In this document: positions 1 to 64,000 of the stretch, piece after piece | Layout: each line of letters begins with the position of its first letter | Position numbering within the stretch: position 1 is the first letter of the stretch | Assembly: GCF_053078305.1 (NCBI RefSeq) | Contig: NZ_CP166879.1 | Strand: one strand, 5' to 3' | Length of the DNA: 64,000 nucleotides | Program-made: the position numbers and the translations under genes | Notes under the pieces: generated by a model | Database searches by the model: none | What the model was told of the DNA's origin: nothing | What the model saw: only the letters and a program-made list of their open reading frames with translations

Positions 1-1
1 A

Positions 2-625
2 TTAATCCAGTTGCGTAATATCAAAAGCGGCGCGGTCGATCACCGCAATGATCTTTTTTATTTGTGCATCAGTGATATCGCTCTGGTTGACGCGTAAATC
101 CAGCACCGCTTTAAAATTATCCAGCGCCCGCTTCATTTGCGGGTTCTGGCGCAGCGCAGCACCAACGCAACGCGCTTTGATGCGTTCTTCAATCATCTCC
201 ACCTGTTCGCGGTTTTCTTCCAGCCACTGCGCGCCTTGTTCGGTCAGCGCAATCTGCTTCTTACCACCTTCCTCTTCGCGGATGGTAATCAGCGACTGCT
301 CCTGCAGAAAATCCAGCGTCGGGTAGATGACGCCCGGGCTTGGGGTGTAATTCCCCTGGGTTAGATTCTCAATCGCTTTAATCAATTCGTAACCGTGGCT
401 GTCATCGCGCGAGAGAATATCCAGAATCACCAGACGCAATTCACCGTGACCAAAGAAACGTTGCCGACGACCGCCGCCGCGACCGTGGCGACCACCGCAA
501 CATTGACCGTGTTCATGCTGGTGACCGTGTCCGCAGTGCTCGTGTTCTGACTTCTCACCTTTGCAGCAGCCCTCATGGCGTGGCTGGCCTTCATGTTTAC
601 AACACCCTTCGTGATGATGGCTCAT
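2..625 (-). CDS. yqjI: PadR-family metal-responsive transcriptional repressor YqjI
   Basis: 207-aa ORF. His/Cys-rich N-terminus (MSHHHEGCCKHEG...) followed by a PadR-type winged-helix region. Divergent from yqjH as in K-12. Confidence 0.93.
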   Translation of the reverse strand: MSHHHEGCCKHEGQPRHEGCCKGEKSEHEHCGHGHQHEHGQCCGGRHGRGGGRRQRFFGHGELRLVILDILSRDDSHGYELIKAIENLTQGNYTPSPGVIYPTLDFLQEQSLITIREEEGGKKQIALTEQGAQWLEENREQVEMIEERIKARCVGAALRQNPQMKRALDNFKAVLDLRVNQSDITDAQIKKIIAVIDRAAFDITQLD

Positions 626-644
626 ATCAGCCTCCTTTTGCTTA

Positions 645-660
645 ATTAGATATATCTAAT
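645..660. promoter_or_regulatory. Perfect 16-bp palindrome ATTAGATATATCTAAT, candidate YqjI operator
   Basis: Self-complementary 16-mer 20 bp upstream of the yqjI start. A near copy lies upstream of yqjH (876-890). PadR regulators bind palindromes. Confidence 0.5.
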
Positions 661-725
661 TTATATCTGATATGAGCGCTCTTGCAAGTGTAAAAATGAT
701 TTTTAAATGTGGACTCATCTCACAC

Positions 726-760
726 GTAGGCCGGATAAGGCGTTCACGCCGCATCCGGCG
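726..760. repeat. REP (repetitive extragenic palindromic) element
   Basis: gtaggccggataaggcgttcacgccgcatccggcg matches the E. coli REP consensus. Confidence 0.75.
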
Positions 761-841
761 TTGAGTAATGATGCCTGAGAAGAGGCGGTTCGTCTTGTCA
801 GACTATAGACATATCAGTTCTACAAATCGCTTGCATTTATC

Positions 842-862
842 ATGATTAACAATCATTATCAT
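842..862. promoter_or_regulatory. Fur box-like site in the yqjH promoter
   Basis: atgattaacaatcattatcat matches about 13/19 of GATAATGATAATCATTATC by eye. yqjH is a known Fur-regulated gene. Confidence 0.55.
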
Positions 863-875
863 TTGCGAAAATTAT

Positions 876-890
876 TTAGATATATCTGAT
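876..890. promoter_or_regulatory. Second copy of the TTAGATATATCT(A/G)AT operator-like motif
   Basis: ttagatatatctgat lies 23 bp upstream of the yqjH ATG and differs by one base from the palindrome at 645-660. Confidence 0.45.
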
Positions 891-912
891 TACCATCACG
901 AAGGCGATAACA

Positions 913-1677
913 ATGAATAACTCCCCCCGCTACCCGCAGCGCGTTCGCAATGATCTGCGCTTCCGTGAACTGACTGTGTTACGCGTTGAGCGCATCAGCG
1001 CCGGTTTTCAGCGCATTGTCCTCGGCGGCGAGGCGCTGGACGGTTTTACATCGCGCGGCTTTGACGATCACAGCAAACTCTTCTTTCCTCAACCTGACGC
1101 TCACTTTGTGCCGCCAACGGTAACGGAAGAGGGCATCGTCTGGCCGGAAGGACCACGCCCACCGTCGCGTGACTATACGCCACTGTATGACGAACTACGC
1201 CATGAACTGGCGATTGATTTCTTTATTCACGAAGACGGCGTCGCCAGTAGCTGGGCAATGCAGGCCCAACCGGGCGATAAACTCACGGTGGCAGGTCCGC
1301 GCGGTTCGCTGGTGGTGCCGGAAGATTACGCGTATCAGCTGTATGTCTGCGATGAATCCGGAATGCCCGCACTGCGCCGCCGCCTGGAAACGTTGAGCAA
1401 ACTTGCCGTTAAACCGCAAGTTAGTGCGCTGGTTAGCGTGCGGGATAACGCCTGTCAGGATTATCTCGCGCACCTTGATGGTTTTAATATCGAATGGCTG
1501 GCACATGATGAGCAGGCGGTAGATGCGCGTCTGGCGCAGATGCAAATCCCTGCCGATGATTACTTCATCTGGATAACCGGCGAAGGTAAAGTCGTTAAGA
1601 ATTTAAGCCGCCGCTTTGAAGCGGAACAGTATGACCCACAGCGGGTACGTGCAGCGGCTTACTGGCACGCAAAGTAA
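913..1677 (+). CDS. yqjH: NADPH-dependent ferric-chelate (siderophore) reductase YqjH/NfeF
   Basis: 254-aa ORF recognised as the E. coli siderophore-interacting FAD-binding protein. Position next to yqjI fits. Confidence 0.93.
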   Translation: MNNSPRYPQRVRNDLRFRELTVLRVERISAGFQRIVLGGEALDGFTSRGFDDHSKLFFPQPDAHFVPPTVTEEGIVWPEGPRPPSRDYTPLYDELRHELAIDFFIHEDGVASSWAMQAQPGDKLTVAGPRGSLVVPEDYAYQLYVCDESGMPALRRRLETLSKLAVKPQVSALVSVRDNACQDYLAHLDGFNIEWLAHDEQAVDARLAQMQIPADDYFIWITGEGKVVKNLSRRFEAEQYDPQRVRAAAYWHAK

Positions 1678-1696
1678 CTGATATATAAAAAGAAAA

Positions 1697-1723
1697 AGGC
1701 TGACGATTTCTCGTCAGCCTTTG
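1697..1723. terminator. Rho-independent terminator after yqjH
   Basis: aggctgacga-tttc-tcgtcagcct perfect 10-bp stem, A-run upstream and T-run downstream. Confidence 0.8.
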
Positions 1724-1730
1724 CTATATC

Positions 1731-1750
1731 TGGCCCTGCTGTCTTTGAAC
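1731..1750. repeat. Degenerate copy of the ileX 3' end (candidate attL remnant)
   Basis: tggccctgctgtctttgaac versus the tRNA 3' end tggcccctgctggacttgaac (10535-10555). By eye there is one indel and about three substitutions. Confidence 0.5.
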
Positions 1751-1803
1751 TGAATGCATATTTTGTTGATAAATAAAGATTATGTGTTTTTGATTTTCGT
1801 TTT

Positions 1804-1827
1804 GTATGCCTTTTTGTATGCCTTTTT
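1804..1827. repeat. 24-bp arm-type repeat (2 x GTATGCCTTTTT), left copy
   Basis: gtatgcctttttgtatgccttttt is identical to 10389-10412. Each copy lies tens of bp inside a putative island junction. Confidence 0.7.
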
Positions 1828-1985
1828 TGAAAAAGATACCCTTGTTGTTTGATCGTCGATAACGGGTATCAATGTGCACATGCAAATCGATGGCGTTTAT
1901 GTGTGCGCTGTCGAACGTTTGAAAATGGTTTTAGGGCGGTTTTAATGCTGGTTGATGTGGCGCTCTGTGGCGCTCGTTTTGGTGT

Positions 1986-2066
1986 GCTGGTGGCGGGGGT
2001 CGAACCCGCATACATGATCAGCCTGTACAGGCTGGCACCGACTCTACCCGTTGAGCGTACACCAGC
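1986..2066 (-). ncRNA. tRNA-like RNA 1 (canonical acceptor, D and T arms; aberrant anticodon arm; no encoded CCA)
   Basis: Minus strand has a 7-bp acceptor GCTGGTG/CACCAGC, U8-A9, and D arm GCTC-AACGGGTA-GAGT. T arm is GCGGG-TTCGACC-CCCGC. The central arm is the palindrome CAGCC-TGTACA-GGCTG (6-nt loop) flanked by extra nucleotides. Confidence 0.45.
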
Positions 2067-2086
2067 AAAAAAGCGATGAGGTTGTT

Positions 2087-2185
2087 GGCTGCTGGTGGTG
2101 GGGGTCGAACCCACATAAACATCCCGCTTTCTGGAAGCTATACAAGCGGACGCCGCTTTACCGATTAAGAGTACACCATACAGCC
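2087..2185 (-). ncRNA. tRNA-like RNA 2 (diverged paralogue of RNA 1 with extended acceptor-like helix)
   Basis: T arm GTGGG-TTCGACC-CCCAC. Terminal helix GGCTG..TGGTG / CACCA..CAGCC. UA plus a GG-containing D-like loop. Long central hairpin TCCGCTT...AAGCGGG. The 5' end coincides with the start predicted from the promoter at 2193-2221. Confidence 0.4.
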
Positions 2186-2192
2186 AGGTAAA

Positions 2193-2221
2193 ATAGTAAT
2201 CATGCGTTATGTGCGGGTAAA
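2193..2221 (-). promoter_or_regulatory. Candidate sigma70 promoter for the tRNA-like RNAs
   Basis: On the minus strand, TTTACC (2221-2216), a 17-nt spacer, then TACTAT (2198-2193). The predicted start near 2185-2186 is the first base of tRNA-like RNA 2. The weak -35 suggests activator dependence. Confidence 0.4.
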
Positions 2222-2260
2222 GTCTGTTTCGTCTGGTAGCACCAGATGAACGGGTATCAT

Positions 2261-2330
2261 TATTTCACCTGATTTCACGTGATTTCGCTTAATTTCACAA
2301 AAATCACCTTCTTTCACCTTCTTTCACAAA
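2261..2330. repeat. Seven helically phased TTTCAC (minus strand GTGAAA) repeats, about 10-bp period
   Basis: Seven consecutive decamers: tatttcacct, gatttcacgt, gatttcgctt, aatttcacaa, aaatcacctt, ctttcacctt, ctttcacaaa. They lie between the Mor-like gene and the promoter at 2193-2221. Confidence 0.7.
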
Positions 2331-2461
2331 AAACAAATCATCATTAAAGCGCCTGATTCGCTCTCTGATGCGTTTTGGTGTTTTTGTGGCGTCCGTGATG
2401 CCCTGAAAGGGGATTTTTGCGATAGCGGCGCAAATATAACGGTTGCTGCTGGTATCTGTGG

Positions 2462-2869
2462 TTAGTCTTGCGTGATTTTATTGGCGTGCTTCTTTCTCAG
2501 TCGTCGTATGATGTCGTAAATATGGGTTTCGGATATTGCGTACTCTTTGCGTAATGCCTGCAATTTTTCGCCGTTATCCCACCTGTAGTAAATCTCGTAT
2601 TCGCGCAATGCTGCGAAAAGTGATCTGCCTGTTGGAAGGTAAAGACTTCGCCCACCAGCATAGAAGGCGATTGCAGCGACAACCCGCTTTGCGATTCTGA
2701 AAGCGTCTGCCTCCTCCATGCCATTACGGGTAAGTTCCGCTACTGAATGCGACACGATATCAGCAAGCGAATCACACCATGCATCACCTGGTTTATCTCC
2801 GTTGTCTATGGCGTCGATGAATTTAAGCCGCTCGATGTCTTTTGGTACGTGATGGGTTTGCTCGTTCAT
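2462..2869 (-). CDS. Mor-family (phage Mu middle-operon-regulator-like) transcriptional activator
   Basis: 135-aa ORF. The C-terminal part (...YLPTGRSLFAALREYEIYYRWDNGEKLQALRKEYAISETHIYDIIRRLRKK) resembles the Mor/C HTH region from memory. Confidence 0.6.
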   Translation of the reverse strand: MNEQTHHVPKDIERLKFIDAIDNGDKPGDAWCDSLADIVSHSVAELTRNGMEEADAFRIAKRVVAAIAFYAGGRSLYLPTGRSLFAALREYEIYYRWDNGEKLQALRKEYAISETHIYDIIRRLRKKHANKITQD

Positions 2870-2982
2870 CCGGTAGCCTCTTGCGTTGGTGTATCTGGTC
2901 CTACCAGTTTAATTTAACGTCGCAATAAAACGATATACACGCACACAATCAGAAAAGCCGTCTGACTGTTCCGGTCCCGTGC

Positions 2983-3255
2983 TTACTTCTGGTAGCTACG
3001 CCAGATTTTTTTACATCTCCCTCCTATCCCCATTTCTGCGTAAGTGCGGTTTACTGCTTTCCTCAGGTCTGCGTAGTTCTCCTCTGGCGGCTCCGGTGGC
3101 CTCTGTGCCTTCCCGTAACATTCTGCCCTGCGCATTGCCACCCGTTCGCGTTCCCTGTCAGTCTCCACCAGCATCATCACTTCAGCCCATCGCGCCGCCG
3201 CTCTCCGGTAAAAGCCCTTCGCCTCCAGCTCTTCCGCTATGCTGTCATGTACCAT
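2983..3255 (-). CDS. Small PerC/Pch-like (or ANR-like) transcriptional regulator
   Basis: 90-aa ORF with motif LEAKGFYRRAAARWAEVM, which I associate with PerC/Pch-family activators. GAGGGG Shine-Dalgarno upstream. Confidence 0.45.
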   Translation of the reverse strand: MVHDSIAEELEAKGFYRRAAARWAEVMMLVETDRERERVAMRRAECYGKAQRPPEPPEENYADLRKAVNRTYAEMGIGGRCKKIWRSYQK

Positions 3256-3265
3256 CGTTCACCCC

Positions 3266-3676
3266 TCAGAACGGAATATTGTCACCGTAAGGGTCATCGC
3301 CTCCCACTGGTGGCTGATTACCCTGTGTGCCTGTGGTCCTGCGTCTGTTGCCACCTGGTCGCGCCGTTTTCGCACTGATTACGCTGTCTGCAATGACCTG
3401 ATAACCCTGCCGCGTTTCCCCGTTCTGTCCGGTCCACTGACTGACCTGCATCACACCGGATACGCTGATTACGTTGCCTTTCTCATGTCCTGCCAGTTGG
3501 TCGGCCTGTTTGCCAAATGCCAGGACAGACAGCCATAACGTTGCCTGCCCGTCCTGCGCCTGACTGCATGGCAGCGATACCGCCATACGTGCCAGCGTCA
3601 TCGGTGTGCCCTTACTGGTCTGTTTTGTCTGCGGGTCGTCAATCAGTCGCCCGTAAGCTGCTATCTGCGCTGTCAT
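3266..3676 (-). CDS. Single-stranded DNA-binding protein (island-encoded SSB)
   Basis: 136-aa ORF with an OB-fold-like N-terminal part, a Gly/Pro-rich linker and a C-terminal acidic tip ending DDPYGDNIPF (compare the SSB DDDIPF tail). Confidence 0.8.
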   Translation of the reverse strand: MTAQIAAYGRLIDDPQTKQTSKGTPMTLARMAVSLPCSQAQDGQATLWLSVLAFGKQADQLAGHEKGNVISVSGVMQVSQWTGQNGETRQGYQVIADSVISAKTARPGGNRRRTTGTQGNQPPVGGDDPYGDNIPF

Positions 3677-3777
3677 GATTCCACCTCTCCGGTTTTAACG
3701 TTGATGGTTGTTACCTGTTCCGCTTCTGCAATCTCCCGCTCTGTCAGCGTGGTAAAGTTTGCCGCTGCTGTGCTCAT
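3673..3777 (-). CDS. Possible 34-aa micro-ORF translationally coupled to ssb
   Basis: MSTAAANFTTLTEREIAEAEQVTTINVKTGEVES. Its TGA overlaps the ssb ATG (ATGA). No clear Shine-Dalgarno. Too short for the ORF track. Confidence 0.2.
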   Translation of the reverse strand: MSTAAANFTTLTEREIAEAEQVTTINVKTGEVES

Positions 3778-3916
3778 GAATGCACTTATCAGCCAGGGGG
3801 CTTTCGCGTGTCTTTCTGCCGTGTTGTGGCCCTTCGTTCATGAGCAAAACACTTAAATAAAACTAAAGTGATTTTCTGTGTTTTCGTGCTGCTCTGCTCT
3901 GTGTTTTTTTGCCGTT

Positions 3917-4120
3917 TACTCACCACTACTCACTTTTTTTACTCACTTTTTGGAATCGCTCACTTCGTCTCACCTGAGATTTTTGGTGTTTTTATGTGTG
4001 TGTTTTATAAGTGGTTTTTTACTACTCACTTTTTTGCCTATATACAGGTGAGAAAGTGAGTAATTTTGTTAATTTTTTGTAAAATTACTCACTTTACTCA
4101 CTTTTGCTCCTCACTTTTTT
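3917..4120. repeat. Iteron array, putative island replication origin
   Basis: At least 8 direct copies of (T)ACTCACTTT(T), for example at 3927, 3940, 4023, 4086, 4095 and 4109. Inverted copies (gtgagaaagtgagta) lie at 4048-4062. AT-rich spacers. The array abuts the stop codon of the RepA-like gene. Confidence 0.7.
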
Positions 4121-5516
4121 ACAGCGGTACTACGTCATCGCCGTCAATGCGTATAGTCTCGTCTTTCTCCAGTTTTGCTAACCATCGCCGCATGTTTTTC
4201 ACGTCATACCCAAGCCGTTTCATGTCGTCGCGCAACAACGAAATAGTGCACTTGTCGCCGTGCTGTGTGCGTGACCGGATGCAGCCCCATAGCGCGGTAT
4301 GGTTTTCCGTCTTGTTGCCAGCCTCCTCGATGCGCTCCACTTCAACGGGATGACGCGGCTTATCCACCACAACCAGAGACGTGATTAACTCCCCGTCAGC
4401 GTCGGTAAAAAGCTCAACTACCCGCAAATCGTAGGCAGCTTCTTTGAGTTCCTCTGCGTCCTTCATTTTGGTACATGAGATAACCAGCGCTTCGCTTCCT
4501 GCGTCCTCCCTGCGTATCCGGTATTCAGCATCCAGTGATGCACGAAATGCACTGGAACCACGCGCCCCCTTTGTTTCATCCTTGCCGGAATGGTGAACCA
4601 CCAGCACCGTTGCCCCTGTGCGCCGTTTCAGTTCGTCACACCCACGGATAAACGCCCCCATATCACGGGAATCATTTTCATCATTGCCACCAAAGCAACG
4701 CGCCAGCGTATCCAGAATAATCATGCGTACAGGTTTACCCGTTTCCCGTTCCACCTGGCGGGCAGCGATAACCATTTCATCAACATCAAGCGGGGCAGCC
4801 GGAAAGATGGGGCGGTTTACCAGATACAGATTTTTCACCTGCTCACCGTGCACAACCTCCCAGGCTTTTACACGACGCGGAACGCCGATACCGCCTTCAC
4901 CAACCACATAGAGAACAGCGCCATGCGCCACCCTGCGGCCTCCCCACTGGCGGCCCGTGGAAACGTGACACGCCCACGAACCCGCAAGGAACGATTTATA
5001 GGAACCGCTCGCCCCGTATATGCTGCACAGCGATACCGCCGGAATAATCCCCTTAACCACGTAATCCAGTTGCGTGTCATATCCGGCAGAACCAACGCTC
5101 ATCGGTAGCTTTGTTTTGCGCTGGTGGCCTTTTTCTTCCTGCTTTTCCCCGCGCTCCCGTTCCAGATATTCGCGCCAGTTCTCCCGCTTCTGGCTGTGCA
5201 TCCCATCGGGGTAGTAATTCGCATCCTGTACGCCTGCCGCTGCCAGTTTTTGCGCGATGGCATTAATATTTGATGGTCTGATATGGCTTGCTTTGTACAG
5301 CCGGACGCAATAGCGCCCCTCGTCAATGATTTTCGTGTCTGCCAGTTCTGCCAGTTGCTGCTCCCCAAGCCATACAGGTGGCACATTATCGCCAGCAAGT
5401 CGGCCCTCCTGCTCCTGCCACTGCTTCGCGTGTGCCCAGGCATCACTACCCACAAAAATAATGACCTCGGTCATTTTGTCGTAAGGCTGTTTTTTTAAGT
5501 TCGGTGCGCTTTTCAT
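4119..5516 (-). CDS. RepA-like RecA-fold replicative helicase/initiator (AAA_25-type)
   Basis: 465-aa ORF. Walker A-like GASGSYKS, Walker B MIILD, VLVVHHSGKD motif typical of RSF1010 RepA-like ATPases. Its start overlaps the upstream ORF stop (ATGA). Iterons lie immediately downstream. Confidence 0.7.
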   Translation of the reverse strand: MKSAPNLKKQPYDKMTEVIIFVGSDAWAHAKQWQEQEGRLAGDNVPPVWLGEQQLAELADTKIIDEGRYCVRLYKASHIRPSNINAIAQKLAAAGVQDANYYPDGMHSQKRENWREYLERERGEKQEEKGHQRKTKLPMSVGSAGYDTQLDYVVKGIIPAVSLCSIYGASGSYKSFLAGSWACHVSTGRQWGGRRVAHGAVLYVVGEGGIGVPRRVKAWEVVHGEQVKNLYLVNRPIFPAAPLDVDEMVIAARQVERETGKPVRMIILDTLARCFGGNDENDSRDMGAFIRGCDELKRRTGATVLVVHHSGKDETKGARGSSAFRASLDAEYRIRREDAGSEALVISCTKMKDAEELKEAAYDLRVVELFTDADGELITSLVVVDKPRHPVEVERIEEAGNKTENHTALWGCIRSRTQHGDKCTISLLRDDMKRLGYDVKNMRRWLAKLEKDETIRIDGDDVVPL

Positions 5517-5812
5517 TTCTTACCCCTGAATGCGTTAATCATCTTTTTCATCTTCTGTATTTTTGCCAGTGCCTTTACGTTGCTGGTGGGCACGTTACGC
5601 GGTACCGCCTGCACCAGAGAAAAATCACGGGAAAACTGATAAACAGGCATCACGCAGTCATATTCGTAGCCTTTACGGCGGTAGGTGACGCACCGCCCCG
5701 CCACGCCCTTAATCATTACCGTGCCGCCGTACTGGTCGCGGTAAATATCACCGCGCTTAAATTCAGGGCGAGGCTTGCCGCTGGCAGTTAAGCCAGTTTT
5801 TTTCATGTTCAT
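5513..5812 (-). CDS. Small basic protein, function unknown (possibly DUF4222-like)
   Basis: 99-aa ORF whose stop overlaps the replicase ATG, so it is operonic with the replicase. Confidence 0.5.
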   Translation of the reverse strand: MNMKKTGLTASGKPRPEFKRGDIYRDQYGGTVMIKGVAGRCVTYRRKGYEYDCVMPVYQFSRDFSLVQAVPRNVPTSNVKALAKIQKMKKMINAFRGKK

Positions 5813-5885
5813 TTTTTTATCCTTTGTTCTGGTCAGTTACGCCGTTGCTGCATAAATGCGGTTAGCGGTGCCTGTCGTTGCCTTA

Positions 5886-6200
5886 TCACGAATGGCGATA
5901 ATCAGCACTGATATCTCCGTTACGACAACGCCAGTTGTACACCTCCACAACCTCACTGAATCCGGCCACAAGTTCAGCCGTAACAGCGATGGAATCGCCC
6001 AGGCTGCGCAGTTCGTCCATGTCAGGATCAATGCTGTCACTCATGCCAGAAAGTAAGCGCCCTGTGATAGCCAGCCCTTCAAGCAGTTTGCGGGCGTAGA
6101 AATCAGCATCATCAAACATCGCTCTCGCTTCCCGTGCGTCAGCTGCTTTTATGGTTGTAACCAGTTGTTCAAGTATTCTGGTGTTACACACATCACGCAT
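5886..6200 (-). CDS. Hypothetical acidic protein translationally coupled to icd-like 1
   Basis: 104-aa ORF. Its ATG lies 5 nt before the icd-1 stop (ATGCGTGA, 6200-6193), the same geometry as P1 icd-ant coupling. Confidence 0.5.
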   Translation of the reverse strand: MRDVCNTRILEQLVTTIKAADAREARAMFDDADFYARKLLEGLAITGRLLSGMSDSIDPDMDELRSLGDSIAVTAELVAGFSEVVEVYNWRCRNGDISADYRHS

Positions 6201-6363
6201 GACTCACCCCCTCACGAATAAGGGTGACAAAAATCAGATGGGTGTGCGGAAGTTGTGCGCGTGCTTCGTGCTCAGTGGCAGCGGTAACGGTGAATATTGC
6301 AATGCTGCCTGTCAGGCACTGCATAAAGCGCCAGACAAAGTAAGGGCGTGCGGATACAGCCAT
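6193..6363 (-). CDS. Icd-like (host cell-division-inhibitor-like) small protein, copy 1
   Basis: 56 aa MAVSARPYFVWRFMQC...TVTAATEHEARAQLPHTHLIFV.... AGGAG lies 8 nt upstream of the ATG at 6363. The ORF track shows an in-frame 164-aa extension that I interpret mainly as RNA. Confidence 0.65.
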   Translation of the reverse strand: MAVSARPYFVWRFMQCLTGSIAIFTVTAATEHEARAQLPHTHLIFVTLIREGVSHA

Positions 6364-6371
6364 GTGAAAGG

Positions 6372-6586
6372 CTCCTATGTTTGAGGTAAGGAGTCTCGCT
6401 ACTACGCTGCTAAACATGGTGGCGAGACGTAACAGGGTTAGCAGACTGGCAACATAGAAACCAGCGAGCGCAAAGGCTCCCCCGTTACGCCCCGCCATAA
6501 TGCGGGTATGGGTAGGTTTACGGACACAAAAAAACCGCATATCGGAATGTAAGCGGCTGTCCGCTATGTTATTCAGGCTGCTAAAC
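6372..6586 (-). ncRNA. c4-like antisense RNA cassette 1 (targets, antisense core, SD-overlapping target)
   Basis: Plus-strand text: targets ctatgtt at 6564-6570 and 6375-6381, and ctgctaa at 6578-6584 and 6407-6413. Antisense aacatag at 6451-6457 and ttagcag at 6438-6444. Exact reverse complements. The distal target overlaps the icd-1 SD. Confidence 0.6.
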
Positions 6587-6649
6587 CCGGTCGCCATGTG
6601 GGTGACTCCGGCATCATACAGCCCGAAAGAAGAGGCGATCAACATGTTT

Positions 6650-6820
6650 TTATCCATGTGATGCCTCCTGACGGATACGGGCGACAAAAATCAGATGTGC
6701 GTGCGGCAGCCGGGCGCGTGCTTCGTGCTCAGTGGCAGCGGTAACGGTGAATACATCGATGTTACTGTGGTGGCACTGCATAAAGCGCCAGACAAAGTAA
6801 GGGCGTGCGAATACAGCCAT
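6650..6820 (-). CDS. Icd-like small protein, copy 2
   Basis: 56 aa MAVFARPYFVWRFMQCHHSNIDVFTVTAATEHEARARLPHAHLIFV.... AGGAG lies 8 nt upstream of the ATG at 6820. Confidence 0.65.
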   Translation of the reverse strand: MAVFARPYFVWRFMQCHHSNIDVFTVTAATEHEARARLPHAHLIFVARIRQEASHG

Positions 6821-6828
6821 GTGAAAGG

Positions 6829-7043
6829 CTCCTGTAGTGAAATTAAGGAGTCTCGCTACTACGCTGTCAAACATGGTGGCGAGACGTAACAGGGTTGACA
6901 GACTGGCACTACAGGAACCAGCGAGCGCAAAGGCTCCCCCGTTACGCCCCGCCATAATGCGGGTATGGGTAGGCTTACGGACACAAAAAAACCGCATATC
7001 GGAATGTAAGCGGCTGTCCGCTGTAGTATTCAGGCTGTCAAAC
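6829..7043 (-). ncRNA. c4-like antisense RNA cassette 2
   Basis: Targets ctgtagt at 7021-7027 and 6832-6838, and ctgtcaa at 7035-7041 and 6864-6870. Antisense actacag at 6908-6914 and ttgacag at 6895-6901. The backbone is nearly identical to cassette 1. Confidence 0.6.
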
Positions 7044-7106
7044 CCGGTCGCCATGTGGACGACTCCGGCATCATACAGCCCGAAAGAAGAGGCGATCAAC
7101 ATGTTT

Positions 7107-7295
7107 TTAAGCATGACTCACCCCCTGACGAATACGGGCGGCGAATACAGCGACACAACCGGACGGGCAACGGTTACGCGCTTCGCGTTCCGTCCAGGCG
7201 GTTACGTGGATGATTTGACGTTCTGACGTGCCAAAGGTGATAAAGCGCCAGATAAAGGCGGTTTGAGAATGTACGAGGGCAGGGGTAGTAGCCAT
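7107..7295 (-). CDS. Icd-like small protein, copy 3 (diverged)
   Basis: 62 aa MATTPALVHSQTAFIWRFITFGTSERQIIHVTAWTEREARNRCPSGCVAVFAARIRQGVSHA. AAGGAGG lies 8 nt upstream of the ATG at 7295. Confidence 0.6.
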   Translation of the reverse strand: MATTPALVHSQTAFIWRFITFGTSERQIIHVTAWTEREARNRCPSGCVAVFAARIRQGVSHA

Positions 7296-7303
7296 GATGG
7301 CAG

Positions 7304-7514
7304 CCTCCTTTATCGTTGGGATATACCCACCGCTGGAGGTTCCAATCTCGCTGGCGGTGGACTGCACGGAGTTGGAACTACTGGCGATAAAGGAAACCAG
7401 CCTGACCGAAGTCAGCCCCATACAGCCCACCATTGATAAGGTGTGCGTGTGCGCCGATACAAAAAAAGACGCGTTCGGCGTCTGTATCGCCTTTATCTCC
7501 AGCGGGGTTCCAAT
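7304..7514 (-). ncRNA. c4-like antisense RNA cassette 3 (diverged backbone, same architecture)
   Basis: Targets cctttatc at 7490-7497 and 7307-7314, and gttccaa at 7507-7513 and 7339-7345. Antisense gataaagg at 7386-7393 and ttggaac at 7372-7378. Strong hairpin GACGC-CGAAC-GCGTC plus U7 at 7461-7482. Confidence 0.55.
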
Positions 7515-7825
7515 CCCGACACCCGTTTTATGAGGTGCGCGGGAATCATAGCCATTTTTGATACTGGCGATCAACTGATTTTCTCTGGCGGGTATTTGGC
7601 GCGGATGCCTGTTACCTGTGGCAATATACACACGACTGTATACAATACACATCGGTTAACTCCTTATATTCCGTTGATGGCCCGTAGTGTTATTGCATTG
7701 CGGGTATTTTTTACCTGCCGTTAATTGAATGCGGCAAGGCATCACGACGGTTAACCCGTTTTGCATAACGTGAGGCGTTTTATTTTCTGCGCTGGTGGCT
7801 TTTATATTTCACATATGGGAATTTA

Positions 7826-8029
7826 TTATTCCTGCTGATAACGCTCCTCTACTTTCTTCTCAAGCCATGATTTCACCTCATCCTCAAACCAGCCAACGCG
7901 GCGTAATCCACGCTTAAAACCAGGAATAAATTCACCAGCCTTAACCATTGTGTCAATGCTCGTTGTACTAAGGCGAAGAAGATTTGCGACTTCTCGTTTT
8001 GTAAGGATTTTCTTTTCTGTAATGTTCAT
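7826..8029 (-). CDS. AlpA-family phage/island HTH regulator (excision/transcription control)
   Basis: 67-aa ORF. ...LTKREVANLLRLSTTSIDTMVKAGEFIPGFKRGLRRVGWFEDEVKSWL... matches the AlpA/Phage_AlpA pattern from memory. Confidence 0.8.
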   Translation of the reverse strand: MNITEKKILTKREVANLLRLSTTSIDTMVKAGEFIPGFKRGLRRVGWFEDEVKSWLEKKVEERYQQE

Positions 8030-8121
8030 ACTTTGCGTTCCTTTTGTTTCAGGCGCTAACTTGCCTAAACTTGTTCAAGGATATGCAAACACGGTAAAAG
8101 CTGGCATTGCGGAATATTACG

Positions 8122-8145
8122 AAAAAAGCCCGTAATATTACGGGC
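8122..8145 (-). terminator. Rho-independent terminator after the int-orf298 unit
   Basis: On the minus strand, GCCCGTAATATTACGGGC followed by TTTTTT, about 20 bp after the orf298 stop. Confidence 0.7.
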
Positions 8146-8166
8146 GGTCATATGTTCAGAAGTCTG

Positions 8167-9063
8167 TCAGTCGTCAACGTCTGCAAGCCACTTACCTATG
8201 CATGTTGGTGTGGCACCGATATCAACGCCTGCTTTGGTTAGTGCGCGGCTTAACTTGCTGTGACCGTTTTCAAGCGCCCTTCGTGGGTTTGACGCCTCTT
8301 CTTCTCCGGCTATAGCGGTGATTAGTCTTTTGATAACTCTGGCCTGAAGATTGGTTGTTTTCTTTGATGGGGGTGGTTTATTGATGTTTAATTCATCCAT
8401 GTTTTCAATAGAAGCGGTACGCCCTCCGTTTATGGCTAAATCTATCTCACTTCTGGAAATAAAAATATCGTTACGTGATATATCCCATCCCTGTAATAAA
8501 ATCGCAGCTTTAAAATCATCCTCGTCATCGTTATCGATTATCTGAATGTATTTAGTATTTGTTGTATCGTGAAATGATAATCTTTCAATGTCTGCGCTGT
8601 TAGCCTTTACATTAAGCAATCCATCAGCTTTAACATATATTTCTTTTGCGGGTGTTATTATTTGTGCGTTTTTTATCTCTGGCTCATCTTCAGCAAAAAT
8701 ATTCATGCTGAAATAATCACCATATGATGAGTAATGATAGTTTATGTTGAGTCCTGCATGTGCATAATAAAAAACATCTATTGGAGTGAGTAGCTTATTT
8801 ATAGATGTGGCATCAATGATTACATTGCAATATTCATTTGTGTAATGCTGGTATAATGTTTTATTAGCACTGATAAGCTCAGGCTTTACCCCTTCATAAT
8901 ACTTTAATGTCAGTTTTTCATTTATATTAATGCGATACAAAAAACGCATCCTCCTCGTAGCGATGAAATGAAGCAAATCATCAACGTCACACTCAAGCCT
9001 TCTGGCTGCCTTGTCTAACGGGTAATAATCCCTTTCAGGAAGGTTTATTTTTTTGTTTGCCAT
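8167..9063 (-). CDS. AT-rich orphan protein of unknown function (island cargo)
   Basis: 298-aa ORF starting 4 nt after the integrase stop. Its central part is visibly more AT-rich than neighbouring genes. I recognise no motif. Confidence 0.6.
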   Translation of the reverse strand: MANKKINLPERDYYPLDKAARRLECDVDDLLHFIATRRMRFLYRININEKLTLKYYEGVKPELISANKTLYQHYTNEYCNVIIDATSINKLLTPIDVFYYAHAGLNINYHYSSYGDYFSMNIFAEDEPEIKNAQIITPAKEIYVKADGLLNVKANSADIERLSFHDTTNTKYIQIIDNDDEDDFKAAILLQGWDISRNDIFISRSEIDLAINGGRTASIENMDELNINKPPPSKKTTNLQARVIKRLITAIAGEEEASNPRRALENGHSKLSRALTKAGVDIGATPTCIGKWLADVDD

Positions 9064-9067
9064 GCCC

Positions 9068-10348
9068 TTAACCGTTAACCATTTTTAACCCACGATAGCC
9101 ACCCGTGGCGCTTACGCTCCCGCTGGCAGCTGCCTCTACAAAATCCCCCCACCACGCCATTAACGGGCGTCGCTGCTCGAGATAGGTTGAGCGGTTGTAC
9201 GCACGGCGAACCTCGTTTTTATCTATGTGTGACAATGCCGCCTCGATTACGTCAGAGTCAAAACCTTGCTCGTTAAGTGCGGTACTTGCTATTGAGCGCA
9301 AGCCATGAGCAACCAGCCGCCCACTAAAACCCATGCGTTTTATTGCTGCGTTTGCTGTTTGTACGCACATATGGCGCTGCGGGTCGCTGTTGTGTGGAAA
9401 TATAAACTCACGATGCCCGCTTATTGGCTTCATGACGTCCAGAATGGCTAACGCCTGCTTCGAGAGTGGTATTACGTGTTCCCTGCGTTGTTTAAGTCTG
9501 TGCTCTGGTATGCGCCATTCCTTCACCTCAAAATCAATTTCACACCAGCGCGCGCCAGCTGCTTCACCTGGTCGGCAAATTGTCAGTAGCTGCCACTCAA
9601 TGACCAGCCGCGTTTGTCGTTCCACCCGTGCCGTTGCCAGCTTCTGCATAAATTCGGGGAGTTCTTCAGGGCGTATTGCTGGCATGTTCTTAACGCTTGG
9701 CGCGTTAAATGCCTTGCTTATCTCTGATGCCGGATTCGCGGCAATCATTCCGGTATTAACGGCGTAATACATGACCTCATTGATTCGCTGTGCTGTCCTT
9801 CTGACGGTATCTAATTTCCCCTGGGCGGCTAATGGTTTTAATGCTTCGATGAAATTGCTTGCTATCAGGTCTGCTATTGGCCTGTTACCGACTGACGGGA
9901 ATACATTACGCTCCAGCGAACGCCATATATCGCGTAGTGTATCTTCTGCGAGTCCTTGCCCTTTTTTAAGTTCAAACCAGAGCGTAGCTACATGCCTGAA
10001 GGTGTTCTCTCTCTTCATCACTTCACTAAGGCGCTGTTTCTCTCTGTGCTCTTTTGGGTCAATGCCACCAGAAAGAAGCGCTCTGTATTCGTCTTTTATC
10101 TTTCGCGCGCCCGCAATGCTGATTTCTGGATATGCGCCAATGCTTAACATGGCCCGTTTTTTTGTGTGTGGCTTGTAGTAGCGGTAACGCCACAAGCAAG
10201 AGGCGCTTTTGTGCTTAATCACCAGTTCCAGCCCTTCGCCGTCAGTGATGAAAAGGTCCTTTTTTTCGTTGCTGGCTTTTCGCTGGAGGCTTTTTATCGT
10301 TGCGGGTGATAAAGACTTAACTTTTTTGGTCACCGGTTCAACTCCCAT
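9068..10348 (-). CDS. P4-type tyrosine integrase (DUF4102 N-terminal arm-binding domain plus catalytic domain)
   Basis: 426-aa ORF. Catalytic-type motifs ICRPGEAAGARW, HGLRSIAST and LSHIDKNEVRRAYNRSTY (R...HxxR...H...Y). Lies next to a tRNA gene. Confidence 0.9.
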   Translation of the reverse strand: MGVEPVTKKVKSLSPATIKSLQRKASNEKKDLFITDGEGLELVIKHKSASCLWRYRYYKPHTKKRAMLSIGAYPEISIAGARKIKDEYRALLSGGIDPKEHREKQRLSEVMKRENTFRHVATLWFELKKGQGLAEDTLRDIWRSLERNVFPSVGNRPIADLIASNFIEALKPLAAQGKLDTVRRTAQRINEVMYYAVNTGMIAANPASEISKAFNAPSVKNMPAIRPEELPEFMQKLATARVERQTRLVIEWQLLTICRPGEAAGARWCEIDFEVKEWRIPEHRLKQRREHVIPLSKQALAILDVMKPISGHREFIFPHNSDPQRHMCVQTANAAIKRMGFSGRLVAHGLRSIASTALNEQGFDSDVIEAALSHIDKNEVRRAYNRSTYLEQRRPLMAWWGDFVEAAASGSVSATGGYRGLKMVNG

Positions 10349-10388
10349 AAGCTGTTAAAGGCATATGCAAATCTGTGTTTTTTCCGGC

Positions 10389-10412
10389 GTATGCCTTTTT
10401 GTATGCCTTTTT
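10389..10412. repeat. 24-bp arm-type repeat, right copy
   Basis: gtatgcctttttgtatgccttttt is identical to 1804-1827 and lies 41 bp upstream of the integrase start codon. Confidence 0.7.
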
Positions 10413-10435
10413 AATCTTGCTTATACGCTATCAAA

Positions 10436-10450
10436 CTGGCCCAAACTGAA
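10436..10450. repeat. Candidate right junction motif ctggccc-a-aactgaa
   Basis: Shares both heptamers with 1730-1754 (ctggccc-11 nt-aactgaa). Confidence 0.35.
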
Positions 10451-10454
10451 CAAT

Positions 10455-10492
10455 AAAAAACCCGCGTTCCTTGTCTGGCGCGGGTTTGCTTT
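10455..10492 (-). terminator. Rho-independent terminator downstream of ileX
   Basis: On the minus strand, AAACCCGCG-ccagacaaggaa-CGCGGGTTTTTT. Confidence 0.75.
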
Positions 10493-10531
10493 GTTTAACT
10501 TGCCGTAACTTGTCTTTACTTGGTGTCGATT

Positions 10532-10607
10532 TGGTGGCCCCTGCTGGACTTGAACCAGCGACCAAGCGATTATGAGTCGCCTGCTCTAACCACTGAGCTA
10601 AGGGGCC
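10532..10607 (-). tRNA. ileX: tRNA-Ile2 (anticodon CAU, lysidine-modified)
   Basis: 76-nt GGCCCCTTAGCTCAGTGGTTAGAGCAGGCGACTCATAATCGCTTGGTCGCTGGTTCAAGTCCAGCAGGGGCCACCA. Full cloverleaf, encoded CCA, located between mug and yqjH as in K-12. Confidence 0.93.
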
Positions 10608-10731
10608 ATGGTAGCGGATTATAAAGTAACTCCGTGTCGCAATCCAGCCATTACCGCGCGCCTGCTGTTTTTATAAACAATGTATTTTCAATCCGTTATA
10701 CTTTTCCTGATGATGTTAGAAAGGAGTAAAT

Positions 10732-11238
10732 ATGGTTGAGGATATTTTGGCTCCAGGGTTACGGGTCGTGTTTTGCGGTATCAACCCTGGGCTTTCATCC
10801 GCCGGGACTGGTTTTCCCTTTGCTCATCCGGCAAATCGCTTCTGGAAGGTGATATATCAGGCCGGGTTTACCGACCGTCAGTTGAAGCCGCAGGAGGCAC
10901 AGCATCTGCTGGATTATCGTTGTGGCGTCACCAAACTGGTAGACCGTCCAACGGTGCAAGCCAATGAAATTTCAAAGCAAGAGCTACACGCAGGTGGGCG
11001 TAAGCTGATTGAAAAAATTGAAGATTATCAGCCGCAAGCGTTGGCGATTCTGGGTAAACAAGCATATGAACAGGGATTCAGCCAGCGCGGTGCACAGTGG
11101 GGGAAACAAACGCTCAGCATTGGTTCGACGCAGATTTGGGTGCTGCCAAATCCCAGTGGTTTAAGTCGCGTTTCACTGGAGAAACTGGTTGAAGCGTATC
11201 GCGAGCTGGACCAGGCGCTGGTGGTGCGTGGGCGATAA
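10732..11238 (+). CDS. mug: G/U mismatch-specific DNA glycosylase
   Basis: 168-aa ORF recognised as E. coli Mug (GINPGL motif). Confidence 0.93.
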
Positions 11239-11280
11239 AAAACGCCACCGAAAAGGTGGCGTTTGTGCAAAGGGACAGGT

Positions 11281-11313
11281 GCCGGGTGCGGCGTAACGCC
11301 TGATCCGGCCTAC
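11281..11313. repeat. REP element
   Basis: gccgggtgcggcgtaacgcctgatccggcctac, between the convergent mug and rpoD. Confidence 0.55.
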
Positions 11314-11316
11314 CGA

Positions 11317-13158
<1,842 letters not shown>

Positions 13159-13352
13159 AAGACGGTATCCACACTTATTTCATGAGGTTGGTGTTGGGCG
13201 ATTGACCCGATGTCCTTCAGCCGTTAACGCTGAAATCCAACGGTTGTTTACCGCCAACGATAATTACGAGGGCGTACTTATATATTTGCCGCTGCCTCTC
13301 AGTGCGGCTGTCGGGGGCTTCCCGATCGCTCTTCGGCACTTAAGCCGTTAAA

Positions 13353-15098
13353 TCACTTTTTCGCCAGCTCCTGGTTTAATGTCCAGAGCTCCAGGCGTTC
13401 TTCGTTGCTTAAACCATGCGTGCGCTCACGAGCGATTAACTCTTCCTGGCGCAGTTCAAGCAGCGAATCAAACATATGGTTGAGTGAGTCGGTGAAGGTT
13501 TGCTCAGCAATATTCTTATCTGCTATATCGTCCCACATCGACAGTTTTTCAAGGGTGGCAGCATTATTTGTACCACGATAGTGCTCTAAAAGTTGCCCGG
13601 TGGTCAGACCTGGCTGGGAGAGACAAGTGTTGACCAGTTCTCTGAATAAGCCAAGTCCAGGGAGCTTATTTTCATCCAGATTCTCAAGCGGCGGGACCAA
13701 CGTCGCTAATTCTGGATTTTGCACCAGCAACCCTATAAGTATACGCATGGTCGTGCGTTTTAGCTGCGGAACAGGGCGAGAAACGCCGCTCTCTGCCGCT
13801 TTTGGCATTAATCGTTCAAGCTGGCTGTCATCAAGTATGCCTAATTTGTTGCCTAATTCCTGACGAAGATATATTCGCAGCGTTTCGCCCGGCACTTGCG
13901 ATATCAATGGCAGTGCCAGCGTACTCAAACGTGCGCGCCCGTCAGGGGTACTCAGATCAACTTGCGGCATCAGGCTGTTAAACAGAAATGCGGAGAGTGG
14001 CATCGCCTGCTCCATCCGCGCTTCAAACGCTTCTTTACCTTCTTTTCGTACCAGCGTGTCAGGGTCTTCGCCATCAGGCAAAAACATAAAGCGTAGCTGA
14101 CGGCCGTCTGTCATGTAAGGCAGCGCCGTTTCCAGCGCTCGCCATGCGGCATCACGGCCTGCACGGTCGCCGTCATAACAGCAAATGACATTGTTGGTCG
14201 CGCGGAACAACAGTTGTATGTGATCGGCGGTGGTTGACGTACCTAACGACGCAACGGCGTAATTAATGCCGTATTGCGCCAGCGCCACCACGTCCATATA
14301 GCCTTCGACCACAAGCAGACGATTGGGTTCAGCGTTATCCTGCTGCGCTTCATAAAGACCGTAAAGCTGGCGGCCTTTATGGAAAATGTCTGTTTCCGGC
14401 GAGTTCAGGTATTTGGGGGTATCGTTGCCCAGCACACGCCCGCCAAAACCAATCACCCGACCGCGTTTATCGCGAATGGGGAACATCACCCGCTCGCGGA
14501 AACGATCGTAACTGCGCCCCTGATCGTTAGTGACCAACATGCCCGCATCAATCAATGACTGGCGATTTTCTGGATTGCCGCCAAACCTCTTCAGGACGTT
14601 GTCCCAGCCGGGGGGCGCAAAACCAATCGCAAAGCGGGCGATAACCTCGTGGCTTAATCCGCGTTTTTCCAGATACTGGCGCGCAGACGTGGCAACAGGT
14701 TGCTGTAAAGATTGTTGGTAAAACGTATTCAGACCGTCCATCAACTGATAAAGCGTTTGCCGCTGATGGCGCTCGATCTGGCTGGGGCCGCTACCTGCTT
14801 CAAATGGCACTTCAAGATTGTGCATTGCTGCCAGCTCTTCGACCGTTTCGACGAACTCGAGCTTGTCGTAGTTCATCAGGAAGTCGATCGCGTTGCCGTG
14901 CGCGCCACATCCAAAGCAGTGGTAAAACTGTTTCTCACCGTTAACGGTGAAGGACGGGGTTTTCTCGTTGTGGAATGGACAACACGCGTGGAAATTCTTG
15001 CCCTGCTTTTTCAGCTTCACACGGGCATCGATCAGATCGACGATGTCGGTGCGTGCCAGCAGATCATTAATGAATACGCGTGGGATTCGTCCAGCCAT
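13353..15098 (-). CDS. dnaG: DNA primase
   Basis: 581-aa ORF. Zinc-finger CPFHNEKTPSF and a TOPRIM region. Confidence 0.98.
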   Translation of the reverse strand: MAGRIPRVFINDLLARTDIVDLIDARVKLKKQGKNFHACCPFHNEKTPSFTVNGEKQFYHCFGCGAHGNAIDFLMNYDKLEFVETVEELAAMHNLEVPFEAGSGPSQIERHQRQTLYQLMDGLNTFYQQSLQQPVATSARQYLEKRGLSHEVIARFAIGFAPPGWDNVLKRFGGNPENRQSLIDAGMLVTNDQGRSYDRFRERVMFPIRDKRGRVIGFGGRVLGNDTPKYLNSPETDIFHKGRQLYGLYEAQQDNAEPNRLLVVEGYMDVVALAQYGINYAVASLGTSTTADHIQLLFRATNNVICCYDGDRAGRDAAWRALETALPYMTDGRQLRFMFLPDGEDPDTLVRKEGKEAFEARMEQAMPLSAFLFNSLMPQVDLSTPDGRARLSTLALPLISQVPGETLRIYLRQELGNKLGILDDSQLERLMPKAAESGVSRPVPQLKRTTMRILIGLLVQNPELATLVPPLENLDENKLPGLGLFRELVNTCLSQPGLTTGQLLEHYRGTNNAATLEKLSMWDDIADKNIAEQTFTDSLNHMFDSLLELRQEELIARERTHGLSNEERLELWTLNQELAKK

Positions 15099-15126
15099 AG
15101 GCCCCGATTTTTAGCAATTCATAAAC

Positions 15127-15161
15127 GAAAATAAGCCGCGCATTCCTTTCGGAAGCACGGC
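15127..15161 (-). terminator. Internal attenuator/terminator between rpsU and dnaG (T1-like)
   Basis: On the minus strand, GCCGTGCTTCC-GAAA-GGAATGCGCGGC followed by TTATTTTCGTTT. A leaky terminator is known in the rpsU-dnaG-rpoD operon. Confidence 0.6.
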
Positions 15162-15208
15162 CTTACAACTACAACTCGGTCTGATCGGAGAGCAACGCTC
15201 TCGGGGAA

Positions 15209-15463
<255 letters not shown>

Positions 15464-15661
15464 TCAACGCCAGCTTATTTCAAAATGGTGCGGAATTTTA
15501 CTGCAATTGCTGCTGCTTTGTAAAGCACCGCGGCCTTTTTTGAAAGGGACTTTTATAAGGGTGAGGAGTATACACGAGGCTTTCTCCAGGGGCGAACAAA
15601 GTTTTACATCAACCCGCATTGGTCCTACACTGCGCGGTAATAAAGCGAGGTAAAACAAGTC

Positions 15662-16675
15662 ATGCGTGTACTGGGTATTGAAACTTCCTGCGATGAAACC
15701 GGCATCGCCATTTACGACGATGAAAAAGGTTTGTTAGCCAACCAATTGTATAGTCAGGTGAAATTGCACGCTGACTACGGGGGCGTTGTGCCTGAGCTGG
15801 CCTCCCGCGATCATGTGCGTAAAACCGTACCGTTGATCCAGGCGGCGCTAAAGGAGTCTGGTTTAACGGCAAAAGACATTGATGCTGTGGCCTATACCGC
15901 AGGCCCTGGATTAGTCGGCGCGCTGCTGGTTGGCGCGACCGTGGGGCGTTCTCTGGCGTTTGCCTGGGACGTTCCGGCGATCCCTGTACACCATATGGAA
16001 GGGCATCTGTTAGCGCCGATGCTGGAAGATAACCCGCCGGAATTTCCGTTTGTTGCGCTGCTGGTTTCCGGCGGTCATACGCAGTTAATCAGCGTGACTG
16101 GCATTGGTCAGTACGAGCTGCTCGGCGAGTCTATCGATGATGCCGCCGGTGAAGCGTTTGATAAAACCGCGAAGCTGCTGGGGCTGGATTATCCTGGCGG
16201 ACCGTTACTGTCGAAAATGGCGGCTCAGGGTACTGCCGGGCGCTTTGTTTTCCCGCGTCCGATGACCGACCGTCCGGGGCTGGATTTCAGCTTTTCTGGT
16301 CTGAAAACCTTTGCGGCGAACACGATTCGTGACAACGGCACCGACGACCAGACGCGTGCTGATATCGCCCGCGCCTTTGAAGATGCGGTGGTCGATACGT
16401 TGATGATTAAGTGTAAGCGTGCGCTGGATCAGACGGGCTTTAAGCGACTGGTCATGGCGGGCGGCGTGAGTGCTAACCGCACGTTACGGGCGAAGCTGGC
16501 TGAAATGATGAAAAAACGCCGCGGCGAAGTGTTCTACGCGCGTCCGGAATTTTGTACTGATAACGGCGCGATGATCGCCTATGCCGGAATGGTGCGGTTT
16601 AAAGCAGGCGCGACGGCGGATCTCGGCGTTAGCGTACGTCCGCGCTGGCCGCTGGCGGAGTTACCGGCTGCGTAA
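15662..16675 (+). CDS. tsaD: tRNA N6-adenosine threonylcarbamoyltransferase
   Basis: 337-aa [23 protein letters not shown]... (Kae1/TsaD family). Confidence 0.97.
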
Positions 16676-16717
16676 AACTATTGGGTGCCGGAGAGCAATT
16701 TCCGGCACCGTCCTCAC

Positions 16718-18181
16718 TTAAAGCAACACCACGGGCATCCACAGTAAGCCGGTAATCACCAGCAACACGAGGAATATCAACCCAAAAATCGCCCCCAGTC
16801 GCCAGTAATCCGCCGTTGGCAGATAACCACTACCGTAGTAAATCGGACTGGGTCCGGTGGCGTATGGTGTAAGAATGCTCCCCAGACCAATTGCCGCGCC
16901 AACCATCAGGCAGAACACCGGCAGCGGGATTTCCGGCATCGCCAGCGCGGCGGCAATCATCATCGGTGCGAGGGCGGAGGTATACGCCGTGGCGCTGGCG
17001 AAAAAGTAGCGCAGTAGATAAAACACCACAATCAACGCCACCATCACCATCGTTGGCGAATAACCGCTTAAGCTGCCTGCTAACAGTTTGCCAAACCAGC
17101 TAATAAAACCGGTGTTGTTGAGTCCGGTCGCGAGGGTGATAAGCGAGGCCAGCCAGAAGAAAACGTTCCACGCCGCTTTATTACTGACAATGTCGTCCCA
17201 ACTGATAATGCGCAGAAGCAGCATCAGCGCCACCACGCTGTAACCGACCATCGCGGCATCGATATAATCACCGCCGAAAATCCACAGCACCAGCGCGCCT
17301 ACCATCAGCCCCAGCATCCGTTTTTCACGCGAACAGAGCGGGCCCATTGCCTGCAGTTCCGTCTCTGCCCAGCGCGGCACCTGATCGCCTGACTTCAGTA
17401 CAGGCGGGTACAACACGTAAGCCAGCCAGGGAATCAGCAGGACCAGTAAAATACTGAGCGGCAACATCCCGAGGAACCAGTCGCCCCAACTCAGCGTGGC
17501 GTGAGATGCACTTTTCATCAGTCCAATTAACAGCAAGTTTGGTGCCATCGCCGTCAGGAAAATGGCGCTGGTCACGCAGTCGGCAACAATCCCCATCCAC
17601 ATGATGTACGAGCCAATGCTGCGTGAACTGCTGTCGTTTGGTTGTGATTGATAGAGCGGCGGCAGGTTACGGATGATGGGATAGATAATCCCCGCACCAC
17701 GCGCCGAGTTGGACGGTGTGACAGGTGCCAGGATCAGCTCGGAGAACATCACCGCATAGCCAAGAAACAGCGTGCGATGCCCCATCTTTTTCACCAGAAT
17801 CAGCGCGATACGTCGCCCCAGCCCGGTTTTTTCATAGCCTGTGCCAAACATAAAGGCGGCGAAAATCAGCCAGATAACCGAATTAGAAAAACCGGAAACG
17901 GCCCACGAGAGGGATTTTGCAGTGAATTTAAAGCCTGGCTGAGCGAGCTGCTCCGGGCTGAACAGCAGCCAGGGAGAGAGTATGGCGATGATGGATATAC
18001 CCACCATCGCCACCACGGCACCCGGCACGGGTTCGAGGATCAGTCCAACGATTACGCCAGTAAAAACGGCAAAGTAGAGCCAGGTATGACTCTCCAGCCC
18101 TGCGGGAACCGGAATTAGAGCAATAATGGCGATGACCGCCAGCGGCGCAAGGTATCGCCACCATTCAGTGGAAGGTTTCAT
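16718..18181 (-). CDS. ttdT: L-tartrate/succinate antiporter
   Basis: 487-aa polytopic membrane ORF next to ttdAB (DASS family). Confidence 0.9.
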   Translation of the reverse strand: MKPSTEWWRYLAPLAVIAIIALIPVPAGLESHTWLYFAVFTGVIVGLILEPVPGAVVAMVGISIIAILSPWLLFSPEQLAQPGFKFTAKSLSWAVSGFSNSVIWLIFAAFMFGTGYEKTGLGRRIALILVKKMGHRTLFLGYAVMFSELILAPVTPSNSARGAGIIYPIIRNLPPLYQSQPNDSSSRSIGSYIMWMGIVADCVTSAIFLTAMAPNLLLIGLMKSASHATLSWGDWFLGMLPLSILLVLLIPWLAYVLYPPVLKSGDQVPRWAETELQAMGPLCSREKRMLGLMVGALVLWIFGGDYIDAAMVGYSVVALMLLLRIISWDDIVSNKAAWNVFFWLASLITLATGLNNTGFISWFGKLLAGSLSGYSPTMVMVALIVVFYLLRYFFASATAYTSALAPMMIAAALAMPEIPLPVFCLMVGAAIGLGSILTPYATGPSPIYYGSGYLPTADYWRLGAIFGLIFLVLLVITGLLWMPVVLL

Positions 18182-18228
18182 CGTGTTATGCCTGCGAAAA
18201 AGGAGAGGGGCGAGCCTCTCCGGGAGGG

Positions 18229-18834
18229 TTATTTGATGTAATGGACGTGCTCGCAGATCTCTTCCACGATGGGATCGCGGCGTTCGGCGAACAGCTTTTT
18301 GTTTTCGGCTATCAGGTTGTTGCCGTGGGTATCAATAGAGACAATCAGCGGGCCGAACTCTTTGACCCGGCAGACCCACAGTGACTCCGGCATCCCGAGT
18401 TCTGTCCAGTGCACCTCTTCAATCTCTTCCACCTGGGTTGCCGCCAGCACCGCGCAGCCTGCCGGGAAAATCACATGTAGCGCCTTGAATTTCTGGCAGC
18501 CTTCTTCGGTCAGCGGCCCCATTCCGCCTTTGCCGACCACCAGTTTCACGCCGGTCTGCTCGATAAATTCACGTTCAAAACTTTCCATACGCATACTGGT
18601 TGTCGGACCGACGGAAACCATCTCCCATTTGTCGCCGTTTTTGCGCACGATGGGGCCAGCGTGGAAAATCGCTTTGCCGTTGAGATCGTAAGGGATCGGA
18701 CGTTTCAGTTCGATCAATCGGCGGTGACAAACGTCACGGCAGGTCACCAGCGTACCGGTCAGATAGATCACATCGCCGACGTGAATATCTTGCAGATCTT
18801 CAGCTTTGATCGGGGTTGTCAGGATCTTTTTCAT
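18229..18834 (-). CDS. ttdB: L(+)-tartrate dehydratase beta subunit
   Basis: 201-aa ORF overlapping the ttdA stop. Confidence 0.93.
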
Positions 18835-19742
18835 AACGCGCTCCGGGTGTGAGACAGATTTTCAAAGGTGAGATCGGCATGAACTCGCAGTGTGCCGCGA
18901 CGATGCGCCCAGCAGCCGGTAGAAACAGCAACGCCGATGGTTGACGGATGGCGGGCGGCAGATTCGATATGCACGCCCATCACTGAACTGTTGCCAGTCA
19001 GCCCTTGTGGACCAATCCCCAGACGGTTGAGTCCTTCTTCCAGGCGTAGCTCCAGCTCTGCCGCTTTTGGATTGGGGTGGCGGCTGCCAATCGGGCGCAA
19101 AATGGCTTTACGCGAGAGTACGGCGGCGGTTTCCACCGAGGTGGCGATGCCCACGCCCACCAGTACCGGTGGACAGGCGTTTACGGCGAGGGTGGAGATA
19201 TTTTCGAAGACGAATTTCACTACGCCTTCGTAGCCTTCTGACGGCATTAACACTTTCGAGCGGCCAGGTAGCGTGCAGCCGCCGCCTGCCATGTAAACTT
19301 CGATTTCCGCATCGTCACCGTCGGGGACGATATCCCAGGTGACCCACGGTACGCCGCTGCCGGTATTTTTGCCTGTGTTCACTTCGTCAAAAATTTCTAC
19401 CGCATTGTGACGTAGTGGCGCTTTGACGGTTGCCTCTTCCACGGCTTGTTTGAGTATGCTTTGCAGCTCGCCAAGCAGTGGGAAGCGGGAACCGACTTTA
19501 ACGAAGAACATAATCTCCCCGGTGTCCTGACAGGCAGGACGATTCAGGTCAATCGCTTTTTGCATGTTGTCGAACATCGTATGGTAGATAATTTTCCCCA
19601 TCGACGACGTTTCGGCATCCTTTAGCTGTTTTAGTTTATCCACCACGTCATCAGGCATTCGGGTAGAAATCATGGCGGTAAAGTTAGCGACAATCTCCGT
19701 CAACTTATTCACTGCCTGTTGCTTATTACTTTCGCTCATCAT
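18831..19742 (-). CDS. ttdA: L(+)-tartrate dehydratase alpha subunit
   Basis: Start set at [11 protein letters not shown]... (303 aa). The 18 extra N-terminal codons in the track ORF are probably untranslated. Confidence 0.9.
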
Positions 19743-19948
19743 GGCAACTCCAGTTTCTGTATTTGTCTGGAAAAATTCACCGCCACAAACTACCACTAAA
19801 AATGTGGTTTTATATTTTTTGCCACCGTGAATATGTAATTAACAGTTCGTGAATCAACGCGAAAATAAGTATGAATATTGCGCCAGAGCAGGGAATGGCA
19901 ATGTTTTGCGAAATACACTGCGCTTATCACAACTGCGGATAATTAACG

Positions 19949-20881
19949 ATGCTGAATAGCTGGCCTTTAGCCAAAGATTTGCAGGTACTGGTAGAAATCG
20001 TCCACAGCGGGAGTTTTAGCGCCGCAGCGGCGACGCTTGGGCAGACGCCCGCATTTGTCACCAAGCGGATCCAAATCCTTGAAAATACGTTGGCAACAAC
20101 GCTGCTGAACCGCTCCGCTCGCGGCGTGGCGCTGACTGAAAGTGGTCAACGTTGTTACGAACATGCGCTGGAAATCCTCACCCAATATCAGCGACTGGTC
20201 GATGACGTCACGCAAATCAAAACGCGCCCGGAGGGGATGATTCGTATTGGTTGCAGTTTTGGTTTTGGGCGCAGCCATATTGCGCCAGCCATTACCGAAC
20301 TGATGCGCAATTATCCTGAGTTACAGGTGCATTTTGAATTGTTCGATCGACAAATTGATTTAGTGCAGGATAATATTGATCTGGATATTCGTATTAATGA
20401 CGAAATTCCTGATTATTATATTGCGCATCTTTTGACAAAAAATAAAAGAATATTATGCGCAGCACCTGAGTATCTGCAAAAATATCCGCAGCCACAATCC
20501 CTACAGGAATTAAGTCGTCATGACTGTCTGGTGACCAAAGAGCGCGATATGACCCACGGAATATGGGAGTTGGGGAACGGTCAGGAGAAAAAATCGGTGA
20601 AGGTTAGCGGGCATCTTTCCTCCAATAGCGGCGAGATTGTGCTGCAATGGGCGCTGGAGGGCAAAGGGATTATGCTGCGTTCCGAGTGGGATGTGTTGCC
20701 GTTTCTGGAGAGTGGCAAACTGGTGCAAGTATTGCCGGAGTATGCACAAAGCGCCAATATCTGGGCTGTTTACCGGGAGCCGCTCTATCGCAGCATGAAA
20801 TTACGTGTCTGCGTGGAATTTCTGGCGGCATGGTGCCAGCAACGGCTGGGCAAACCCGATGAAGGCTATCAGGTCATGTAG
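19949..20881 (+). CDS. ttdR: LysR-type activator of ttdABT
   Basis: 310-aa ORF with an N-terminal LysR HTH, divergent from ttdA. Confidence 0.92.
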
Positions 20882-20893
20882 ATCCACCAGAAA

Positions 20894-21511
20894 TCACTCG
20901 GGATCCTTTTCGCGCTTTCTTTTGAATTTCGTCCAGATTTTTGTCTCCTGACGACGCCACAGACGCTGGATGTTGTCATGATGACGCAGCAGGATCAGGC
21001 AAGAGAGCATCGAAACCGGGAAGGTGAATTGTGGCTTAAACCACCAGACATAAAACGGAGCAATCAGTGCACTGACAATCGCTCCCAGCGACGAGTATCC
21101 GCTCAATAGCACGGTCAGTAACCAGGTTCCCGCCATTACTCCGGTGAGATCCCAGCCAATGGGTGCGATGGCACCAAAAGCGGTAGCAACGCCTTTTCCT
21201 CCTTTAAATCCGAAGAAAACGGGCCAGATGTGTCCAAGACAGGCGGCGATGGCAATTAAGCCTAGCCAGAAGGGGCTGACACCTAATTCATACGCGCCCC
21301 AGACGGGCAACATTCCTTTCAGAACGTCGAAAATCAGTACTGCTACGGCTGCTCCCTTGCCACCGATACGTAACACATTGGTTGCGCCTGGATTGCCGGA
21401 GCCGCTGGTTCGCGGATCGGGCAGCCCACACAAGCGGCAAACCAGAATGGCACTGGAAATGGAGCCGCAGAGGTACGCGATGAGGATCATTCCAGGCGCG
21501 ATTGCACTCAT
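20894..21511 (-). CDS. plsY: Glycerol-3-phosphate acyltransferase PlsY
   Basis: 205-aa membrane ORF ([10 protein letters not shown] motif). Confidence 0.95.
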
Positions 21512-21615
21512 AAGCTGTTCCGTTTTGAAAATTCGTGTTCAACGATGAATCTGTGGATAATACGCACATTTCGCCGGAAGTGGTATCCGGTTAGCCAAAA
21601 AGCAGGCAGGACGTG

Positions 21616-21984
21616 ATGGATATTGTATTTATAGAGCAACTTTCGGTAATCACCACTATTGGTGTTTACGACTGGGAACAGACCATCGAACAGAAGTTAG
21701 TGTTCGATATCGAAATGGCGTGGGATAACCGTAAAGCGGCGAAAAGTGATGATGTGGCGGATTGCCTCAGCTACGCTGACATTGCAGAAACGGTGGTCAG
21801 CCACGTCGAGGGGGCACGTTTTGCGCTGGTGGAGCGCGTGGCGGAAGAGGTGGCGGAGCTGCTGTTAGCACGCTTCAACTCGCCGTGGGTGCGTATCAAA
21901 CTCAGCAAGCCAGGCGCAGTGGCGCGGGCGGCGAATGTTGGCGTAATCATTGAGCGTGGCAATAATCTGAAAGAAAATAATTAA
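21616..21984 (+). CDS. folB: Dihydroneopterin aldolase
   Basis: 122 aa from MDIVFIEQLSVITTIGVYDWE.... The track ORF begins one codon earlier at a GTG. Confidence 0.93.
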   Translation: MDIVFIEQLSVITTIGVYDWEQTIEQKLVFDIEMAWDNRKAAKSDDVADCLSYADIAETVVSHVEGARFALVERVAEEVAELLLARFNSPWVRIKLSKPGAVARAANVGVIIERGNNLKENN

Positions 21985-22074
21985 TTTTACAGCTGTTAAA
22001 CCAAACGGTTATAACCTGGTCATACTGCAGTAGTTCGGACAAGCGGTACATTTTAATAATTTAGGGGTTTATTG

Positions 22075-22896
22075 ATGAGCGATATGCACTCGCTGCTGAT
22101 AGCGGCAATATTGGGTGTGGTCGAAGGATTGACAGAATTTCTGCCGGTATCCAGCACGGGCCATATGATTATTGTCGGTCACTTGTTGGGGTTTGAGGGC
22201 GACACGGCGAAAACCTTTGAAGTTGTGATCCAGTTAGGATCAATTCTGGCGGTAGTAGTGATGTTCTGGCGGCGTCTGTTTGGCCTGATTGGCATCCACT
22301 TTGGCCGCCCGTTGCAGCACGAAGGAGAAAGCAAAGGTCGTTTAACGCTGATCCACATTTTGCTGGGGATGATTCCGGCGGTGGTACTGGGGCTGTTGTT
22401 CCACGACACGATTAAGTCATTGTTTAACCCGATAAATGTGATGTATGCGCTGGTCGTTGGCGGTTTGTTGCTGATTGCCGCCGAATGCCTGAAGCCGAGA
22501 GAGCCGCGTGCGCCGGGTCTTGATGATATGACCTATCGTCAGGCGTTTATGATTGGCTGTTTCCAGTGTCTGGCGCTGTGGCCGGGTTTCTCCCGTTCCG
22601 GGGCGACCATTTCAGGTGGGATGCTGATGGGGGTGAGCCGTTACGCTGCTTCCGAGTTTTCGTTCCTGCTGGCGGTGCCGATGATGATGGGCGCAACGGC
22701 GCTCGATCTCTACAAAAGCTGGGGCTTCCTGACAAGCGGCGATATCCCGATGTTTGCCGTTGGGTTTATCACCGCTTTTGTGGTGGCGCTGATAGCGATT
22801 AAAACCTTCCTGCAATTGATTAAGCGCATTTCGTTTATCCCGTTCGCCATTTATCGCTTTATTGTGGCGGCTGCGGTGTATGTCGTGTTCTTTTAA
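22075..22896 (+). CDS. uppP: Undecaprenyl-diphosphate phosphatase
   Basis: 273 aa from [30 protein letters not shown].... Confidence 0.95.
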
Positions 22897-22908
22897 TTGA
22901 GGAATAGT

Positions 22909-23063
22909 GTCGGATGCCTGGCGTTGTCCACGATTGCGTAGGCCGAATAAGGCGTTCACGCCGCATCCGGCAATCAACGCCTGATGCGACGCTTGCGCGT
23001 CTTATCAGGCCTACAACTGTCGTTGACGTGTAGCCGGATAAGGCGTTTACGCCGCATCCGGCA
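22909..23063. repeat. BIME (cluster of REP elements)
   Basis: Three REP-like units (ggccgaataaggcgttcacgccgcatccggca, gatgcgacgcttgcgcgtcttatcaggcctac, gccggataaggcgtttacgccgcatccggca). Confidence 0.75.
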
Positions 23064-23076
23064 AAATGCCCAATAC

Positions 23077-24315
23077 TCATTCAGGCTTTGGGCAACGTTG
23101 TTCCTTCCAGCTGGCTACCGCCGCAATCCGCCGTCGGGTCAGCTCCTCGCGAATCTCCACGCCTTTAAATCCCGCTTCAACGACGGCTTTTGTCGGCACT
23201 GACTGCGCCACTTCCCAGGCTTCGCGCAACCAACGGCCTTGCGGGTAGTCCGCTGATTCAAAACCGGTTCTGCCGCGCACGTCAGCCTCGCTGGTCAGCG
23301 CCAGTTGCTCGACACGCTGCGGTTTACGCCAGGCATCGATGGAATCAAATAATTTGACGATGGTTTTTGGGTTCAGCATTGGGAAGGTGTGGATGAGATC
23401 GTGAAACTCAGCCACCAGTCTGGCTAAATCGCGAATTTCATTTGGCACGCGCAGACGCTGGCATAGTTGTTCCACTAACTTAACACCCGCCGGGCCATGA
23501 CCATGATGACGCGGCCAGAGTTCTGGCGGCGTCAGTCCTTTACCGAGATCGTGGCATAAAGTTGCGAAACGGACATCGACCTGCGGACTCAGCATCGCCG
23601 CCATTGAGAGCGTCATTAAGGTATGAATACCCGTGTCGATTTCCGGATGCCACCTGGCAGGGGCCGGAACGCCAAACAGGGCGTCAATTTCCGGGAATAA
23701 AACGCGAAGTGCACCGCAATCGCGCAGTACCTGGAAGAACACCTGGGGATTGCTGGTGGTGAGGGCGCTTTCCGTCTCTTTCCACACCCGTTCAGGCGTC
23801 AGGTGTTCCAGTTCACCCGCATGGGTCATCTCGCGCATCAACGCCAGAGTTTCATCGGCAATACGAAAACCGAGGTGGGCATAACGCGCAGCAAAACGCG
23901 CCACGCGCAGTACGCGTAACGGATCTTCGCCAAAAGCGGGGGAAACATGGCGCAACAGACGATTTTGCAGATCGCCCAGACCGTTGTACGGGTCGATAAT
24001 CTCGCCGTTATCGTCCTGGGCCAGCGCATTAATGGTCAGATCGCGACGCTTAAGATCATCTTCCAGCGTGACATCCGGTGCGGCATAGCAGGTAAAACCG
24101 GTGTAACCGGAGCCGGATTTCCGTTCGGTACGTGCCAGCGCATACTCTTCATGCGTTTGCGGATGCAGAAACACAGGAAAATCGCGGCCTACCTGCTGGT
24201 AGCCCGCGTCGAGCATCTCCTGTGGCGTACTGCCGACCACTACCCAATCTCTGTCTTTGACCGGTAGCCCTAACAATGCATCCCGAACAGCACCACCGAC
24301 CAGATAAATCTTCAC
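23077..24315 (-). CDS. cca: CCA-adding tRNA nucleotidyltransferase / phosphohydrolase
   Basis: 412-aa [29 protein letters not shown].... Confidence 0.97.
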
Positions 24316-24378
24316 GCCATCATCCCTTCGTCAAATACACAATTCCTAATAATAAGACAGTGCAACGAAGAAGGCGAT

Positions 24379-24999
24379 TTAGTTCATCCAGCGATCTTTG
24401 CGTTTGCGGCTTGGGATCAGGTGCGGCAGTACCAGACCGAGCAGCAAGCCAAGCCCCAGCACGCCGCCGCCATACATAAACCATTGCATGATGATGGTGC
24501 GCTGTTTGTCATCCAGCTGTACGCTGGCGGCATCGACCTTTTTCTGCGCGACAATCAGCTCGTTTTTCAGTTTCTGATTTTCTTCTTTTAACCCATTGAT
24601 CACGCTGTCGCTCTGCGCCACTTTTTGCTGCATTTCTGCGGTGCGCTGATTCCAGGTGTTATCGATATTGGTGAGTTTATCGGTCAGGGTTTTGACCTGA
24701 TTTTCCAGATCTGGCACACGGGAGCGCAGGCTTGGCTCAGTGCTAAGTTGTTTCAACGGGATCCAGGCGGTACGGCCAGAGCTGTCTTTCACCTGGGCAT
24801 AATTGGTGTTGGCGTCAGTTTGTAATAAGGTCACTTCCTCGCCGGCGTTAACCGTGCCCACGAGGCGATAATGATCTCCCGGACCGCTGCGGACCCAGGT
24901 ATTCAGTTCGTCGGAAACATAGCGCGTTTCTTCAGCGTGTGAGACGGCAGTCGCGCTAAGTGCGAGTAAAGTTAATCCGATCAGGCGTAATTTTGGCAT
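24379..24999 (-). CDS. ygiM: SH3-domain inner-membrane-anchored protein YgiM
   Basis: 206-aa ORF with a signal peptide, coiled-coil region and C-terminal TM segment. Confidence 0.9.
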   Translation of the reverse strand: MPKLRLIGLTLLALSATAVSHAEETRYVSDELNTWVRSGPGDHYRLVGTVNAGEEVTLLQTDANTNYAQVKDSSGRTAWIPLKQLSTEPSLRSRVPDLENQVKTLTDKLTNIDNTWNQRTAEMQQKVAQSDSVINGLKEENQKLKNELIVAQKKVDAASVQLDDKQRTIIMQWFMYGGGVLGLGLLLGLVLPHLIPSRKRKDRWMN

Positions 25000-25240
25000 C
25001 AGGCTGTCGTTATTGTCATGGAAAGTGGAACGATAGTAGTGGCATCAGTGTCGCTACGCAAAGCATTCGACATCAATCGGAATCCTCTGTGTCAGGTCTT
25101 GCCACTGCTTCAAACTTTTACGCCCGTCAAATTGCCCGTTGCATGGCAATTTGGCGCAAAATACTATCTACTGACAAAAAAGATCGCATTAAGTTCGCCG
25201 TTCATCGTCACTTATGTGACATAACCGATAAGTAAAGGCC

Positions 25241-26542
25241 ATGGCTCAGGAAATCGAATTAAAGTTTATTGTTAATCACAGTGCCGTTGAGGCGTTGCGT
25301 GACCATCTCAATACGCTGGGCGGCGAGCACCATGACCCCGTGCAGTTGCTGAATATTTACTACGAAACGCCGGATAACTGGCTGCGTGGGCACGATATGG
25401 GCTTACGTATTCGTGGCGAAAACGGTCGCTATGAGATGACCATGAAAGTTGCAGGAAGAGTGACAGGCGGCTTACACCAGCGCCCGGAATATAACGTGGC
25501 GTTGAGCGAACCGACGCTCGACCTGGCGCAGTTTCCCTCGGAAGTCTGGCCGAACGGCGAATTGCCCGCCGATCTCGCTTCCCGCGTACAACCGCTGTTC
25601 AGCACCGATTTTTATCGCGAAAAATGGCTGGTGGCGGTCGATGGCAGCCGAATTGAAATCGCTCTCGATCAGGGTGAGGTGAAAGCGGGGGAATTTGCTG
25701 AACCTATCTGTGAGCTGGAACTGGAGCTGCTTAGCGGCGACACGCGCGCGGTGCTGAAACTGGCGAACCAACTGGTATCGCAAATCGGATTACGCCAGGG
25801 CAGCCTGAGCAAAGCGGCGCGTGGCTATCATCTGGCGCAGGGCAATCCGGCGCGTGAAATCAAACCGACCACCATTTTGCATGTTGCGGCAAAAGCCGAT
25901 GTGGAACAGGGGCTGGAAGCGGCGCTCGAGCTGGCGTTAGCGCAATGGCAGTATCATGAAGAACTGTGGGTACGCGGCAACGATGCGGCGAAAGAACAGG
26001 TGCTGGCAGCCATTAGCCTGGTCCGTCATACGCTGATGCTGTTCGGTGGTATTGTGCCGCGTAAAGCGAGCACTCACTTACGTGATTTGCTGACCCAATG
26101 CGAAGCGACCATTGCTTCTGCGGTTTCTGCCGTGACGGCGGTCTACTCTACCGAAACGGCAATGGCGAAGCTGGCGTTGACCGAATGGTTGGTAAGCAAA
26201 GCATGGCAGCCATTTTTAGATGCCAAAGCGCAGGGCAAAATCAGCGACTCCTTCAAACGCTTTGCCGATATCCATCTTTCCCGCCATGCCGCTGAACTGA
26301 AAAGCGTTTTCTGCCAGCCGTTAGGCGATCGCTACCGTGACCAGTTGCCACGCCTGACGCGTGATATTGACTCAATACTGTTGCTGGCGGGTTACTATGA
26401 TCCTGTCGTCGCGCAAGCCTGGCTGGAGAACTGGCAGGGGCTGCATCACGCTATTGCGACCGGGCAACGCATCGAAATTGAACATTTCCGTAATGAGGCA
26501 AACAATCAGGAACCGTTCTGGTTGCACAGCGGAAAACGTTAA
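25241..26542 (+). CDS. ygiF: Inorganic triphosphatase (CYTH plus CHAD domains)
   Basis: 433-aa [14 protein letters not shown]... (the ExExK CYTH signature). Confidence 0.93.
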
Positions 26543-26564
26543 TCAGGCAAGGATAAAATCGCTT

Positions 26565-29405
26565 ATGAAGCCGCTCTCTTCACCGTTACAGCAGTACTGG
26601 CAGACCGTTGTTGAGCGGCTGCCAGAGCCTTTAGCCGAGGAATCACTTAGCGCACAGGCGAAGTCAGTACTTACTTTCAGTGATTTTGTGCAGGACAGCG
26701 TGATTGCGCATCCAGAGTGGCTGACGGAACTGGAAAGCCAACCGCCGCAGGCCGACGAATGGCAGCATTACGCGGCATGGTTGCAGGAGGCGCTCAGTAA
26801 TGTGAGTGACGAAGCCGGGTTAATGCGCGAGCTGCGGCTGTTCCGTCGGCGCATCATGGTACGTATCGCCTGGGCGCAAACGCTGGCACTGGTTACTGAA
26901 GAGAGCATATTGCAGCAGCTCAGCTATCTGGCGGAGACGCTGATTGTTGCGGCGCGTGACTGGCTATATGACGCCTGCTGCCGCGAGTGGGGAACGCCGT
27001 GCAATGCGCAGGGCGAAGCGCAACCGCTGCTGATTTTAGGCATGGGTAAGCTGGGCGGCGGGGAACTGAATTTCTCCTCTGATATCGATCTGATTTTTGC
27101 CTGGCCGGAACATGGTTGTACGCAGGGGGGACGCCGGGAACTGGATAACGCGCAGTTTTTTACCCGCATGGGGCAGCGGCTGATTAAAGTGCTGGATCAA
27201 CCAACGCAGGATGGCTTCGTCTATCGCGTGGATATGCGGCTGCGTCCGTTTGGCGAAAGTGGCCCGCTGGTGCTGAGCTTTGCCGCGTTGGAAGATTATT
27301 ACCAGGAGCAGGGGCGCGACTGGGAGCGTTACGCGATGGTCAAGGCGCGTATTATGGGCGATAGCGACGGCGTCTATGCTAACGAGTTGCGTGCGATGCT
27401 GCGCCCGTTTGTTTTCCGTCGTTACATCGATTTCAGCGTGATTCAGTCGCTGCGCAACATGAAAGGGATGATTGCCCGTGAAGTGCGTCGACGTGGTTTG
27501 ACCGACAATATCAAACTCGGCGCAGGCGGCATTCGCGAAATTGAATTTATCGTTCAGGTGTTCCAGCTCATTCGCGGCGGGCGCGAACCGTCGCTGCAAT
27601 CGCGCTCTTTACTGCCAACGCTCAGCGCCATTGCCGAGCTGCATCTGCTTTCTGAAAACGATGCTGAACAATTGCGAGTGGCGTATCTGTTCCTGCGGCG
27701 TCTGGAAAACCTGCTGCAGAGCATTAACGACGAACAAACCCAGACGCTTCCTTCTGATGAGCTTAACCGTGCGCGGCTGGCGTGGGCGATGGACTTTGCT
27801 GACTGGCAGCAACTGACTGGGGCGCTGACCGGACATATGACCAATGTGCGCCGGGTGTTTAATGAATTGATTGGCGACGACGAAAGTGAAACTCAGGAAG
27901 AGTCGCTGTCGGAACAGTGGCGTGAGCTGTGGCAGGACGCGTTGCAGGAAGATGACACTACACCAGTGCTGGCGCATCTTAGCGAGGACGATCGCAAACA
28001 GGTGCTGACGCTGATTGCTGATTTCCGCAAAGAACTGGATAAGCGCACTATCGGGCCACGCGGGCGTCAGGTGCTCGACCATCTGATGCCGCATCTGCTA
28101 AGTGATGTCTGTGCGCGTGAAGACGCTGCCGTTACGCTGTCGCGCATTACCGCCTTGCTGGTGGGGATTGTTACCCGCACCACCTATTTAGAATTGCTCA
28201 GTGAATTCCCCGCGGCGCTTAAACATTTGATTTCTCTGTGTGCCGCGTCGCCGATGATTGCCAGCCAGCTGGCGCGTTATCCATTATTGCTGGATGAATT
28301 GCTCGATCCAAACACCCTTTACCAGCCGACGGCGACCGATGCCTACCGCGATGAGTTGCGCCAGTATTTGCTGCGCGTGCCGGAAGATGACGAAGAGCAA
28401 CAGCTTGAGGCGCTGCGTCAGTTCAAACAGGCGCAGCTGTTACGCATTGCGGCAGCGGATATCGCCGGTACGCTGCCGGTAATGAAAGTGAGCGATCACT
28501 TAACCTGGCTGGCGGAAGCCATGATTGACGCCGTTGTTCAGCAGGCGTGGGTTCAAATGGTTGCCCGCTACGGTAAGCCAAATCACCTGAACGATCGCGA
28601 AGGGCGTGGTTTTGCGGTGGTCGGCTACGGCAAGCTGGGCGGCTGGGAGTTAGGCTACAGTTCCGATCTTGACCTTATCTTCCTCCATGATTGCCCAATG
28701 GATGCGATGACTGACGGTGAGCGGGAAATCGACGGGCGGCAGTTTTATCTGCGTCTGGCGCAACGCATTATGCATCTGTTCAGTACGCGTACCTCTTCCG
28801 GCATTTTGTATGAAGTGGATGCTCGACTGCGTCCGTCCGGGGCGGCGGGAATGCTGGTGACATCCGCAGAAGCATTTGCCGATTATCAGAAAAACGAGGC
28901 CTGGACGTGGGAACATCAGGCGCTGGTGCGTGCACGTGTAGTGTACGGCGATCCGCAGCTCACCGCGCACTTTGACGCGGTGCGTCGTGAGATTATGGCG
29001 CTGCCGCGCGAAGGCAAAACCCTGCAAACAGAAGTGCGGGAAATGCGCGAGAAAATGCGCGCTCATCTCGGCAATAAACATCGCGATCGCTTTGATATCA
29101 AAGCCGATGAAGGCGGAATTACCGATATCGAATTTATTACCCAATATCTGGTGTTGCGCTACGCTCATGAAAAACCGAAGTTAACGCGCTGGTCAGACAA
29201 CGTGCGCATTCTGGAACTGCTGGCACAAAACGACATTATGGAAGAGCAGGAAGCGATGGCGCTGACCCGTGCTTACACGACGCTTCGCGATGAACTTCAT
29301 CATCTGGCATTACAGGAATTGCCGGGCCATGTGTCGGAGGATTGCTTCACCGCAGAGCGTGAACTGGTGCGGGCAAGCTGGCAGAAGTGGCTGGTGGAAG
29401 AATGA
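26565..29405 (+). CDS. glnE: Glutamine synthetase adenylyltransferase/adenylyl-removing enzyme
   Basis: 946 aa from [21 protein letters not shown].... The track ORF (26361) extends 68 codons upstream into ygiF. Confidence 0.95.
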
Positions 29406-29452
29406 AGTATGGTATTATCGCGCGCAAATTTTGAATCTCTCAGGAGACAGGA

Positions 29453-30886
29453 ATGAAAGTAACGCTGCCAGAGTTTGAACGAGCAGGAGTGATGGTGGTT
29501 GGTGATGTGATGCTGGATCGTTACTGGTACGGTCCCACCAGCCGTATCTCGCCGGAAGCGCCGGTGCCCGTGGTTAAAGTGAATACCATCGAAGAACGCC
29601 CGGGCGGCGCGGCTAACGTGGCGATGAATATCGCTTCTCTCGGTGCTAATGCACGTCTGGTCGGGTTGACGGGCATTGACGATGCAGCGCGCGCGCTGAG
29701 TAAATCTCTGGCCGACGTCAACGTCAAATGCGACTTCGTTTCTGTACCGACGCATCCGACCATCACCAAATTACGGGTACTTTCCCGCAACCAACAGCTG
29801 ATCCGTCTGGATTTTGAAGAAGGTTTCGAAGGTGTTGATCCGCAGCCGCTGCACGAGCGGATTAATCAGGCGCTGAGTTCGATTGGCGCGCTGGTGCTTT
29901 CTGACTACGCCAAAGGTGCGCTGGCAAGCGTACAGCAGATGATCCAACTGGCGCGTAAAGCGGGCGTTCCGGTGCTGATTGATCCAAAAGGTACCGATTT
30001 TGAGCGCTACCGCGGCGCTACGCTGTTAACGCCGAATCTCTCGGAATTTGAAGCTGTTGTCGGTAAATGTAAGACCGAAGAAGAGATTGTTGAGCGCGGC
30101 ATGAAACTGATTGCCGATTACGAACTCTCGGCTCTGTTAGTGACCCGTTCCGAACAGGGTATGTCGCTGCTGCAACCGGGTAAAGCGCCGCTGCATATGC
30201 CAACCCAGGCGCAGGAAGTGTATGACGTTACCGGTGCGGGCGACACGGTGATTGGCGTCCTGGCGGCAACGCTGGCAGCGGGTAATTCGCTGGAAGAAGC
30301 CTGCTTCTTTGCCAATGCGGCGGCTGGCGTGGTGGTCGGCAAACTGGGAACCTCCACGGTTTCGCCGATCGAGCTGGAAAACGCTGTACGTGGACGCGCA
30401 GATACCGGCTTTGGCGTGATGACCGAAGAGGAACTGAAGCTGGCTGTAGCGGCAGCGCGTAAACGTGGTGAAAAAGTGGTAATGACCAACGGTGTCTTCG
30501 ATATCCTACATGCCGGGCACGTCTCTTATCTGGCAAATGCCCGCAAGCTGGGTGACCGCTTGATTGTTGCCGTCAACAGCGATGCCTCCACCAAACGGCT
30601 GAAAGGGGATTCCCGCCCGGTAAACCCACTCGAACAGCGTATGATTGTGCTGGGCGCACTGGAAGCGGTCGACTGGGTAGTGTCGTTTGAAGAAGACACG
30701 CCGCAGCGTCTGATCGCCGGGATCCTGCCAGACCTGCTGGTGAAAGGCGGTGACTACAAACCGGAAGAGATCGCCGGGAGTAAAGAAGTCTGGGCCAACG
30801 GCGGCGAAGTGTTGGTGCTCAACTTTGAAGACGGTTGCTCGACCACTAACATTATCAAGAAGATCCAACAGGATAAAAAAGGCTAA
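29453..30886 (+). CDS. hldE: Bifunctional heptose 7-phosphate kinase / heptose 1-phosphate adenylyltransferase
   Basis: 477-aa [28 protein letters not shown].... Confidence 0.97.
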
Positions 30887-30966
30887 CCGGAAAGCGGTTC
30901 ACAGATCTCGCTTCGTACATGGCAGGCCTATTGACGCTGTTGTTTTTTCAACCTAGAGTAAAGGAA

Positions 30967-31108
30967 CAAGGGTAAGGGAGGATTTCTCCCCCCTCTGATG
31001 AGTTGTTAGTAAGTCGGGAAACTTAACAGTAACAACACAACCAGTATGATGACGAGCTTCATCATAACCCTTTCCTTCTATAAGGCCCCTTCCTCGGGAG
31101 GGGCTTTC
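30967..31108 (+). ncRNA. sibE: Sib antisense antitoxin RNA (ends approximate)
   Basis: Fully overlaps ibs on the opposite strand. GC-rich hairpin ggcccct...aggggc plus T-rich tail near 31084-31108. Confidence 0.55.
31006..31065 (-). CDS. ibsE: Ibs type I toxin, 19 aa MMKLVIILVVLLLLSFPTY
   Basis: Hydrophobic 19-aa ORF below the track cutoff. K-12 order is yqiK-ibsD/sibD-ibsE/sibE-hldE. The D versus E assignment rests on position only. Confidence 0.7.
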   Translation of the reverse strand: MMKLVIILVVLLLLSFPTY

Positions 31109-31341
31109 CCGTTTCAGCCCCTTGCTGACTCCCCGATTGTTGATGAGCGCCGGACCCCGCGCAACGCTTTCCCTGAAGCAGTTTTGCCTTCCCCGAGCGG
31201 TCACGCAAAACGCTGCAACGTCCTGAGCATTTGCACCTTTTAGCGGAACGCAGATATAAAAAATCCCCGGCTTTTTGGGCCAGGGATATGCGTTAATGAA
31301 ACCTTCTTGACGCTGATTTTTTTTCAACCTAAAGTAAAGGA

Positions 31342-31483
31342 ACAAGGGTGAGGGAGGATTTCTCCCCCTCTGATTGGCTGTTAATAAGCTGCGAAACTTA
31401 CGAGTAACAACACAATCAGTATGATGACGAGCTTCATCATAACCCTTTCCTTATACAAGGCCCCTTCTTCGGGAGGGGCTTTC
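31342..31483 (+). ncRNA. sibD: Sib antisense antitoxin RNA (ends approximate)
   Basis: Same architecture as the first copy. Confidence 0.55.
31381..31440 (-). CDS. ibsD: Ibs type I toxin, 19 aa MMKLVIILIVLLLVSFAAY
   Basis: Second copy, 375 bp from the first. Confidence 0.7.
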   Translation of the reverse strand: MMKLVIILIVLLLVSFAAY

Positions 31484-31678
31484 CCGTTTCAGCCCCTTGC
31501 TGACTTCCCGATTGTTGATGAGTGCCGGATCCCGCGCAATGCTTTCCCTGTGGCAGTTTTGCCTTCCCCGAGCGGTCACGCAAAACGCTGCAACGTCCTG
31601 AGCATTTGCACCTTTTAGCGGAACGCAGATATAAAAAATCCCCGGCTTTTTGGGCCAGGGATGTTCATAGCTGAAAAT

Positions 31679-33340
31679 TTATTCTACGTTTTCGGCGACG
31701 GGAGTTGTTGAGGTTAAGGGTGAAGTCAATGCCGCCAGCGAGCCGCCTGAAACGCCAATTTCATTGAGCAAGGAGTCAATCAGCGGTGCCTGTGTGCGGT
31801 AAGAAAGGGCGGCAGACAATGCCTGCTCTGCAAGGTTTCCTCCACTAACGCTACCTGCGCTCGCATCACCCGCAGTACCACCACGATTCAGTCCATCGAC
31901 CTGAATGATCTTAATACCATCGATCGACTTCATCGGCTCAACGGATTTCTCAATTACCGCAGGCAGCGCCTGCAATAATGCCAGTTTGAATTTAAGGCTG
32001 GTTTGTTCATCAGAAAGTACGTTGATAGCATCGTTCAGCGCACGTTGTGCTTCTGCTTCCGCCAGACCTTTTTTACGCGTAGCTTCAGCTAACTCAACGA
32101 TCGCCGCCGCCTGCATCTCTGCGGCTTCTTTTTCTGCTTTTGCCCGCACGGTCAGTTCAACCGCTTTGGTTTCTGCATCCTGCGCGGCAGCGATTAGGGC
32201 AACTTGTTTAGCACGATCGGCTTCTGCGGTCTGGCGAGTGGTTTCAACGTTTTGTTGGGCGCTTACTGCTTCTGCGAGTGCAAGGTTAGCACGCGCTTCT
32301 GCCTGGGACTGTTGTTCCGATTTGGCGGCAATAGCGATCGATTTCGTCTGGTTAGCGATTTCGGTGACCTGCTGCTGTTCGATCTCTTTAATGCGAACTT
32401 CACGTTCAGCTTCAACTTTTCTTGAGCGGACGGCCTGTTCGCGGTCGATTTCTGTTTCCTGAATCTGTCGTTCAGCCAGAATTCGCGTCTGCTCTGCTTC
32501 ACGACGACGTTCAGCTTCAAAAGCCGCAATTTTCGCATTCTGCTCAGCGGTACGGGTTTTAACCTGCTGCTCCTGCTCAAGCGTCATAAACGCTTCTTGT
32601 TGTTCAATCTCCAACTTGCGCGAAAGTGCATCACGGTTTTTCTCACGCACCGCAACTTCTACATCCTGTTCAACTTCGTTACGCTCGCGGCGACGGCGCT
32701 CCGTCTCCTGAGTCAGTTTGGTTAAACCTTCGGCGTCAAAGGCATTGTTCGGATTGAAATGTTCTTTCGAGGTCTGGTTAAAGTTGGTAAGTGAAACGCT
32801 TTCCAGTTCCAGGCCGTTTTTCGACAGATCTTCAGCTACGGTATTTTGTACTCCCTGCACGAAGTTCTCGCGGGTATCCTGTAACTCATGCATGGTCATT
32901 TGCGCAGCTGTTGCACGGAGGGCATCGACAAATTTATCTTCAACCAACATACGTAAGTCTTCAGGCGACAGGGTGCGTTGCCCCAGCGTCTGGGCAGCGG
33001 TGGCAATCCCTTCTACTGAAGGTTTTACCCGCACAAAGAAAGCGACTACTACATCGACGCGCATACGATCTTTCGTAATCAGGCTATCAATGGTTGAGCG
33101 GCTGACTTCCAGCTTCAGAGTATTCATATTGATGGGGATTATTTCATGAAAGATCGGCATCACGATTGCGCCACCGCTCATTACCACTTTTTGCCCACCT
33201 AAACCAGTACGAACAAAAGCTTGCTCTGCCGAAGCGCGACGATAGAGCCTGGCGAAAATAATTCCAATAATAAACAGAATGCATACGGCAATAATCGCGG
33301 TAAACATCCAGGAGGGCACAGAATTAACAATATCATCCAT
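31679..33340 (-). CDS. yqiK: Flotillin-like (SPFH/band 7) inner membrane protein
   Basis: 553-aa ORF with an N-terminal TM segment, an SPFH domain and a long Ala/Glu-rich coiled coil. Confidence 0.93.
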   Translation of the reverse strand: MDDIVNSVPSWMFTAIIAVCILFIIGIIFARLYRRASAEQAFVRTGLGGQKVVMSGGAIVMPIFHEIIPINMNTLKLEVSRSTIDSLITKDRMRVDVVVAFFVRVKPSVEGIATAAQTLGQRTLSPEDLRMLVEDKFVDALRATAAQMTMHELQDTRENFVQGVQNTVAEDLSKNGLELESVSLTNFNQTSKEHFNPNNAFDAEGLTKLTQETERRRRERNEVEQDVEVAVREKNRDALSRKLEIEQQEAFMTLEQEQQVKTRTAEQNAKIAAFEAERRREAEQTRILAERQIQETEIDREQAVRSRKVEAEREVRIKEIEQQQVTEIANQTKSIAIAAKSEQQSQAEARANLALAEAVSAQQNVETTRQTAEADRAKQVALIAAAQDAETKAVELTVRAKAEKEAAEMQAAAIVELAEATRKKGLAEAEAQRALNDAINVLSDEQTSLKFKLALLQALPAVIEKSVEPMKSIDGIKIIQVDGLNRGGTAGDASAGSVSGGNLAEQALSAALSYRTQAPLIDSLLNEIGVSGGSLAALTSPLTSTTPVAENVE

Positions 33341-33366
33341 TATTAAATTTCCTTTTGATTAATAAA

Positions 33367-33996
33367 TTACAATATTTGGGGCCAGGGATTGTTTTCCGCC
33401 AAATATCGCGTTGCAGAAAGTCGGCAAATAATTAACACTTTGTCTCCTTTAGTGAAAATTTTTCCTTCTTCAGGCTCCAGTAGTAAATAATGTATTTGGC
33501 CAAATTGATCGGTGAGTTTTCCTTCGCAGGGATTACCTGAAGTGGCTTGATGACCGGTAATTAATGCCATGCTACCAATATATTCTTCTTCTGTAATAGC
33601 TGAACTATGGTCGCGTGGAATCCAGGGCGCAACTATTTTACCGGTATAATGCACCGCAATAATCGTAAACAGTAAACTGACAGGAACCACGAACAGGTTC
33701 GACAGTGGTGATTGCCAGACCATGATGCAGGCATGCTGCAACAGGATGCCAATAAGACCAAAAAAACCAGCCAGCAAGCAGAGAACGACGAGAGCTGGCA
33801 ATCTTCCGATATTGAGATAATGAAGTGCCTGGCTAATATGACCTGTGGTTATGGAATCATAATGGTCAAGATGTGCATCAAGAGCACCGGAGAGCATGTG
33901 ACCGCAGATAAGCGCAAAAATTTCTAAAAGGCCGATCAACAGTACAAAGGAAATAGCGAAAAGATAAGGGGTATTATAGTCGGCGAATAAAATCAT
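33367..33996 (-). CDS. yqiJ: NfeD-like inner membrane protein
   Basis: 209-aa membrane ORF upstream of yqiK. Confidence 0.9.
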
Positions 33997-34264
33997 ATGT
34001 CACTCCAATGTCCATTTAGTGACGCAATATTTACTTTGGGATAGTTTCCTTGCTTACATTTATCTTTGTTAATAATAACACATGTTAGAGAAGTTCTGGA
34101 AGAGAAAGTCTTTTAATATGGTTTTTTATTTTTCACTAAAAAGTGTGATCGAGGACAATATATTTACGCACGTTATGTTTAAAGGCACTACACTGATTGG
34201 GGAATACTGAAATCAGAAAAAGCATATGGCCTTAAAAGGTATGCGATAACCGGAGGATGTGCTT

Positions 34265-34465
34265 ATGGATCATAGTCTTAATTCTTTAAATAATTTCGAT
34301 TTCCTGGCGCGTAGTTTTGCCAGAATGCACGCAGAAGGTCGCCCGGTCGATATTCTGGCCGTTACTGGTAACATGGATGAAGAACATAGAACCTGGTTTT
34401 GCGCACGTTATGCCTGGTATTGCCAACAGATGATGCAAACCAGAGAACTTGAATTAGAACACTGA
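34265..34465 (+). CDS. glgS: Surface composition regulator GlgS
   Basis: 66 aa from [31 protein letters not shown].... Confidence 0.92.
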
Positions 34466-34499
34466 TATTACGGGCCGTCTGGCCCGTTTTTGTGTTGCT

Positions 34500-34799
34500 T
34501 TATTCTGCTTTATCAATAGGCGGGATAGCCGGAGGAGATTGAAGATCTGCTACCGAATTATTGCGCGCTTCCAGTTCACTGATGCGCTGCTCCAGTAACG
34601 CCAGTTTTTCACGAGTCCGTAACAGGACTTGCGTCTGTACGTCGAATTCTTCGCGGCTCACCAGATCGAGACGCGTCAGCTGCGCTTGTAGGGTTTGGCG
34701 GATTTTTTTCTCCACATCTTCCCCGAACTCCCTGATTCCTTTAGGCATTGATTCGTGAACCTGGCGAGCGATTTGCTCAATTTTTTTCGGGTCAATCAT
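34500..34799 (-). CDS. ubiK: Ubiquinone biosynthesis accessory factor UbiK (YqiC)
   Basis: Start set at [21 protein letters not shown].... The track ORF has 20 extra upstream codons. Confidence 0.88.
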
Positions 34800-34920
34800 T
34801 GTAGTTTCCCTGTACTGATAGGTGTTGAGTGCCATTGTAGTGCGATAAGGGTAAGTCATAAACCAGAATTATGTGAAGCTATGCGTTGCTGCCGCTAATC
34901 ATTAGCGTTATAGTGAATCC

Positions 34921-35070
34921 GCTTATTCTCAGGGCGGGGCGAAATTCCCCACCGGCGGTAAATCAACTCAGTTGAAAGCCCGCGAGCGCTTTGGGTGCGA
35001 ACTCAAAGGACAGCAGATCCGGTGTAATTCCGGGGCCGACGGTTAGAGTCCGGATGGGAGAGAGTAACGA
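34921..35070 (+). promoter_or_regulatory. FMN riboswitch (RFN element) in the ribB leader
   Basis: gcttattctcagggcggggcgaaattccccaccggcggtaaa...ccggggccgacggttagagtccggatgggagagagtaacga carries the conserved RFN helices and lies upstream of ribB. Confidence 0.9.
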
Positions 35071-35174
35071 TTCTGTCGGGCATGGACCCGCTCACGTTAT
35101 TTTGGCTATATGCCGCCACTCCTAAGACTGCCCTGATTCTGGTAACCATAATTTTAGTGAGGTTTTTTTTTACC

Positions 35175-35828
35175 ATGAATCAGACGCTACTTTCCTCTTT
35201 TGGTACGCCTTTCGAACGTGTTGAAAATGCACTGGCTGCGCTGCGTGAAGGACGCGGTGTAATGGTGCTTGATGATGAAGACCGTGAAAACGAAGGTGAT
35301 ATGATCTTCCCGGCAGAAACCATGACTGTTGAGCAGATGGCGCTGACCATTCGCCACGGTAGCGGTATTGTTTGCCTGTGCATTACTGAAGATCGCCGTA
35401 AACAACTCGATCTGCCAATGATGGTAGAAAATAACACCAGCGCCTATGGCACCGGTTTTACCGTGACCATTGAAGCGGCTGAAGGTGTGACTACCGGTGT
35501 TTCTGCCGCTGACCGTATTACGACCGTTCGCGCAGCGATTGCCGATGGCGCAAAACCTTCTGATCTGAATCGCCCGGGCCACGTTTTCCCACTTCGCGCG
35601 CAGGCAGGTGGAGTACTGACGCGTGGCGGTCATACTGAAGCGACTATTGATCTGATGACGCTGGCAGGCTTTAAACCGGCTGGTGTGCTGTGTGAGCTGA
35701 CTAATGACGATGGCACGATGGCGCGTGCACCAGAGTGTATTGAGTTTGCCAATAAACACAACATGGCGCTCGTGACTATTGAAGACCTGGTGGCATACCG
35801 TCAGGCACATGAGCGTAAAGCCAGCTGA
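35175..35828 (+). CDS. ribB: 3,4-dihydroxy-2-butanone-4-phosphate synthase
   Basis: 217 aa from [29 protein letters not shown].... The track ORF starts 31 codons upstream inside the leader. Confidence 0.96.
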
Positions 35829-36089
35829 AAACCGCTGCTTAATTTACTGCCTTAATCAAGAAACCGAAGTTGTAGCAGGCTTCGGTTTTTATTTTTCCCT
35901 GCTATGCAAGATGTTAATTCCGCTTCTCTTTCTATGAGAAAATTTCATTAATATCAGGCATTCTTTTTCATTATGATCAAAATCATATAATTGTTCCGTT
36001 ATTATGCGACCATATGAATATATCCGAAAAAGGATATGTGAAATTTATGCGCTAAATGTTTAGTATTGTTAAATATTAAGGGTAAAAGG

Positions 36090-36260
36090 ATGTTTATCGC
36101 CTGGTACTGGATTGTATTGATTGTTCTGGTTGTGGTGGGTTATTTCCTGCATTTGAAACGTTATTGTCGGGCATTTCGCCAGGACAGAGACGCACTGCTT
36201 GAAGCGCGGAACAAATACTTAAACAGTACGAGAGAAGAGACAGCCGAAAAGGTAGAATAA
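36090..36260 (+). CDS. Hypothetical small single-TM protein
   Basis: 56 aa MFIAWYWIVLIVLVVVGYFLHLKRY... with AAAGGA 1 nt upstream of the ATG (tight spacing). Not recognised. Confidence 0.4.
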   Translation: MFIAWYWIVLIVLVVVGYFLHLKRYCRAFRQDRDALLEARNKYLNSTREETAEKVE

Positions 36261-36317
36261 GGCTTTAGTGAAACTAGCAGAAGTTGTCCATGCGCTGGAC
36301 AACTTCTGATGTTGCTT

Positions 36318-37091
36318 TTAACCAATTCCCGCCGTTTGTAGCAGCACTAAACTGAATCCCATCACTGACATTCCACATAGTACGCCATAGCTGGGGTTAT
36401 TATTAGGGTCAATCTCTTTGGCGAGCGGCATTAATTCATCAACCGAGAGCGCCACCATAATTCCTGCAACCGCCGCCATGATTGCCGCCATGACCACGGG
36501 GGAAATCATGCTACCGAGGATTAACCACGCCAGCACACCACCAAGAATTTCTGCCAATCCAGAAATCCCCGCCCACAGAATTGCCGTGCGTTTAGAACCC
36601 GTTGCTGCATAAACCGGGCCTGCAACCGCCAGACCTTCAGGAATATTGTGCAACGCGACGGCCAGTGCGATGCCAAATCCCAGCTCCAGGTTGCTGCTTG
36701 CCGTGACAAAGGTGGCAATCCCTTCCGGGAAGTTATGCAGACTGATGCCGAGAGTGAGCAGAATGGCTGTGCGCTTGATCGATTTTGGCAACGGCTGCAC
36801 CGATTTTTGCATTAAATCCTGCGGATGCGCATGTGGCAACATGCGGTCCAGGCCAAAATAGCCAAGCAGACCGAAGATAAACATTCCATAACCCAACACA
36901 GGCGACATTCCTTCAGCTGCTAGTGCGGCAGGAAGCATTTCCATTAATGAGATGAGCAACATGATCCCCGCCGCAAATCCTAGCGAAAACGCCAGTAAGC
37001 GGTTCGAGGGTTTTTGCCCGAGAACGCCGAGAAACGCGCCAATAAACGTGGCTGCCCCCGCCAGTATGGTCAGAATGAGAGGTACTGACAT
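36318..37091 (-). CDS. zupT: ZIP-family zinc transporter
   Basis: 257 aa from [22 protein letters not shown].... Confidence 0.95.
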
Positions 37092-37206
37092 CGACAACTC
37101 CTTATAAATCTTCACCTTCAGGCAGATCGTCAAAATAACTGATGATCATCATCATTGTTATCCGGGTTCTTACTCCGCCGAACAAGCGTATTGTGAGGAT
37201 ATCAAA

Positions 37207-38022
37207 ATGACACCTTTAGTTAAGGATATCATCATGTCTTCAACACGTATGCCAGCATTGTTTTTAGGTCACGGTAGTCCGATGAACGTGCTGGAAGATA
37301 ATTTGTATACCCGCAGCTGGCAGACGTTAGGGATGACATTGCCACGCCCGCAAGCGATTGTGGTAGTTTCGGCTCACTGGTTTACCCGTGGAACAGGAGT
37401 GACCGCGATGGAGACGCCGCCCACGATTCATGACTTTGGTGGCTTCCCGCAGGCGCTGTACGATACGCATTATCCTGCTCCGGGTTCGCCTGCGCTGGCA
37501 CAGCATCTGGTTGAGCTGTTAGCGCCGGTCCCGGTGACGCTGGATAAAGAAGCCTGGGGCTTTGACCACGGTTCCTGGGGCGTGCTGATTAAGATGTATC
37601 CTGACGCGGATATCCCGATGGTGCAGTTGAGTATCGATAGTAGCAAACCTGCCGCCTGGCATTTCGAAATGGGGCGAAAACTCGCGGCGCTGCGTGATGA
37701 AGGAATAATGTTGGTCGCCAGCGGCAACGTGGTGCATAACCTGCGTACAGTGAAGTGGCACGGTGATAGTTCACCGTATCCGTGGGCGACGTCGTTTAAT
37801 GAGTATGTGAAAGCGAATCTGACGTGGCAAGGGCCAGTAGAGCAGCATCCTCTGGTGAATTATCTCGACCATGAAGGTGGCGCGTTATCGAACCCAACGC
37901 CAGAGCACTATCTGCCGTTGTTGTATGTGTTAGGTGCGTGGGATGGGCAGGAGCCAATTACCATTCCGGTCGATGGTATAGAAATGGGCAGTTTAAGTAT
38001 GCTGTCGGTGCAGATAGGCTAA
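37207..38022 (+). CDS. ygiD: 4,5-DOPA dioxygenase extradiol-like protein
   Basis: 271-aa ORF. The start could instead be the internal MSSTRMP. Confidence 0.9.
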   Translation: MTPLVKDIIMSSTRMPALFLGHGSPMNVLEDNLYTRSWQTLGMTLPRPQAIVVVSAHWFTRGTGVTAMETPPTIHDFGGFPQALYDTHYPAPGSPALAQHLVELLAPVPVTLDKEAWGFDHGSWGVLIKMYPDADIPMVQLSIDSSKPAAWHFEMGRKLAALRDEGIMLVASGNVVHNLRTVKWHGDSSPYPWATSFNEYVKANLTWQGPVEQHPLVNYLDHEGGALSNPTPEHYLPLLYVLGAWDGQEPITIPVDGIEMGSLSMLSVQIG

Positions 38023-38059
38023 CAATTACCGGATGGCGAATGCCATCCGGCATCATTGA

Positions 38060-39220
38060 TTATTCAACAAAAATATGTGGATAAAACCGAGACATATCCT
38101 GGGTGATCAATGCACGGTCTTCACGAATGCCAATTCCGGCGGGTTGATCGTTCACCAGCCAGCTACCAATCAGCATATAGCTGTCGCCGAATTTCGGTAA
38201 CGGGTGGAATTGCTGAACAATCATCCCTTCTTCGCCATACGGACCTTCCGCTGCTTCAATGGTTTTGCCGTTCTCAATGATCGACACGTTTGCGCCTTCA
38301 CGGGAGAAGATCGGTTTAACCACATATTTTTCCATTTGCGGATGATCATCTTCCGCAAAATAAGCGGGCAGCAGGTTCGGGTGATTCGGGAACATCTCCC
38401 ACAGTAGCGGTAGAAGTGCCTTGTTGGAGATAATGCTCTTCCACGCCGGTTCCAGCCAGCGTACGCCTGCATCCTCCAGCTTGGTGGAAAACATCTCACG
38501 CAACATAAATTCCCACGGATACAGCTTGAACAGGTTGGAAATTACCTGATCCTGTAAATCCGTGAACTGACCTTTTTCACCTAACCCGATATCGTCAATG
38601 TAGAGGAACTCGGTAGCGATTTCAGCTTCCGTCGCGCAGTCCTGCAAATACTGAATGGTACCGCGATCTTCCACCGTGTCGCGACAGCAGGTGAGATGCA
38701 GCAACTGGAAGCCATACTGTTCACGCAGCTCAACGAAGCGATCGATCAGTTTTTCTTGCAGACTGTTAAACTGGTCGCTGCCCTCCGGCAAGTTACCGGC
38801 GTTAAGCTGATCTTCCAGCCAGATCCACTGAAAGAACGCCGCCTCGTATAGTGACGTTGGCGTATCGGCGTTATTTTCCAGAAGTTTAGGTTCGCCAGTG
38901 CCATCCCACGCCAGATCAAGACGCGAATAAAGCGATGGCTGGTGCGTCAGCCATGACTGGCGCACAAAACTCCAGGTGTGTTTTGGTATGCGGAATTTGG
39001 TCATCAGCTCATCGCTGGCGATCACTTTTTCCACCACTTTCAGGCACATCTGGTGCAGTTTGGCGGTGACTTCTTCCAGCTTTTCAACCTGGGCGAGGGT
39101 CAACTTGTAGTAAGCATCTTCACACCAGTACGGCTCGCCGTACATGGTGTGAAAATTGAAACCGTATTCGTGGGCTTTCTCACGCCAGTCCGGGCGCTCG
39201 GTAATACTGACTCTTTCCAT
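38060..39220 (-). CDS. ygiC: Glutathionylspermidine-synthase-like ATP-grasp protein
   Basis: 386-aa ORF downstream of ygiB. Confidence 0.92.
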
Positions 39221-39225
39221 CGGTA

Positions 39226-39897
39226 TCAGCCACCCATTGAACGAGAAGAGGTACCGGTTGCGCTACGCTGCATAGTGCTTTGTTTGGCAACAGATTCACC
39301 AAAACCGCCACGGGTAACGGTAGTGGTGGTCGCCGGTTTTGGTGCCATGGCTGTCTTCGGTACGGTCATGGTGCGGCCTGGCTGGGCTGCGCCATAGTTT
39401 TTACCCGTCGCGTCGGTATATTTACCGTAAGCCGGGCTGGCTGGGTTTTTCGAGGAGAACAGCGGCTGCTGTGCAAATCCCGCACCGCCGCCCATCAGAC
39501 GACCCATCATGTAACCGGCCATCAGCGGCATCCAGAAACTCCCGCTGGATTGCTGGGCCTGCGCCTGGTTTTCTGGTGCCATGCCAGCCTGGGCTGGTGC
39601 CTGCTGGCACTGACCTTCACCAAATTCAGCAACACAGTCTTCACGGGTGGCGTATTTCGGCGCAGTACGTTCGGCTTCTTTCAGCGCATTGTTGTACGCG
39701 GTGGTACATTCGGCGCTTTTGCCTGGGTTTGCAGCTGAACAGTCGTCAGCATTTTGATAGAGAGACACTGTTTCATCACTCTTTTCACAGCCAGCCAGCA
39801 TAAAAACAGTGGCAACTGCGAGAGCGACTGGTGTCAGATGGCGTGCGCTCCAGTTTTTGCGGAACGATGCGTGGCGTATGGATTTTGTCCGTTTCAT
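39226..39897 (-). CDS. ygiB: DUF1190 lipoprotein-like protein
   Basis: 223 aa from [37 protein letters not shown].... Confidence 0.9.
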
Positions 39898-40044
39898 TTT
39901 TGTCTTCCGGGACCAGTGGTAAATACCCATCAGAATAGAGGATGGCTGGTCGAAATTGAAGCGAGAAGGGGGAAGAATGCGGCAGATAACCCGTATCTTT
40001 ACGTTGCCTTACGTTCAGACGGGGCCGAAGCCCCGTCGTCGTCA

Positions 40045-41526
40045 TCAGTTACGGAAAGGGTTATGACCGTTACTGGTGGTAGTGCGTGCGGATGTTTGCT
40101 GAACGACGGGTGCAGGGCTATCAGGCGCATAACCATCAGCAATAGCATTCTGTTCCGGCGTTTGCGGGGCAACGTTTTCCGGATTAGTGGAAACCGGTTT
40201 GCTCAGCGCATTGTTCAGTGCCAGCAGATCCTGCTCGTTCAATGTACCCAGGGCTGACTTAATATTCAGCTGATTAATCAGGTAGTTATAACGCGCATTC
40301 GCCAGCTCTTGCTTGGCGTTGTACAGCGTGGTGGTCGCATCCAACACATCAACAATGGTACGCGTACCGACCGAGTAGCCCGCTTCCATCGCGTCTAATG
40401 AGCTTTGGGCGGAAACCACGGCTTGTTTGTAGGCGTTAATACTACTGATAGAAGCATTAATGTTGTTGAAGGAGGAACGTACGGTTTGCACGACGCTACG
40501 ATGCGCGCTTTCCAGTTGCTCGCTGGCACCAACAAAGTTGTACTGGGCCTGTTTCACCTGCGAGTTAACCATTCCGCCCTGATAAATCGGCAGCGAGAAG
40601 CTCAGGCCAACTTTGTTCTGGCCCATATTGCTATCGTCATACTGGGTACCAGCGGCACCACGGGTTTTCGAACCGCTATAAGAGGTGTCAGAAATCCCGG
40701 TAGAAGCCGTTAAATCCAGAGTCGGTAAGTGACCATCCTGCGCCTGGCGAATTTGCTCGCGCGCCAGGTCCTGGCTCAAGCGTGCCTGTAACAGCGACAG
40801 GTTGCGTTTTTCGGCTTCTTTCAGCAGCGCGTTAACCGGCTGTGGTTTGTCGGTTTTAAAGTTTTCGACATTCAGCGCCGCCAGTTCCGGATAGTAGTTA
40901 CCGGTGATCTGGCGCAGCTGCTCTACCGCGTTATCAAGGTTATTACGTGCGGTCACTTCGTTCGCCAGCACGGTATCGTACTGCGCGCGGGCGTTCTGCA
41001 CGTCGGTGATCGCTACCAGGCCCACGTTAAAACGTTGGGTGGTTTGATCTAATTGACGGTAGATCGCTTCTTTTTGCGCCTGTGTATAGGAAAGAACGTC
41101 AATAGCATTCAACACGTTGAAATAAGCGGTCGCGGTGTTGAGGATCAAGGTTTGCTGATCGGTCTGATACGTGACGTCCTGAATCCCTGCTGCTTTTTCC
41201 TGCAGCGTTAACGCACGCCATTTCGACATATCAAAAATGGATTGAGTTAACTGCAGGGACGCACTGGTCGCGTTAGAGTTGATGCCGTTCGCGTCGCGGT
41301 AGCCGTTGCTATAGGTGTAATCTGCACCTAAACCAAGCTGTGGCAGTAATGGACTGCGCGCTTCATTAATTTTTTCAAAGGCAGCATCACGATCGGCGGC
41401 AGACTTACGCAATTCCGGGTTACTAAGGCGTGCTTGCTGATAAACTTGCATCAGGTTCTCGGCCTGGCTCAACGAACTGAACCCAGAAAGGCTCAGGCCG
41501 ATAAGAATGGGGAGCAATTTCTTCAT
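40045..41526 (-). CDS. tolC: Outer membrane efflux channel TolC
   Basis: 493 aa from MKKLLPILIGLSLSGFSSLSQAENLMQVYQQA.... Confidence 0.98.
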   Translation of the reverse strand: MKKLLPILIGLSLSGFSSLSQAENLMQVYQQARLSNPELRKSAADRDAAFEKINEARSPLLPQLGLGADYTYSNGYRDANGINSNATSASLQLTQSIFDMSKWRALTLQEKAAGIQDVTYQTDQQTLILNTATAYFNVLNAIDVLSYTQAQKEAIYRQLDQTTQRFNVGLVAITDVQNARAQYDTVLANEVTARNNLDNAVEQLRQITGNYYPELAALNVENFKTDKPQPVNALLKEAEKRNLSLLQARLSQDLAREQIRQAQDGHLPTLDLTASTGISDTSYSGSKTRGAAGTQYDDSNMGQNKVGLSFSLPIYQGGMVNSQVKQAQYNFVGASEQLESAHRSVVQTVRSSFNNINASISSINAYKQAVVSAQSSLDAMEAGYSVGTRTIVDVLDATTTLYNAKQELANARYNYLINQLNIKSALGTLNEQDLLALNNALSKPVSTNPENVAPQTPEQNAIADGYAPDSPAPVVQQTSARTTTSNGHNPFRN

Positions 41527-41730
41527 TTGCATTCCTTGTGGTGAAGCAGTATTTAGCGCGATCAAACTGTAAAATTATTGCGGATTCTAGCAGAAGCCGC
41601 TACCGCAAAAGGTTGGCGTTACGTGCCATAGGGCGTTAATGTGCCTCAATTTAACACATGACTGCTCAAACGGCAGTCAAACGTCGCTGAAATTCACATT
41701 TAATTCACTATTAGTGCCAGGACATTAACA

Positions 41731-42360
41731 ATGCTTAAGCCAGACAACCTGCCCGTTACATTTGGCAAAAACGATGTAGAAATTATTGCACGAGAAACAC
41801 TTTATCGCGGCTTTTTTTCATTAGATCTTTATAGATTTCGTCATCGTCTATTCAACGGGCAAATGAGTCATGAGGTACGGCGGGAAATTTTTGAGCGCGG
41901 TCACGCCGCAGTCTTGCTACCCTTTGACCCAGTGCGTGATGAAGTTGTGCTGATTGAGCAGATTCGAATTGCCGCGTACGACACTAGCGAAACCCCCTGG
42001 CTACTGGAGATGGTTGCCGGGATGATTGAAGAGGGTGAAAGTGTGGAAGATGTTGCCCGTCGCGAAGCGATTGAAGAGGCGGGGCTGATAGTCAAACGGA
42101 CCAAACCGGTGTTAAGTTTCCTGGCAAGCCCGGGGGGCACCAGTGAGCGTTCGTCAATTATGGTGGGCGAAGTGGACGCCACGACCGCAAGCGGTATTCA
42201 CGGTCTGGCTGATGAAAACGAAGATATTCGCGTTCATGTGGTAAGCCGGGAACAGGCATACCAGTGGGTAGAAGAGGGGAAAATCGACAACGCAGCGTCG
42301 GTCATCGCTTTGCAATGGCTGCAGCTGCATCATCAAGCGTTAAAAAATGAGTGGGCATAA
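41731..42360 (+). CDS. nudF: ADP-ribose pyrophosphatase (Nudix)
   Basis: 209-aa ORF with Nudix box [22 protein letters not shown]. Confidence 0.95.
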
Positions 42361-42783
42361 ATGAAGCGTTACACACCTGACTTTCCTGAAATGATGCGCC
42401 TGTGCGAGATGAACTTTTCACAATTGCGCCGTTTGTTACCGCGCAATGACGCACCCGGCGAAACTGTAAGCTATCAGGTGGCAAACGCACAATATCGGCT
42501 GACGATTGTGGAATCGACCCGATACACTACCCTGGTGACAATAGAACAGACTGCGCCCGCGATCAGTTACTGGAGCCTTCCGTCAATGACGGTGCGTCTG
42601 TATCATGACGCGATGGTGGCTGAAGTGTGTTCAAGCCAGCAGATTTTTCGCTTCAAAGCGCGGTATGATTATCCTAATAAAAAGTTGCATCAACGCGACG
42701 AAAAGCATCAAATTAACCAGTTTTTAGCGGACTGGTTGCGATACTGTTTAGCACATGGAGCGATGGCGATTCCGGTTTACTAG
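42361..42783 (+). CDS. yqiB: DUF1249 protein YqiB
   Basis: 140-aa ORF starting immediately after the nudF stop. Confidence 0.9.
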
Positions 42784-42807
42784 CGTCGTGAAACCTAAGG
42801 ACACCAT

Positions 42808-43635
42808 TTGGAAAGCCTGTTAACCCTTCCTCTGGCTGGTGAGGCCAGAGTCAGGATTTTACAAATTACCGATACTCACCTGTTTGCACAAAAGCACGAA
42901 GCCCTCTTAGGGGTAAACACCTGGGAAAGCTACCAGGCGGTGCTGGAGGCGATTCGTCCACACCAGCACGAATTCGACCTGATTGTCGCGACAGGTGATT
43001 TAGCGCAGGATCAATCCTCTGCGGCCTATCAGCATTTCGCTGAAGGCATCGCAAGTTTTCGTGCGCCCTGCGTCTGGCTGCCGGGCAACCACGATTTCCA
43101 GCCCGCGATGTACAGCGCGTTACAGGATGCGGGTATCTCCCCGGCGAAGCGGGTGTTTATTGGTGAGCAATGGCAAATCCTGTTGCTGGATAGCCAGGTG
43201 TTTGGCGTGCCGCACGGTGAGCTAAGCGAGTTTCAGCTTGAGTGGCTGGAACGTAAACTGGCTGATGCGCCAGAGCGCCATACGTTGCTGCTGCTGCATC
43301 ATCATCCGCTACCTGCGGGTTGTAGTTGGCTTGATCAACACAGCCTGCGTAACGCGGGCGAACTGGATACCGTGCTGGCGAAGTTTCCGCACGTCAAATA
43401 CTTGCTGTGCGGTCATATTCATCAGGAGCTGGATCTCGACTGGAACGGTCGCCGCCTGCTGGCAACGCCGTCGACCTGTGTGCAGTTTAAGCCGCACTGT
43501 TCCAACTTTACGCTGGATACTATCGCGCCCGGCTGGCGTACTCTCGAGTTACATGCTGATGGCACGCTGACCACCGAGGTGCATCGCCTGGCGGACACAC
43601 GTTTCCAACCTGATACCGCTTCAGAAGGCTACTGA
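42808..43635 (+). CDS. cpdA: 3',5'-cyclic-AMP phosphodiesterase
   Basis: 275-aa ORF with a TTG start. Metallophosphoesterase motifs DTH, GD and GNHD. Confidence 0.93.
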
Positions 43636-44216
43636 TGTCTACGCTTCTTTATTTACACGGTTTCAACAGCTCGCCGCGCTCTGCAAAAGCGAGCTTGTTA
43701 AAAAACTGGCTGGCGGAACATCACCCTGACGTTGAGATGATCATTCCGCAGTTGCCGCCGTATCCTTCCGACGCGGCAGAGCTGCTGGAATCCATTGTCC
43801 TAGAACATGGCGGCGATTCGCTGGGTATTGTCGGTTCGTCACTGGGGGGATATTACGCCACCTGGTTGTCACAATGTTTTATGCTGCCCGCAGTGGTGGT
43901 AAACCCGGCGGTGCGCCCGTTTGAACTGCTGACGGACTATCTCGGTCAGAACGAGAACCCCTACACCGGGCAGCAATATGTGCTAGAGTCACGCCATATT
44001 TACGATCTTAAAGTCATGCAGATTGACCCGCTGGAAGCGCCGGATTTGATCTGGCTGCTGCAACAGACGGGAGATGAAGTGCTGGATTACCGCCAGGCGG
44101 TGGCGTACTACGCTTCCTGCCGCCAGACTGTCATAGAAGGCGGCAACCACGCATTCACGGGCTTCGAAGATTATTTCAACCCGATCGTCGATTTTCTTGG
44201 TCTGCACCATCTCTGA
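43635..44216 (+). CDS. yqiA: Esterase YqiA
   Basis: 193-aa alpha/beta hydrolase ORF (GSSLGG). Confidence 0.92.
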
Positions 44217-44241
44217 CGATCAACTCGAATTGCTAACTTAA

Positions 44242-46137
<1,896 letters not shown>

Positions 46138-46165
46138 TAATCCTCCCGCCAGAAGAATAAAACAT

Positions 46166-46198
46166 AGCCCGGTATACAAGTGTATACCGGGCTTTTTT
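46166..46198. terminator. Bidirectional terminator between parE and the TonB-dependent receptor gene
   Basis: agcccggtataca-ag-tgtataccgggct followed by tttttt. Confidence 0.8.
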
Positions 46199-46200
46199 GA

Positions 46201-48342
46201 TCAAAATTCCATTTTCACCGTGAATTGCACTTCACGCGGATCGCCAATCTGATTCCCCAGATTATTTGTGGCGATGGAAGAGGTGTAATACGTTTTATCA
46301 AACAGGTTTTTGACGTTTAATTGCAGTGTGACCGGATACTGCAATTTCATTTTGTATGCGGCGAAGGCATCGGCAACGAAATAGCCTGGCAGATAATAGT
46401 CAGCCCCATTGGTTGCCGAACGACGGCTTACGCCATGTCCACCACCGCCAAACGTCAGTGTGTTATTGCCAGGCATGTTATGAATGTCATAGGTCAGGAA
46501 TAGCGAACCGGTATGACGAGGAACATTCGGCAATGGTTTCCCTGCATAATCAGGATCTTCCAGAACCTTAGCATCGGTATAGCCGTAGCTGGCAATGATA
46601 TTAATGTTTTCAGTTAATGCTCCCGCAAGGTCGACTTCTACCCCTCTTGAACGAACGCGGCCTGCCGTTTTGGCGATGGTTTCATCACCAATACTTTCGG
46701 TATACAACACGTTACGTTTATGGATATCAAACAGCGCAATATCTGCGGTTATACCATCGAACAGCTCGAATTTTGCCCCGACTTCGTAAGCATTAGATGA
46801 TTCCGGTGGAAGATCTCCGATGTAGCTGGCAATTGACGATTGCGGCATAAATGTTTGCGAATAATTAGCAAATAAGGATACCGATGGCGTCAGTTTGTAG
46901 ACTAACCCCAGTTTGGGCGTCCATTGTTCATCGCGGCTGTCAGTATTGACATTAAAAGGACGGCCTTTACCCGCATACTGCGTGTAATACTGATAGCGGA
47001 TCCCGGCGACGGCAATCCAGTTATCGGTCAGATAGAGCGCATCCTGTGCATAAGCTGAGTAGCTCTCCTGTTTGATCGTCTGATCACTGTCCGACGCCGA
47101 AACCGTTGTGCATTTGCTGGTATTGCCATAAACGGGGTTGTAGATATTGAAATCTTTAGCGTTTTTACAGCGAATCATATCTGTGCGCAGAAGATCATAA
47201 TATTCATATGACACCCCACCCAGAATCTCATTATAGAACCCAGCAATATCAACATTCCCTTGCAGATCCGCACGAGTAGAATGCATACGCTGGGTAGATC
47301 CCTGAGTTGCATCAACACGCCGTGTCAGCGTTCCTGTCGTTGCATCATACGCGGTAACGCGAGCCTGATTGTCGCTGTATTTATCCTGGCTGTAGCTGTA
47401 ATCAAAGCGCGCTGTCCACTGGCTATTGAGATGATATTCTGCGTTGAGTTGCGCCAGATCGGACTGACCATCTGTAATATTAAACGGTTCGTCAAAACGT
47501 ATTTTTCGATCAACGTTTACGGGCTGTTTCGTCGTAAGGTCGAAAATCGTTCCACGATCGAACGGAGTTTTATAGTCCCGATGGGAATAGAGCATGGTTA
47601 CTGTTGCATTATCACCAAACCAGGTGAGTGACGGGGCAATAAATGTACTGCGCTCTTTACCGAAGTTTCGCCAGTAATCTTCATCCTGCACTTCCCCCGT
47701 CAGGCGGTATGCCAGCTGAGTGCCTTCAATGGGACCTGTGATATCAAGTTGCCCAGTGCCTCCGCCAAAACTGGAGGACGTGGCTGAGACAGAACCATGG
47801 AATGTTTTTTCCGGGCGCTTGGTCACGACGTTAATCAATCCACCAGGATCGAGAATGCCATACAGCGTGGAGGCCGGACCTTTTAGCACTTCCACACGTT
47901 CTGTGGCGGCGTTGAAACTGCGAGGAAGTACAGTTCGCAGGCCGTTGGTCATGATGGAGCCATCCCGGTTAGCACCAAACCCACGACGTACAAAGGCGTC
48001 CTGAGTTCCGCCTAATGTATTGGTCTGTACCACGTTACTGACGTTATAAAGCGCTTCATCCAGCGTCGTTGCATTCTGATTTTCCAGAACCTGATCGCTA
48101 ACCGTATTGACCACCTGCGGGATATCCAGCATCGGCATATCGGTTAATGTCGCCGTGGAAGTGCTCAGAGGTTGATAACCATCGGTCGCCTCAGTTGCGG
48201 TATTTGCATCCGCTGTAACAGTGATTGTTTCGCCATCTTTGGTCGTTGCAGTGTCGGTTGCATGAATCATTGGTGCTGCAAAGAGCAGTGAAAAGAGCGC
48301 CCGACCTTTGATTCCTGAGAATGAAGGTGTGAACTTAGCCAT
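46201..48342 (-). CDS. TonB-dependent siderophore receptor (fit-like cluster)
   Basis: 713-aa ORF with a signal peptide, TonB-box-like ETITVTA and a C-terminal ...FTVKMEF aromatic terminus. Confidence 0.9.
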   Translation of the reverse strand: MAKFTPSFSGIKGRALFSLLFAAPMIHATDTATTKDGETITVTADANTATEATDGYQPLSTSTATLTDMPMLDIPQVVNTVSDQVLENQNATTLDEALYNVSNVVQTNTLGGTQDAFVRRGFGANRDGSIMTNGLRTVLPRSFNAATERVEVLKGPASTLYGILDPGGLINVVTKRPEKTFHGSVSATSSSFGGGTGQLDITGPIEGTQLAYRLTGEVQDEDYWRNFGKERSTFIAPSLTWFGDNATVTMLYSHRDYKTPFDRGTIFDLTTKQPVNVDRKIRFDEPFNITDGQSDLAQLNAEYHLNSQWTARFDYSYSQDKYSDNQARVTAYDATTGTLTRRVDATQGSTQRMHSTRADLQGNVDIAGFYNEILGGVSYEYYDLLRTDMIRCKNAKDFNIYNPVYGNTSKCTTVSASDSDQTIKQESYSAYAQDALYLTDNWIAVAGIRYQYYTQYAGKGRPFNVNTDSRDEQWTPKLGLVYKLTPSVSLFANYSQTFMPQSSIASYIGDLPPESSNAYEVGAKFELFDGITADIALFDIHKRNVLYTESIGDETIAKTAGRVRSRGVEVDLAGALTENINIIASYGYTDAKVLEDPDYAGKPLPNVPRHTGSLFLTYDIHNMPGNNTLTFGGGGHGVSRRSATNGADYYLPGYFVADAFAAYKMKLQYPVTLQLNVKNLFDKTYYTSSIATNNLGNQIGDPREVQFTVKMEF

Positions 48343-48440
48343 TTAGTCTGTTATCCCAAAAACTCACGGATTGTCGTGAGTGAAAATTGTTTCTTGTTGC
48401 TCACTAAGCACTATCCGTTTGTTATTTCACCATCGGATAT

Positions 48441-48460
48441 GTAATTGAGAATCATTCAAC
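48441..48460. promoter_or_regulatory. Fur box-like site in the divergent receptor/ABC promoter region
   Basis: gtaattgagaatcattcaac resembles GATAATGATAATCATTATC. Confidence 0.45.
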
Positions 48461-48664
48461 CATGCGGTAATGTAGTAGTAAATGAGAAATAACAAAAAAT
48501 TGCTACATGTGTTTTTTTGAGAGGTTAATGCAATTCAATTGATGGTAATTTATTAATATTTAATGATTTTATTTTTATCTTTAAAAATATTTCACCTGTT
48601 ATTTACCTTGTTTTTGTATGGCTTTTAACTTCTTGACTACTACATTTTGTGGCGTCAAACTCTC

Positions 48665-48684
48665 AAAAGAGAATGAGTTTTATT
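48665..48684. promoter_or_regulatory. Second Fur box-like site
   Basis: aaagagaatgagttttattt lies just upstream of the ABC ATPase start. Confidence 0.35.
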
Positions 48685-48715
48685 TTTGTTTGTCTTTGAT
48701 TAAGTTGGCGTACAC

Positions 48716-49525
48716 GTGGCACATAACGCAAAAGGGCAGGGGCTGATCCTCGACAATGTTTCTGCCGGGTATCACAAGAAAATCATTGTTGATGGTGTTT
48801 CTTTCTCCGTTCCCACAGAAAAAATGACCGTTCTGGTTGGGGCAAACGGCTGTGGAAAGTCGACGTTGCTCAGCACCATTGCACGTATCTTGCAACCCAT
48901 GGGCGGCTCAATATTGCTGGATGGTAAAGCGATTCACGAGCAACCAACGAAAGCGTTATCCCGTAGACTTGGGATCTTGCCGCAGTCGCCATTATTGCCG
49001 GAGGGCTTAACCGTTTATGAACTGGTGTCGCGTGGGCGTTTTCCCTGGCAAAATTTCATACGTCAATGGAGCGACGCCGACGAGCAGGCGGTAGAAGAGG
49101 CCCTGAAATTAACCGGTACGCAGGAGTTTGCTCATTTACCTGTTGAAAAACTCTCTGGTGGGCAGCGCCAGCGTTGCTGGATTGCGATGGTGTTGGCGCA
49201 AAAGACGCCTTATATCCTACTGGATGAACCCACAACCTGGCTTGATTTACGTTATCAGGTTGAAATTCTTGAGTTATTACATGATTTAACGCGTCATCAC
49301 GGGCGTACAGTCGTCGTGGTGTTGCATGATCTGAATTTTGCCGTCAATTATGGTGATACGTTGATATTTTTACGCCAGGGGAAAGTGGTGCGTGTGTTGA
49401 ATGAGGGGGAGCATTGCACGCCTGAGCTGGTAAAAGCTGTCTTTGACGTTGATGTTCACGCATCAATAAATACTCTGACGGGAAAGCCGTTCTTCATGCC
49501 GTTTCGTGGTGTAGAAAAAGTATGA
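48716..49525 (+). CDS. Iron-siderophore ABC transporter ATP-binding protein
   Basis: 269-aa ORF (GTG start). Walker A GANGCGKST, signature LSGGQRQR, Walker B ILLDEP. Confidence 0.9.
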   Translation: MAHNAKGQGLILDNVSAGYHKKIIVDGVSFSVPTEKMTVLVGANGCGKSTLLSTIARILQPMGGSILLDGKAIHEQPTKALSRRLGILPQSPLLPEGLTVYELVSRGRFPWQNFIRQWSDADEQAVEEALKLTGTQEFAHLPVEKLSGGQRQRCWIAMVLAQKTPYILLDEPTTWLDLRYQVEILELLHDLTRHHGRTVVVVLHDLNFAVNYGDTLIFLRQGKVVRVLNEGEHCTPELVKAVFDVDVHASINTLTGKPFFMPFRGVEKV

Positions 49526-50505
49526 TGCGCACAGGGCTGGTTACTGTAATTTTCCTCACCTTACTGCTGGTGGGATGCGTGGTATATCCAGGGATTGGTG
49601 CCCGATTTATTGCACCACAAACGGTGTTGCAGGCATTTCTTCATTTTGATCCGCAAAACTTCGATCACAGCGTAATTGTAAGACTCCGTTTGCCGCGTTT
49701 AGCGGCAGCATTGCTTACCGGTGCTTCTCTTGGTGTTGCCGGTGCTTTGTTGCAGGCTGTCATTCGTAACCCATTGGGGGAGCCACATATTTTAGGCTTA
49801 AATGCCGGAGCCGCTCTTGCTGTCGTTGCCGCCAGTGCGCTTGGACTGGCCTTTCCGGCTGGACGCCCACTGCTGGCATCTACGGGGGGCGCGTTATTGT
49901 TCCTGTTGATATTGCTGCTTTCCTCCGCAGGGCGTTCAGGGTTAACGCCAATGAAAGTTACTTTATGCGGCGTGGCGCTATCGGCGTTCGTGTCCTCAAT
50001 AACGGCTGCAATCCTGATTCTTGACGAACAAACACTGCTGGCGATGCGGACATGGCTAGCAGGTGATTTAGCGGGGCAGGATTGGGTGACGCTGGGTACG
50101 TCCGTCTGGTTTTCTCTGGGGGGATTTGTGTTAGCCATTTACCTTGCGCCCTCTCTTAACATGTTGGCACTGGGTGATCGCATGGCGCAGGGGCTGGGCG
50201 TCTCGGTACTCCGCACGCGAACATTCACCCTGCTTGCGATCGCGTTGCTCTGTGGCGCAGCCGTATCGATTGCTGGCCCCATTGGTTTTGTCGGCCTGCT
50301 AGTACCGCAGATTGTCCGGCGTCTGGTATCAGCGGATCTGCGCGTTCTGCTCCCTCTTTCAGCTTGTGTCGGCGCGCTTTTGTTATTACTGGCAGATATT
50401 ATTGCTCGGACGCTCTTCACGCCCCATGAGTTAGCGACCGGTGTCATGACGGCGTTAGTTGGTGCGCCTGTTTTTGTCATTATGGCGACGAGGATGTTCA
50501 AATGA
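49522..50505 (+). CDS. FecCD-family iron-siderophore ABC permease
   Basis: 327-aa polytopic ORF. Its start overlaps the ATPase stop. Confidence 0.9.
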   Translation: MMRTGLVTVIFLTLLLVGCVVYPGIGARFIAPQTVLQAFLHFDPQNFDHSVIVRLRLPRLAAALLTGASLGVAGALLQAVIRNPLGEPHILGLNAGAALAVVAASALGLAFPAGRPLLASTGGALLFLLILLLSSAGRSGLTPMKVTLCGVALSAFVSSITAAILILDEQTLLAMRTWLAGDLAGQDWVTLGTSVWFSLGGFVLAIYLAPSLNMLALGDRMAQGLGVSVLRTRTFTLLAIALLCGAAVSIAGPIGFVGLLVPQIVRRLVSADLRVLLPLSACVGALLLLLADIIARTLFTPHELATGVMTALVGAPVFVIMATRMFK

Positions 50506-51551
50506 GTCGGATAATGAACGTCGGGCTACGCCCACTACGTGTTGGTAAGTTTTCGACACTGGTACGCCCTAAAAATCTGGTGTTGCTTGGTGGGCTGTTT
50601 CTGTTTGCGGTTGGAATACTGATATTCGGTCTGATGCATGGTTCTTTTTCTGTCCCGGCATCGGAAGTAGGACGAGCGTTGTTTGCTCCAGAAAACGTAA
50701 GCACAGACGCACGTTATATTGTGCAGGATATTCGCTTGCCGAGAGTCATCATGGCATTGCTATGCGGAGCCATGTTAGGTATGGCGGGGGCCGCGATGCA
50801 ATCCATTGCGCGTAACGGCCTTGCCGATCCTGGTTTAATCGGCGTCAAAGAAGGATGTAGCGTGGCGGTGCTGTGGCTGATTTTCCAGTTTCCAATGCTG
50901 GGAATGTTCTGGCGTCCAGTGGCTGGTCTTGCTGGTGGCTTGTTGGTGGCTTTAATCGTGATTTTTTGTGCACGCGATATTTCCCGCCCGCGATTTGTTC
51001 TGATTGGTATTGGTGTTTCCTGGTTTTTCGCCGCCGGTATCGGTGTATTTATGACCACTGCAGATGTTCGAGATGTACAAACTGCATTGATGTGGTTATC
51101 GGGAAGCCTGCATGCAGCTAACTGGATGTTAGTCGGTATTTCAGCCTGTTGGATGTTGCCAGCCACTCTTTTATTGCTGTTCACCGCCAGGACGGCGGAT
51201 ATCGCTCTGCTTGGTCATCAGGTTGCAACCGGGTTAGGGGTGAATAGTTCTCGTCTGGCGTTGTTACGTGTCGCCGCACCAATAATCCTGACAGCCGTCT
51301 GCGTTTCGTGTGTTGGTAACATCGGTTTTGTCGGATTGATAGCACCCCATATATCACGTTTTATTCTACGTGGCGGGCAGACGACATTACTGCTGGGGAG
51401 CGCCGTATCGGGGGCGTTGTTAGTCATCCTGGCGGATAGCATTGGTCGTTTGGCTTTTTTGCCTTTGCAACTGCCTGCCGGAATCATTATTTCATTGATT
51501 GGTGGACCATTCTTTTTGCTACTGCTCTGGCAGTGCAGGAACAGTTTTTAA
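50502..51551 (+). CDS. FecCD-family iron-siderophore ABC permease (second subunit)
   Basis: 349-aa polytopic ORF, paralogous to the preceding permease. Confidence 0.9.
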   Translation: MSRIMNVGLRPLRVGKFSTLVRPKNLVLLGGLFLFAVGILIFGLMHGSFSVPASEVGRALFAPENVSTDARYIVQDIRLPRVIMALLCGAMLGMAGAAMQSIARNGLADPGLIGVKEGCSVAVLWLIFQFPMLGMFWRPVAGLAGGLLVALIVIFCARDISRPRFVLIGIGVSWFFAAGIGVFMTTADVRDVQTALMWLSGSLHAANWMLVGISACWMLPATLLLLFTARTADIALLGHQVATGLGVNSSRLALLRVAAPIILTAVCVSCVGNIGFVGLIAPHISRFILRGGQTTLLLGSAVSGALLVILADSIGRLAFLPLQLPAGIIISLIGGPFFLLLLWQCRNSF

Positions 51552-51561
51552 TGGGAGTTAT

Positions 51562-52509
51562 ATGCGTTTATTTTTTTCTCTGCTGATACTGTTGTCATTC
51601 TTTGCCCGCGCGACAGAACCTGTTCAGGTCTTTACTGATGATTTAGGGCGCAAAGTCACTGTTCCTGCTCATCCAAAGAGAATTGTCTCTTTACACGATC
51701 TTGATATCACTATTCCTCTGATTGAGCTCGGTGTACCTCCTGTCGCCAGCCACGGGCGAACTCGGCCTGACGGTAGCCATTTCATTCGATCAGGCGCGTT
51801 ATTGACAGGTGTCGACTTTGATAATTCATCGATCGCTTTTATTGGCACCGCTGATATTGATATTGAAGCGATTGTGGCGGCAAAGCCTGACCTGATTATC
51901 ACAGAACCGACCCGTAATACGCCCATTGAACAACTGGAAAAAATTGCGCCCACGGTGAGCATTGATCATCTCAAAGGAGGCGCGCCAGAAATCTACCGCA
52001 AGCTGGCAGAACTGACAGGAACGCAGTCGCAGCTGGCGATACTTGAACGCCGCTATCAGGCACAAATCAATGCGCTGAAGGCGACGCTGGACAGCCAAAA
52101 AATAACGGTATCGGTGATTCAGGCAAATCAGGGAAAAATTAATGTGATGCATAGCTATCATTCGCTGGGGCGGGTATTACGCGATGCTGGTTTTCGCTTT
52201 CCGCCGCTGATTGAGAGCATTCCTGAAGGTGGGCGAATGGATGTGAGCGCGGAGCGTTTACCTGAACTGGATGCCGATTTTGTTTTTGCAACCTGGCGCG
52301 GTGACACCGGTGGTAAACCTCAGGATGAGCTGGCAGCAATGGAAAAAGTCATGCCGGGATGGTGTCAGTTTCTGACTGCCTGTCGTTCCGGGCGTTATGT
52401 GCTGATTTCTCGTGAAGAGGCAATTTCTAACTCCTTTGCATCTCTGGGGCTGATGGCTGCGCAGATACAATCACAAATTGCGGGGCGACCTTTACCGGAG
52501 GCCAAATGA
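51562..52509 (+). CDS. Periplasmic iron-siderophore binding protein
   Basis: Start set at MRLFFSLLILLSFFARA (signal peptide, GGGAG SD). The track ORF has 21 extra codons. Confidence 0.85.
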   Translation: MRLFFSLLILLSFFARATEPVQVFTDDLGRKVTVPAHPKRIVSLHDLDITIPLIELGVPPVASHGRTRPDGSHFIRSGALLTGVDFDNSSIAFIGTADIDIEAIVAAKPDLIITEPTRNTPIEQLEKIAPTVSIDHLKGGAPEIYRKLAELTGTQSQLAILERRYQAQINALKATLDSQKITVSVIQANQGKINVMHSYHSLGRVLRDAGFRFPPLIESIPEGGRMDVSAERLPELDADFVFATWRGDTGGKPQDELAAMEKVMPGWCQFLTACRSGRYVLISREEAISNSFASLGLMAAQIQSQIAGRPLPEAK

Positions 52510-53393
52510 TTCAGAAAGACAAAACGCGGGTTGATATTTATGGTGAGCGTTTTCGCACTCGCGCGAGTCAGTTAACGCCTGGGTTAAGAGCTGTCGCCAG
52601 CTATATTAATGAGCATCGTGAAGTGGTACTCGAGCAAACGGCGATGGAAATTGCGGCCACGTTGAACACTTCCGATGCCACAGTTATCAGGGCTATACAG
52701 GCCCTGGGGTTTGCCGGGCTGCGTGATCTGAAACGCACTCTGGAACAGTGGCTTGGTCCAGCCCTTAGTTCCAGCGAAAAGATGTCTACGACGGTGAGTA
52801 ACTTGACGAGCGATGTTAACACCGCAATCGACTTTGTTCTTGAAGGGCATTTGTATACCTGTAATGTCCTGTCAGAGCCTGAAAACCGCCACGCGCTTGC
52901 GCAAGCGGTAGCGTTGTTGGTACAGGCACGGCAAGTCGCAATTTTTGGCATTGGCGCTTCGGGTATTCTGGCGGACTATACCGCACGACTATTCAACCGC
53001 ATAGGTTTGCCAGCCACGGCACTAAACCGTACGGGTATTGGCCTTGCCGAGCAACTGATCGCGCTTCAACGTGGCGATGTTCTGATCATGATGGCGCAAA
53101 AATCTGCGCACCGGGAAGGGCTGACAACGCTGCGTGAAGCGAGACGGCTGGGGATCCCTGTTATTTTGCTGACAAACGCGCTGGATTCACGTTTTAGCAA
53201 AGACGCCAGTATCGTGATTCATGTTCCGCGCGGGGATGAAAAGGGGAAAACGCCACTACATGGTACGGTATTGTTGTGCCTGGAAATGATTGTCTGGTCG
53301 GTGGCTTCCGCGGTGCCGCAGCGTGCGGTTAAAACCATTAAGCGAATTAACGATTTCCATCGGGGGCTGAAAACGGGAAGAAAGAATGGCTAA
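52506..53393 (+). CDS. RpiR/MurR-family regulator (HTH_6 plus SIS domain)
   Basis: 295-aa ORF with an N-terminal HTH (...MEIAATLNTSDATVIRAIQALGF...) and a SIS-like C-terminal half. Overlaps the binding-protein stop. Confidence 0.8.
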   Translation: MIQKDKTRVDIYGERFRTRASQLTPGLRAVASYINEHREVVLEQTAMEIAATLNTSDATVIRAIQALGFAGLRDLKRTLEQWLGPALSSSEKMSTTVSNLTSDVNTAIDFVLEGHLYTCNVLSEPENRHALAQAVALLVQARQVAIFGIGASGILADYTARLFNRIGLPATALNRTGIGLAEQLIALQRGDVLIMMAQKSAHREGLTTLREARRLGIPVILLTNALDSRFSKDASIVIHVPRGDEKGKTPLHGTVLLCLEMIVWSVASAVPQRAVKTIKRINDFHRGLKTGRKNG

Positions 53394-53401
53394 TCTGACC
53401 T

Positions 53402-53429
53402 GAGGCCGGTAGCAACACCGGCCTCTTTT
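53402..53429. terminator. Bidirectional terminator between the RpiR-like gene and ygiN
   Basis: gaggccggt-agcaac-accggcctc followed by tttt. Confidence 0.75.
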
Positions 53430-53437
53430 CAGGAATG

Positions 53438-53752
53438 TTAAATCCCCGGTTGCAGAATACGGATATTCATCTCCAGCACGTCGCCTTTTACGGCTTCGCT
53501 GTACGCCTTCATGTGCGGGGTTTGCAGATGCGCTTCAAGGTGCGCGATGCTTTCCCACTGCTCAATCATCACGATAGAGTCCGGTGCCATAGACTGGAAA
53601 CTCACGCCAGCAGCGCAATCCACCATTGGCGCATAGCCGTGGCAACCTTCTTCTTTCAGTACGGTTGGAACGATTTTAGCAAACTGATCCAATACCGCCT
53701 GACGGTGATGTTGACCAGGACGAGTACGGATTTCTGCGATTACGGTAAGCAT
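53438..53752 (-). CDS. ygiN: Quinol monooxygenase
   Basis: 104-aa ABM-domain ORF MLTVIAEIRTRPGQHHRQAVLDQF.... Confidence 0.93.
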   Translation of the reverse strand: MLTVIAEIRTRPGQHHRQAVLDQFAKIVPTVLKEEGCHGYAPMVDCAAGVSFQSMAPDSIVMIEQWESIAHLEAHLQTPHMKAYSEAVKGDVLEMNIRILQPGI

Positions 53753-53782
53753 GGTTAACTCCTTCTAAAGCCTGAGCTCTAG

Positions 53783-54364
53783 TTAACCAAAAATTTCCAC
53801 AAGATGCTTGCGATATTCTTCAGTATAGCGGGGAACATCAGGCATTTTTATCACGTCATTAGCGATAAATGTCGGCAGCGGTTCCATGCCAAGGAATTGG
53901 TTTGCTTTATGGAACGGCAGATACACACCGTCGACGCCAACGCCGTGGAAGAATTGATCTTTTTCGGTGAAGGCTTCCATTGGTGCGTTCCAGGTCAGAG
54001 AAAGCATATATTTTTTGCCCTGTACCAGGCCGCCGGAACCGTATTTTTTCGACGGATCTTTGCGGGTACGACCATCGCTGGCATACAGCGTCCCGTGACC
54101 TTCGGTGAATACATCATCAATGTATTTTTTCACTGTCCACGGCGCGCCCATCCACCAGCCTGGCATCTGCCAGATCACCACATCAGCCCAGAGAAAGTTT
54201 TGTACTTCCGCTTTGACATCGTAGTCGCTGTCGGCGCGAACGATGCGAACATCATGCCCGAGGTCGCGCAGTGTGCCATCCGCGACTTCGGTCAGGGTGT
54301 CGTTCAGTTGACCATTGGAGTGGGCGAATTTTTTCGCGCCGTTGATAATCAGGATGTTGCTCAT
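53783..54364 (-). CDS. mdaB: NADPH:quinone oxidoreductase MdaB
   Basis: 193-aa flavodoxin-like ORF. Confidence 0.95.
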   Translation of the reverse strand: MSNILIINGAKKFAHSNGQLNDTLTEVADGTLRDLGHDVRIVRADSDYDVKAEVQNFLWADVVIWQMPGWWMGAPWTVKKYIDDVFTEGHGTLYASDGRTRKDPSKKYGSGGLVQGKKYMLSLTWNAPMEAFTEKDQFFHGVGVDGVYLPFHKANQFLGMEPLPTFIANDVIKMPDVPRYTEEYRKHLVEIFG

Positions 54365-54473
54365 TTTTTAACCTCAAGGTGAGACGTTTGCCGACTATAG
54401 TACGTCACAGAGCGGTACGGTGAAATTAGCAAAATGTGCAAAGTCTTTTGCGAATTTAGCAAAAGTCTTACCC

Positions 54474-55823
54474 TTACCAGCTTACCTTCGCCTCAAATCC
54501 ACCTTGTTCCGCATTCCCAAACTCAACATTCATGCCATGCAGCTTGGCGATTCGCTGGACAATCGATAGCCCAAGTCCACTGCCGGTAGCGGTTTGTCCG
54601 GGTGGGCGATAGAAGCGTTCGCCAATTCGCGCTAGTGCCTCTGGCGTCACACCGGGGCCGTTATCCCTCACGATGAAATTATCGGCATTCAGCGTGACGT
54701 CTACCACGCTGCCCTGTGGACTGTAGCGCACGGCGTTATCCAGCAAATTTCGCACCAACAAACTTAGCAATAGCGGTTGCCCGGTGCGTTTGATGCTGTG
54801 GGCATTGAGTGTCAGTCGCACGTCAATTTTCGCCTGCTGCGCCGTGTGGTAAATATCCATCACCGACGATTGCAGGAGATCTTCAAGCGGGATCTCCGCG
54901 ACGTCCTGAAGGTTATCCAGTGAGTCCAGCCGCGATAGCGTGAGCAGTTGATCAACCAGACGAGTAGCGCGATCGATCCCGTAATGTAATTGAAGCAGTG
55001 CTTTTTTCCGCGCCTGCGGATCATCGTCAGAGAGCTGCGCAACTTCGGTTTGCACTTTCAGCGCCGTTAACGGGCTACGAAGTTCGTGAGCTGCGTCGGA
55101 GGTAAAGCGTCGTTCACGAACCATCATCGCATGTGTGCGGGCGAACAGTTGATTTAGCGACTCAACCAGTGGTCGCACTTCGCTGGGTACGCCAGTCGCG
55201 TTTAGTGGTTTTTCCGAGTCAGGGTCACGCATACGTAGTGCCAGCGCCAGTTTGTTCAGCGGCGCGAGTTCACGACCCAGTAGTACCATCATGATGATTA
55301 ACATAATCGGCAGTGCGACCAACCACGGGATCAATTGCCCGGCAACAATCGCCAGCGCCATGTCTTCACGGTATTCCCATTCCTGACCAACAACGATGCG
55401 ATATTTGCCATCAGGTGAGGTCATCCAGACAAAACGCCATTGATCTTTATCGCCCACCAGTTGCCCGTCAGCAAAACCTTCCCGTTGATAGCTATAGGGA
55501 ATATCTTCTCCGTTATCGCCATCGTTAAGGACCATTCTGCCGTCGTGGGTAAAGATGGCAAAGGTCAGCGCATCGTCATCAACATGACCGTGTTTTAATT
55601 TATTTGGCGTCTGTGCCATGCGATCCGCCGCGTTGATTTCGTTGAGATCGAGCGTACTTAACCGCTTGGCAAACAGCATCAGTTGGGTGTCGAACAACTC
55701 ATCGACGTTATCCGTTGTTTGTTTCCAGGCGACAAAGCTGGAAAGCAGCCAGGTCACCGAGGCCAGAATTAAAAAGATTAGCGTCAGCCTGACGCGCAGA
55801 CTAAGACGTTGGGTAAATTTCAT
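54474..55823 (-). CDS. qseC: Sensor histidine kinase QseC
   Basis: 449-aa ORF with two TM segments, the H-box [10 protein letters not shown] and an ATPase domain. Confidence 0.95.
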
Positions 55824-56479
55824 TTCTCACCTAATGTGTAGCCAATACCATGCACGGTACGAATAAAATCACTACCGAGTTTGCGTCGCAGATGATGCAC
55901 ATGCACTTCAACGGCATTACTGGTGACATCTTCGTCCCAGGTATACAGTTTCTCTTCAATCAGTTTGCGCGGCAGTACCCGACCAGCGTTACGCATCAGT
56001 AATTCCAGCAGGGCAAATTCTTTTGGTTTCAGCGTTAAGGGTTCGCCAGCCAGCGTGGCGATACGTTTGCCGGGGTCGAGCATGACGTTCCCGTGGCGCA
56101 GTTCGTTGCTGGCCTGGCCGTTGGTTCGGCGCATCAGTGCTTCCAGCCTGGCGGCGACTTCTATCAACGCAAAAGGTTTACACAGATAATCGTCAGCTCC
56201 CAGACGCAGCCCCTCTACACGTTCCGCCAGCGCATCGCGCGCGGTCAGGATCAGTACCGGCTCACGCTGACCTTTTTCTCGCCATTCGCGCAAAATATCG
56301 CGACCATCCATGCCTGGTAAGGTTAAATCCAGGATCACCGCATCATAAGGCGCGCTATAAAGCGCCTCTTTTCCCTGACGACCTTGTGTAAACCAGTCGA
56401 CGCTAAAACCCATTTTACTAAGGCCCGTTTTGATGCCGTCGCCAATCAGCATGTCATCTTCTATCAGTAAAATTCGCAT
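55820..56479 (-). CDS. qseB: OmpR-family response regulator QseB
   Basis: 219-aa [18 protein letters not shown].... Overlaps the qseC start. Confidence 0.96.
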
Positions 56480-56630
56480 TTTTTCATCCCTGCGATAACC
56501 GTATTTGCTGCCAGTAAACCGTGTTGTAACGCGCTCTGTACAGCATTAAATTTTATTTTTTTCCCTTAAGAAGTTGTTAAGGACTATCTTGTTAAATGCT
56601 CGGAAACAGACATTAAAGGGAGTAACAAAC

Positions 56631-57023
56631 ATGAAAAAATTCGCAGCAGTAATCGCAGTAATGGCCCTGTGCAGTGCACCGGTGATGGCAGCAGAGCAGG
56701 GCGGTTTTTCTGGCCCATCGGCAACGCAAAGTCAGGCTGGAGGATTCCAGGGGCCGAACGGCAGCGTAACGACTGTAGAAAGCGCAAAATCCCTGCGTGA
56801 CGACACCTGGGTAACCCTGCGCGGCAATATCGTTGAACGCATCTCTGACGATCTCTACGTGTTCAAAGATGCCAGCGGTACTATCAATGTTGATATCGAT
56901 CACAAACGCTGGAACGGCGTGACGGTGACGCCGAAAGATACGGTTGAGATTCAGGGTGAAGTCGATAAAGACTGGAATTCTGTTGAAATTGACGTCAAAC
57001 AGATCCGCAAAGTAAATCCGTAA
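56631..57023 (+). CDS. ygiW: Periplasmic OB-fold (BOF) stress protein YgiW
   Basis: 130 aa from MKKFAAVIAVMALCSAPVMA (signal peptide). Confidence 0.92.
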   Translation: MKKFAAVIAVMALCSAPVMAAEQGGFSGPSATQSQAGGFQGPNGSVTTVESAKSLRDDTWVTLRGNIVERISDDLYVFKDASGTINVDIDHKRWNGVTVTPKDTVEIQGEVDKDWNSVEIDVKQIRKVNP

Positions 57024-57075
57024 TTGTTACCGCTCCCGGGATGCGTTCCCGGGAATAATTTCGCAGGGAGGCAAC

Positions 57076-57558
57076 ATGACAAACCTGACACTGGATGTAA
57101 ACATTATCGATTTCCCATCAATCCCTGTGGCGATGTTGCCGCACCGCTATAGCCCTGAGTTGCTCAACTACAGCGTGGCGAAATTTATCATGTGGCGTAA
57201 AGAGACGGGGCTTTCTCCTGTTAACCAAAGCCAGACTTTTGGCGTCGCCTGGGACGACCCTGCCACCACCGCACCGGAAGCGTTTCGCTTTGATATCTGC
57301 GGCAGCGTTAGCGAACCGATTCCCGATAATCGTTATGGTGTGAGCAATGGTGAACTTACCGGTGGACGTTATGCCGTGGCCCGCCACGTTGGCGAGCTGG
57401 ACGATATTTCACACACGATATGGGGCATTATTCGCCACTGGCTGCCTGCAAGCGGCGAGAAAATGCGTAAAGCACCGATTCTGTTTCACTACACCAATCT
57501 TGCCGAAGGGGTGACGGAGCAGCGACTGGAAACGGATGTTTATGTGCCGTTAGCGTGA
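57076..57558 (+). CDS. ygiV: GyrI-like domain transcription-associated protein YgiV
   Basis: 160-aa ORF. Confidence 0.9.
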   Translation: MTNLTLDVNIIDFPSIPVAMLPHRYSPELLNYSVAKFIMWRKETGLSPVNQSQTFGVAWDDPATTAPEAFRFDICGSVSEPIPDNRYGVSNGELTGGRYAVARHVGELDDISHTIWGIIRHWLPASGEKMRKAPILFHYTNLAEGVTEQRLETDVYVPLA

Positions 57559-57666
57559 TGGGGAATCTTTACCGGAGTGTGAGCCAAATCACTCGCGATA
57601 AGTTTGAGCGAACAATGCCACAGGCGTATTGTTGTTGGGCTTATAATTTCTCCGGTAAGGAATACC

Positions 57667-59274
57667 ATGTATACGCGAAATTTATTATGGCTGGTCAGCC
57701 TGGTAAGTGCGGCTCCTCTCTACGCTGCTGACGTTCCCACCAACACACCGCTCGCTCCGCAACAAGTCTTTCGTTACAACAATCATAGCGACCCAGGTAC
57801 GCTCGACCCGCAAAAGGTGGAGGAGAATACTGCCGCGCAGATTGTGCTGGATCTGTTTGAAGGTCTGGTATGGATGGACGGTGAAGGCCAGGTGCAGCCC
57901 GCTCAGGCTGAACGCTGGGAGATAATGGACGGCGGCAGGCGCTATATTTTCCATCTGCGTAGCGGTTTGCAGTGGTCCGACGGTCAGCCTCTGACGGCAG
58001 AGGATTTTGTCCTCGGCTGGCAGCGCGCGGTTGACCCGAAAACGGCAAGCCCTTTTGCTGGCTATCTGGCACAGGCGCACATTAACAATGCCGCGGCTAT
58101 TGTTGCGGGTAAAGCAGATGTTACATCGCTGGGTGTCAAAGCGACGGATGATCGAACTCTTGAAGTTACGCTTGAGCAGCCGGTTCCTTGGTTCACGACG
58201 ATGCTCGCCTGGCCGACGCTCTTCCCGGTTCCTCATCATGTCATCGCTAAACATGGCGATAGCTGGAGTAAGCCAGAGAACATGGTTTACAACGGTGCCT
58301 TTGTGCTTGATCAGTGGGTAGTTAACGAAAAGATTACTGCACGCAAAAATCCAAAGTACCGCGATGCGCAACATACAGTATTGCAACAGGTTGAGTATCT
58401 GGCGCTGGATAATTCGGTCACCGGCTATAACCGCTATCGCGCGGGAGAGGTCGATCTCACCTGGGTTCCGGCGCAGCAAATTCCCGCCATTGAAAAATCA
58501 CTGCCTGGCGAGCTACGAATTATTCCGCGTCTGAACAGCGAATATTACAACTTCAACCTTGAGAAACCGCCATTTAACGATGTGCGAGTGCGTCGGGCGC
58601 TATATCTTACGGTTGATCGACAGCTTATTGCGCAAAAGGTACTGGGGTTGAGGACGCCCGCAACCACGCTGACGCCGCCAGAGGTAAAAGGCTTTAGCGC
58701 GACGACGTTCGATGAACTGCAAAAGCCAATGAGTGAGCGCGTCGCGATGGCAAAAGCCTTGCTGAAACAGGCGGGATACGACGCCTCTCATCCGCTACGC
58801 TTTGAGCTGTTCTACAACAAGTACGATCTGCATGAAAAGACCGCGATAGCGTTGTCTTCCGAATGGAAAAAATGGCTGGGTGCACAGGTGACGCTGCGCA
58901 CAATGGAGTGGAAAACCTATCTTGATGCCCGACGAGCCGGTGATTTCATGCTGTCTCGGCAGTCGTGGGATGCGACGTACAATGATGCTTCCAGCTTCCT
59001 GAACACGCTCAAAAGCGATAGTGAAGAAAACGTCGGTCACTGGAAAAATGCGCAGTATGACGCCTTACTAAACCAGGCCACGCAGATCACTGATGCGACA
59101 AAGCGTAATGCGTTGTATCAGCAGGCAGAAGTGATCATCAACCAACAGGCACCGCTGATTCCTATCTACTATCAGCCGTTAATCAAACTGCTTAAACCCT
59201 ACGTTGGCGGTTTTCCGCTGCATAATCCCCAGGATTATGTCTACAGCAAAGAGTTGTATATCAAGGCACATTGA
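57667..59274 (+). CDS. ygiS: Periplasmic family-5 (oligopeptide-type) solute-binding protein YgiS
   Basis: 535 aa from MYTRNLLWLVSLVSAAPLYA (signal peptide). Confidence 0.9.
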   Translation: MYTRNLLWLVSLVSAAPLYAADVPTNTPLAPQQVFRYNNHSDPGTLDPQKVEENTAAQIVLDLFEGLVWMDGEGQVQPAQAERWEIMDGGRRYIFHLRSGLQWSDGQPLTAEDFVLGWQRAVDPKTASPFAGYLAQAHINNAAAIVAGKADVTSLGVKATDDRTLEVTLEQPVPWFTTMLAWPTLFPVPHHVIAKHGDSWSKPENMVYNGAFVLDQWVVNEKITARKNPKYRDAQHTVLQQVEYLALDNSVTGYNRYRAGEVDLTWVPAQQIPAIEKSLPGELRIIPRLNSEYYNFNLEKPPFNDVRVRRALYLTVDRQLIAQKVLGLRTPATTLTPPEVKGFSATTFDELQKPMSERVAMAKALLKQAGYDASHPLRFELFYNKYDLHEKTAIALSSEWKKWLGAQVTLRTMEWKTYLDARRAGDFMLSRQSWDATYNDASSFLNTLKSDSEENVGHWKNAQYDALLNQATQITDATKRNALYQQAEVIINQQAPLIPIYYQPLIKLLKPYVGGFPLHNPQDYVYSKELYIKAH

Positions 59275-59411
59275 TGCCTTTATCGCCGTCGGAGCACGTC
59301 CGGCGGCGCTATTCACGCTGATCTCCTGTGACTCGACGCGGCAGATAATGTAGTATCTCCGGCAATATTGCCCCTTTGAAGGCTGGCGAATAAGTTGAGG
59401 AATCAGAATTA

Positions 59412-61670
59412 ATGAGCGATATGGCAGAGCGCCTTGCGCTACATGAATTTACGGAAAACGCCTACTTAAACTACTCCATGTACGTGATCATGGACCGTGC
59501 GTTGCCGTTTATTGGTGATGGTCTGAAACCTGTTCAGCGCCGCATTGTGTATGCGATGTCTGAACTGGGCCTGAATGCCAGCGCCAAATTTAAAAAATCG
59601 GCCCGTACCGTCGGTGACGTACTGGGTAAATACCATCCGCACGGCGATAGCGCCTGTTATGAAGCGATGGTCCTGATGGCGCAGCCGTTCTCTTACCGTT
59701 ATCCGCTGGTTGATGGTCAGGGGAACTGGGGCGCGCCGGACGATCCGAAATCGTTCGCGGCAATGCGTTACACCGAATCCCGGTTGTCGAAATATTCCGA
59801 GCTGCTATTGAGCGAGTTGGGGCAGGGGACGGCTGACTGGGTGCCAAACTTCGACGGCACTTTGCAGGAGCCGAAAATGCTACCTGCCCGTCTGCCAAAC
59901 ATTTTGCTTAACGGCACCACCGGTATTGCCGTCGGCATGGCGACCGATATTCCACCGCATAACCTGCGTGAAGTGGCTCAGGCGGCAATCGCATTAATCG
60001 ACCAGCCGAAAACCACGCTCGATCAGCTGCTGGATATCGTGCAGGGGCCGGATTATCCGACTGAAGCGGAAATTATCACTTCGCGCGCCGAGATCCGTAA
60101 AATCTACGAGAACGGACGTGGTTCAGTGCGTATGCGCGCGGTGTGGAAGAAAGAAGATGGCGCGGTGGTTATCAGCGCATTGCCGCATCAGGTTTCAGGT
60201 GCGCGCGTACTGGAGCAAATTGCTGCGCAAATGCGCAACAAAAAGCTGCCGATGGTTGACGATCTGCGCGATGAATCTGACCACGAGAACCCGACCCGTC
60301 TGGTGATTGTGCCGCGTTCCAACCGCGTGGATATGGATCAGGTGATGAACCACCTCTTCGCTACCACCGATCTGGAAAAGAGCTATCGTATTAACCTTAA
60401 TATGATCGGTCTGGATGGTCGTCCGGCGGTGAAAAACCTGCTGGAAATCCTCTCCGAATGGCTGGTGTTCCGCCGCGATACTGTGCGCCGCCGACTGAAC
60501 TATCGTCTGGAGAAAGTCCTCAAGCGCCTGCATATCCTCGAAGGTTTGCTGGTGGCGTTTCTCAATATCGACGAAGTGATTGAGATCATTCGTAATGAAG
60601 ATGAACCGAAACCGGCGCTGATGTCGCGGTTTGGCCTTACGGAAACCCAGGCGGAAGCGATCCTCGAACTGAAACTGCGTCATCTTGCCAAACTGGAAGA
60701 GATGAAGATTCGCGGTGAGCAGAGTGAGCTGGAAAAAGAGCGCGACCAGTTGCAGGGCATTTTGGCTTCCGAGCGTAAAATGAATAACCTGCTGAAGAAA
60801 GAACTGCAGGCAGACGCGCAAGCCTACGGTGACGATCGTCGTTCGCCGTTGCAGGAACGCGAAGAAGCGAAAGCGATGAGCGAGCACGACATGCTGCCGT
60901 CTGAACCTGTCACCATTGTGCTGTCGCAGATGGGCTGGGTACGCAGCGCTAAAGGCCATGATATCGACGCGCCGGGCCTGAATTATAAAGCGGGTGATAG
61001 CTTCAAAGCGGCGGTGAAAGGTAAGAGCAACCAACCGGTAGTGTTTGTTGATTCCACCGGTCGTAGCTATGCCATCGACCCGATTACGCTGCCGTCGGCG
61101 CGTGGTCAGGGCGAACCGCTCACCGGCAAATTAACGTTGCCGCCTGGGGCGACCGTTGACCATATGCTGATGGAAAGCGACGATCAGAAACTGCTGATGG
61201 CTTCCGATGCGGGTTACGGTTTCGTCTGCACCTTTAACGATCTGGTGGCGCGTAACCGTGCAGGTAAGGCTTTGATCACCTTACCGGAAAATGCCCATGT
61301 TATGCCGCCGGTGGTGATTGAAGATGCTTCCGATATGCTGCTGGCAATCACTCAGGCAGGCCGTATGTTGATGTTCCCGGTAAGTGATCTGCCGCAGCTG
61401 TCGAAGGGCAAAGGCAACAAGATTATCAACATTCCATCGGCAGAAGCCGCGCGTGGCGAGGATGGTCTGGCGCAACTGTACGTTCTGCCGCCGCAAAGCA
61501 CGCTGACCATTCATGTTGGGAAACGCAAAATTAAACTGCGTCCGGAAGAGCTACAGAAAGTCACTGGCGAACGTGGACGCCGCGGTACGTTGATGCGCGG
61601 TTTGCAGCGTATCGATCGTGTTGAGATCGACTCTCCTCGCCGTGCCAGCAGCGGTGATAGCGAAGAGTAA
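59412..61670 (+). CDS. parC: DNA topoisomerase IV subunit A
   Basis: 752-aa ORF with the active-site region ...AAMRYTE.... Confidence 0.98.
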
Positions 61671-61903
61671 TATGCCGGGGAGGGCGCTGTTTCCTCCCGC
61701 TTGCAAGGAACGCCGGATGAAACGTTAAGTCGTCATCCGGCAGCGTATTCAACCCCCGGAAACGATAAAAATTCCCTTGAAACCGTTGTTTATTCATGCG
61801 TTGCGATTAACAATACGCTTTTCCAGAGAGCGGCTTTTAACAATGCCCTAACCTGATTTCAGGTGACGTACAATGCCAGTCTCTCAGACCTTCAGAGGGT
61901 GTT

Positions 61904-62641
61904 ATGCTATATATCTTTCGTCTTATTATTACCGTGATTTACAGCATCTTAGTCTGTGTATTCGGCTCCATTTACTGCCTTTTCAGCCCGCGTAACCCGA
62001 AACATGTGGCCACCTTTGGGCATATGTTTGGTCGTCTTGCGCCGCTGTTCGGCCTGAAAGTTGAGTGCCGCAAACCTGCAGATGCTGAAAGCTACGGCAA
62101 TGCTATCTATATCGCTAACCACCAGAACAACTATGACATGGTGACAGCATCGAACATTGTGCAACCGCCGACGGTGACGGTAGGTAAAAAGAGCTTGCTG
62201 TGGATCCCCTTCTTCGGGCAGTTGTACTGGTTAACCGGCAACTTATTGATCGACAGAAACAATCGCACTAAAGCTCACGGCACTATTGCGGAAGTAGTGA
62301 ATCATTTCAAAAAACGCCGTATTTCCATTTGGATGTTCCCGGAAGGTACCCGCAGCCGTGGTCGCGGCCTGCTACCGTTCAAGACCGGGGCATTTCACGC
62401 GGCAATTGCGGCGGGCGTCCCGATTATTCCCGTGTGCGTCTCTACAACTTCGAATAAGATTAATCTTAATCGACTGCACAACGGTCTGGTGATTGTCGAA
62501 ATGCTGCCGCCAATTGACGTCAGTCAGTATGGCAAAGATCAGGTTCGTGAGCTGGCTGCCCATTGTCGTTCGATAATGGAACAAAAAATCGCCGAGCTCG
62601 ATAAAGAAGTCGCAGAGCGCGAAGCCGCCGGAAAAGTTTAA
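61904..62641 (+). CDS. plsC: 1-acyl-sn-glycerol-3-phosphate acyltransferase
   Basis: 245-aa ORF with the HXXXXD motif NHQNNYD. Confidence 0.96.
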   Translation: MLYIFRLIITVIYSILVCVFGSIYCLFSPRNPKHVATFGHMFGRLAPLFGLKVECRKPADAESYGNAIYIANHQNNYDMVTASNIVQPPTVTVGKKSLLWIPFFGQLYWLTGNLLIDRNNRTKAHGTIAEVVNHFKKRRISIWMFPEGTRSRGRGLLPFKTGAFHAAIAAGVPIIPVCVSTTSNKINLNRLHNGLVIVEMLPPIDVSQYGKDQVRELAAHCRSIMEQKIAELDKEVAEREAAGKV

Positions 62642-62715
62642 GTCGGCAATCTGTATTTTTGCGGGGAACACTTTCCTGCACGGTATTACTTTAGCCAGTT
62701 TTACATGGAGCAAAT

Positions 62716-64000
62716 ATGTCACTCAGTCGGCGTCAGTTCATTCAGGCATCGGGGATTGCACTTTGTGCAGGCGCTGTTCCCCTGAAGGCCAGCGCAGCCG
62801 GGCAACAGCAACCGCTACCCGTTCCGCCGCTGCTTGAATCTCGCCGTGGGCAACCGCTGTTTATGACTGTACAACGTGCGCACTGGTCATTTACGCCAGG
62901 GACACGCGCGTCGGTCTGGGGAATCAATGGTCGTTACCTGGGGCCGACTATCCGCGTCTGGAAGGGCGACGATGTTAAGCTTATTTACAGCAACCGCCTG
63001 ACAGAAAATGTCTCAATGACGGTGGCCGGGCTACAGGTACCAGGCCCGCTGATGGGCGGTCCGGCACGGATGATGTCGCCAAACGCTGACTGGGCACCCG
63101 TACTGCCCATTCGCCAGAACGCAGCTACTCTGTGGTATCACGCCAATACTCCCAACCGCACGGCTCAGCAGGTCTATAACGGCCTTGCCGGAATGTGGCT
63201 GGTGGAAGATGAAGTCAGCAAGTCGCTGCCTATCCCCAACCATTATGGTGTGGATGATTTTCCGGTCATTATCCAGGATAAACGGCTGGATAACTTTGGT
63301 ACGCCAGAATACAACGAACCGGGAAGCGGCGGCTTTGTTGGTGATACGCTGCTGGTTAACGGTGTGCAAAGCCCGTACGTTGAAGTCTCGCGTGGCTGGG
63401 TGCGCTTGCGACTGCTGAACGCGTCGAACTCTCGTCGCTATCAACTACAGATGAGCGATGGTCGCCCGTTACATGTGATTTCTGGCGATCAGGGATTCCT
63501 GCCTGCTCCTGTATCGGTGAAGCAACTTTCGCTGGCACCGGGCGAGCGCCGCGAGATTCTGGTGGATATGAGCAACGGTGATGAAGTGTCGATCACCTGT
63601 GGTGAAGCGGCGAGCATTGTTGATCGTATTCGCGGCTTCTTTGAGCCATCCAGTATTCTGGTTTCTACCCTGGTGCTAACGCTGCGCCCAACCGGCCTTC
63701 TGCCGCTGGTCACAGACAGTCTTCCGATGCGCCTGCTGCCAACTGAAATCATGGCCGGTTCGCCGATTCGCAGTCGCGATATCAGTCTGGGTGATGACCC
63801 GGGTATTAATGGACAGCTGTGGGACGTCAACCGTATTGATGTCACCGCGCAGCAAGGAACGTGGGAACGCTGGACGGTACGCGCGGACGAGCCGCAAGCG
63901 TTCCATATTGAAGGCGTGATGTTCCAGATCCGTAACGTGAATGGTGCGATGCCGTTCCCGGAAGACAGAGGCTGGAAAGATACCGTTTGGGTTGACGGAC
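62716..64000 (+). CDS. ftsP: Cell-division multicopper-oxidase-like protein FtsP (SufI), 3'-truncated by the window end
   Basis: Open frame from the ATG at 62716. Tat signal MSLSRRQFIQASGIALCAGAVPLKASA. Missing from the ORF track because no stop lies in the window. Confidence 0.9.
   Translation, partial: MSLSRRQFIQASGIALCAGAVPLKASAAGQQQPLPVPPLLESRRGQPLFMTVQRAHWSFTPGTRASVWGINGRYLGPTIRVWKGDDVKLIYSNRLTENVSMTVAGLQVPGPLMGGPARMMSPNADWAPVLPIRQNAATLWYHANTPNRTAQQVYNGLAGMWLVEDEVSKSLPIPNHYGVDDFPVIIQDKRLDNFGTPEYNEPGSGGFVGDTLLVNGVQSPYVEVSRGWVRLRLLNASNSRRYQLQMSDGRPLHVISGDQGFLPAPVSVKQLSLAPGERREILVDMSNGDEVSITCGEAASIVDRIRGFFEPSSILVSTLVLTLRPTGLLPLVTDSLPMRLLPTEIMAGSPIRSRDISLGDDPGINGQLWDVNRIDVTAQQGTWERWTVRADEPQAFHIEGVMFQIRNVNGAMPFPEDRGWKDTVWVDG

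Follow-up and report, generated by a model that had tools for sequence, protein, structure and literature searches.

A compact island at ileX of Escherichia coli, with the makeup of a capsid-less PICI, carries sequence features that suggest a Mu-like helper phage

The window, a 64,000-nucleotide stretch of contig NZ_CP166879.1 (RefSeq assembly GCF_053078305.1), contains an island located between nfeF and ileX whose listed parts are all carried on the minus strand; direct repeats and the origin are given below without a strand. The original prediction had placed the island at 1730-10607. A discrete element does adjoin ileX, and its ends are sharpened here to 1742-10539.

1742-10539, minus strand: the element proper, 8,798 bp, running from TCTTTGAACTGAATGCAT... 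to ...CGATTTGGTGGCC, with identical ends in ileX and mdtP copies
1735-1741: distal copy of the 7-bp crossover repeat CCTGCTG, flanking the element
10540-10546: second copy of CCTGCTG, within ileX, forming the other flank
10532-10607, minus strand: ileX, tRNA-Ile(CAU), the last 8 nt of which (10532-10539) are element-derived
1804-1827: two tandem GTATGCCTTTTT repeats at the distal end, identical to the 24-mer at 10389-10412
10389-10412: two tandem GTATGCCTTTTT repeats in the int-proximal arm, identical to the 24-mer at 1804-1827

The tandem GTATGCCTTTTT repeats at both ends are probably arm-type integrase sites. The chromosomal arm adjoining the distal CCTGCTG has a 4-nt deletion relative to the intact 3' end of ileX, and in other strains this spot has lost 1 nt or 3 nt; the deletion in the present copy might impair its excision.

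The end of the island next to ileX holds the recombination module.

9068-10348, minus strand: int, a P4-type tyrosine integrase (Pfam Arm-DNA-bind_3, Phage_int_M and Phage_integrase; NCBIfam PRK09692, 528 bits)
8167-9063, minus strand: orf298, a 298-aa orphan with conserved N- and C-terminal parts and a hypervariable middle
8128-8145, minus strand: terminator-like hairpin that closes the int-orf298 unit
8078-8124, minus strand: candidate helper-responsive alpA promoter, TTTCGTAATATTCCGCAATGCCAGC followed after 16 nt by TATCCT
7826-8029, minus strand: alpA, an AlpA-family regulator/excisionase (Phage_AlpA/HTH_17)

The orphan matched nothing in Pfam, PHROGs, PADLOC or NCBIfam; its conserved parts span residues of about 1-45 and 230-298, its GC content is 38%, and its structure model is poor (pLDDT 45). 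The alpA promoter candidate agrees at 20 of 26 positions with a motif common to the regions upstream of the lysis and protease genes of the Mu-like prophage, with 16 nt to the TAnnCT hexamer compared with 17 nt in the prophage motif. With a family-wise p of about 0.06, this match is only suggestive; position 28893 has an equally good chance match, and the island lineage at yicC-dinD lacks the alpA-promoter match.

Downstream of alpA lie an RNA immunity module and a replicon.

6193-7580, minus strand: RNA module of three tandem 457-nt units, each with promoter-like sequence, leader, C4 RNA and ORF
7462-7538, minus strand: isrK (63.8 bits)
7350-7437, 6872-6959 and 6415-6502, minus strand: C4 RNAs (72-78 bits against a gathering score of 45)
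5886-6200, minus strand: orf104, a 104-aa protein of unknown function conserved in all copies
5513-5812, minus strand: DUF4222 protein, whose gene overlaps the start of repA
4119-5516, minus strand: repA, a RepA-family (AAA_25) replicative helicase matching phrog_2850 end to end
3917-4114: replication origin immediately 3' of repA, in which eleven GTGAG(T)A iterons surround an AT-rich spacer
3266-3676, minus strand: SSB (Pfam SSB, TIGR00621)
2983-3255, minus strand: PerC-family regulator of 90 aa (PHROG transcriptional activators; PF06069 on the same gene in related loci)

Each 457-nt unit consists of a promoter-like TTGATC-18-TATGAT, an isrK/a1b1-like leader, a C4 antisense RNA and an ash/Icd-like ORF, and the number of units varies, with three here and two in other strains, in which the element measures 8,327-8,445 bp. 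RepA has a primase-like N-terminal domain, and phage helicase-primases are among its relatives, at 33-41% identity. The predicted recombination module, RNA module, replicon and two small activators are all present, and the description as a compact self-replicating integrative element holds.

The remaining end of the island, distal to ileX, holds the terminal module, the part that looks new.

2462-2869, minus strand: Mor/C-family transcription activator of 135 aa (phrog_532, late transcriptional activator; PF08765)
2249-2332, minus strand: candidate pac mimic, an array of five GTGAAA copies spaced about 10 bp apart and then TGATACCCGTT
2090-2184, minus strand: TL1, tRNA-like RNA gene (type B), with an upstream promoter-like TTTACC-17-TACTAT
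1985-2066, minus strand: TL2, tRNA-like RNA gene (type A), assigned by Rfam tRNA (35 bits) and its fold
1861-1871, minus strand: second copy of TGATACCCGTT, containing TGATACC

The activator scores higher against Mu C (56 bits) than against Mu Mor (34 bits) and is 47% identical to the sole Mor-family protein encoded just upstream of the Mu-like prophage lysis genes; a tblastn search of 50,697 phage records with it returned Mu-like phages only. TL2 folds into acceptor, D and T arms, with a stem with a 4-nt loop in place of the anticodon arm, and is 86% identical to a gene in an O157 Mu-like prophage situated between the minor head and virion morphogenesis genes; compensatory base pairs occur in the tRNA-like genes. 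The TL1 counterpart occupies the same intergenic gap in another Mu-like prophage, and homologues of these RNA genes occur in E. coli Mu-like prophages only. PGAP annotates them as tRNA-Tyr and tRNA-OTHER in near-identical loci; ARAGORN called neither gene, and the Rfam tRNA model scored just one. The RNA cargo proposed for the island comprises these two genes in addition to C4 and isrK. [quoted passage not shown] The TGATACC of the second TGATACCCGTT copy is the core of the repeated TTTGATACC motif at Mu-like prophage ends.

With at least 80% coverage, the island is present in 7 of 5,426 complete E. coli genomes, and comparison with an island-free ileX locus, as had been proposed, identified an empty site in K-12 MG1655, so the island does not belong to the E. 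coli core. Other strains carry copies inside mdtP that are close variants of the ileX island, with ends identical to those of the ileX copies and a 7-bp flanking repeat; the junction of one is undamaged. The element is thus a discrete unit bounded by integrase sites and inserted at ileX and, as a close variant, mdtP, and its rarity and shared ends bear out the idea of an accessory unit that moved whole. In total, the unit was found at three chromosomal sites with exact ends. Strain JNEC-KY203 holds two island copies that differ at 219 positions. In the assembly collection, 625 blocks list the island Mor protein and 790 list a 99%-identical variant. The island is not contained in any phage record, and the predicted attP junction was not found in viral and metagenome contig collections. 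Nearly all island genes compared are intact and under purifying selection: pN/pS was 0.03-0.28 in most comparisons among copies (int, about 0.25; repA, 0.06-0.07; ssb, 0.04-0.09; mor, 0-0.28) and up to 0.34 for diverged orf104 copies, and differences in alpA were all synonymous. Three replicase types occur in the same island frame, and copies that are otherwise similar have exchanged their replication module.

No island ORF on either strand matched capsid, terminase, Sid/Psu or lysis families, in agreement with the predicted lack of structural, packaging and lysis genes. The further claim that the island differs from PICIs was not supported, as its backbone and layout match those of Gram-negative PICIs and cfPICIs. 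The Gram-negative PICI layout of int, alpA, rep with the origin directly 3' of it, and PerC is the one seen here, including the position of the origin (PMC6092414). From alpA to PerC, the backbone shares 81-88% DNA identity with E. coli islands that have a full cfPICI capsid and terminase module, and other islands of this identity run on into a ClpP-protease/capsid fusion gene. We take the island to be a mobile phage satellite that lacks a capsid and belongs to the known PICI kind. Among the nearest known systems are the Gram-negative PICIs without a recognizable capsid-morphogenesis or terminase gene (SatelliteFinder 'Type C'), such as EcCIMP1 of E. coli MP1, for which excision and transduction by a helper have been demonstrated (PMC11773190). 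Like these, the island combines a tRNA-adjacent integrase, AlpA, its own replicase and a PerC-family regulator with a lack of structural, lysis, recognizable capsid-remodelling or small-terminase genes. Unlike EcCIMP1 (20 kb), it spans about 8.8 kb and replicates with an AAA_25 RepA helicase accompanied by DUF4222 and SSB, and its candidate helper is Mu-like, whereas that of EcCIMP1 is the temperate phage Kapi1, which we take to be P22-like. The Mor/C-type activator, the two tRNA-like RNA genes and the GTGAAA array are absent from PICI descriptions in the cited literature. With the cfPICIs (prototype EcCIEDL933), the island shares the ash/Icd-DUF4222-RepA-SSB-PerC segment in the same gene order at the above identity, but it lacks their defining capsid, protease, portal, connector, HNH, TerS and TerL genes and has mor, the array and the tRNA-like genes in their place. 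The phage-inducible chromosomal minimalist islands (PICMI) of Vibrionaceae likewise have int, alpA and a replicase without capsid remodelling, and are packaged as a concatemer filling a full-sized helper head, as proposed below; they differ in host family, integration next to fis, primase families (DUF3987/DUF5906), virulent helpers and the lack of C4 RNA units, PerC and Mor.

An extra match to a Mu-like protease gene occurs in 11 of 13 island genomes compared with about 216 of 5,413 others (about 4%), a comparison that ignores kinship, and several of the 13 are probably clonal. In two of these island genomes, direct inspection showed that the extra match belongs to a Mu-like prophage at another chromosomal position; two island genomes have no Mu-like prophage. 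Island and Mu-like prophage are both typical of bovine and Shiga-toxin-producing strains. Sp18, a Mu-like prophage of O157 Sakai, is reported not to be inducible by mitomycin C (PMC2669165), so mitomycin C induction may be uninformative for a Mu-like helper.

With roughly even confidence, we interpret the island as a small satellite of the Gram-negative PICI lineage whose helper would be a Mu-like transposable phage of a type that many Shiga-toxin-producing E. coli carry. By analogy with the PICI literature, AlpA would induce excision together with the downstream operon, the C4 RNAs would gate read-through into the replication genes, and the excised circle would be amplified by RepA, SSB and the iterons. 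The alpA promoter is possibly fired by the helper late activator, and the C-type activator of the island may reinforce this firing and turn on helper late genes, in the way that Delta of P4 acts on P2; P4 likewise has a satellite copy of the late activator of its helper (Delta versus Ogr) and of the helper packaging site. The GTGAAA array, as a copy of the prophage left-end segment, may be recognized by the helper packaging machinery, and a Mu-sized head would be filled by concatemers of about 4.5 island copies. Packaging from a plasmid-like concatemer has to be assumed in addition, since Mu normally packages copies that are integrated.

Considerably less probable is a PICI-type satellite or defence island with a different helper, in which the Mu-related parts sense or block Mu-like phages: the C homologue would compete at late promoters, the array would soak up packaging proteins, and the tRNA-like RNAs would pair with a Mu-like late transcript. 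The prophage tRNA-like gene is antisense within the late head-gene region, so the 86%-identical island copy would largely complement that transcript. Phage interference is common among satellites, the hypervariable orf298 resembles a conflict gene, and the backbone is closely related to that of cfPICIs, which according to published work use siphoviruses with HNH-type packaging as helpers. However, the island ends and origin share no sequence with any other phage record, neither the P2/P4 nor the lambda cos sequence was found in the island, PADLOC gave no match, and interference can coexist with hitch-hiking. We consider it improbable that the island is a decaying cfPICI or PICI, now devoid of the capsid and packaging module and spreading, immobile, only via the chromosome or generalized transduction. 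The shared cfPICI backbone, the micro-deletions adjoining the crossover in several copies, this one included, the missing attP junction and the yicC-dinD lineage, with a truncated ssb and, in one strain, a frameshifted perC, would fit such decay, but the exact ends at three sites, the undamaged mdtP junction and the purifying selection speak against it. So does the terminal module, which is retained in a lineage with a different integrase, alpA and replicase: it is not a deletion scar but a set of genes and sites conserved across lineages with differing integrases and replicases. Less probable again is an integrative mobilizable element that excises, has plasmid-like replication and is transferred by a conjugative plasmid or ICE via an unrecognized oriT; it would account for the replicon and integrase, RepA-family helicases occur on plasmids too, and a related PICI was deposited as a 10.8-kb circular 'plasmid', but the island has no match to relaxase, coupling protein or other conjugation-related families, its recognizable relatives are all phage satellites, and its terminal module is phage-related. 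A reduced P4-like satellite dependent on P2-like phages is very improbable despite the P4-type integrase, the AlpA/Vis-like protein, the ash and Icd-like ORFs and the C4-family immunity RNA processed from a leader, since, in agreement with the predicted difference from P4, the psu, delta, sid, epsilon and alpha families are unmatched, the P2/P4 cos sequence is absent with up to 3 mismatches, and the activator is of the Mor/C type of transposable phages, not the Ogr/Delta zinc-finger type.

To our knowledge, no satellite of Mu-like transposable phages has been described. Three sequence features, together with the co-occurrence, suggest that the island exploits such phages and, because the terminal module points there, Mu-like prophages offer a concrete candidate for the helper that the original prediction had left open.

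The interval between nfeF (913-1677, plus strand) and the tRNA gene ileX is occupied by a single block of co-oriented minus-strand genes. The original prediction had proposed defining the ends of this element against an island-free ileX locus, and this comparison was made with E. coli K-12 MG1655, in which ileX directly adjoins nfeF and the site is empty. Comparison with near-identical islands of other strains places the termini at TCTTTGAACTGAATGCAT (1742) and CGATTTGGTGGCC (10539). On either side of the element stands the 7-bp repeat CCTGCTG; the final 8 nt of the ileX tRNA belong to the element, and a doubled GTATGCCTTTTT repeat is located close to both of its ends. At least 80% of the island is covered by one place in just 7 of 5,426 complete E. 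coli genomes, which, together with the empty K-12 site, shows that it is not part of the E. coli core. In strains JNEC-KY203 and STEC17-183, the element lies inside mdtP with identical ends and is flanked by CGGGATG, the intact K-12 mdtP sequence at the insertion point. All copies are 8.3-8.8 kb in size. Across copies, int, alpA, repA, ssb, and mor have pN/pS values of 0.03-0.28, and the diverged copies of orf104 in a third lineage, located between yicC and dinD, reach 0.34. As the exact ends at ileX and mdtP and the low pN/pS values indicate, the integrase and attachment sites are not mere remnants.

JNEC-KY203 has the island at ileX as well as in mdtP, and the 219 positions that differ between its two copies indicate separate acquisitions and no recent duplication. 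The idea that the mdtP copy arose by secondary-site insertion of the ileX element was dropped, as the copies are 3% apart and the integrase has 22 non-synonymous differences; the mdtP copy is better viewed as a sister lineage whose site preference is possibly altered. After the ileX island of JNEC-KY203 (locus L011, 9830-11379), only the 3' half of the tRNA is found, followed by a second element with its own integrase, an arrangement suggestive of two tandem islands sharing a tRNA gene. Deletions of 1-4 nt recur just outside the 7-bp crossover repeat (window 1732-1741; relative loci L001, L011, L013, L008, and L012). In the chromosomal arm of the distal junction, the ileX copies have lost 4 nt here and in OkiPb01678 and 3 nt and 1 nt in two others, and one of the mdtP copies has lost 2 nt and the other none. 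Such micro-deletions might impair excision; they would fit scars of abortive excision or selection locking the island in. The predicted attP junction of the excised form (...GATTTGGTGGCC-N7-TCTTTGAACTGAATGC) was absent from the viral and metagenome contigs searched, and no excised or packaged form of the island was found in any collection searched.

The following genes were identified; the integrase, AlpA, ash/Icd-like, DUF4222, RepA, SSB, PerC, and Mor assignments come from domain searches.

10532-10607, minus strand: ileX, tRNA-Ile (CAU)
9068-10348, minus strand: P4-type tyrosine integrase (int)
8167-9063, minus strand: 298-aa orphan protein (orf298), directly after int
7826-8029, minus strand: AlpA (Phage_AlpA/HTH_17)
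Minus strand: ash/Icd-like ORFs
5886-6200, minus strand: 104-aa protein of unknown function (orf104)
5513-5812, minus strand: DUF4222 protein
4119-5516, minus strand: AAA_25 RepA-family helicase (repA)
3266-3676, minus strand: SSB
2983-3255, minus strand: PerC-family regulator
2462-2869, minus strand: Mor-family activator

Matches to Rfam comprised three C4 antisense RNAs at 72-78 bits (gathering score 45) and isrK at 64 bits, arranged in three tandem 457-nt units that each contain a promoter-like TTGATC-18-TATGAT sequence. Eleven copies of the iteron GTGAG(T)A were found at 3917-4114, directly 3' of repA. No ORF of the island on either strand matched capsid, terminase, Sid/Psu, or lysis families. 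The domain, Rfam, and repeat searches thus bear out the gene inventory of the original prediction, including its lack of structural, packaging, and lysis genes. Three tandem C4/isrK/Icd-like units are present here (window 6193-7580) compared with two in near-identical islands, and the three C4 RNAs are unlike each other in the target-pairing loop (UUUCCUUUAUCG, UUCCUGUAGUG, and UUUCUAUGUUG); since these loops differ, the island may combine several stacked immunity specificities through its C4 units.

The 298-aa orphan had no match in Pfam, PHROGs, PADLOC, or NCBIfam. Its N- and C-terminal parts are near-invariant and its middle is ~50% identical between alleles (window 8167-9063; family members P0006-P0014), and the alleles differ between islands that are otherwise 97-99% identical. 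With its conserved ends, hypervariable middle, and position immediately after int, it looks like a conflict or sensing protein. An AlphaFold model based on an alignment of 8 homologues had a pLDDT of 45, too poor for a fold search, and a search for defence cargo with PADLOC returned nothing for this protein or six other proteins.

The segment encoding the ash/Icd units, DUF4222, RepA, SSB, and PerC shares 81-88% DNA identity with islands at other chromosomal sites in E. coli. Two continuations beyond perC are seen among these related islands: a set of genes for major capsid, protease, portal, head closure, connector, HNH, TerS, and TerL, as in cfPICIs, or a gene for a ClpP-protease/capsid fusion of the kind known from classical E. 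coli PICIs. Gram-negative PICIs typically consist of int, the helper-induced activator alpA, and rep with an origin directly 3', often with PerC (PMC6092414), a layout likewise supported by the cfPICI preprint and PMC13612085. Judged by the PICI criteria of Fillol-Salom et al. 2018 (PMC6092414), the island has an integrase at one end with a specific attachment site (7-bp crossover repeat, arm repeats at both ends), alpA (7826-8029) replacing an Stl-type repressor, and its own replication initiator (repA, 4119-5516) with an iteron origin directly 3' (3917-4114); at 8.3-8.8 kb, its copies fall short of the size of around 15 kb. As to induction, specific packaging, and high-frequency transfer by a helper phage, the sequence gives indirect links to Mu-like prophages. 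The PICI model of SatelliteFinder has five core components, of which Type A/B require a capsid morphogenesis gene and a small terminase subunit, and elements with int, alpA, and a replicase only form 'Type C', set aside there as ambiguous (PMC10085698). The island lacks both the capsid morphogenesis gene and the small terminase subunit and, with int, alpA, and rep alone, would fall in Type C when the model criteria are applied by hand.

Precedents exist for elements of this kind. EcCIMP1, a Type C element, has no identifiable capsid or terminase gene, is excised in a helper-dependent manner, and is transduced by its helper (PMC11773190), and the PICMIs of vibrios are likewise minimal and packaged as concatemers (PMC10803314). 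Given Type C elements, EcCIMP1, and PICMIs, a lack of morphogenesis and packaging genes is no distinction from PICIs, and the earlier claim that the island differs from PICIs is not supported, given the 81-88% backbone identity, the PICI layout, and the capsid-less Type C precedents. On sequence grounds, the island is a small satellite of the PICI lineage, and a capsid-less PICI-type island as such belongs to a known kind. It differs from cfPICIs in missing all of their major capsid, protease, portal, head-tail adaptor/connector, HNH, TerS, and TerL genes. PICMIs carry int, alpA, and a DUF3987/DUF5906 primase and sit next to fis; the island shares int and alpA only, with an AAA_25 replicase and ileX as its site, although a sister copy does carry D5_N/DUF5906. 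A paper on helper-embedded PICIs was rejected as a parallel because its 'icd' is isocitrate dehydrogenase. A 10,790-bp circular sequence deposited as an E. coli plasmid (NZ_CP148328.1, locus L031) corresponds gene for gene to a classical PICI (int, AlpA, Icd-like, DUF4222, primase, and ClpP-protease/capsid fusion) and is presumably an excised circular PICI caught by assembly.

In all copies, perC is followed by the same terminal module, consisting of mor, an array of GTGAAA repeats (2249-2332), and tRNA-like genes, here TL1 (2090-2184) and TL2 (1985-2066). The module, at 93% identity, also ends the third lineage between yicC and dinD (six genomes). Outside E. coli, an island of similar plan at ssrA of Salmonella enterica subsp. 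diarizonae (locus L028, 8182-20200) contains int, an orf298 homologue, an HTH protein, isrK and C4, toprim and DUF927, AntA and Bro-N proteins, and a distant 190-aa Mor-family protein with GGAATC and GTATCACC repeat arrays downstream, and capsid genes are absent. Small Mor-bearing islands may extend beyond E. coli. Searches with Mor gave no relatives in one-genome-per-species contigs, a single distant Mu-like match in viral contigs, and four clusters, all from E. coli, in a word-indexed protein search. In an assembly collection, the exact Mor protein of the island occurs in 625 blocks and a 99%-identical variant in 790. The longest Mor-carrying contig is 5-10 kb in 182 of the 790 blocks with the variant, compared with 75 of the 625 with the island's own Mor, which would fit the island assembling alone as multi-copy or extrachromosomal DNA.

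Each part of the terminal module has a counterpart in Mu-like phages. The island Mor shares 47% identity with the only Mor-family protein of the O157:H7 Mu-like prophage (hereafter the prophage), which is encoded just upstream of the lysis genes, and in comparison with solved structures it scores 56 bits against the Mu late activator C and 34 bits against Mu Mor. A tblastn search of 50,697 phage records with the island Mor matched 19; all identifiable records are Mu-like phages or inserted Mu-like regions, in every record with an annotation of the gene, the match coincides with the late activator, and two of the 19 are unannotated faecal phage contigs. A 25-nt motif, with a TAnGCT hexamer 17 nt beyond it, is common to the regions upstream of the prophage lysis and protease genes. 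The region upstream of the island alpA matches this motif at 20 of 26 positions with a spacing of 16 nt (p ~0.06 after allowing for the number of comparisons), and the motif is not present in the yicC-dinD lineage. A second 20/26 match at 28868-28893, in ordinary chromosomal sequence, was taken as chance, and the motif evidence is therefore weak. A relaxed 10-mer for a candidate activator site was discarded as too degenerate.

The GTGAAA array resembles the left end of the prophage: island sequence TTTTTGTGAAAGAAGGTGAAA (2332-2312) and prophage left-end nt 35-55 (TTTTAGTGAAAGGAGGTGAAA) are identical at 19 of 21 positions, a score reached by none of 1000 dinucleotide shuffles. We take the Mu pac site to lie between the L1 and L2 transposase sites, at about nt 32-54 of the left end. 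In the island, five GTGAAA copies at roughly 10-bp spacing are followed by TGATACC, the core of the TTTGATACC repeats found at both prophage ends. The array is retained in all island lineages, and the prophage of an island-bearing strain has the same left end. Co-occurrence was assessed with a chimeric query of the island mor segment and a Mu-like protease gene, which gave extra matches in 11 of 13 island-bearing genomes, the protease gene being found in about 216 of 5,413 other genomes; these counts ignore phylogeny and ecology, both elements being typical of Shiga-toxin-producing and bovine strains, and some of the 13 are probably clonal. For two of the island genomes, direct inspection showed the extra match to be a Mu-like prophage at another chromosomal position.

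TL2 is 86% identical to an antisense gene between the minor head and virion morphogenesis genes of the prophage, and TL1 resembles a variant in the same gap of another Mu-like prophage. Phage records sharing the tRNA-like sequence are Mu-like insertions only, and, outside the tRNA-like gene, no phage record resembled the island ends or origin. All seven tRNA-like sequences retain the acceptor, D, and T stems, with 96% of cells paired compared with 34-62% for a slid partner and with five pairs changed on both sides, and a variable stem-loop occupies the position of the anticodon arm. By these predicted structures, TL1 and TL2 are tRNA-shaped RNAs, not decoding tRNAs. The family is common to the island (1985-2184) and E. 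coli Mu-like prophages (L005, the O157:H7 prophage locus, 8996-9075; L025, 2997-3084), and no Rfam family was found for it beyond a weak tRNA match. In the O157:H7 Z1826 Mu-like prophage (L005, 7799-8976), an IS3-family insertion separates the minor head gene from the tRNA-like gene; the OkiPb01714 prophage is without it.

The island has definite, integrase-set boundaries and a replicon of its own; it evolves under selection, is found at several sites, and ends in a conserved module. By analogy with work on PICIs, a helper signal would raise alpA expression, AlpA would bring about excision and expression of the downstream operon, C4 RNAs from the operon leader would restrict read-through in the resting state, and RepA, SSB, and the iterons would amplify the excised circle. 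The links described here suggest that the helper would be a Mu-like phage, whose late activator may act as the inducing signal; the island's C homologue would reinforce induction and may activate late genes in a resident prophage, as P4 Delta does for P2. The GTGAAA array would serve as a packaging signal for the helper machinery. Mu packages a length of about 39 kb, and a ~39-kb head would hold ~4.5 copies of the island, comparable to a PICMI with its helper. The tRNA-shaped RNAs could base-pair with the transcript of the helper head genes or have another role. We regard the Mu-like helper as a testable hypothesis, not as established.

Taken jointly, the C-type activator copy would switch on late genes of a resident Mu-like prophage, the left-end packaging-signal mimic would lead to headful packing of island concatemers, and the tRNA-shaped RNA pair, its variable arm copied from the helper, would modulate the helper head-gene transcript. 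We tentatively propose, with the balance of probability somewhat against it, that these islands represent the first recognised satellite family of Mu-like phages, derived from PICIs with swappable integrases and replicases and equipped with a C-type activator, a left-end pac mimic, and helper-modulating tRNA-shaped RNAs. Alternatively, these Mu-related parts could be a means of interfering with Mu-like phages, the island itself being carried by another phage.

The island could also be an immobile remnant, a view that gains some support from the junction micro-deletions and from damaged ssb and perC in one lineage. The yicC-dinD lineage has a different integrase, post-int protein, and alpA region and a toprim and DUF927 replicase, and in another mdtP copy a D5_N/DUF5906 primase replaces RepA, so that one replicase slot holds three unrelated types (AAA_25 RepA, toprim with DUF927, and D5_N/DUF5906; relative loci L006, L009, and L027 compared with window 4119-5516). 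Exchange of the replication module while the end module stays constant is expected of a working satellite family and not of debris. A conjugative transfer route by way of an oriT is possible; domain searches of the island matched no relaxase family. A relationship to P4 and P2 is unlikely, and identity as a P4 satellite was rejected: the psu-delta-sid operon, epsilon, and the alpha primase had no Pfam or PHROG match in the island, which shares int and alpA alone with P4; a P2-type cos query had no match in the island at up to 3 mismatches; and lambda cos gave chance-level matches only, every one outside the island. The original prediction that the element differs from P4 thus holds.

None of the Mor/C activator, the pair of tRNA-shaped RNAs, and the mimic of the left end was found in the satellite literature searched, and full-text searches covering part of the literature returned no description of a satellite of a transposable phage. 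Many islands are filed as 'Type C' PICI-like elements or defective prophages because no transfer route is visible; the present case shows that such a route can be inferred from a short terminal module whose activator, small RNAs, and candidate packaging signal mirror one phage family. Should the Mu-like link hold, satellite biology would reach transposable phages. Because replication in these phages proceeds by transposition and the DNA that they package is integrated, a satellite would need a new packaging solution. Because the island, found in Shiga-toxin-producing and bovine E. coli, carries a regulator of the PerC family, which is known to affect expression of LEE virulence genes, its mobility is relevant to how pathogens evolve. 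The family of tRNA-shaped RNAs common to phage and satellite is an unexplored class of phage small RNA.

What the first reader, a model, noticed from the sequence alone, without database searches (positions are those of the whole stretch)
1986..2185. Two tandem tRNA-like genes with canonical acceptor/D/T arms but non-tRNA central arms, at the distal end of the island
On the minus strand, 2066-1986 folds with these elements:
- a perfect 7-bp acceptor stem (GCTGGTG/CACCAGC);
- U8-A9;
- a GG-containing D arm;
- a textbook T arm (GCGGG-TTCGACC-CCCGC).

The anticodon arm is replaced by a perfect palindrome CAGCC-TGTACA-GGCTG (6-nt loop) with extra flanking bases. No CCA is encoded; the sequence after the acceptor stem is ACACC.

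A second, diverged copy (2185-2087) keeps the T arm (GTGGG-TTCGACC-CCCAC) and has an extended terminal helix and a long central hairpin. Neither resembles the ileX sequence used for integration, so they are not simple att duplicates.

Possibilities:
- decayed cargo tRNAs;
- RNase P/CCA-enzyme substrates used for transcript processing (c4 and P4 CI RNAs are RNase P substrates);
- decoys for tRNA-targeting defence nucleases;
- attachment sites for other integrases.
Basis: seen in the sequence. Interest (0 to 1): 0.7.

Follow-up and report, generated by a model that had tools for sequence, protein, structure and literature searches.

The report
Sealed tRNA look-alike RNAs, Mu-phage family
The two tRNA-like genes are real members of an apparently undescribed family of tRNA-shaped small RNAs that have no anticodon and no amino-acid-accepting end; the family sits in Mu-like prophages of about 4% of E. 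coli genomes and has been copied into this island, which looks like a parasite (satellite) of those phages.

Summary
W1 (2066-1985, minus strand) and W2 (2185-2087, minus strand) have canonical acceptor, D and T arms. A closed hairpin replaces the anticodon arm, and no CCA is encoded.

They are neither decayed tRNAs nor att-site copies. They belong to a conserved RNA family of at least 30 distinct sequences. In Mu-like prophages with a close gpG relative the element almost always lies between head genes F and G, antisense to them, with its own promoter. NCBI's PGAP annotation pipeline labels members tRNA-OTHER, and mislabels W1 as tRNA-Tyr.

Covariation supports:
- a terminal helix of about 10 bp, sealed, with no NCCA tail;
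- D and T stems;
- invariant tRNA-elbow nucleotides.

The central arm is a hairpin capped by a stable tetraloop or a larger loop. It has been swapped wholesale between otherwise identical islands. The element diverges far faster than the genes flanking it.

The island also carries a homologue of the helper phage's late activator C, a sequence resembling the helper's left end, and arrays of two or three tRNA-likes. It co-occurs with Mu-like prophages.

Best reading, at low confidence for the last step: non-decoding, non-chargeable tRNA mimics that act in trans as decoys for something that binds the tRNA body. No experiment bears on function.

The parts
2087..2185 (-). W2, the first tRNA-like RNA of the array. 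It has the type-B backbone. Terminal helix GGCUG/UGGUG pairing with CACCA/CAGCC; D arm; long central hairpin 2153-2119 with a 14-nt loop (2143-2130); T arm 2114-2098.
   Evidence: Sequence. Fold of the central arm. Family model R1 scores it 80.1 bits. Rfam tRNA 20.6 bits, below threshold. PGAP labels it tRNA-OTHER in identical islands.
1985..2066 (-). W1, the second tRNA-like RNA. It has the type-A backbone. 7-bp acceptor, U8 A9 plus an extra C, D arm 2056-2041, extended central arm 2039-2016 (GGU[GC]CAGCC-UGUACA-GGCUG-AUC), variable loop 2015-2010, T arm 2009-1993, A73 at 1985, no CCA.
   Evidence: Sequence. R1 scores it 84.0 bits. Rfam tRNA 35 bits with the central arm skipped. It is 86% identical to the Mu-like prophage tRNA-OTHER. 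PGAP calls it tRNA-Tyr.
2067..2086 (-). Conserved U-rich spacer (AACAACCUCAUCGCUUUUUU) between the copies. There is no promoter here, so W1 must be cut out of a W2-W1 precursor.
   Evidence: Upstream sequences compared. The same spacer separates the copies in the three-copy arrays of L229 and L271.
2193..2221 (-). Predicted sigma-70 promoter of the array. -35 TTTACC (2221-2216), 17-nt spacer, -10 TACTAT (2198-2193). The predicted start is about 2186-2185, which is the first base of the W2 terminal helix.
   Evidence: Read. A -10 box at the same distance occurs in 14 of 16 family contexts. The generic consensus scan did not call it. Inferred, not shown.
2372..2408 (-). Degenerate partial third copy: a 3' acceptor strand plus the trailer ...CGCCACAAAAACACCAAAACG.
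   Evidence: Repeat family D3, 65% identity. Conserved in the related islands.
2261..2340 (-). GTGAAA-type repeat block. The 22-mer at 2332-2311 matches the helper Mu-like phage 35-56 bp from its left end, where I recall Mu's pac site to lie. This is context for the RNAs, not part of them.
   Evidence: One search found one match in 44 kb and none in 100 shuffles.
2462..2869 (-). Mor/C-family activator gene immediately upstream of the array. Its closest phage relative is the C-like late activator of the Mu-like phage that carries the type-A RNA.
   Evidence: Pfam Mor, 3.5e-23. tblastn 47% identity to the inserted Mu-like phage and 31% to Mu C.

Best explanation
W1 and W2 are genes for small, stable, tRNA-shaped RNAs of a family whose home is the F/G head-gene junction of Mu-like prophages. 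The island acquired them as a tandem array.

Supported by sequence comparison:
- Each RNA keeps the tRNA core: U8, A14, A15/U48, G18 G19, the T loop, and covarying D, T and terminal helices.
- Both business ends are closed. The anticodon arm is a plain hairpin. In most members the acceptor helix is extended to about 10 bp, with no single-stranded NCCA. These RNAs cannot decode, and most cannot be charged.
- The T arm and tertiary-pair pattern resemble tRNA-Leu.

Inferred:
- Transcription starts at the first paired base, from a private sigma-70 promoter.
- In the island one promoter drives W2-W1, and tRNA-type processing at the U-rich spacer releases W1.

Proposed mechanism (speculative): the folded RNA acts in trans as an inert tRNA mimic. 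It occupies a factor that recognises the tRNA body or elbow, most plausibly a tRNA-targeting immune or competitor nuclease or sensor, without being consumed and without disturbing translation.

The rapid replacement of the element, and especially of its central arm, would then reflect an arms race. The island, a probable satellite of these phages, would carry one copy per helper backbone type (A-like W1, B-like W2) as cargo.
For: Family and structure:
- 29 distinct sequences are 88% paired. 13 of 19 pairs show changes on both sides, 0 of 500 shuffles reach the observed values, and slid controls pair at 38-55%.
- A set collected independently through the neighbouring gpG protein is 94.7% paired, with T-stem covariation.
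- Pairs 2:96 and 3:95, which lie beyond a 7-bp acceptor, covary.
- G.U cells outnumber A.C cells 31 to 14, favouring the tRNA-sense strand.
- Central arms always fold as a single hairpin capped by UCCG, UUCG, GAAA or CUUG tetraloops, or by larger loops.

Distribution:
- 31 of 32 viral loci with a gpG relative of at least 61% identity carry the element directly upstream of G, antisense. Sakai prophage Sp18 is among the carriers.
- The F-G region occurs in 229 of 5,426 E. coli genomes.
- Real Mu and L265 lack the element.

Expression signals: a -10 box lies 5-8 nt before the helix in 14 of 16 contexts, and the chromosomal copies end in U tracts.

Fast turnover:
- Between type-A and type-B1 phages, G is 96% identical at nucleotide level, the F side 87%, and the element 67%.
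- The W2 central arm is replaced between islands whose flanks are otherwise almost identical.
- Island arrays hold two or three copies.

Link to a helper phage:
- The island's Mor-family protein is closest to the helper's C.
- The island has a look-alike of the helper's left end.
- At least 7 of 13 island-bearing genomes also show evidence of a Mu-like prophage, against a 4% base rate.

tRNA-Leu ancestry: 93 of 121 genome hits to the T-arm pattern are tRNA-Leu genes.
Against: - There is no transcript, processing or binding data of any kind, and no partner protein has been identified.
- The most common type (A) has only a tetraloop on its central arm. The variable arm therefore need not carry specificity, and its turnover could reflect relaxed constraint plus phage mosaicism rather than an arms race.
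- No tRNA-targeting system is known to be blocked by a non-decoding mimic; the known phage countermeasure is to supply replacement tRNAs.
- W1 is atypical for the family: a 7-8 bp helix with A73. It could still be matured and given a CCA end.
- Some prophage copies carry a T-loop A58C change, which suggests the fold is dispensable in some lineages.
- The satellite's one-copy-per-helper-type pattern fits a helper-specific role at least as well as a generic decoy.
Confidence: 0.4

Rival explanations
1. Antisense or transcription-interference regulator. In the phage, the RNA or its promoter opposes the late operon at the F/G junction. The satellite's type-matched copies would pair with helper late mRNA and interfere with helper head-gene expression.
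For: The element is always antisense to F and G, and no terminator follows it in phage contexts. The satellite carries an A-like and a B-like backbone, matching the two helper lineages, with perfect matches of up to 29-30 nt. Chromosomal copies are also convergent with a transcription unit, in this case a CRISPR array.
Against: A cis-encoded antisense RNA is complementary to its target whatever its sequence. This model therefore cannot explain why G18 G19, the T loop, U8, A14 and A15/U48 are invariant from E. coli to Alishewanella. The RNA does not cover G's ribosome-binding site. The long central loops have no complementary target in the available phage or window DNA beyond chance 9-10-mers.
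Confidence: 0.15
2. Recombination or integration landmark. The conserved tRNA-like DNA serves as a target or boundary for exchange of mobile DNA, either as an attB-like site for integrases or as a homologous 'linker' for mosaic recombination.
For: In Alishewanella-type DNA, homology between two genomes stops 6 nt after the gene. What follows is a type I-F CRISPR-Cas locus in one genome and a type I-C locus in the other. A Klebsiella copy sits 20 nt from the trailer end of a type I-E array. Homology between island types also ends about 10-15 nt after W1, and phage mosaic identity changes across the element.
Against: No integrase gene or partial direct repeat lies next to the chromosomal copies in the DNA available. 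In both island types the integrase arm sites lie beyond W1, so W1 is internal cargo. A DNA landmark would not need covarying helices, RNA tetraloops or a private promoter.
Confidence: 0.12
3. Helper-specific assembly or packaging cofactor, analogous to phi29 pRNA. The RNA would work with lineage-specific head proteins, and the satellite would encode its own versions to exploit or redirect them.
For: The element lies among head-morphogenesis genes in the phage. In the island it lies about 130 nt from the left-end (pac-like) look-alike. The satellite carries one copy per helper backbone type.
Against: Phages whose G proteins are 98-99% identical carry different backbone types. Mu itself and L265 assemble without any such RNA. 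Chromosomal copies exist without phage genes nearby.
Confidence: 0.08
4. A matured, CCA-tailed, aminoacylated (probably leucine) non-decoding tRNA, used as an amino-acid donor or to manipulate a synthetase.
For: The core and T arm are tRNA-Leu-like. From my own knowledge, LeuRS ignores the anticodon. W1 has a 7-bp acceptor, A73 and a U-rich leader suitable for RNase P. One distant, borderline sequence (L226, 52 bits) encodes ACCA.
Against: Family-wide, the helix is paired through positions 73-75. The base at position 73 is not conserved (A, C, U or G) and no CCA is encoded. No aminoacyl-transferase gene is nearby.
Confidence: 0.07
5. Functionless remnants of cargo tRNA genes, or a genuine tRNA-Tyr as annotated by PGAP.
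For: PGAP labels W1 tRNA-Tyr, and GUA occurs in the W1 loop. T-loop A58C variants exist in some prophages.
Against: There is compensatory covariation in three helices and the family is conserved across genera. W1's loop has 6 nt, or 4 nt with the extra U-A pair, and 5 extra nucleotides precede the stem, so no 7-nt anticodon loop can form. ARAGORN gives no call, and Infernal skips the arm.
Confidence: 0.04

Closest known systems
Canonical bacterial tRNA, especially tRNA-Leu (Rfam RF00005)
   Same: Cloverleaf order of arms. U8, A14, G18 G19, T loop UUCGA, 5-bp T stem. The A15/U48 pair and the T arm GYGGG-UUCGACC-CCCRC preceded by UAU occur in tRNA-Leu genes of many bacteria.
   Different: No 7-nt anticodon loop, no long variable arm, no CCA. 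The terminal helix is about 10 bp and paired past position 73. One extra nucleotide follows A9. Transcription appears to start at the helix itself. Real tRNAs score at most 46 bits on the family model, against 62-93 bits for members.
tRNA-like domain of tmRNA (SsrA)
   Same: A tRNA mimic without an anticodon, with a T arm of the GGUUCGA type.
   Different: From my own knowledge, tmRNA has a free CCA end, the G3:U70 alanine identity pair, no D stem, a tag reading frame and pseudoknots. None of these is present here. The Rfam tmRNA score is 10.5 bits against a gathering score of 47.
YrlA, the bacterial Y RNA with a tRNA-like module
   Same: A non-decoding tRNA-shaped RNA that keeps the D/T elbow. 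Members are also reported in phages (PMC4201824, listed).
   Different: From my own knowledge, in YrlA the ends emerge from the anticodon-stem side and form the Ro (Rsr)-binding helix, and the acceptor stem is the closed end. Here the topology is the reverse. The Rfam YrlA score is 13.8 bits against 69, and that hit merely spans the W2/W1 junction. I did not check for an rsr gene.
Phage T4 small stable RNAs (species 1 and 2, rnaC/rnaD) in the tRNA cluster
   Same: Phage-encoded stable RNAs with tRNA-like features and no established function (from my own knowledge; not tested here).
   Different: Those RNAs lie inside a tRNA operon of a lytic phage and are processed together with tRNAs. Here the RNA is a stand-alone antisense gene in a temperate transposable phage. 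No sequence comparison was possible.
Phage tRNAs that defeat tRNA-cleaving defences (for example T5 tRNAs against PARIS or retron/Septu-type nucleases)
   Same: Mobile-element RNA genes of tRNA shape, in a setting where tRNA-targeting immunity matters. One search lists PMC13096335 on Septu cleavage of tRNA-Tyr.
   Different: Those are functional decoding tRNAs that replace the cleaved ones. The RNAs here cannot decode, and could only act by occupancy.

Membership tests
Canonical tRNA (RF00005) | 5-bp anticodon stem with a 7-nt loop (U33 plus the anticodon) | tested here: not met
   W1's central arm is an 8-9 bp bulged hairpin with a 6-nt (or 4-nt) loop. W2's is a roughly 10-bp stem with a 14-nt loop. 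Infernal aligns both only by skipping this arm. ARAGORN makes no call.
Canonical tRNA (RF00005) | 7-bp acceptor stem with an unpaired N73-CCA end (E. coli tRNA genes encode the CCA, from my own knowledge) | tested here: not met
   W1 has 7 bp and A73 but is followed by CACC. W2 has a 5+5 bp helix. Family-wide the helix is 9-10 bp and covaries at positions -1 to -3 with 73-75.
Canonical tRNA (RF00005) | D arm with G18 G19, and T arm with a UUCRA loop; model score above the gathering threshold | tested here: met
   Both arms are present and their key nucleotides are invariant. W1 scores 35.0 bits against a gathering score of 29. W2 scores 20.6 bits, below threshold.
Mu-like-phage sealed tRNA-like RNA (new family, model R1) | Backbone: GUG-UA-C, D arm UUAAyyGGUAAAG, closed central hairpin, (U)UAU before the T arm GYGGG-UUCGACC-CCCRC, extended terminal helix | tested here: met
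   W1 scores 84.0 bits and W2 80.1 bits, but both were in the alignment R1 was built from. Relatives outside that alignment score 68.8-89.9 bits. The highest non-member scores are 52 and 46 bits. W1 departs from the family in its 7-8 bp helix, and W2 in an internal loop within the helix and an unusually long central arm.
Mu-like-phage sealed tRNA-like RNA (new family, model R1) | Own promoter with the -10 box 5-8 nt before the first paired base | tested here: inconclusive
   W2 has TACTAT at the right distance. W1 has none and follows a U-rich spacer. The generic promoter scan did not call the W2 site. No transcript data exist.
att-site partial tRNA duplicate | Identity to the 3' part of the target tRNA (ileX) and a position at the island junction | tested here: not met
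   ileX does not match the family model. The ileX-like core is at about 1731-1752 and the arm repeats at 1792-1827, both beyond W1. The same pair is present in islands inserted at mdtP and at yicC-dinD.
tmRNA / YrlA tRNA mimics | Family covariance-model score above the gathering threshold | tested here: not met
   tmRNA 10.5 bits against 47. Permuted tmRNA 13.5 against 47. YrlA 13.8 against 69.
Phage satellite (for the island that carries the RNAs) | Own integrase and replication module, no virion genes, helper-derived regulator and packaging signal, co-occurrence with the helper | tested here: inconclusive
   Integrase, RepA-type helicase, SSB and AlpA-like genes are present, and no structural genes. 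The C-like activator is 47% identical to the helper's. The left-end look-alike gave 0 matches in 100 shuffles. At least 7 of 13 island genomes also show evidence of a Mu-like prophage, against a 4% base rate. Mobilisation by a helper has not been tested.

The most novel reading that the evidence does not exclude
These are the first RNA-only counter-defence (or defence) determinants built on a tRNA chassis: sealed, non-cleavable, non-chargeable tRNA mimics that Mu-like phages express to blind tRNA-directed immune or competitor nucleases. They would be carried in multi-variant arrays by what would be the first recognised satellites of transposable (Mu-like) phages.
Probability: 0.2. Interest if true: 0.85.

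Novelty: new variant of a known kind. Interest (0 to 1): 0.62.

Why it matters
tRNA mimicry without decoding is known from only a few bacterial RNAs, such as tmRNA and YrlA. This family is present in about 4% of sequenced E. coli genomes, including the EHEC reference strain Sakai (prophage Sp18). There it is either unannotated or labelled tRNA-OTHER, and in this island it is mislabelled tRNA-Tyr.

If the RNAs are decoys, they would add an RNA-based layer to the conflict over tRNAs between phages, satellites and defence systems.

Whatever the function, three practical consequences follow:
- The tRNA-Tyr annotation is wrong and inflates tRNA counts.
- The family is a ready-made marker for a clade of Mu-like prophages.
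- The island family it rides on is a testable candidate for a satellite of Mu-like phages. I found no description of such a satellite.

Tried and rejected
- Real tRNA, or tRNA with a misfolded anticodon arm: rejected.
- tmRNA, YrlA or any other Rfam family: only sub-threshold noise.
- att duplicates of ileX: rejected.
- Antisense 'seed' in the long central loops: only self-hits and chance 9-10-mers in the window, the helper genome and the phages' own loci.
- CRISPR-repeat mimicry by the central hairpin: W1's CAGCC-UGUACA-GGCUG resembles the E. coli type I-F repeat hairpin as I recall it. However, the copies next to I-F, I-E and I-C arrays show no such resemblance to their neighbouring repeats. 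I dropped this as coincidence.
- Resemblance of individual loops to Tyr, Asn or Gly anticodon loops: inconsistent across members, and the commonest type has only a tetraloop. I treated this as numerology.
Five viral hits (L010, L013, L020, L021, L025) were real tRNAs in tRNA arrays and were excluded.
- A Klebsiella-type copy in E. coli: none found. Plasmids held only Mu-like insertions.
- Homologues of the island's Mor protein outside E. coli: none at the search's sensitivity.
- Literature: nine full-text searches found nothing on this family or on Mu-like satellites.

Full report
**1. The observation**

W1 has:
- a 7-bp acceptor GCUGGUG/CACCAGC;
- U8 A9, followed by one extra C;
- a D arm GCUC-AACGGGUA-GAGU;
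- a T arm GCGGG-UUCGACC-CCCGC;
- A73 followed by CACC, with no CCA.

In place of the anticodon arm W1 has GGU[GC]CAGCC-UGUACA-GGCUG-AUC, a bulged hairpin of about 8-9 bp.

W2 keeps the D and T arms. Its terminal helix is split (GGCUG-UA-UGGUG pairing with CACCA-G-CAGCC). Its central stem is about 10 bp with a 14-nt loop.

ARAGORN finds only ileX in the window. Rfam's tRNA model gives W1 35.0 bits against a gathering score of 29, but treats the central arm as a 26-nt insert. It gives W2 20.6 bits. Hits to tmRNA, permuted tmRNA and YrlA are noise at 10-14 bits. Folding energies of the single sequences are not exceptional.

**2. Where the elements come from**

In identical E. coli islands, NCBI's PGAP annotation pipeline labels W1 tRNA-Tyr and W2 tRNA-OTHER.

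W1 is 86% identical to a tRNA-OTHER found in Mu-like prophages. There it lies in a gap of about 120 bp between the head-morphogenesis gene F and the virion-morphogenesis gene G, on the opposite strand. W2 resembles a second backbone type (type B) at the same position in other E. coli Mu-like prophages, including Sp18 of O157:H7 Sakai.

Pattern scans of viral contigs and metagenomes gave about 30 distinct sequences once real tRNAs had been removed.

I then fetched Mu-like loci through the gpG protein rather than through the RNA. Of 32 loci with a G relative of at least 61% identity, 31 carry the element immediately upstream of G, antisense. The F-G region is present in 229 of 5,426 complete E. 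coli genomes.

Phage Mu itself has overlapping F and G genes and no element. One related phage, L265, has the F stop codon directly followed by G's ribosome-binding site. The element is therefore an inserted accessory gene, a 'moron'.

**3. Evidence that it is a structured RNA**

On the 29-sequence alignment:
- 88% of cells are paired;
- 13 of 19 pairs change on both sides;
- no shuffle out of 500 reaches the observed values;
- registers slid by one to three columns pair at only 38-55%.

The protein-anchored set is 94.7% paired and adds covariation in the T stem.

Several tRNA-core nucleotides are invariant or nearly so: U8, A9, A14, A15, G18 G19, A21, U48 and the T loop.

Three features set the family apart from tRNAs.

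- **Terminal helix.** It is 9-10 bp in types A, B, D and K, and it covaries at the pairs that would involve positions 73-75 (pairs 2:96 and 3:95). There is no single-stranded NCCA.
- **Central arm.** It is always a single closed hairpin, capped by UCCG, UUCG, GAAA, CUUG or similar tetraloops, or by loops of 10-14 nt.
- **Promoter.** A -10 box lies 5-8 nt before the first paired base in 14 of 16 contexts. Chromosomal copies end in U tracts.

G.U cells outnumber A.C cells 31 to 14, as expected if the tRNA-sense strand is the functional one.

A covariance model of the family separates members (62-93 bits) from real tRNAs that share the same T arm (46 bits or less).

The relaxed T-arm pattern mostly hit genuine tRNA-Leu genes (93 of 121). 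Together with the A15/U48 pair, this points to a tRNA-Leu ancestor.

**4. The island context**

The island spans roughly 1731 to 10607, ending at ileX. Its genes are, in order from ileX: integrase, an AlpA-like regulator, ash, Icd-like genes with three C4 RNAs and isrK, DUF4222, a RepA-type helicase, SSB, PerC, a Mor-family activator, and then W2-W1.

The same Mor-W2-W1 module occurs in islands with other replication modules and other integrases. These are inserted at mdtP and between yicC and dinD.

In both island types examined, the integrase arm-type repeats lie beyond W1, so the RNAs are internal cargo and not att sites.

Only the first copy in the array has a promoter. The copies are separated by a conserved U-rich spacer. 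Arrays hold two copies (W2-W1, or W2'-W1) or three (W2'-W2-W1).

Between islands whose flanks are nearly identical, the central arm of the B-type copy is entirely different: 19 nt in one and 29 nt in the other. W2's long arm looks like a partial duplication of its own D-arm segment.

**5. Evidence for a helper phage**

- The island's Mor-family protein is closest, among phages, to the C-like late activator of exactly the Mu-like phage that carries the type-A RNA: 47% identity, against 31% to Mu C.
- A 22-mer from the repeat block upstream of W2 (2332-2311) has a single match in that phage, 35-56 bp from its left end. No match occurred in 100 shuffles. From memory, this is where Mu's pac site lies.
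- At least 7 of the 13 island-bearing genomes also show evidence of a Mu-like prophage, against a base rate of 4%. For three of them the prophage F-G region was matched directly; for the other four the evidence is an additional W1-type match elsewhere in the genome, whose identity I did not check.

The island is therefore a good candidate for a satellite of Mu-like phages. I found no description of such satellites.

**6. Rate of change**

Phages whose G genes are 95-97% identical at nucleotide level carry elements that are only 63-69% identical, of different backbone types. This means either frequent replacement or diversifying selection at this one spot.

**7. Chromosomal relatives**

Three family members lie outside phages. 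Each faces the trailer end of a CRISPR array, in convergent orientation:
- Klebsiella spallanzanii, type I-E array, 20-nt gap;
- Alishewanella aestuarii, type I-F array;
- a near-identical metagenomic locus where the same gene is followed by a type I-C array instead.

Homology between the last two stops 6 nt after the gene. I cannot tell whether this reflects a hotspot for defence islands, an att-like role, or a functional link. No integrase or partial repeat is visible in the DNA I hold.

**8. Interpretation**

The conserved part of the RNA is the tRNA body and elbow. The two ends that a tRNA uses are closed off. The invariant tertiary nucleotides argue for recognition by something that binds tRNA shape. 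A purely antisense role or a DNA-level role would not preserve them.

The RNA cannot decode and, in most members, cannot be charged. A private promoter makes it independent of phage regulation. Fast turnover and multi-copy arrays are typical of conflict loci.

I therefore favour an inert tRNA mimic that acts by occupancy, as a decoy or sponge. The confidence of 0.4 attached to this explanation covers the whole statement; for the decoy step alone I would say about 0.3. That the locus is a real, conserved RNA gene family captured from Mu-like phages I hold at about 0.9.

The rivals are set out in the rival explanations: an antisense or interference regulator, a recombination landmark, an assembly cofactor, a charged carrier, and decay.

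**9. Novelty**

Annotation pipelines already flag these loci as odd tRNAs, but I found no paper describing the family. It is a new variant within the known class of tRNA-like non-coding RNAs. Its topology is sealed at the acceptor end, the opposite of YrlA, and its home in transposable phages and their putative satellites is new.

Noticed in passing
window 1731-10607 (whole island); key sites 2261-2340, 2462-2869: The island looks like a satellite of Mu-like phages. It has a C-like late activator 47% identical to the helper's. A 22-mer matches the helper's left end 35-56 bp from the terminus. It co-occurs with Mu-like prophages in at least 7 of 13 genomes. One genome (JNEC-KY203) holds at least two copies. 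Insertions occur at ileX, at mdtP and between yicC and dinD. I found no published satellite of transposable phages.
   Followed up: partly
L051 4057-4137 (-); L091 4454-4530 (+); L206 6356-6432 (+): Chromosomal family members each abut the trailer end of a CRISPR array (type I-E, I-F and I-C respectively), in convergent orientation. The Alishewanella-type gene marks the exact border of a region that holds I-F in one genome and I-C in another.
   Followed up: partly
window 2249-2259 and 1861-1871 (minus strand): The exact 11-mer TGATACCCGTT brackets the tRNA-like pair as a direct repeat. It resembles the TTGATACCGAT repeats at both ends of the helper Mu-like phage, which may be transposase-binding sites. 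An inverted partial copy (AAGGGTATC) follows at about 1833-1841.
   Followed up: no
window 6197-7540: Three tandem units of about 457 bp each carry a C4 antisense RNA (6415-6502, 6872-6959, 7350-7437). An isrK-like RNA (7462-7538) follows, overlapping Icd-like and ash reading frames. This is an unusual triplication of a P1/P4-type immunity module.
   Followed up: no
window 3921-4120: Iteron-like repeats TACTCACTTTTT lie directly downstream of the RepA-type helicase gene. This is probably the island's replication origin.
   Followed up: no
L212 753-833 and 119-197 (both minus strand): A Mu-like metagenomic contig carries two tRNA-like genes flanking a gene of about 173 codons. The second is diverged (41.8 bits) and has an altered T arm. 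Phages can therefore also hold more than one copy.
   Followed up: no
L243, L245, L251, L253, L256, L258 (T loop); L239, L240, L272: Some prophage copies have T-loop changes. A58C (UUCGCCC) is non-canonical and may mark decay. G57A (UUCAACC) is tRNA-compatible. Many O157 prophage copies are not annotated by PGAP although the DNA is present.
   Followed up: partly
window 1985-2066; RefSeq islands L001, L201, L202, L203: PGAP's tRNA-Tyr label for W1 is a mis-annotation, triggered by GUA in a 6-nt loop. It adds a spurious tRNA-Tyr to these genomes.
   Followed up: yes
window 30931-31455, 34921-35069, 22941-23011: Ordinary E. coli chromosomal RNAs are present: two Sib RNAs, the FMN riboswitch and a naRNA4/REP element. 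They confirm the chromosomal setting.
   Followed up: no

Follow-up and report, generated by a model that had tools for sequence, protein, structure and literature searches.

A phased hexamer array in a satellite-like island of Escherichia coli as a candidate mimic of the packaging repeats of Sp18-type Mu-like phages

Phage satellites that carry the packaging signal of their helper are known from several systems: P4 and the PICIs carry a cos site, and the SaPIs carry a pac site together with a TerS of their own. For a satellite of a transposable phage, we know of no packaging signal that has been identified, and to our knowledge the recognition of pac by Mu is itself poorly defined. Mu pac was reportedly mapped, by Groenen and van de Putte in 1985 and by Harel in 1990, to about nt 32-58, between the transposase sites L1 and L2. 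Packaging of Mu begins at the left end (PMC5977238). The E. coli PICI EcCICFT073 is transferred in helper capsids by way of a helper-type packaging site near one of its ends (PMC6092414). The only described satellite with a Mu-like helper is the Pasteurella multocida PICI PmCI172/PmCI86, for which the Mu-like phage is the proven helper (PMC6092414). In the searchable literature, we came across neither a described E. coli satellite of a Mu-like phage nor a pac mimic for one. Here we describe an array of short repeats in an E. coli island that may be such a mimic.

The array was found in a 64-kb stretch of DNA, which was analyzed at its full length and is called the window below. Bases 1-1700 of the window hold the E. 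coli genes nfeR and nfeF, and the tRNA at 10532-10607 is ileX. Between them lies an island of which every gene is on the minus strand (Table 1). Its att duplication is formed, at about 1731-1751, by a sequence that repeats the tRNA 3' end imperfectly and, at the other end, by the 3' end of ileX itself, and repeats of GTATGCCTTTTT at both ends of the island are likely to be the integrase arm sites. In addition to the genes given in Table 1, the island has three tandem C4/CI-type antisense RNA units, every one of which includes an Icd-like ORF as well as an isrK-like element, genes for a DUF4222 protein, an SSB, and a PerC-family protein, and a 298-aa ORF that matches no family. Searches of the island with Pfam and PHROGs recognized no terminase, portal, or capsid family. 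Judged by its gene content (int, an AlpA-type regulator, a replicase with an origin, an att duplication, and no virion genes), the island is an integrative phage satellite with P4-type immunity. With neither terminase and capsid genes nor a P2/P4-type cos site, it would need a helper as well as a signal in cis.

Table 1. Features of the island and of the region around the array (window coordinates, except for the last line, which refers to contig L032)
Feature	Coordinates	Strand	Basis or remark
Satellite-like island, ~8.8 kb	1731..10531	-	att duplication and gene content; at tRNA ileX
tRNA-like RNA 1	1985..2066	-	PGAP 'tRNA-Tyr'; Rfam tRNA, 35 bits (weak)
tRNA-like RNA 2	2090..2184	-	PGAP 'tRNA-OTHER' in a near-identical island (L001 10391-10485)
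Putative sigma-70 promoter	2193..2221	-	TTTACC (2221-2216), 17 nt, TACTAT (2198-2193); predicted start ~2185
Palindrome TCTGGTAGCACCAGA, 15 bp	2232..2246	.	between array and -35 hexamer; read from the sequence
TGATACC heptamer	2253..2259	-	immediately follows the final repeat; similar to the core of L1, a phage transposase site
Array, seven phased hexamers	2263..2327	-	proposed pac-site mimic; repeat detection and match to the Sp18-type left end
T-run before the first GTGAAA	2328..2335	-	part of the 21-nt match of TTTTTGTGAAAGAAGGTGAAA to phage TTTTAGTGAAAGGAGGTGAAA
Mor/C-family late-activator homologue, 135 aa	2462..2869	-	Pfam Mor E=3.5e-23; PHROG 'late transcriptional activator'
ACTCAC iterons	3900-4120		beside the replicase gene
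RepA-type helicase	4119-5516	-	replicase
alpA-like HTH gene	7826-8029	-	island gene
int, integrase	9068-10348	-	island gene
Sp18-type gp27	L032:26984-27565		Pfam Phage_Mu_Gp27

When compared with the described satellites, the island shares with P4 the absence of structural genes, a homologue of a helper late activator, and a helper packaging signal (proposed here); its C4/CI RNAs are of the P4 type, and it also has Icd-like genes and a gene of the AlpA/Vis type. It differs from P4 in that no P2/P4-type cos site was found in the island, even with 3 mismatches allowed, in that its activator is of the Mor/C rather than the Ogr family, and in that its probable helper is a transposable phage with headful packaging. 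The P4 hallmark genes sid, psu, and delta were not found in the island either, so it is not a canonical P4-like element. EcCICFT073 resembles the island in having int, alpA, and a replicase with an origin, but it has a lambda-type cosN with a non-phage cosB instead of phased pac repeats, and it works by Rpp redirection with lambdoid helpers. PmCI172/PmCI86 differs in its host genus, encodes a capsid homologue, makes small capsids, and offers no packaging signal for sequence comparison.

Downstream of the Mor-family gene, the island presents in order the array, a 15-bp palindrome, a putative promoter, and two tRNA-like elements. The original prediction, made from the sequence alone, was of seven TTTCAC-type hexamers (GTGAAA on the minus strand) with a period of about 10 bp, and this is what the region contains: the hexamers are spaced by 10, 10, 10, 9, 10, and 10 bp, and Tandem Repeats Finder also gives a period of 10. 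On the plus strand, TTTCAC starts at 2263, 2273, 2293, 2312, and 2322, TTTCGC at 2283, and AATCAC at 2302. The units read on the minus strand, in order, GTGAAAGAAG GTGAAAGAAG GTGATTTTT GTGAAATTAA GCGAAATCAC GTGAAATCAG GTGAAATAAT; two of them are perfect tandem copies (GTGAAAGAAG twice), and across the array the spacers are heterogeneous while the hexamer and the 10-bp register are kept. The distance from the last hexamer to the stop codon of the Mor-family gene, put at about 130 bp beforehand, is 134 bp, and no ORF of 40 aa or more in the ORF list of the window overlaps the array. Since TTTCAC occurs 33 times on the plus strand of the 64 kb and the array is the sole place in the window where a non-trivial hexamer recurs at least 4 times within 70 bp, a chance origin is excluded. 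The array is real and non-random.

The tRNA-like elements on which the module ends received no calls from ARAGORN, and Rfam gives a weak tRNA match for RNA 1 only. They fold into cloverleaves with a canonical T arm and with a 4-nt loop on the 'anticodon' arm, and they are not decoding tRNAs. The promoter that had been predicted upstream of them is present in its parts, with both hexamers and the 17-nt spacing, and its predicted start abuts the annotated 5' end of tRNA-like RNA 2 at 2184, as anticipated. It is, however, only an 8/12 match to TTGACA-17-TATAAT, which is under the threshold of the scan tool, and matches as good as this occur 4.8 times per kb in the window. In six variants of the island, the -10 and -35 hexamers are invariant and 4 of the 17 spacer positions vary. 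We consider a promoter for the tRNA-like genes at this position plausible but weak.

Of 5426 complete E. coli genomes, 13 carry the region, and their islands fall into no fewer than four backbones at three chromosomal sites (ileX, mdtP, and dinD-yicC). One backbone (L001) lies at ileX and has the RepA helicase; a second (L002) lies in mdtP with the same replicase as L001 and three tRNA-like copies; a third (L003, L038) occupies the dinD-yicC interval and has a different integrase and a toprim+DUF927 primase; and a fourth (L005), again in mdtP, has a D5_N/DUF5906 primase. A near-identical array is therefore found with three replicase types (RepA/AAA_25, toprim+DUF927, and D5_N/DUF5906), and its position, between the Mor-type gene and the tRNA-like genes, is constant across the backbones. 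The array belongs to an SSB-PerC-Mor-array-tRNA-like module that is conserved across island backbones. Among the six variants, about 8% of the columns vary overall and 6% within the array, a divergence too low and too uniform to demonstrate selection on the repeats. The palindrome is kept in five of the six, with its center base changed in L038. The homologues of the Mor-type protein form one cluster at 50% identity in an exhaustive search, with the next relative 40% identical; the protein is confined to one narrow E. coli lineage, and there are consequently no diverged islands for a covariation analysis.

A candidate helper emerges from links that are independent of the array. Among 50,697 phage records, the best match of the Mor-type protein is the C-type late activator of a 40-kb Mu-like phage (47% aa identity), and Mu C comes next at 31%. 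This phage is found inserted in Stx phages and is of the Sp18 type of O157 Sakai; Sp18 is an intact, active phage whose DNA is efficiently packaged (PMC2669165). tRNA-like RNA 1 is 86% identical at the nucleotide level to the tRNA-like element of the Sp18-type phage, the only match returned by a distant blastn search of positions 1700-4200 against all phage records. tRNA-like RNA 2 has an 80%-identical counterpart in other Sp18-type prophages about 18.2 kb from the left end, the same position as that of the relative of tRNA-like RNA 1 in the Sp18-type phage. The phage and the island also occur together: a marker of Sp18-type phage is present in 11 of the 13 island-bearing genomes and in approximately 230 of the 5426 (∼4%) overall (Fisher's exact p=4.5e-14, a value that overstates the association, since these genomes belong to a small number of STEC lineages where the phage is frequent). 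Two independent markers were used, the tRNA-like element and the first 500 bp of the phage, and with either one the same 11 genomes show an additional match; in three of these, the second site was seen directly as a Mu-like left end. Strains OkiPb01678 and 2012EL-2448 are examples of carriers of both elements. The phage is missing from two of the 13 island genomes.

With the phage oriented from its repressor/transposase end, its first 92 nt read TGTAACCAGGTGAATCATTTGATACCAACGAGGGTTTTAGTGAAAGGAGGTGAAATCACCTGTAAGATACTGAAATAAAACAGGTGATG. The sequence TTTGATAC(C) appears three times at each end in an arrangement like that of L1-L3 and R1-R3 of Mu; these repeats are the transposase sites. Within the left end, GTGAAT, GTGAAA, GTGAAA, and CTGAAA start at nt 10, 40, 50, and 70, all in one 10-bp register, and phased GTGAA(A/T) repeats between L1 and L2 are a feature of the left end only. 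On searching both strands of the phage, the best match of the array falls at nt 34-58, a result on which ungapped comparison and blastn-short agree. In this match, TTTTTGTGAAAGAAGGTGAAA of the array and TTTTAGTGAAAGGAGGTGAAA of the phage are identical at 19 of 21 positions (E=0.04 against the 40-kb phage). A position-weight matrix was built from the seven array units, and pairs of sites 10 bp apart were scored on either strand; the top site in the phage is nt 40 of the left end at 22.5 bits, the runner-up reaches 16.2, and none of 278,412 positions in control E. coli DNA reaches 16 bits. Phage and satellite agree in the order of their unit types: a GTGAAAG.AG unit (A) is followed in the phage by GTGAAATCAC (B), and the satellite has A-A-x-B-B-B-B, in which x is degenerate.

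We note that the contiguous similarity between array and phage is short and that the argument depends on the phage being named by the independent links given above. The array alone finds no match by blastn in the 50,697 phage records, even at E up to 10. The shared 21-mer pattern, sought in one genome per species, gave chance matches only, in genomes rich in AT, and Enterobacterales yielded no match. When IMG/VR was scanned for an exact pattern of four phased TTTCAC units, the 26 tandem repeats that came back were unrelated, most of them belonging to giant viruses or to viruses rich in AT, and the IMG/VR candidate L018 proved to be an unrelated element of 55% GC with its repeat beside an integrase. 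The flanks of the array offer one further likeness to the phage. After its last repeat, the satellite reads TAATGATACC, which recalls GTGAATCATTTGATACC of the phage, where the L1 core TTTGATACC comes after GTGAAT at nt 10-26. TGATACC is rare (9 in 128 kb) and is TGACACC in variant L038; we give the likeness little weight. A search of the 40-kb phage revealed no counterpart of either the palindrome or the promoter region of the satellite.

In five Sp18-type prophages with differing repressor regions, nt 1-92 are almost invariant and divergence sets in from nt 93. The phage block that the array resembles is found on the downstream side of the convergent repressor gene and is therefore not a promoter element there. 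We take nt 34-58 of the Sp18-type phage to be the equivalent of the mapped pac position of Mu. The Mu left end has GGAT at nt 44, 54, and 64, so that short direct repeats in a 10-bp register, as in the array, are a feature of the Mu pac region as well. The array differs from Mu pac in that it is not at a transposon end, is not accompanied by transposase sites in a functional set, counts seven units against two to four, and belongs to an element that integrates by a tyrosine recombinase.

To see which part of the phage the repeats go with, the L1-L2 spacers were compared with gp27, which is annotated as the terminase small subunit and is 57% identical between Mu and the Sp18 type. Mu combines Mu-type transposase sites with the GGAT spacer and Mu gp27. 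In UViG_2526164633_000017, the ends are of the TTTGATAC type and the transposase is 79% identical to that of Sp18, but the spacer is of the Mu type (CCGGGAGGA...GGAT three times) and gp27 is 100% identical to that of Mu. UViG_2850808358_000012 has ends of a third type (TTCAAGATA), a Mu-like spacer, and a gp27 that is likewise 100% identical to Mu gp27. Three Sp18-type contigs with TTTGATAC ends have GTGAAA at +22 and +32 from L1 and a gp27 100% identical to the Sp18 type. The comparison covers contigs that include the left end, and phages with gp27 at 72-76% identity, whose contigs end before it, fall outside. Across these phages, the spacer repeats follow gp27 and the packaging module rather than the type of transposase, as is expected of a pac site. 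The entire late region moves together with gp27, so the protein that binds could be another one encoded there. Taken with the mapped pac of Mu, the covariation with gp27 points to the L1-L2 block of the phage being its pac site.

The explanation that we favor, and to which we give somewhat better than an even chance, is that the array is an amplified, seven-unit mimic of the pac repeats of Sp18-type phages and would serve as the packaging signal of the satellite. A packaging or nucleoprotein site had been listed initially as an alternative only, and the match to the left end, the covariation with gp27, and the matrix scan now move it to the front. With the start of lytic growth of an Sp18-type helper, the satellite would excise by means of Int and AlpA and replicate from its own origin. 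The small terminase of the helper, the gp27 homologue, would then bind the array as it would its own pac site, and the large terminase would cut near the array, so that a headful of satellite concatemer would be packaged; if replication after excision is concatemeric, one headful would hold roughly four to five satellite copies. The C-type activator of the satellite may act on the late promoters of the helper or respond to the same signals, a part analogous to those of P4 Delta and P2 Ogr. The binding by gp27, the cleavage, the packaging, and the role of the activator are steps that we infer. What counts for the mimic is the motif shared with the helper left end, the co-occurrence with the helper, and the absence of a terminase and capsid of the satellite's own. 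What counts against it is that the satellite has only a partial L1-like heptamer, mutated in one variant, and that the co-occurrence is confounded by shared STEC lineages. Packaging of the Mu type normally starts from integrated copies beside an L1 site, and in situ packaging from the array would proceed in a direction that leads out of the island. On the wider proposal, that the island family is the first E. coli satellite of Mu-like phages, hijacking the headful packaging of the Sp18 type with a seven-unit pac copy and carrying a C homologue and copies of the helper's tRNA-like RNAs, we are evenly divided.

The same motif-level evidence would fit an array that binds the helper's left-end protein for some purpose other than packaging of the satellite. 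It might titrate the terminase or another end-binding protein and thereby interfere with the helper, or it might sense late expression of the helper as a means of timing the satellite's own program. Seven sites against the two to four of the phage would make an efficient sink, and satellites commonly interfere with the packaging of their helpers (PMC6092414). This reading, however, has to postulate a second, unseen site, as the island holds no other recognizable packaging signal, and interference and self-packaging are not mutually exclusive. We regard it as unlikely.

To a role of the array as an upstream activating element for the tRNA-like RNA promoter, we assign a similarly low probability. 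A Mor/C-type activator, PerC, or a host factor would polymerize on one face of the helix, or phased A3 tracts would bend the DNA, and the weak -35 would thereby be boosted. The layout invites such a view: the array is 42 bp upstream of the -35-like hexamer, the two promoter hexamers are invariant in six variants whose spacer varies, the predicted start meets the tRNA-like 5' end, and a Mor-type gene always accompanies the array. Unrelated viral contigs (L009-L011) also have a TTTCAC array just upstream of a -10-like box. The upstream activating regions of stable RNA genes, with their phased Fis sites or bent DNA, are similar in being phased and in lying upstream of a tRNA-type promoter, but the array keeps a G(T/C)GAAA core rather than just A-tracts, and this core recurs at a phage site that is not a promoter. 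Known sites for Mor and C are dyad-symmetric and centered near -43, at promoters with a -10 but without a usable -35. At the satellite promoter, a -35 matching at 4 of 6 positions is present and the only dyad (2232-2246) is centered at about -54, whereas the array consists of seven direct repeats at -78 to -142. Set against this reading, too, are the poor match of the promoter itself, which is of a kind seen frequently in the window, and the tRNA-like gene of the Sp18-type phage, whose promoter-like TTGCCT-18-TAAAAT stops about 8 nt short of the 5' end of the gene, with no GTGAAA array upstream. A late-promoter motif shared among the intergenic regions of the phage could not be defined by eye. 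The activator-dependent 'late' promoter of the original prediction, with the array as the activator site, thus gains no support: the direct repeats are 78-142 bp upstream, the phage promoter does without an array, and the motif occurs in the phage where there is no promoter.

The array could also be a relic without function, a Mu-like left-end fragment captured by recombination and expanded by slippage in 10-bp units. The two perfect tandem units are what slippage would leave, and the variants have diverged too little for constraint to be demonstrated. Still, the array has been kept in place in at least four backbones at three chromosomal sites, its spacers differ from unit to unit while hexamer and register stay, and three separate helper-derived features have been gathered in one module, all of which makes a relic quite improbable.

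With its direct, helically phased repeats, the array might also be a site of replication, recombination, or partition, such as a crr-like second iteron cluster, arm sites for an integrase or excisionase, or a centromere of the P1 type, and four of the units read ATTTC(A/G)C, ATTTCAC being box A of the P1 ParB site. In P4, a cis-acting replication region is located apart from the origin, and parS of P1 and P7 comprises box A heptamers, a box B (TCGCCA), an IHF site, and a cognate ParB. In the island, the repeats on the origin side are ACTCAC, a motif other than that of the array; over 500 bp separate the array from att, a distance that changes with the copy number of the tRNA-like genes; neither the array nor the adjoining sequence contains TCGCCA; and the island has no ParB gene. 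Since one and the same array goes with three unrelated replicases and with three integrases at different sites, it is neither an iteron nor an att subsite, and we consider this last group of functions very improbable.

If the array is a mimic of the pac repeats of Sp18-type phages, it would provide a testable helper-satellite pair in Shiga-toxin-producing E. coli, a group where phages of the Sp18 type are active and frequent. An element as simple as these 70 bp should then make any replicon transducible by such phages, and headful packaging from the array might move flanking chromosomal DNA. The array would also provide a comparative handle on what small terminases of the gp27 type read, and with it a first pac-recognition 'code' in Mu-like phages, made up of three to four 4-6-mers that are phased, lie between L1 and L2, and change in identity with gp27.

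The left ends of Mu-like phages always carry, in the spacer between the transposase sites L1 and L2, a set of three to four helically phased short direct repeats, with the sequence GGAT in Mu and GTGAA in the Sp18 type, the 40-kb Mu-like phage that we propose as helper. The type of spacer repeat tracks the small terminase gp27, not the type of transposase site, and natural recombinants were found that join Mu gp27 to Sp18-type ends or to ends of a third type.

Coordinates of the features discussed (in the window unless a locus is named; rows for the L1-L2 spacer give the left-end stretch that holds it)
Feature	Position	Strand	Remarks
L1-L2 spacer	L037 1-130
L1-L2 spacer	L069 1792-1925
L1-L2 spacer	L079 441-575		repeat GGGAA/GGAAT
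L1-L2 spacer	L085 1729-1920		repeat GTGAT
L1-L2 spacer	L032 40877-40968
Phased TTTCAC array	L009 7715-7790		five units, 10-bp spacing
Palindrome TCTGGTAGCACCAGA	2232-2246		perfect, 6-3-6
tRNA-like RNAs, two	1985-2066; 2090-2184	minus	other loci: L002 9226-9530, L004 5996-6082
37-nt stretch	2372-2408		downstream of Mor-type gene
ACTCAC(T) cluster	3900-4120		about ten repeats, both orientations
Tandem GTATGCCTTTTT repeats	1792-1827; 10389-10412		near both island ends
Tandem units, three	6193-7652		a 457-bp pair that is 87% identical, and one further unit
naRNA4 (REP-type) matches	729-804; 11236-11310		Rfam, sub-threshold; host DNA either side of island

Phased TTTCAC arrays were also observed directly upstream of a TATAAT-like box in the viral contig L009, and likewise in L010, L011, L023 and L030. 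These unrelated viral contigs have 44% GC; their phased array is an independent case, here beside a promoter.

In the island, a palindrome separates the array of seven TTTCAC-type hexamers from the -35-like hexamer, its centre lying ∼54 bp before the putative start. Five of the six island variants conserve it, and the Sp18-type phage has nothing equivalent.

The two tRNA-like RNAs of the satellite have counterparts in Sp18-type phages (86% and 80% nucleotide identity), which occupy one fixed intergenic site flanked by the gp30-like and G-like late genes, to which they lie antisense. The RNAs fold as a cloverleaf with a normal T arm and a 4-nt "anticodon" loop, and islands hold one to three copies, some of them chimeric; they might serve as decoys, as recombination sites or as signals for processing. 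A separate 37-nt stretch shares 65% identity with the 3′ flank and T-arm region of both tRNA-like genes and may be a decayed third copy.

The tandem repeats near both ends of the satellite are probably integrase arm-type sites. Sub-threshold REP-type matches were noted in the host DNA on either side. The ACTCAC(T) cluster is found immediately downstream of the gene for the RepA-type helicase, includes a 31-nt inverted repeat and is probably the satellite replication origin. In each of the three tandem units, an Icd-like ORF is accompanied by a C4/CI-type antisense RNA (Rfam, 72-78 bits), an isrK-like element and a weak match to the c4-a1b1 target; the satellite carries a P4-type immunity region in triplicate.

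Follow-up and report, generated by a model that had tools for sequence, protein, structure and literature searches.

What are the three head-to-tail c4-like antisense-RNA/icd units, each with its own recognition code, that lie on the minus strand of an E. coli phage-satellite island, and why are there three of them? The c4/CI antisense switch, a textbook example of how compensatory base changes create heteroimmunity, has been studied as single copies (P1/P7, P4/phiR73). In the window, the 64,000-nucleotide stretch of contig NZ_CP166879.1 (assembly GCF_053078305.1) that we analysed, the units belong to a satellite-like island of ~8.5 kb integrated at the ileX tRNA gene. We consider it probable, from the analysis given below, that three complete modules of the P1 c4-icd/P4 seqA-CI-seqC-kil(eta) type, heteroimmune to one another, stand here in tandem at the head of the satellite replication operon. 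Each unit runs from a promoter-like site through an IsrK/seqA-like leader (a1, b1) and a C4/CI RNA to the targets a2 and b2, the latter over the Shine-Dalgarno (SD) sequence of an icd/kil ORF that lies within an eta-like ORF. In the direction of transcription of the array, the features are:

9068–10348: P4-type integrase
7826–8029, minus: alpA/vis-type regulator upstream of the array (Pfam Phage_AlpA 23 bits, cut-off 21; HTH_17)
7107–7652, minus: unit 3 eta-like long ORF, 181 aa, in frame with icd3 (ORF list), with SD AAGGAG 7 nt ahead of the ATG at 7652
7545–7574, minus: unit 3 promoter-like site TTGATC-18-TATGAT (promoter scan)
7462–7538, minus: unit 3 IsrK/seqA-like leader (Rfam isrK 63.8 bits, terminator scan, fold); a1 UUGGAAC (7507–7513) in a hairpin loop, b1 GAUAAAGG (7490–7497), intrinsic terminator 7467–7483, then U6
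7350–7437, minus: unit 3 C4/CI-type antisense RNA (Rfam C4 77.6 bits; MFE −41.5 kcal/mol, z −4.85); b' loop CCUUUAUC (7386–7393), a' junction GUUCCAA (7372–7378)
7307–7345, minus: unit 3 downstream targets a2 (7339–7345) and b2 (7307–7314) (exact complements, covariation); b2 extends into SD AAGGAGG of icd3
7107–7295, minus: icd3, Icd/Kil-like ORF, 62 aa (NF033153 58.9 bits); at its 3' end SD GGGGGTGAG and an ATG (7114) overlapping the icd3 stop (ATGCTTAA)
6650–7114, minus: unit 2 eta-like long ORF, 154 aa (ORF list, open frame, stop avoidance across variants), from the ATG overlapping the icd3 stop across promoter, leader and C4 into icd2
7070–7099, minus: unit 2 promoter-like site TTGATC-18-TATGAT (promoter scan; aligns with P1 P1c4/P51b)
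6985–7063, minus: unit 2 leader (isrK 32.3 bits, c4-a1b1 29.3 bits, both below gathering score; fold); a1 UUGACAG (7035–7041), b1 ACUACAG (7021–7027), then weak 3' hairpin and U7
6872–6959, minus: unit 2 C4 RNA (Rfam C4 72.3 bits; MFE −46.0 kcal/mol, z −5.65); b' loop CUGUAGU (6908–6914), a' junction CUGUCAA (6895–6901)
6832–6870, minus: unit 2 downstream targets a2 (6864–6870) and b2 (6832–6838) (exact complements, covariation); b2 lengthens to CACUACAGGA over the SD
6650–6820, minus: icd2, 56 aa (NF033153 54.9 bits); at its 3' end SD AGGAGG and an ATG at 6657 overlapping the icd2 stop (ATGGATAA)
6193–6657, minus: unit 1 eta-like long ORF, 154 aa from the ATG at 6657 (ORF list, open frame, coupling junction)
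6613–6642, minus: unit 1 promoter-like site TTGATC-18-TATGAT (promoter scan)
6528–6606, minus: unit 1 leader (isrK 33.3 bits, c4-a1b1 26.7 bits, both below gathering score; fold); a1 UUAGCAG (6578–6584), b1 AACAUAG (6564–6570), then weak hairpin and U7
6415–6502, minus: unit 1 C4 RNA (Rfam C4 73.3 bits; MFE −45.9 kcal/mol, z −6.74); b' loop CUAUGUU (6451–6457), a' junction CUGCUAA (6438–6444)
6375–6413, minus: unit 1 downstream targets a2 (6407–6413) and b2 (6375–6381) (exact complements, covariation); b2 adjoins SD GGAG
6193–6363, minus: icd1, 56 aa (NF033153 44.8 bits); at its 3' end SD GGGGGTGAG and an ATG at 6200 overlapping the icd1 stop (ATGCGTGA), opening the 104-aa ORF
4119–6200, minus: downstream genes of the array (Pfam; PGAP annotation of sister island L001), namely
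5886–6200, minus: 104-aa ORF
5513–5812, minus: DUF4222 protein (Pfam)
4119–5516, minus: RepA-like AAA_25 helicase (Pfam)

Identity of the three units

The initial annotation had described the units as c4-like antisense RNAs followed by icd, an identity that is borne out by both RNA and protein models. The covariance-model search that it had named as a check placed all three units above the gathering score of Rfam C4 (RF01695, 45 bits), each match spanning the full-length model from 1 to 87, and all three short ORFs match NCBIfam NF033153 phage_ICD_like well above its curated cut-off of 25 bits. Among the leaders, only that of unit 3 exceeds the gathering score of isrK (RF01394, 50 bits); at the homologous positions of units 2 and 1, matches to isrK and c4-a1b1 (RF03163, 46.7 bits) stay below the gathering scores, yet both leaders align with that of P1, across its annotated a1 and b1 as well. 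Both these sub-threshold scores and the weak hairpins with which the two leaders end count against the module model. All 18 heptamer and octamer sites were found exactly at the coordinates given initially, and within 6000–7800 they are confined to these positions, with the single exception of an extra gataaagg at 7251 in icd3. The target sets themselves were thus located correctly, while the order in which they had been listed, with the SD-proximal target first, is the reverse of the P1 a/b order. We name sites after the P1 annotation (NC_005856), in which a2 lies directly 3' of c4 and b2 over the ribosome-binding site, so that the hairpin loop is b' and the 3' junction a'.

The predicted C4 folds (z −4.9 to −6.7) share one architecture, in which a long closing stem surrounds a small hairpin and a second hairpin, leaving the b' loop and the a' junction unpaired in the MFE structure of all three units. 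Directly 3' of the closing stem all three RNAs carry CCA (GCCACCA, GCCACCA and CCGCCAGC); in the C4 family, the mature RNA of ~77 nt is cut from a longer transcript by RNase P and 3' trimming. Units 2 and 1 measure exactly 457 bp each (7114–6658 and 6657–6201) and, as noted initially, are close in their RNA part apart from the recognition sites: only 25 of 294 positions differ, and 15 of these fall in the six heptamers, which make up 42 nt (hypergeometric P = 2e-8). Their icd parts differ at 29 of 163 positions, and the array is therefore not an assembly duplication.

Recognition codes and their covariation

Comparison with homologous cassettes argues for the recognition sites acting as intermolecular pairs. 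Complementarity of a' to both a1 and a2 at fixed offsets, over 7–8 nt without mismatch, was found in 65/65 cassettes, and b' has its partners b1 and b2 at constant distances in nearly every cassette, the complement being exact over 7–10 nt in most; in all STX-type cassettes a2 and b2 lie at a constant +4 and +34 from the C4 3' end. For 41 distinct cassettes from E. coli islands and phages, 98–100% of cells are paired between the antisense sites and both target pairs, compared with 19–52% in slid-partner controls. Double-sided changes occur in 8/14 and 11/15 pairs, many of the changes are compensatory, and the observed covariation score was reached by none of 500 shuffles. The compensatory change across homologues that the initial annotation had proposed to look for is hence present at the sites, and the C4 stems also change by compensatory pairs.

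The cognate a plus b duplexes of the three units have energies of −17.5 to −24.2 kcal/mol and the cross combinations −5.2 to −11.0 kcal/mol. P1 and P7 form a heteroimmune pair, for which the same calculation gives about −19.4 kcal/mol for cognate and −8.3 and −11.7 kcal/mol for cross pairing. By this benchmark the three codes are predicted to be mutually non-cognate, differing among themselves as much as P1 from P7, which upholds the orthogonality claimed at the outset. Nucleotide diversity amounts to 0.306 in the six sites versus 0.042 in the rest of the RNA module, and at least 26 specificities occur on two near-invariant scaffolds, with codes reshuffled between a and b sites as well as between unrelated satellites. 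The P1-type scaffold carries just two a' alleles; with so few to choose from, the use of different a' alleles in both triple arrays carries no statistical weight.

A reading in which the functional products are proteins of the Ash/Eta-family or long Icd-like kind, with the complementary heptamers incidental, would draw on the icd frame being open through each whole unit, on the Pfam Phage_ASH match of the unit 3 ORF (51 bits) and on PGAP calling 154-aa Icd-like proteins and an 'ash family protein' here. We regard it as barely credible. The codon-periodic conservation across the sites that had been named as a sign against an RNA code was looked for in the leader and C4 part and no third-position excess was found (variable columns per codon position 35/35/33 and 16/14/16); stems and all six sites vary by compensatory pairs, and stop codons are absent, but the peptide is not what is conserved. 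These Phage_ASH and 'long Icd-like' proteins largely overlie promoter, leader and RNA gene, which is a warning for annotation.

Promoters, eta-like frame and related immunity regions

A sigma-70-type promoter-like element with invariant hexamers occurs at the same place in all three units, and the start of each isrK match lies 7 nt past the −10 hexamer. These elements align with the annotated P1 promoter P1c4/P51b (TTGACC-17-TATAGT), and each unit's predicted promoter is homologous to it. Since every unit carries such an element, the initial description of three specificities in series on one transcript stands for the tandem order, while the single transcript is not established.

Each unit is nested in a long eta-like ORF sharing the frame of its icd. 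In 37 of 38 distinct leader-to-icd sequences the icd frame stays open over 99 to at least 134 codons ahead of the ATG (120 codons for icd3). Polymorphic stop sites number 1, 23 and 30 by frame (binomial P ~ 9e-9), stop avoidance across variants being confined to the icd frame. What appears to be constrained in the eta-like frame is the absence of stop codons, not the peptide. At nearly every coupling junction an SD and ATG overlap the icd stop, and start/stop overlaps of this kind would chain the three eta-like ORFs of the array.

The closest counterpart of this arrangement is the immunity region of P4, in which PLE, seqA, CI RNA, seqC and kil nested in eta lie upstream of epsilon and the alpha primase. 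There, CI-dependent premature (Rho-dependent) termination is relieved by translation of eta from a late promoter. This eta/kil logic, summarised by Mageeney et al. 2023 (PMC10111431), is the known P4 device for read-through that is insensitive to immunity. As in P4, the module lies between a vis/alpA-type gene, here in the position of orf88/vis, and the replication genes of an integrated satellite, in the order vis/alpA, RNA module, small ORFs, replication genes; the short toxic ORF forms the 3' part of a long one that spans promoter and RNA gene; and the next gene's start overlaps the preceding stop by 8 nt in both. The P4 CI RNA belongs to the same RNA family, and the parallel drawn initially is strengthened by its score of 54.5 bits against a model derived solely from the three copies of the window. 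Phage_ASH is also common to the unit 3 long ORF and the 198-aa eta frame of P4 (82 bits). Unlike P4, which has one module, the island has three with different codes; its upstream sites lie ~60–80 nt before the antisense RNA rather than ~145–160 nt; the unit 3 long ORF, preceded by its own SD, is set apart from alpA by a 173-nt gap, in contrast to the reported coupling of eta to alpA; and the replicase is a RepA-like AAA_25 helicase instead of an alpha primase. A sigma-70 scan recognised no late promoter upstream of the array, which, like the gap between alpA and the unit 3 ORF, speaks against the model.

The P1/P7 immI logic invoked in the initial annotation likewise holds at the level of sequence. 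The RNA part of units 1 and 2 is 76–82% identical to the c4 region of P1, P7, D6 and SJ46 (BLAST), with the same site order and offsets and with icd coupled to the next gene; similarity to P1 begins at P51b, and the C1 operator Op51 of P1 lies outside it. The a' allele of unit 2 (CUGUCAA) is identical to that of P1 and D6 and the a' allele of unit 1 (CUGCUAA) to that of P7 and SJ46, whereas the b' loops differ from all four phages. Unit 3 is ~83% identical to a cassette in Stx2a phages. In contrast to the single copy of P1/P7 with ant after icd, there are three tandem copies here, followed by replication genes: no Ant, KilA-N or Bro domain was found downstream of icd with Pfam and NCBIfam, and further cassettes, the 104-aa ORF, DUF4222 and the helicase stand in this place.

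In Gifsy-1 of Salmonella (IsrK-orf45-anrP), a terminated leader RNA and a read-through transcript are combined with an ORF overlapping a C4-like RNA and coupled to the gene that follows (PMC4825925), a likeness shared by the unit 3 leader in exceeding the Rfam isrK threshold. In Gifsy-1, by contrast, the ORF that overlies the RNA has just 45 codons and leads into an antirepressor, an Icd-like ORF is lacking and the unit is single-copy. In Gram-negative PICIs, Rfam C4 and isrK detect relatives of CI/seqA in the 'Bro zone', and the islands in the consulted text of that work (PMC10111431) are of the same class as ours, with integrase, AlpA, Bro/immunity zone and replication zone; tandem arrays, differing recognition codes and code covariation are not described in that text. 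The rest of the sister island is annotated as SSB, a PerC-family and a Mor-family protein and nothing else, and the capsid-size and helper-manipulation genes (psu, delta, sid, epsilon, alpha) of a strict P4-like satellite are absent from this annotation. By its gene content, the island fits the broader PICI-like layout.

Transferred to the island by homology, as all functional steps of transcription, processing and repression are in our model, these precedents suggest the following course. A constitutive promoter would transcribe a leader with a1 and b1 that ends in a terminator (homology with P1, P4 and Gifsy-1 IsrK), and transcripts reading through would give a C4 RNA of roughly 80 nt, whose a' junction and b' loop would pair with a1/b1 and a2/b2. 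Because b2 overlaps the SD of the Icd/Kil-like ORF, we propose that this ORF would remain untranslated, and because downstream ORFs start at an SD and ATG overlapping the icd stop, the downstream message would then be unprotected and terminate. With its own promoter in each unit, every lock would silence its own and upstream transcripts, keeping the replication genes off. Translation begun upstream on an induced alpA-side transcript would traverse all modules and override the locks, as in P4.

One of the roles considered initially was a multi-lock on replication, in which all three locks must open before the replication genes are expressed, giving an extra-tight off state; three modules in series between alpA and these genes, every one with a terminator-like leader and an SD-occluding site, would suit it. 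Such a strict AND gate is unlikely, since with a P51b-homologous promoter in each unit the transcripts of the last promoter would meet the last lock only, and since the chained eta-like ORFs imply that translation begun upstream overrides the downstream locks. Near-identical sister islands, moreover, work with two cassettes, the second slot being freely variable.

Turnover of the array and its possible function

The initial annotation named no precedent for three orthogonal specificities in series, but the array is not the only one: among 48 C4-bearing loci, 33 hold one cassette, 13 hold two and 2 hold three, which makes double arrays common and adds one further triple array. We found no description of stacked, differently coded c4/CI copies in the searchable literature; the switch itself is ordinary. 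Sister islands differ solely in the cassette slot, the same island bearing units 3 and 2 in Oki strains, units 3 and 1 in JNEC-KY203, and unit 3 with a third allele in STEC2018-607. The unit 2 and unit 1 codes are also found on unrelated islands that have different integrases and primases, and each of the three window codes occurs in at most 0.2% of genomes. The cassette slot may thus be a recombination hotspot, where unequal crossover between alleles piles up cassettes; this origin belongs, together with the roles proposed below for extra cassettes, to the least certain parts of our model.

With no more than two triple arrays observed, recombination could have left the third cassette behind as a neutral by-product. 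A rival reading is a selfish or neutral pile-up of units resembling type-I toxin-antitoxin addiction modules (Icd/Kil toxin, C4 antidote) by unequal crossover between 457-bp repeats, the array as such being functionless. The exactly 457 bp of units 2 and 1, the resemblance of the array to the union of the two sister alleles carrying unit 3 with unit 2 or with unit 1, the rarity of triple arrays and the requirement for IsrK-like elements of P4-like prophages in transposon screens, as for an antidote (PMC3632133), all speak for it. It leaves unexplained the hypervariable codes on near-invariant scaffolds and the coupling junctions and open eta frame kept in internal units, both of which it could accommodate if selection acts on single cassettes only, and we judge it unlikely.

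The alternative of a multi-key sensor, an OR gate in which a foreign target-bearing RNA titrates one resident C4 and turns island replication on, so that more cassettes mean more inducers, is in our view unlikely. The IsrK leader of Gifsy-1 does activate downstream ORFs in trans (PMC4825925), an Stx2a phage has a code identical to that of the island cassettes L008 and L032, and eta-like coupling would let any one opened lock drive the whole operon. However, the three window codes are absent from 50,697 phage and 72,556 plasmid records and two of them from IMG/VR, and an element of the same code would also import its own C4 repressor. The absence from phage and plasmid records also leaves the sensing or exclusion of several known c4-type phages, suggested in the initial annotation, without direct support for this array.

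Most likely, the array represents stacked heteroimmune immunity determinants, built by unequal recombination and guarding the satellite replication operon. Acting in trans, the additional C4 RNAs would then allow the island to repress the replication of a wider range of competing satellites, and the extra cassettes might also widen the set of RNAs able to de-repress the island. We tentatively extend this to a picture that we rate as possible but short of an even chance, in which E. coli satellites are engaged in an RNA-level heteroimmunity arms race, with hypervariable two-part barcodes on a near-invariant C4 scaffold, stacked to repress in trans the replication of several rival lineages that carry the same codes, and with chained eta-like ORFs exempting the island's own induced expression.

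In E. coli islands, one scaffold type bears dozens of codes, which can form stacks of two or three that bring their own putative translational bypass, constituting a natural set of orthogonal RNA repressor/target pairs useful for synthetic biology, and the arrays provide a concrete, testable hypothesis on phage-satellite competition. If the arms-race reading is true, they would be a modular, expandable exclusion system comparable to bacteriocin loci with their stacked immunity genes, though encoded by 7+7 nucleotides of RNA.

Architecture of the cassettes

We analysed the three tandem c4/icd cassettes on the minus strand, called unit 3, unit 2 and unit 1 in order of transcription (7652 to 6193). 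All 18 recognition sites of the initial annotation proved exact in coordinates and sequence in a script check and on reading the minus strand of 5800-8000, and within 6000-7800 the motifs are confined to these places, with the sole exception of an extra gataaagg at 7251, inside icd3. While the site sets stood, their order did not, since the SD-proximal (b-type) target and loop had been put first, the reverse of the P1 a/b order. With the P1 annotation as nomenclature reference, the antisense site in the junction of the C4 RNA is a' and that in the loop is b', with upstream targets a1/b1 and downstream targets a2/b2; a code is the pair of a' and b'. The proposed c4-like RNAs and Icd-like ORFs were both recovered, with three Rfam matches above the C4 gathering score of 45 and all three short ORFs above the NCBIfam phage_ICD_like cut-off.

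Features of the three cassettes (all minus strand)
7574-7545, promoter-like site of unit 3, TTGATC-18-TATGAT, sigma-70-like (promoter scan)
7462-7538, isrK RNA of unit 3, Rfam, 63.8 bits (gathering score 50)
7350-7437, C4 RNA of unit 3, Rfam RF01695, 77.6 bits
7295-7107, icd3, 62 aa, passes phage_ICD_like
7099-7070, promoter-like site of unit 2, TTGATC-18-TATGAT, sigma-70-like (promoter scan)
6872-6959, C4 RNA of unit 2, Rfam RF01695, 72.3 bits
6820-6650, icd2, 56 aa, passes phage_ICD_like
6642-6613, promoter-like site of unit 1, TTGATC-18-TATGAT, sigma-70-like (promoter scan)
6415-6502, C4 RNA of unit 1, Rfam RF01695, 73.3 bits
6363-6193, icd1, 56 aa, passes phage_ICD_like

The promoter-like site has the same relative position in each unit, is invariant in the three-unit alignment and aligns with the annotated P1 promoter P1c4 (formerly P51b), TTGACC-17-TATAGT. 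Seven nucleotides separate its -10 hexamer from the start of the Rfam isrK match in every unit; in units 2 and 1, isrK-like and c4-a1b1-like matches at homologous places fall below the gathering score and come from a permissive Rfam scan. In the leader, a1 lies in a hairpin loop and b1 is single-stranded, while a U-tract hairpin forms the 3' end, as a clean terminator in unit 3 and as a weak one in units 1 and 2, where a competing hairpin sits beside b1. This rival, a GCGG-ACAG-CCGC hairpin directly after b1 (6985-7030 and 6528-6573, minus strand, in the leaders of units 2 and 1), recurs in the same arrangement in P1, and C4 binding at b1 of both unit leaders could tip the hairpin balance toward termination. 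Folded alone, the C4 RNA adopts the family fold in all three units (z -4.9 to -6.7), leaving the b' loop and the a' junction unpaired, with CCA directly 3' of the closing stem. Further downstream, a2 follows 1-4 nt and b2 32-35 nt past C4, the latter reaching into the icd Shine-Dalgarno sequence.

Units 2 and 1 comprise exactly 457 bp each (7114-6658 and 6657-6201). As the initial annotation had noticed, their differences concentrate in the sites: 25 of 294 positions differ in the RNA part, 15 of them inside the six heptamers (P = 2e-8), against 29 of 163 in the icd part. From this pattern, the array is neither a product of chance nor an assembly duplication; the latter is ruled out by 54 differing positions of 457.

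The single cassette is a known entity, as its relatives indicate. The parallel drawn with P1/P7 immI is borne out by 76-82% identity of the RNA part of units 1 and 2 with the c4 region of P1, P7, D6 and SJ46, and the two a' alleles on this P1-type scaffold, CUGUCAA and CUGCUAA, are identical to the ones found in P1/D6 and P7/SJ46. Unit 3, with its Stx-type scaffold, is 82-83% identical to the cassette of Stx2a-converting phages such as TL-2011c and P13374. The suggested likeness to P4 CI also holds, since a covariance model built from the three window copies alone scores P4 CI RNA at 54.5 bits; the Rfam isrK/C4 pair has previously been equated with P4 seqA/CI (PMC3632133), and PMC10111431 already reports C4 and isrK matches in Gram-negative PICIs.

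Pairing and code diversity

Pairing was proposed to be kept within units and broken between them. Summing the computed duplex energies of a' with a2 and b' with b2, we obtained -22.8, -24.2 and -17.5 kcal/mol for the cognate combinations and -5.2 to -11.0 kcal/mol for the six cross-unit ones. The heteroimmune phages P1 and P7 give about -19.4 kcal/mol for cognate and -8.3 and -11.7 kcal/mol for cross pairs, and by this yardstick the three units should be mutually non-cross-reacting.

The same logic extends to related cassettes, sampled from 80 IMG/VR loci found via the Icd-like ORF, a set of E. coli loci and six from phages (numbered from L001). With the three-copy covariance model, the window and L001-L086 together yield 65 C4 copies, and the a' junction of every one is complementary over 7-8 exact nt to both a1 (73-82 nt upstream of C4) and a2. 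The b' loop matches b1 (56-68 nt upstream of C4) and b2 at a fixed offset in nearly all copies, mostly over 7-10 exact nt; three Stx-type specificities have no more than 5 exact nt at b1, two specificities, TTTCCTCTAACG and TCACCTTGGACG, have a short b2 match or none, and three copies have an off-register b1 match. Compensatory change across homologues, as predicted at the outset, was evident on both scaffolds. Among 20 distinct P1-type cassettes, standard pairs fill 100% (a2/b2) and 98.6% (a1/b1) of alignment cells, compared with 19-50% for slid partners, 8 of 14 pairs have changed on both sides, and 0 of 500 shuffles attain the observed score; 21 distinct Stx-type cassettes have 98.4% of cells paired for both target sets and double-sided changes in 11 of 15 pairs.

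On these two scaffolds, the first 65 copies carry 22 specificities (16 loops, 8 junctions), to which later loci add four, with a and b alleles reassorted among cassettes. On the P1-type scaffold, the six sites have a nucleotide diversity of 0.306, against 0.042 for the remaining positions. Between islands, the P1-type RNA module is almost invariant and the adjoining Icd-like ORF highly variable, with 39, 38 and 43 variable columns of 57 by codon position (alignment A7; 6650-6820 vs 6193-6363 in the window), so that the regime of recombination or selection appears to shift sharply at the icd start codon.

Eta-like reading frames

Each whole unit in addition forms a single long ORF in frame with icd, a feature absent from the initial annotation.

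Eta-like ORFs (minus strand, icd frame)
from 7652, unit 3, 181 aa
from 7114, unit 2, 154 aa
from 6657, unit 1, 154 aa

In 37 of 38 distinct leader-to-icd sequences, this frame is free of stops over 99 to at least 134 codons before the icd ATG, while the other two frames hold up to 10 stops and frame 1 is never stop-free; variable stop sites number 1, 23 and 30 by frame (binomial P ~ 9e-9). The sole exception, at L009 2697-2934, has an in-frame stop 82 codons before the icd ATG and is possibly in decay. Across the leader and C4 part, substitutions are not enriched at third positions and lack codon periodicity. A purely protein-coding reading of the RNA part is rejected on this ground and by the covariation. 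Since stops are avoided in the icd frame, yet third positions are not in excess, the constraint is one of 'no stop' rather than of a conserved peptide.

Nearly every icd 3' end carries a Shine-Dalgarno sequence, CAGGGGGTG or CAGGAGGTG, and an ATG overlapping the icd stop by 4-14 nt, which leads into the long ORF of the next unit or into the next gene; the junctions in the window are ATGCTTAA, ATGGATAA and ATGCGTGA. The Pfam family Phage_ASH matches the long ORF of unit 3 and a 198-aa P4 frame ending in the cI/kil region, and by analogy the unit layout matches the nested kil/eta genes of P4. There, according to the summary in PMC10111431, kil is a short ORF under CI control, eta starts upstream of the internal promoter, and eta translation from a late promoter prevents termination. 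With three eta-like ORFs chained, translation started upstream could therefore take transcription through all three locks.

The Phage_ASH match (PF10554) covers the eta-like part lying over the internal promoter, the leader and the C4/CI RNA gene, and much of its conservation may reflect RNA and promoter constraint instead of a protein domain. PGAP 'ash family protein' pseudogenes and 154-aa 'Icd-like' proteins likewise overlie promoter, leader and RNA elements.

Phage_ASH-matched eta-like regions (PF10554)
7110-7652 of the window, minus strand
8171-8764 of locus L087, minus strand

Island context, distribution and proposed role of the array

The array lies in an island of the E. coli chromosome. 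On the minus strand, rpoD, mug and a tRNA gene with anticodon CAT (ileX) precede the integrase, an unassigned 298-aa ORF, AlpA and the array, behind which come a 104-aa ORF and the genes of a DUF4222 protein and a RepA-like AAA_25 helicase.

Island genes flanking the array (minus strand)
9068-10348, P4-type integrase
8167-9063, 298-aa ORF, 'hypothetical protein' also kept in sister islands, no match in Pfam or NCBIfam
7826-8029, AlpA
4119-5516, RepA-like AAA_25 helicase

In strain OkiPb01678, the sister island goes on to SSB and to genes of the PerC and Mor families. Gram-negative PICIs have been described with this succession of integration, immunity ('Bro') and replication zones, and the order in P4 is likewise vis-cI-epsilon-...-alpha. 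A search for att direct repeats joining the ileX side to the far end found none at the sensitivity used, so the island boundary is approximate. At the far end lie two tRNA-like sequences (1985-2066 and about 2090-2184, minus strand); the former scores 35 bits with the Rfam tRNA model, ARAGORN calls neither, and the sister genomes have their homologues annotated by PGAP as a tRNA-Tyr of 82 nt and a tRNA-OTHER of 95 nt. The pair may represent tRNA-like genes carried by the island or remnants related to att. Elsewhere, two SIB antitoxin RNAs, an FMN riboswitch and a naRNA4/REP-type element, ordinary core E. coli features, score above their Rfam gathering scores (30931-31080, 31307-31455, 34921-35069 and 22941-23011, plus strand).

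By BLAST, the array region is matched in 1047 of 5426 complete E. coli genomes and a 545-nt query spanning the two P1-type C4 genes in 245. The coverage figures of these searches over-count arrays, as the repeats in the query cause pieces of a single cassette to be strung together. Reliability is confined to the record span and 'pieces = 1', and by this criterion NZ_CP027440.1 is the only second P1-type/P1-type tandem. Among 48 loci with at least one C4, 33 are single, 13 double (always Stx-type then P1-type) and two triple, namely the window and NZ_CP027440.1, the latter with different codes. An Icd-alignment scan of GTDB genome contigs, whose patterns were too specific, returned one locus (Shigella), and the view given here is one of Escherichia/Shigella. 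The same ileX island carries units 3 and 2 in Oki strains (100% and 98% identity), unit 3 with the unit 1 code in JNEC-KY203 and unit 3 with a third code in STEC2018-607; the window array resembles what unequal crossover between two-cassette alleles of this kind would produce.

The three window codes are rare, with exact matches in 4, 10 and 6 of the 5426 genomes and in 0, 2 and 0 IMG/VR contigs. The search proposed initially for phage elements matching the heptamer pairs found none of the three codes in any INPHARED phage or PLSDB plasmid record, so that these searches link the array to no known phage. Unrelated islands, inserted beside cspD/yljB or elsewhere and carrying DUF927 or other primases, share the codes of units 2 and 1. 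In the one genome checked, two co-resident islands carry four different codes. On cspD/yljB islands with the unit 1 code, a ProQ/FinO-family RNA chaperone is encoded near the SSB gene (L100 9429-9845, L101 9438-9854), a suggestive tie to RNA-based control. Many replication operons (L072 2150-2900, and L044-L086 generally) open with an Icd-like ORF without C4/isrK upstream and have a divergently transcribed small gene instead, as if a protein repressor stood in for the RNA lock at first position. An Stx2a phage and two satellite-like IMG/VR contigs share one C4 code, with loop TTCCCTTGATTG and junction AGTCCTAA, and should consequently cross-regulate at the RNA level.

C4 copies with loop TTCCCTTGATTG
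L093 2116-2203, Stx2a phage Stx2_EC3283
L008 2583-2670, satellite-like contig
L032 2859-2946, satellite-like contig

We propose, as the best-supported reading, three stacked heteroimmune immunity modules which would hold the satellite replication operon off, with eta-like translation as bypass. The initial annotation offered a serial multi-lock on the replication genes, in effect an AND gate; promoter-like sites in all three units and sister islands that function with two cassettes make it unlikely. An OR-gate sensor, in which foreign matching RNA de-represses the island, is possible: trans-activation by IsrK is known from Gifsy-1 (PMC4825925) and some island cassettes have the code of an Stx2a phage, although no matching foreign element was found for the window array. 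The third copy may also be a neutral or selfish build-up of toxin/antidote-like cassettes. Within the stacked-module reading, its role is the least certain part; we infer broader trans immunity against rival satellites, which fits the occurrence of common codes on unrelated islands and their hypervariability.

The cassette, its logic, its presence on PICI-like islands and the eta/kil bypass are already known. In a literature search with most subscription journals outside its scope, and hence weak evidence, we found no description of tandem differently coded c4/CI cassettes, of chained eta-like ORFs or of the size of the code repertoire. Tandem cassettes with different codes, linked eta-like frames and a large repertoire of codes on near-invariant scaffolds may thus be new features of this immunity family.
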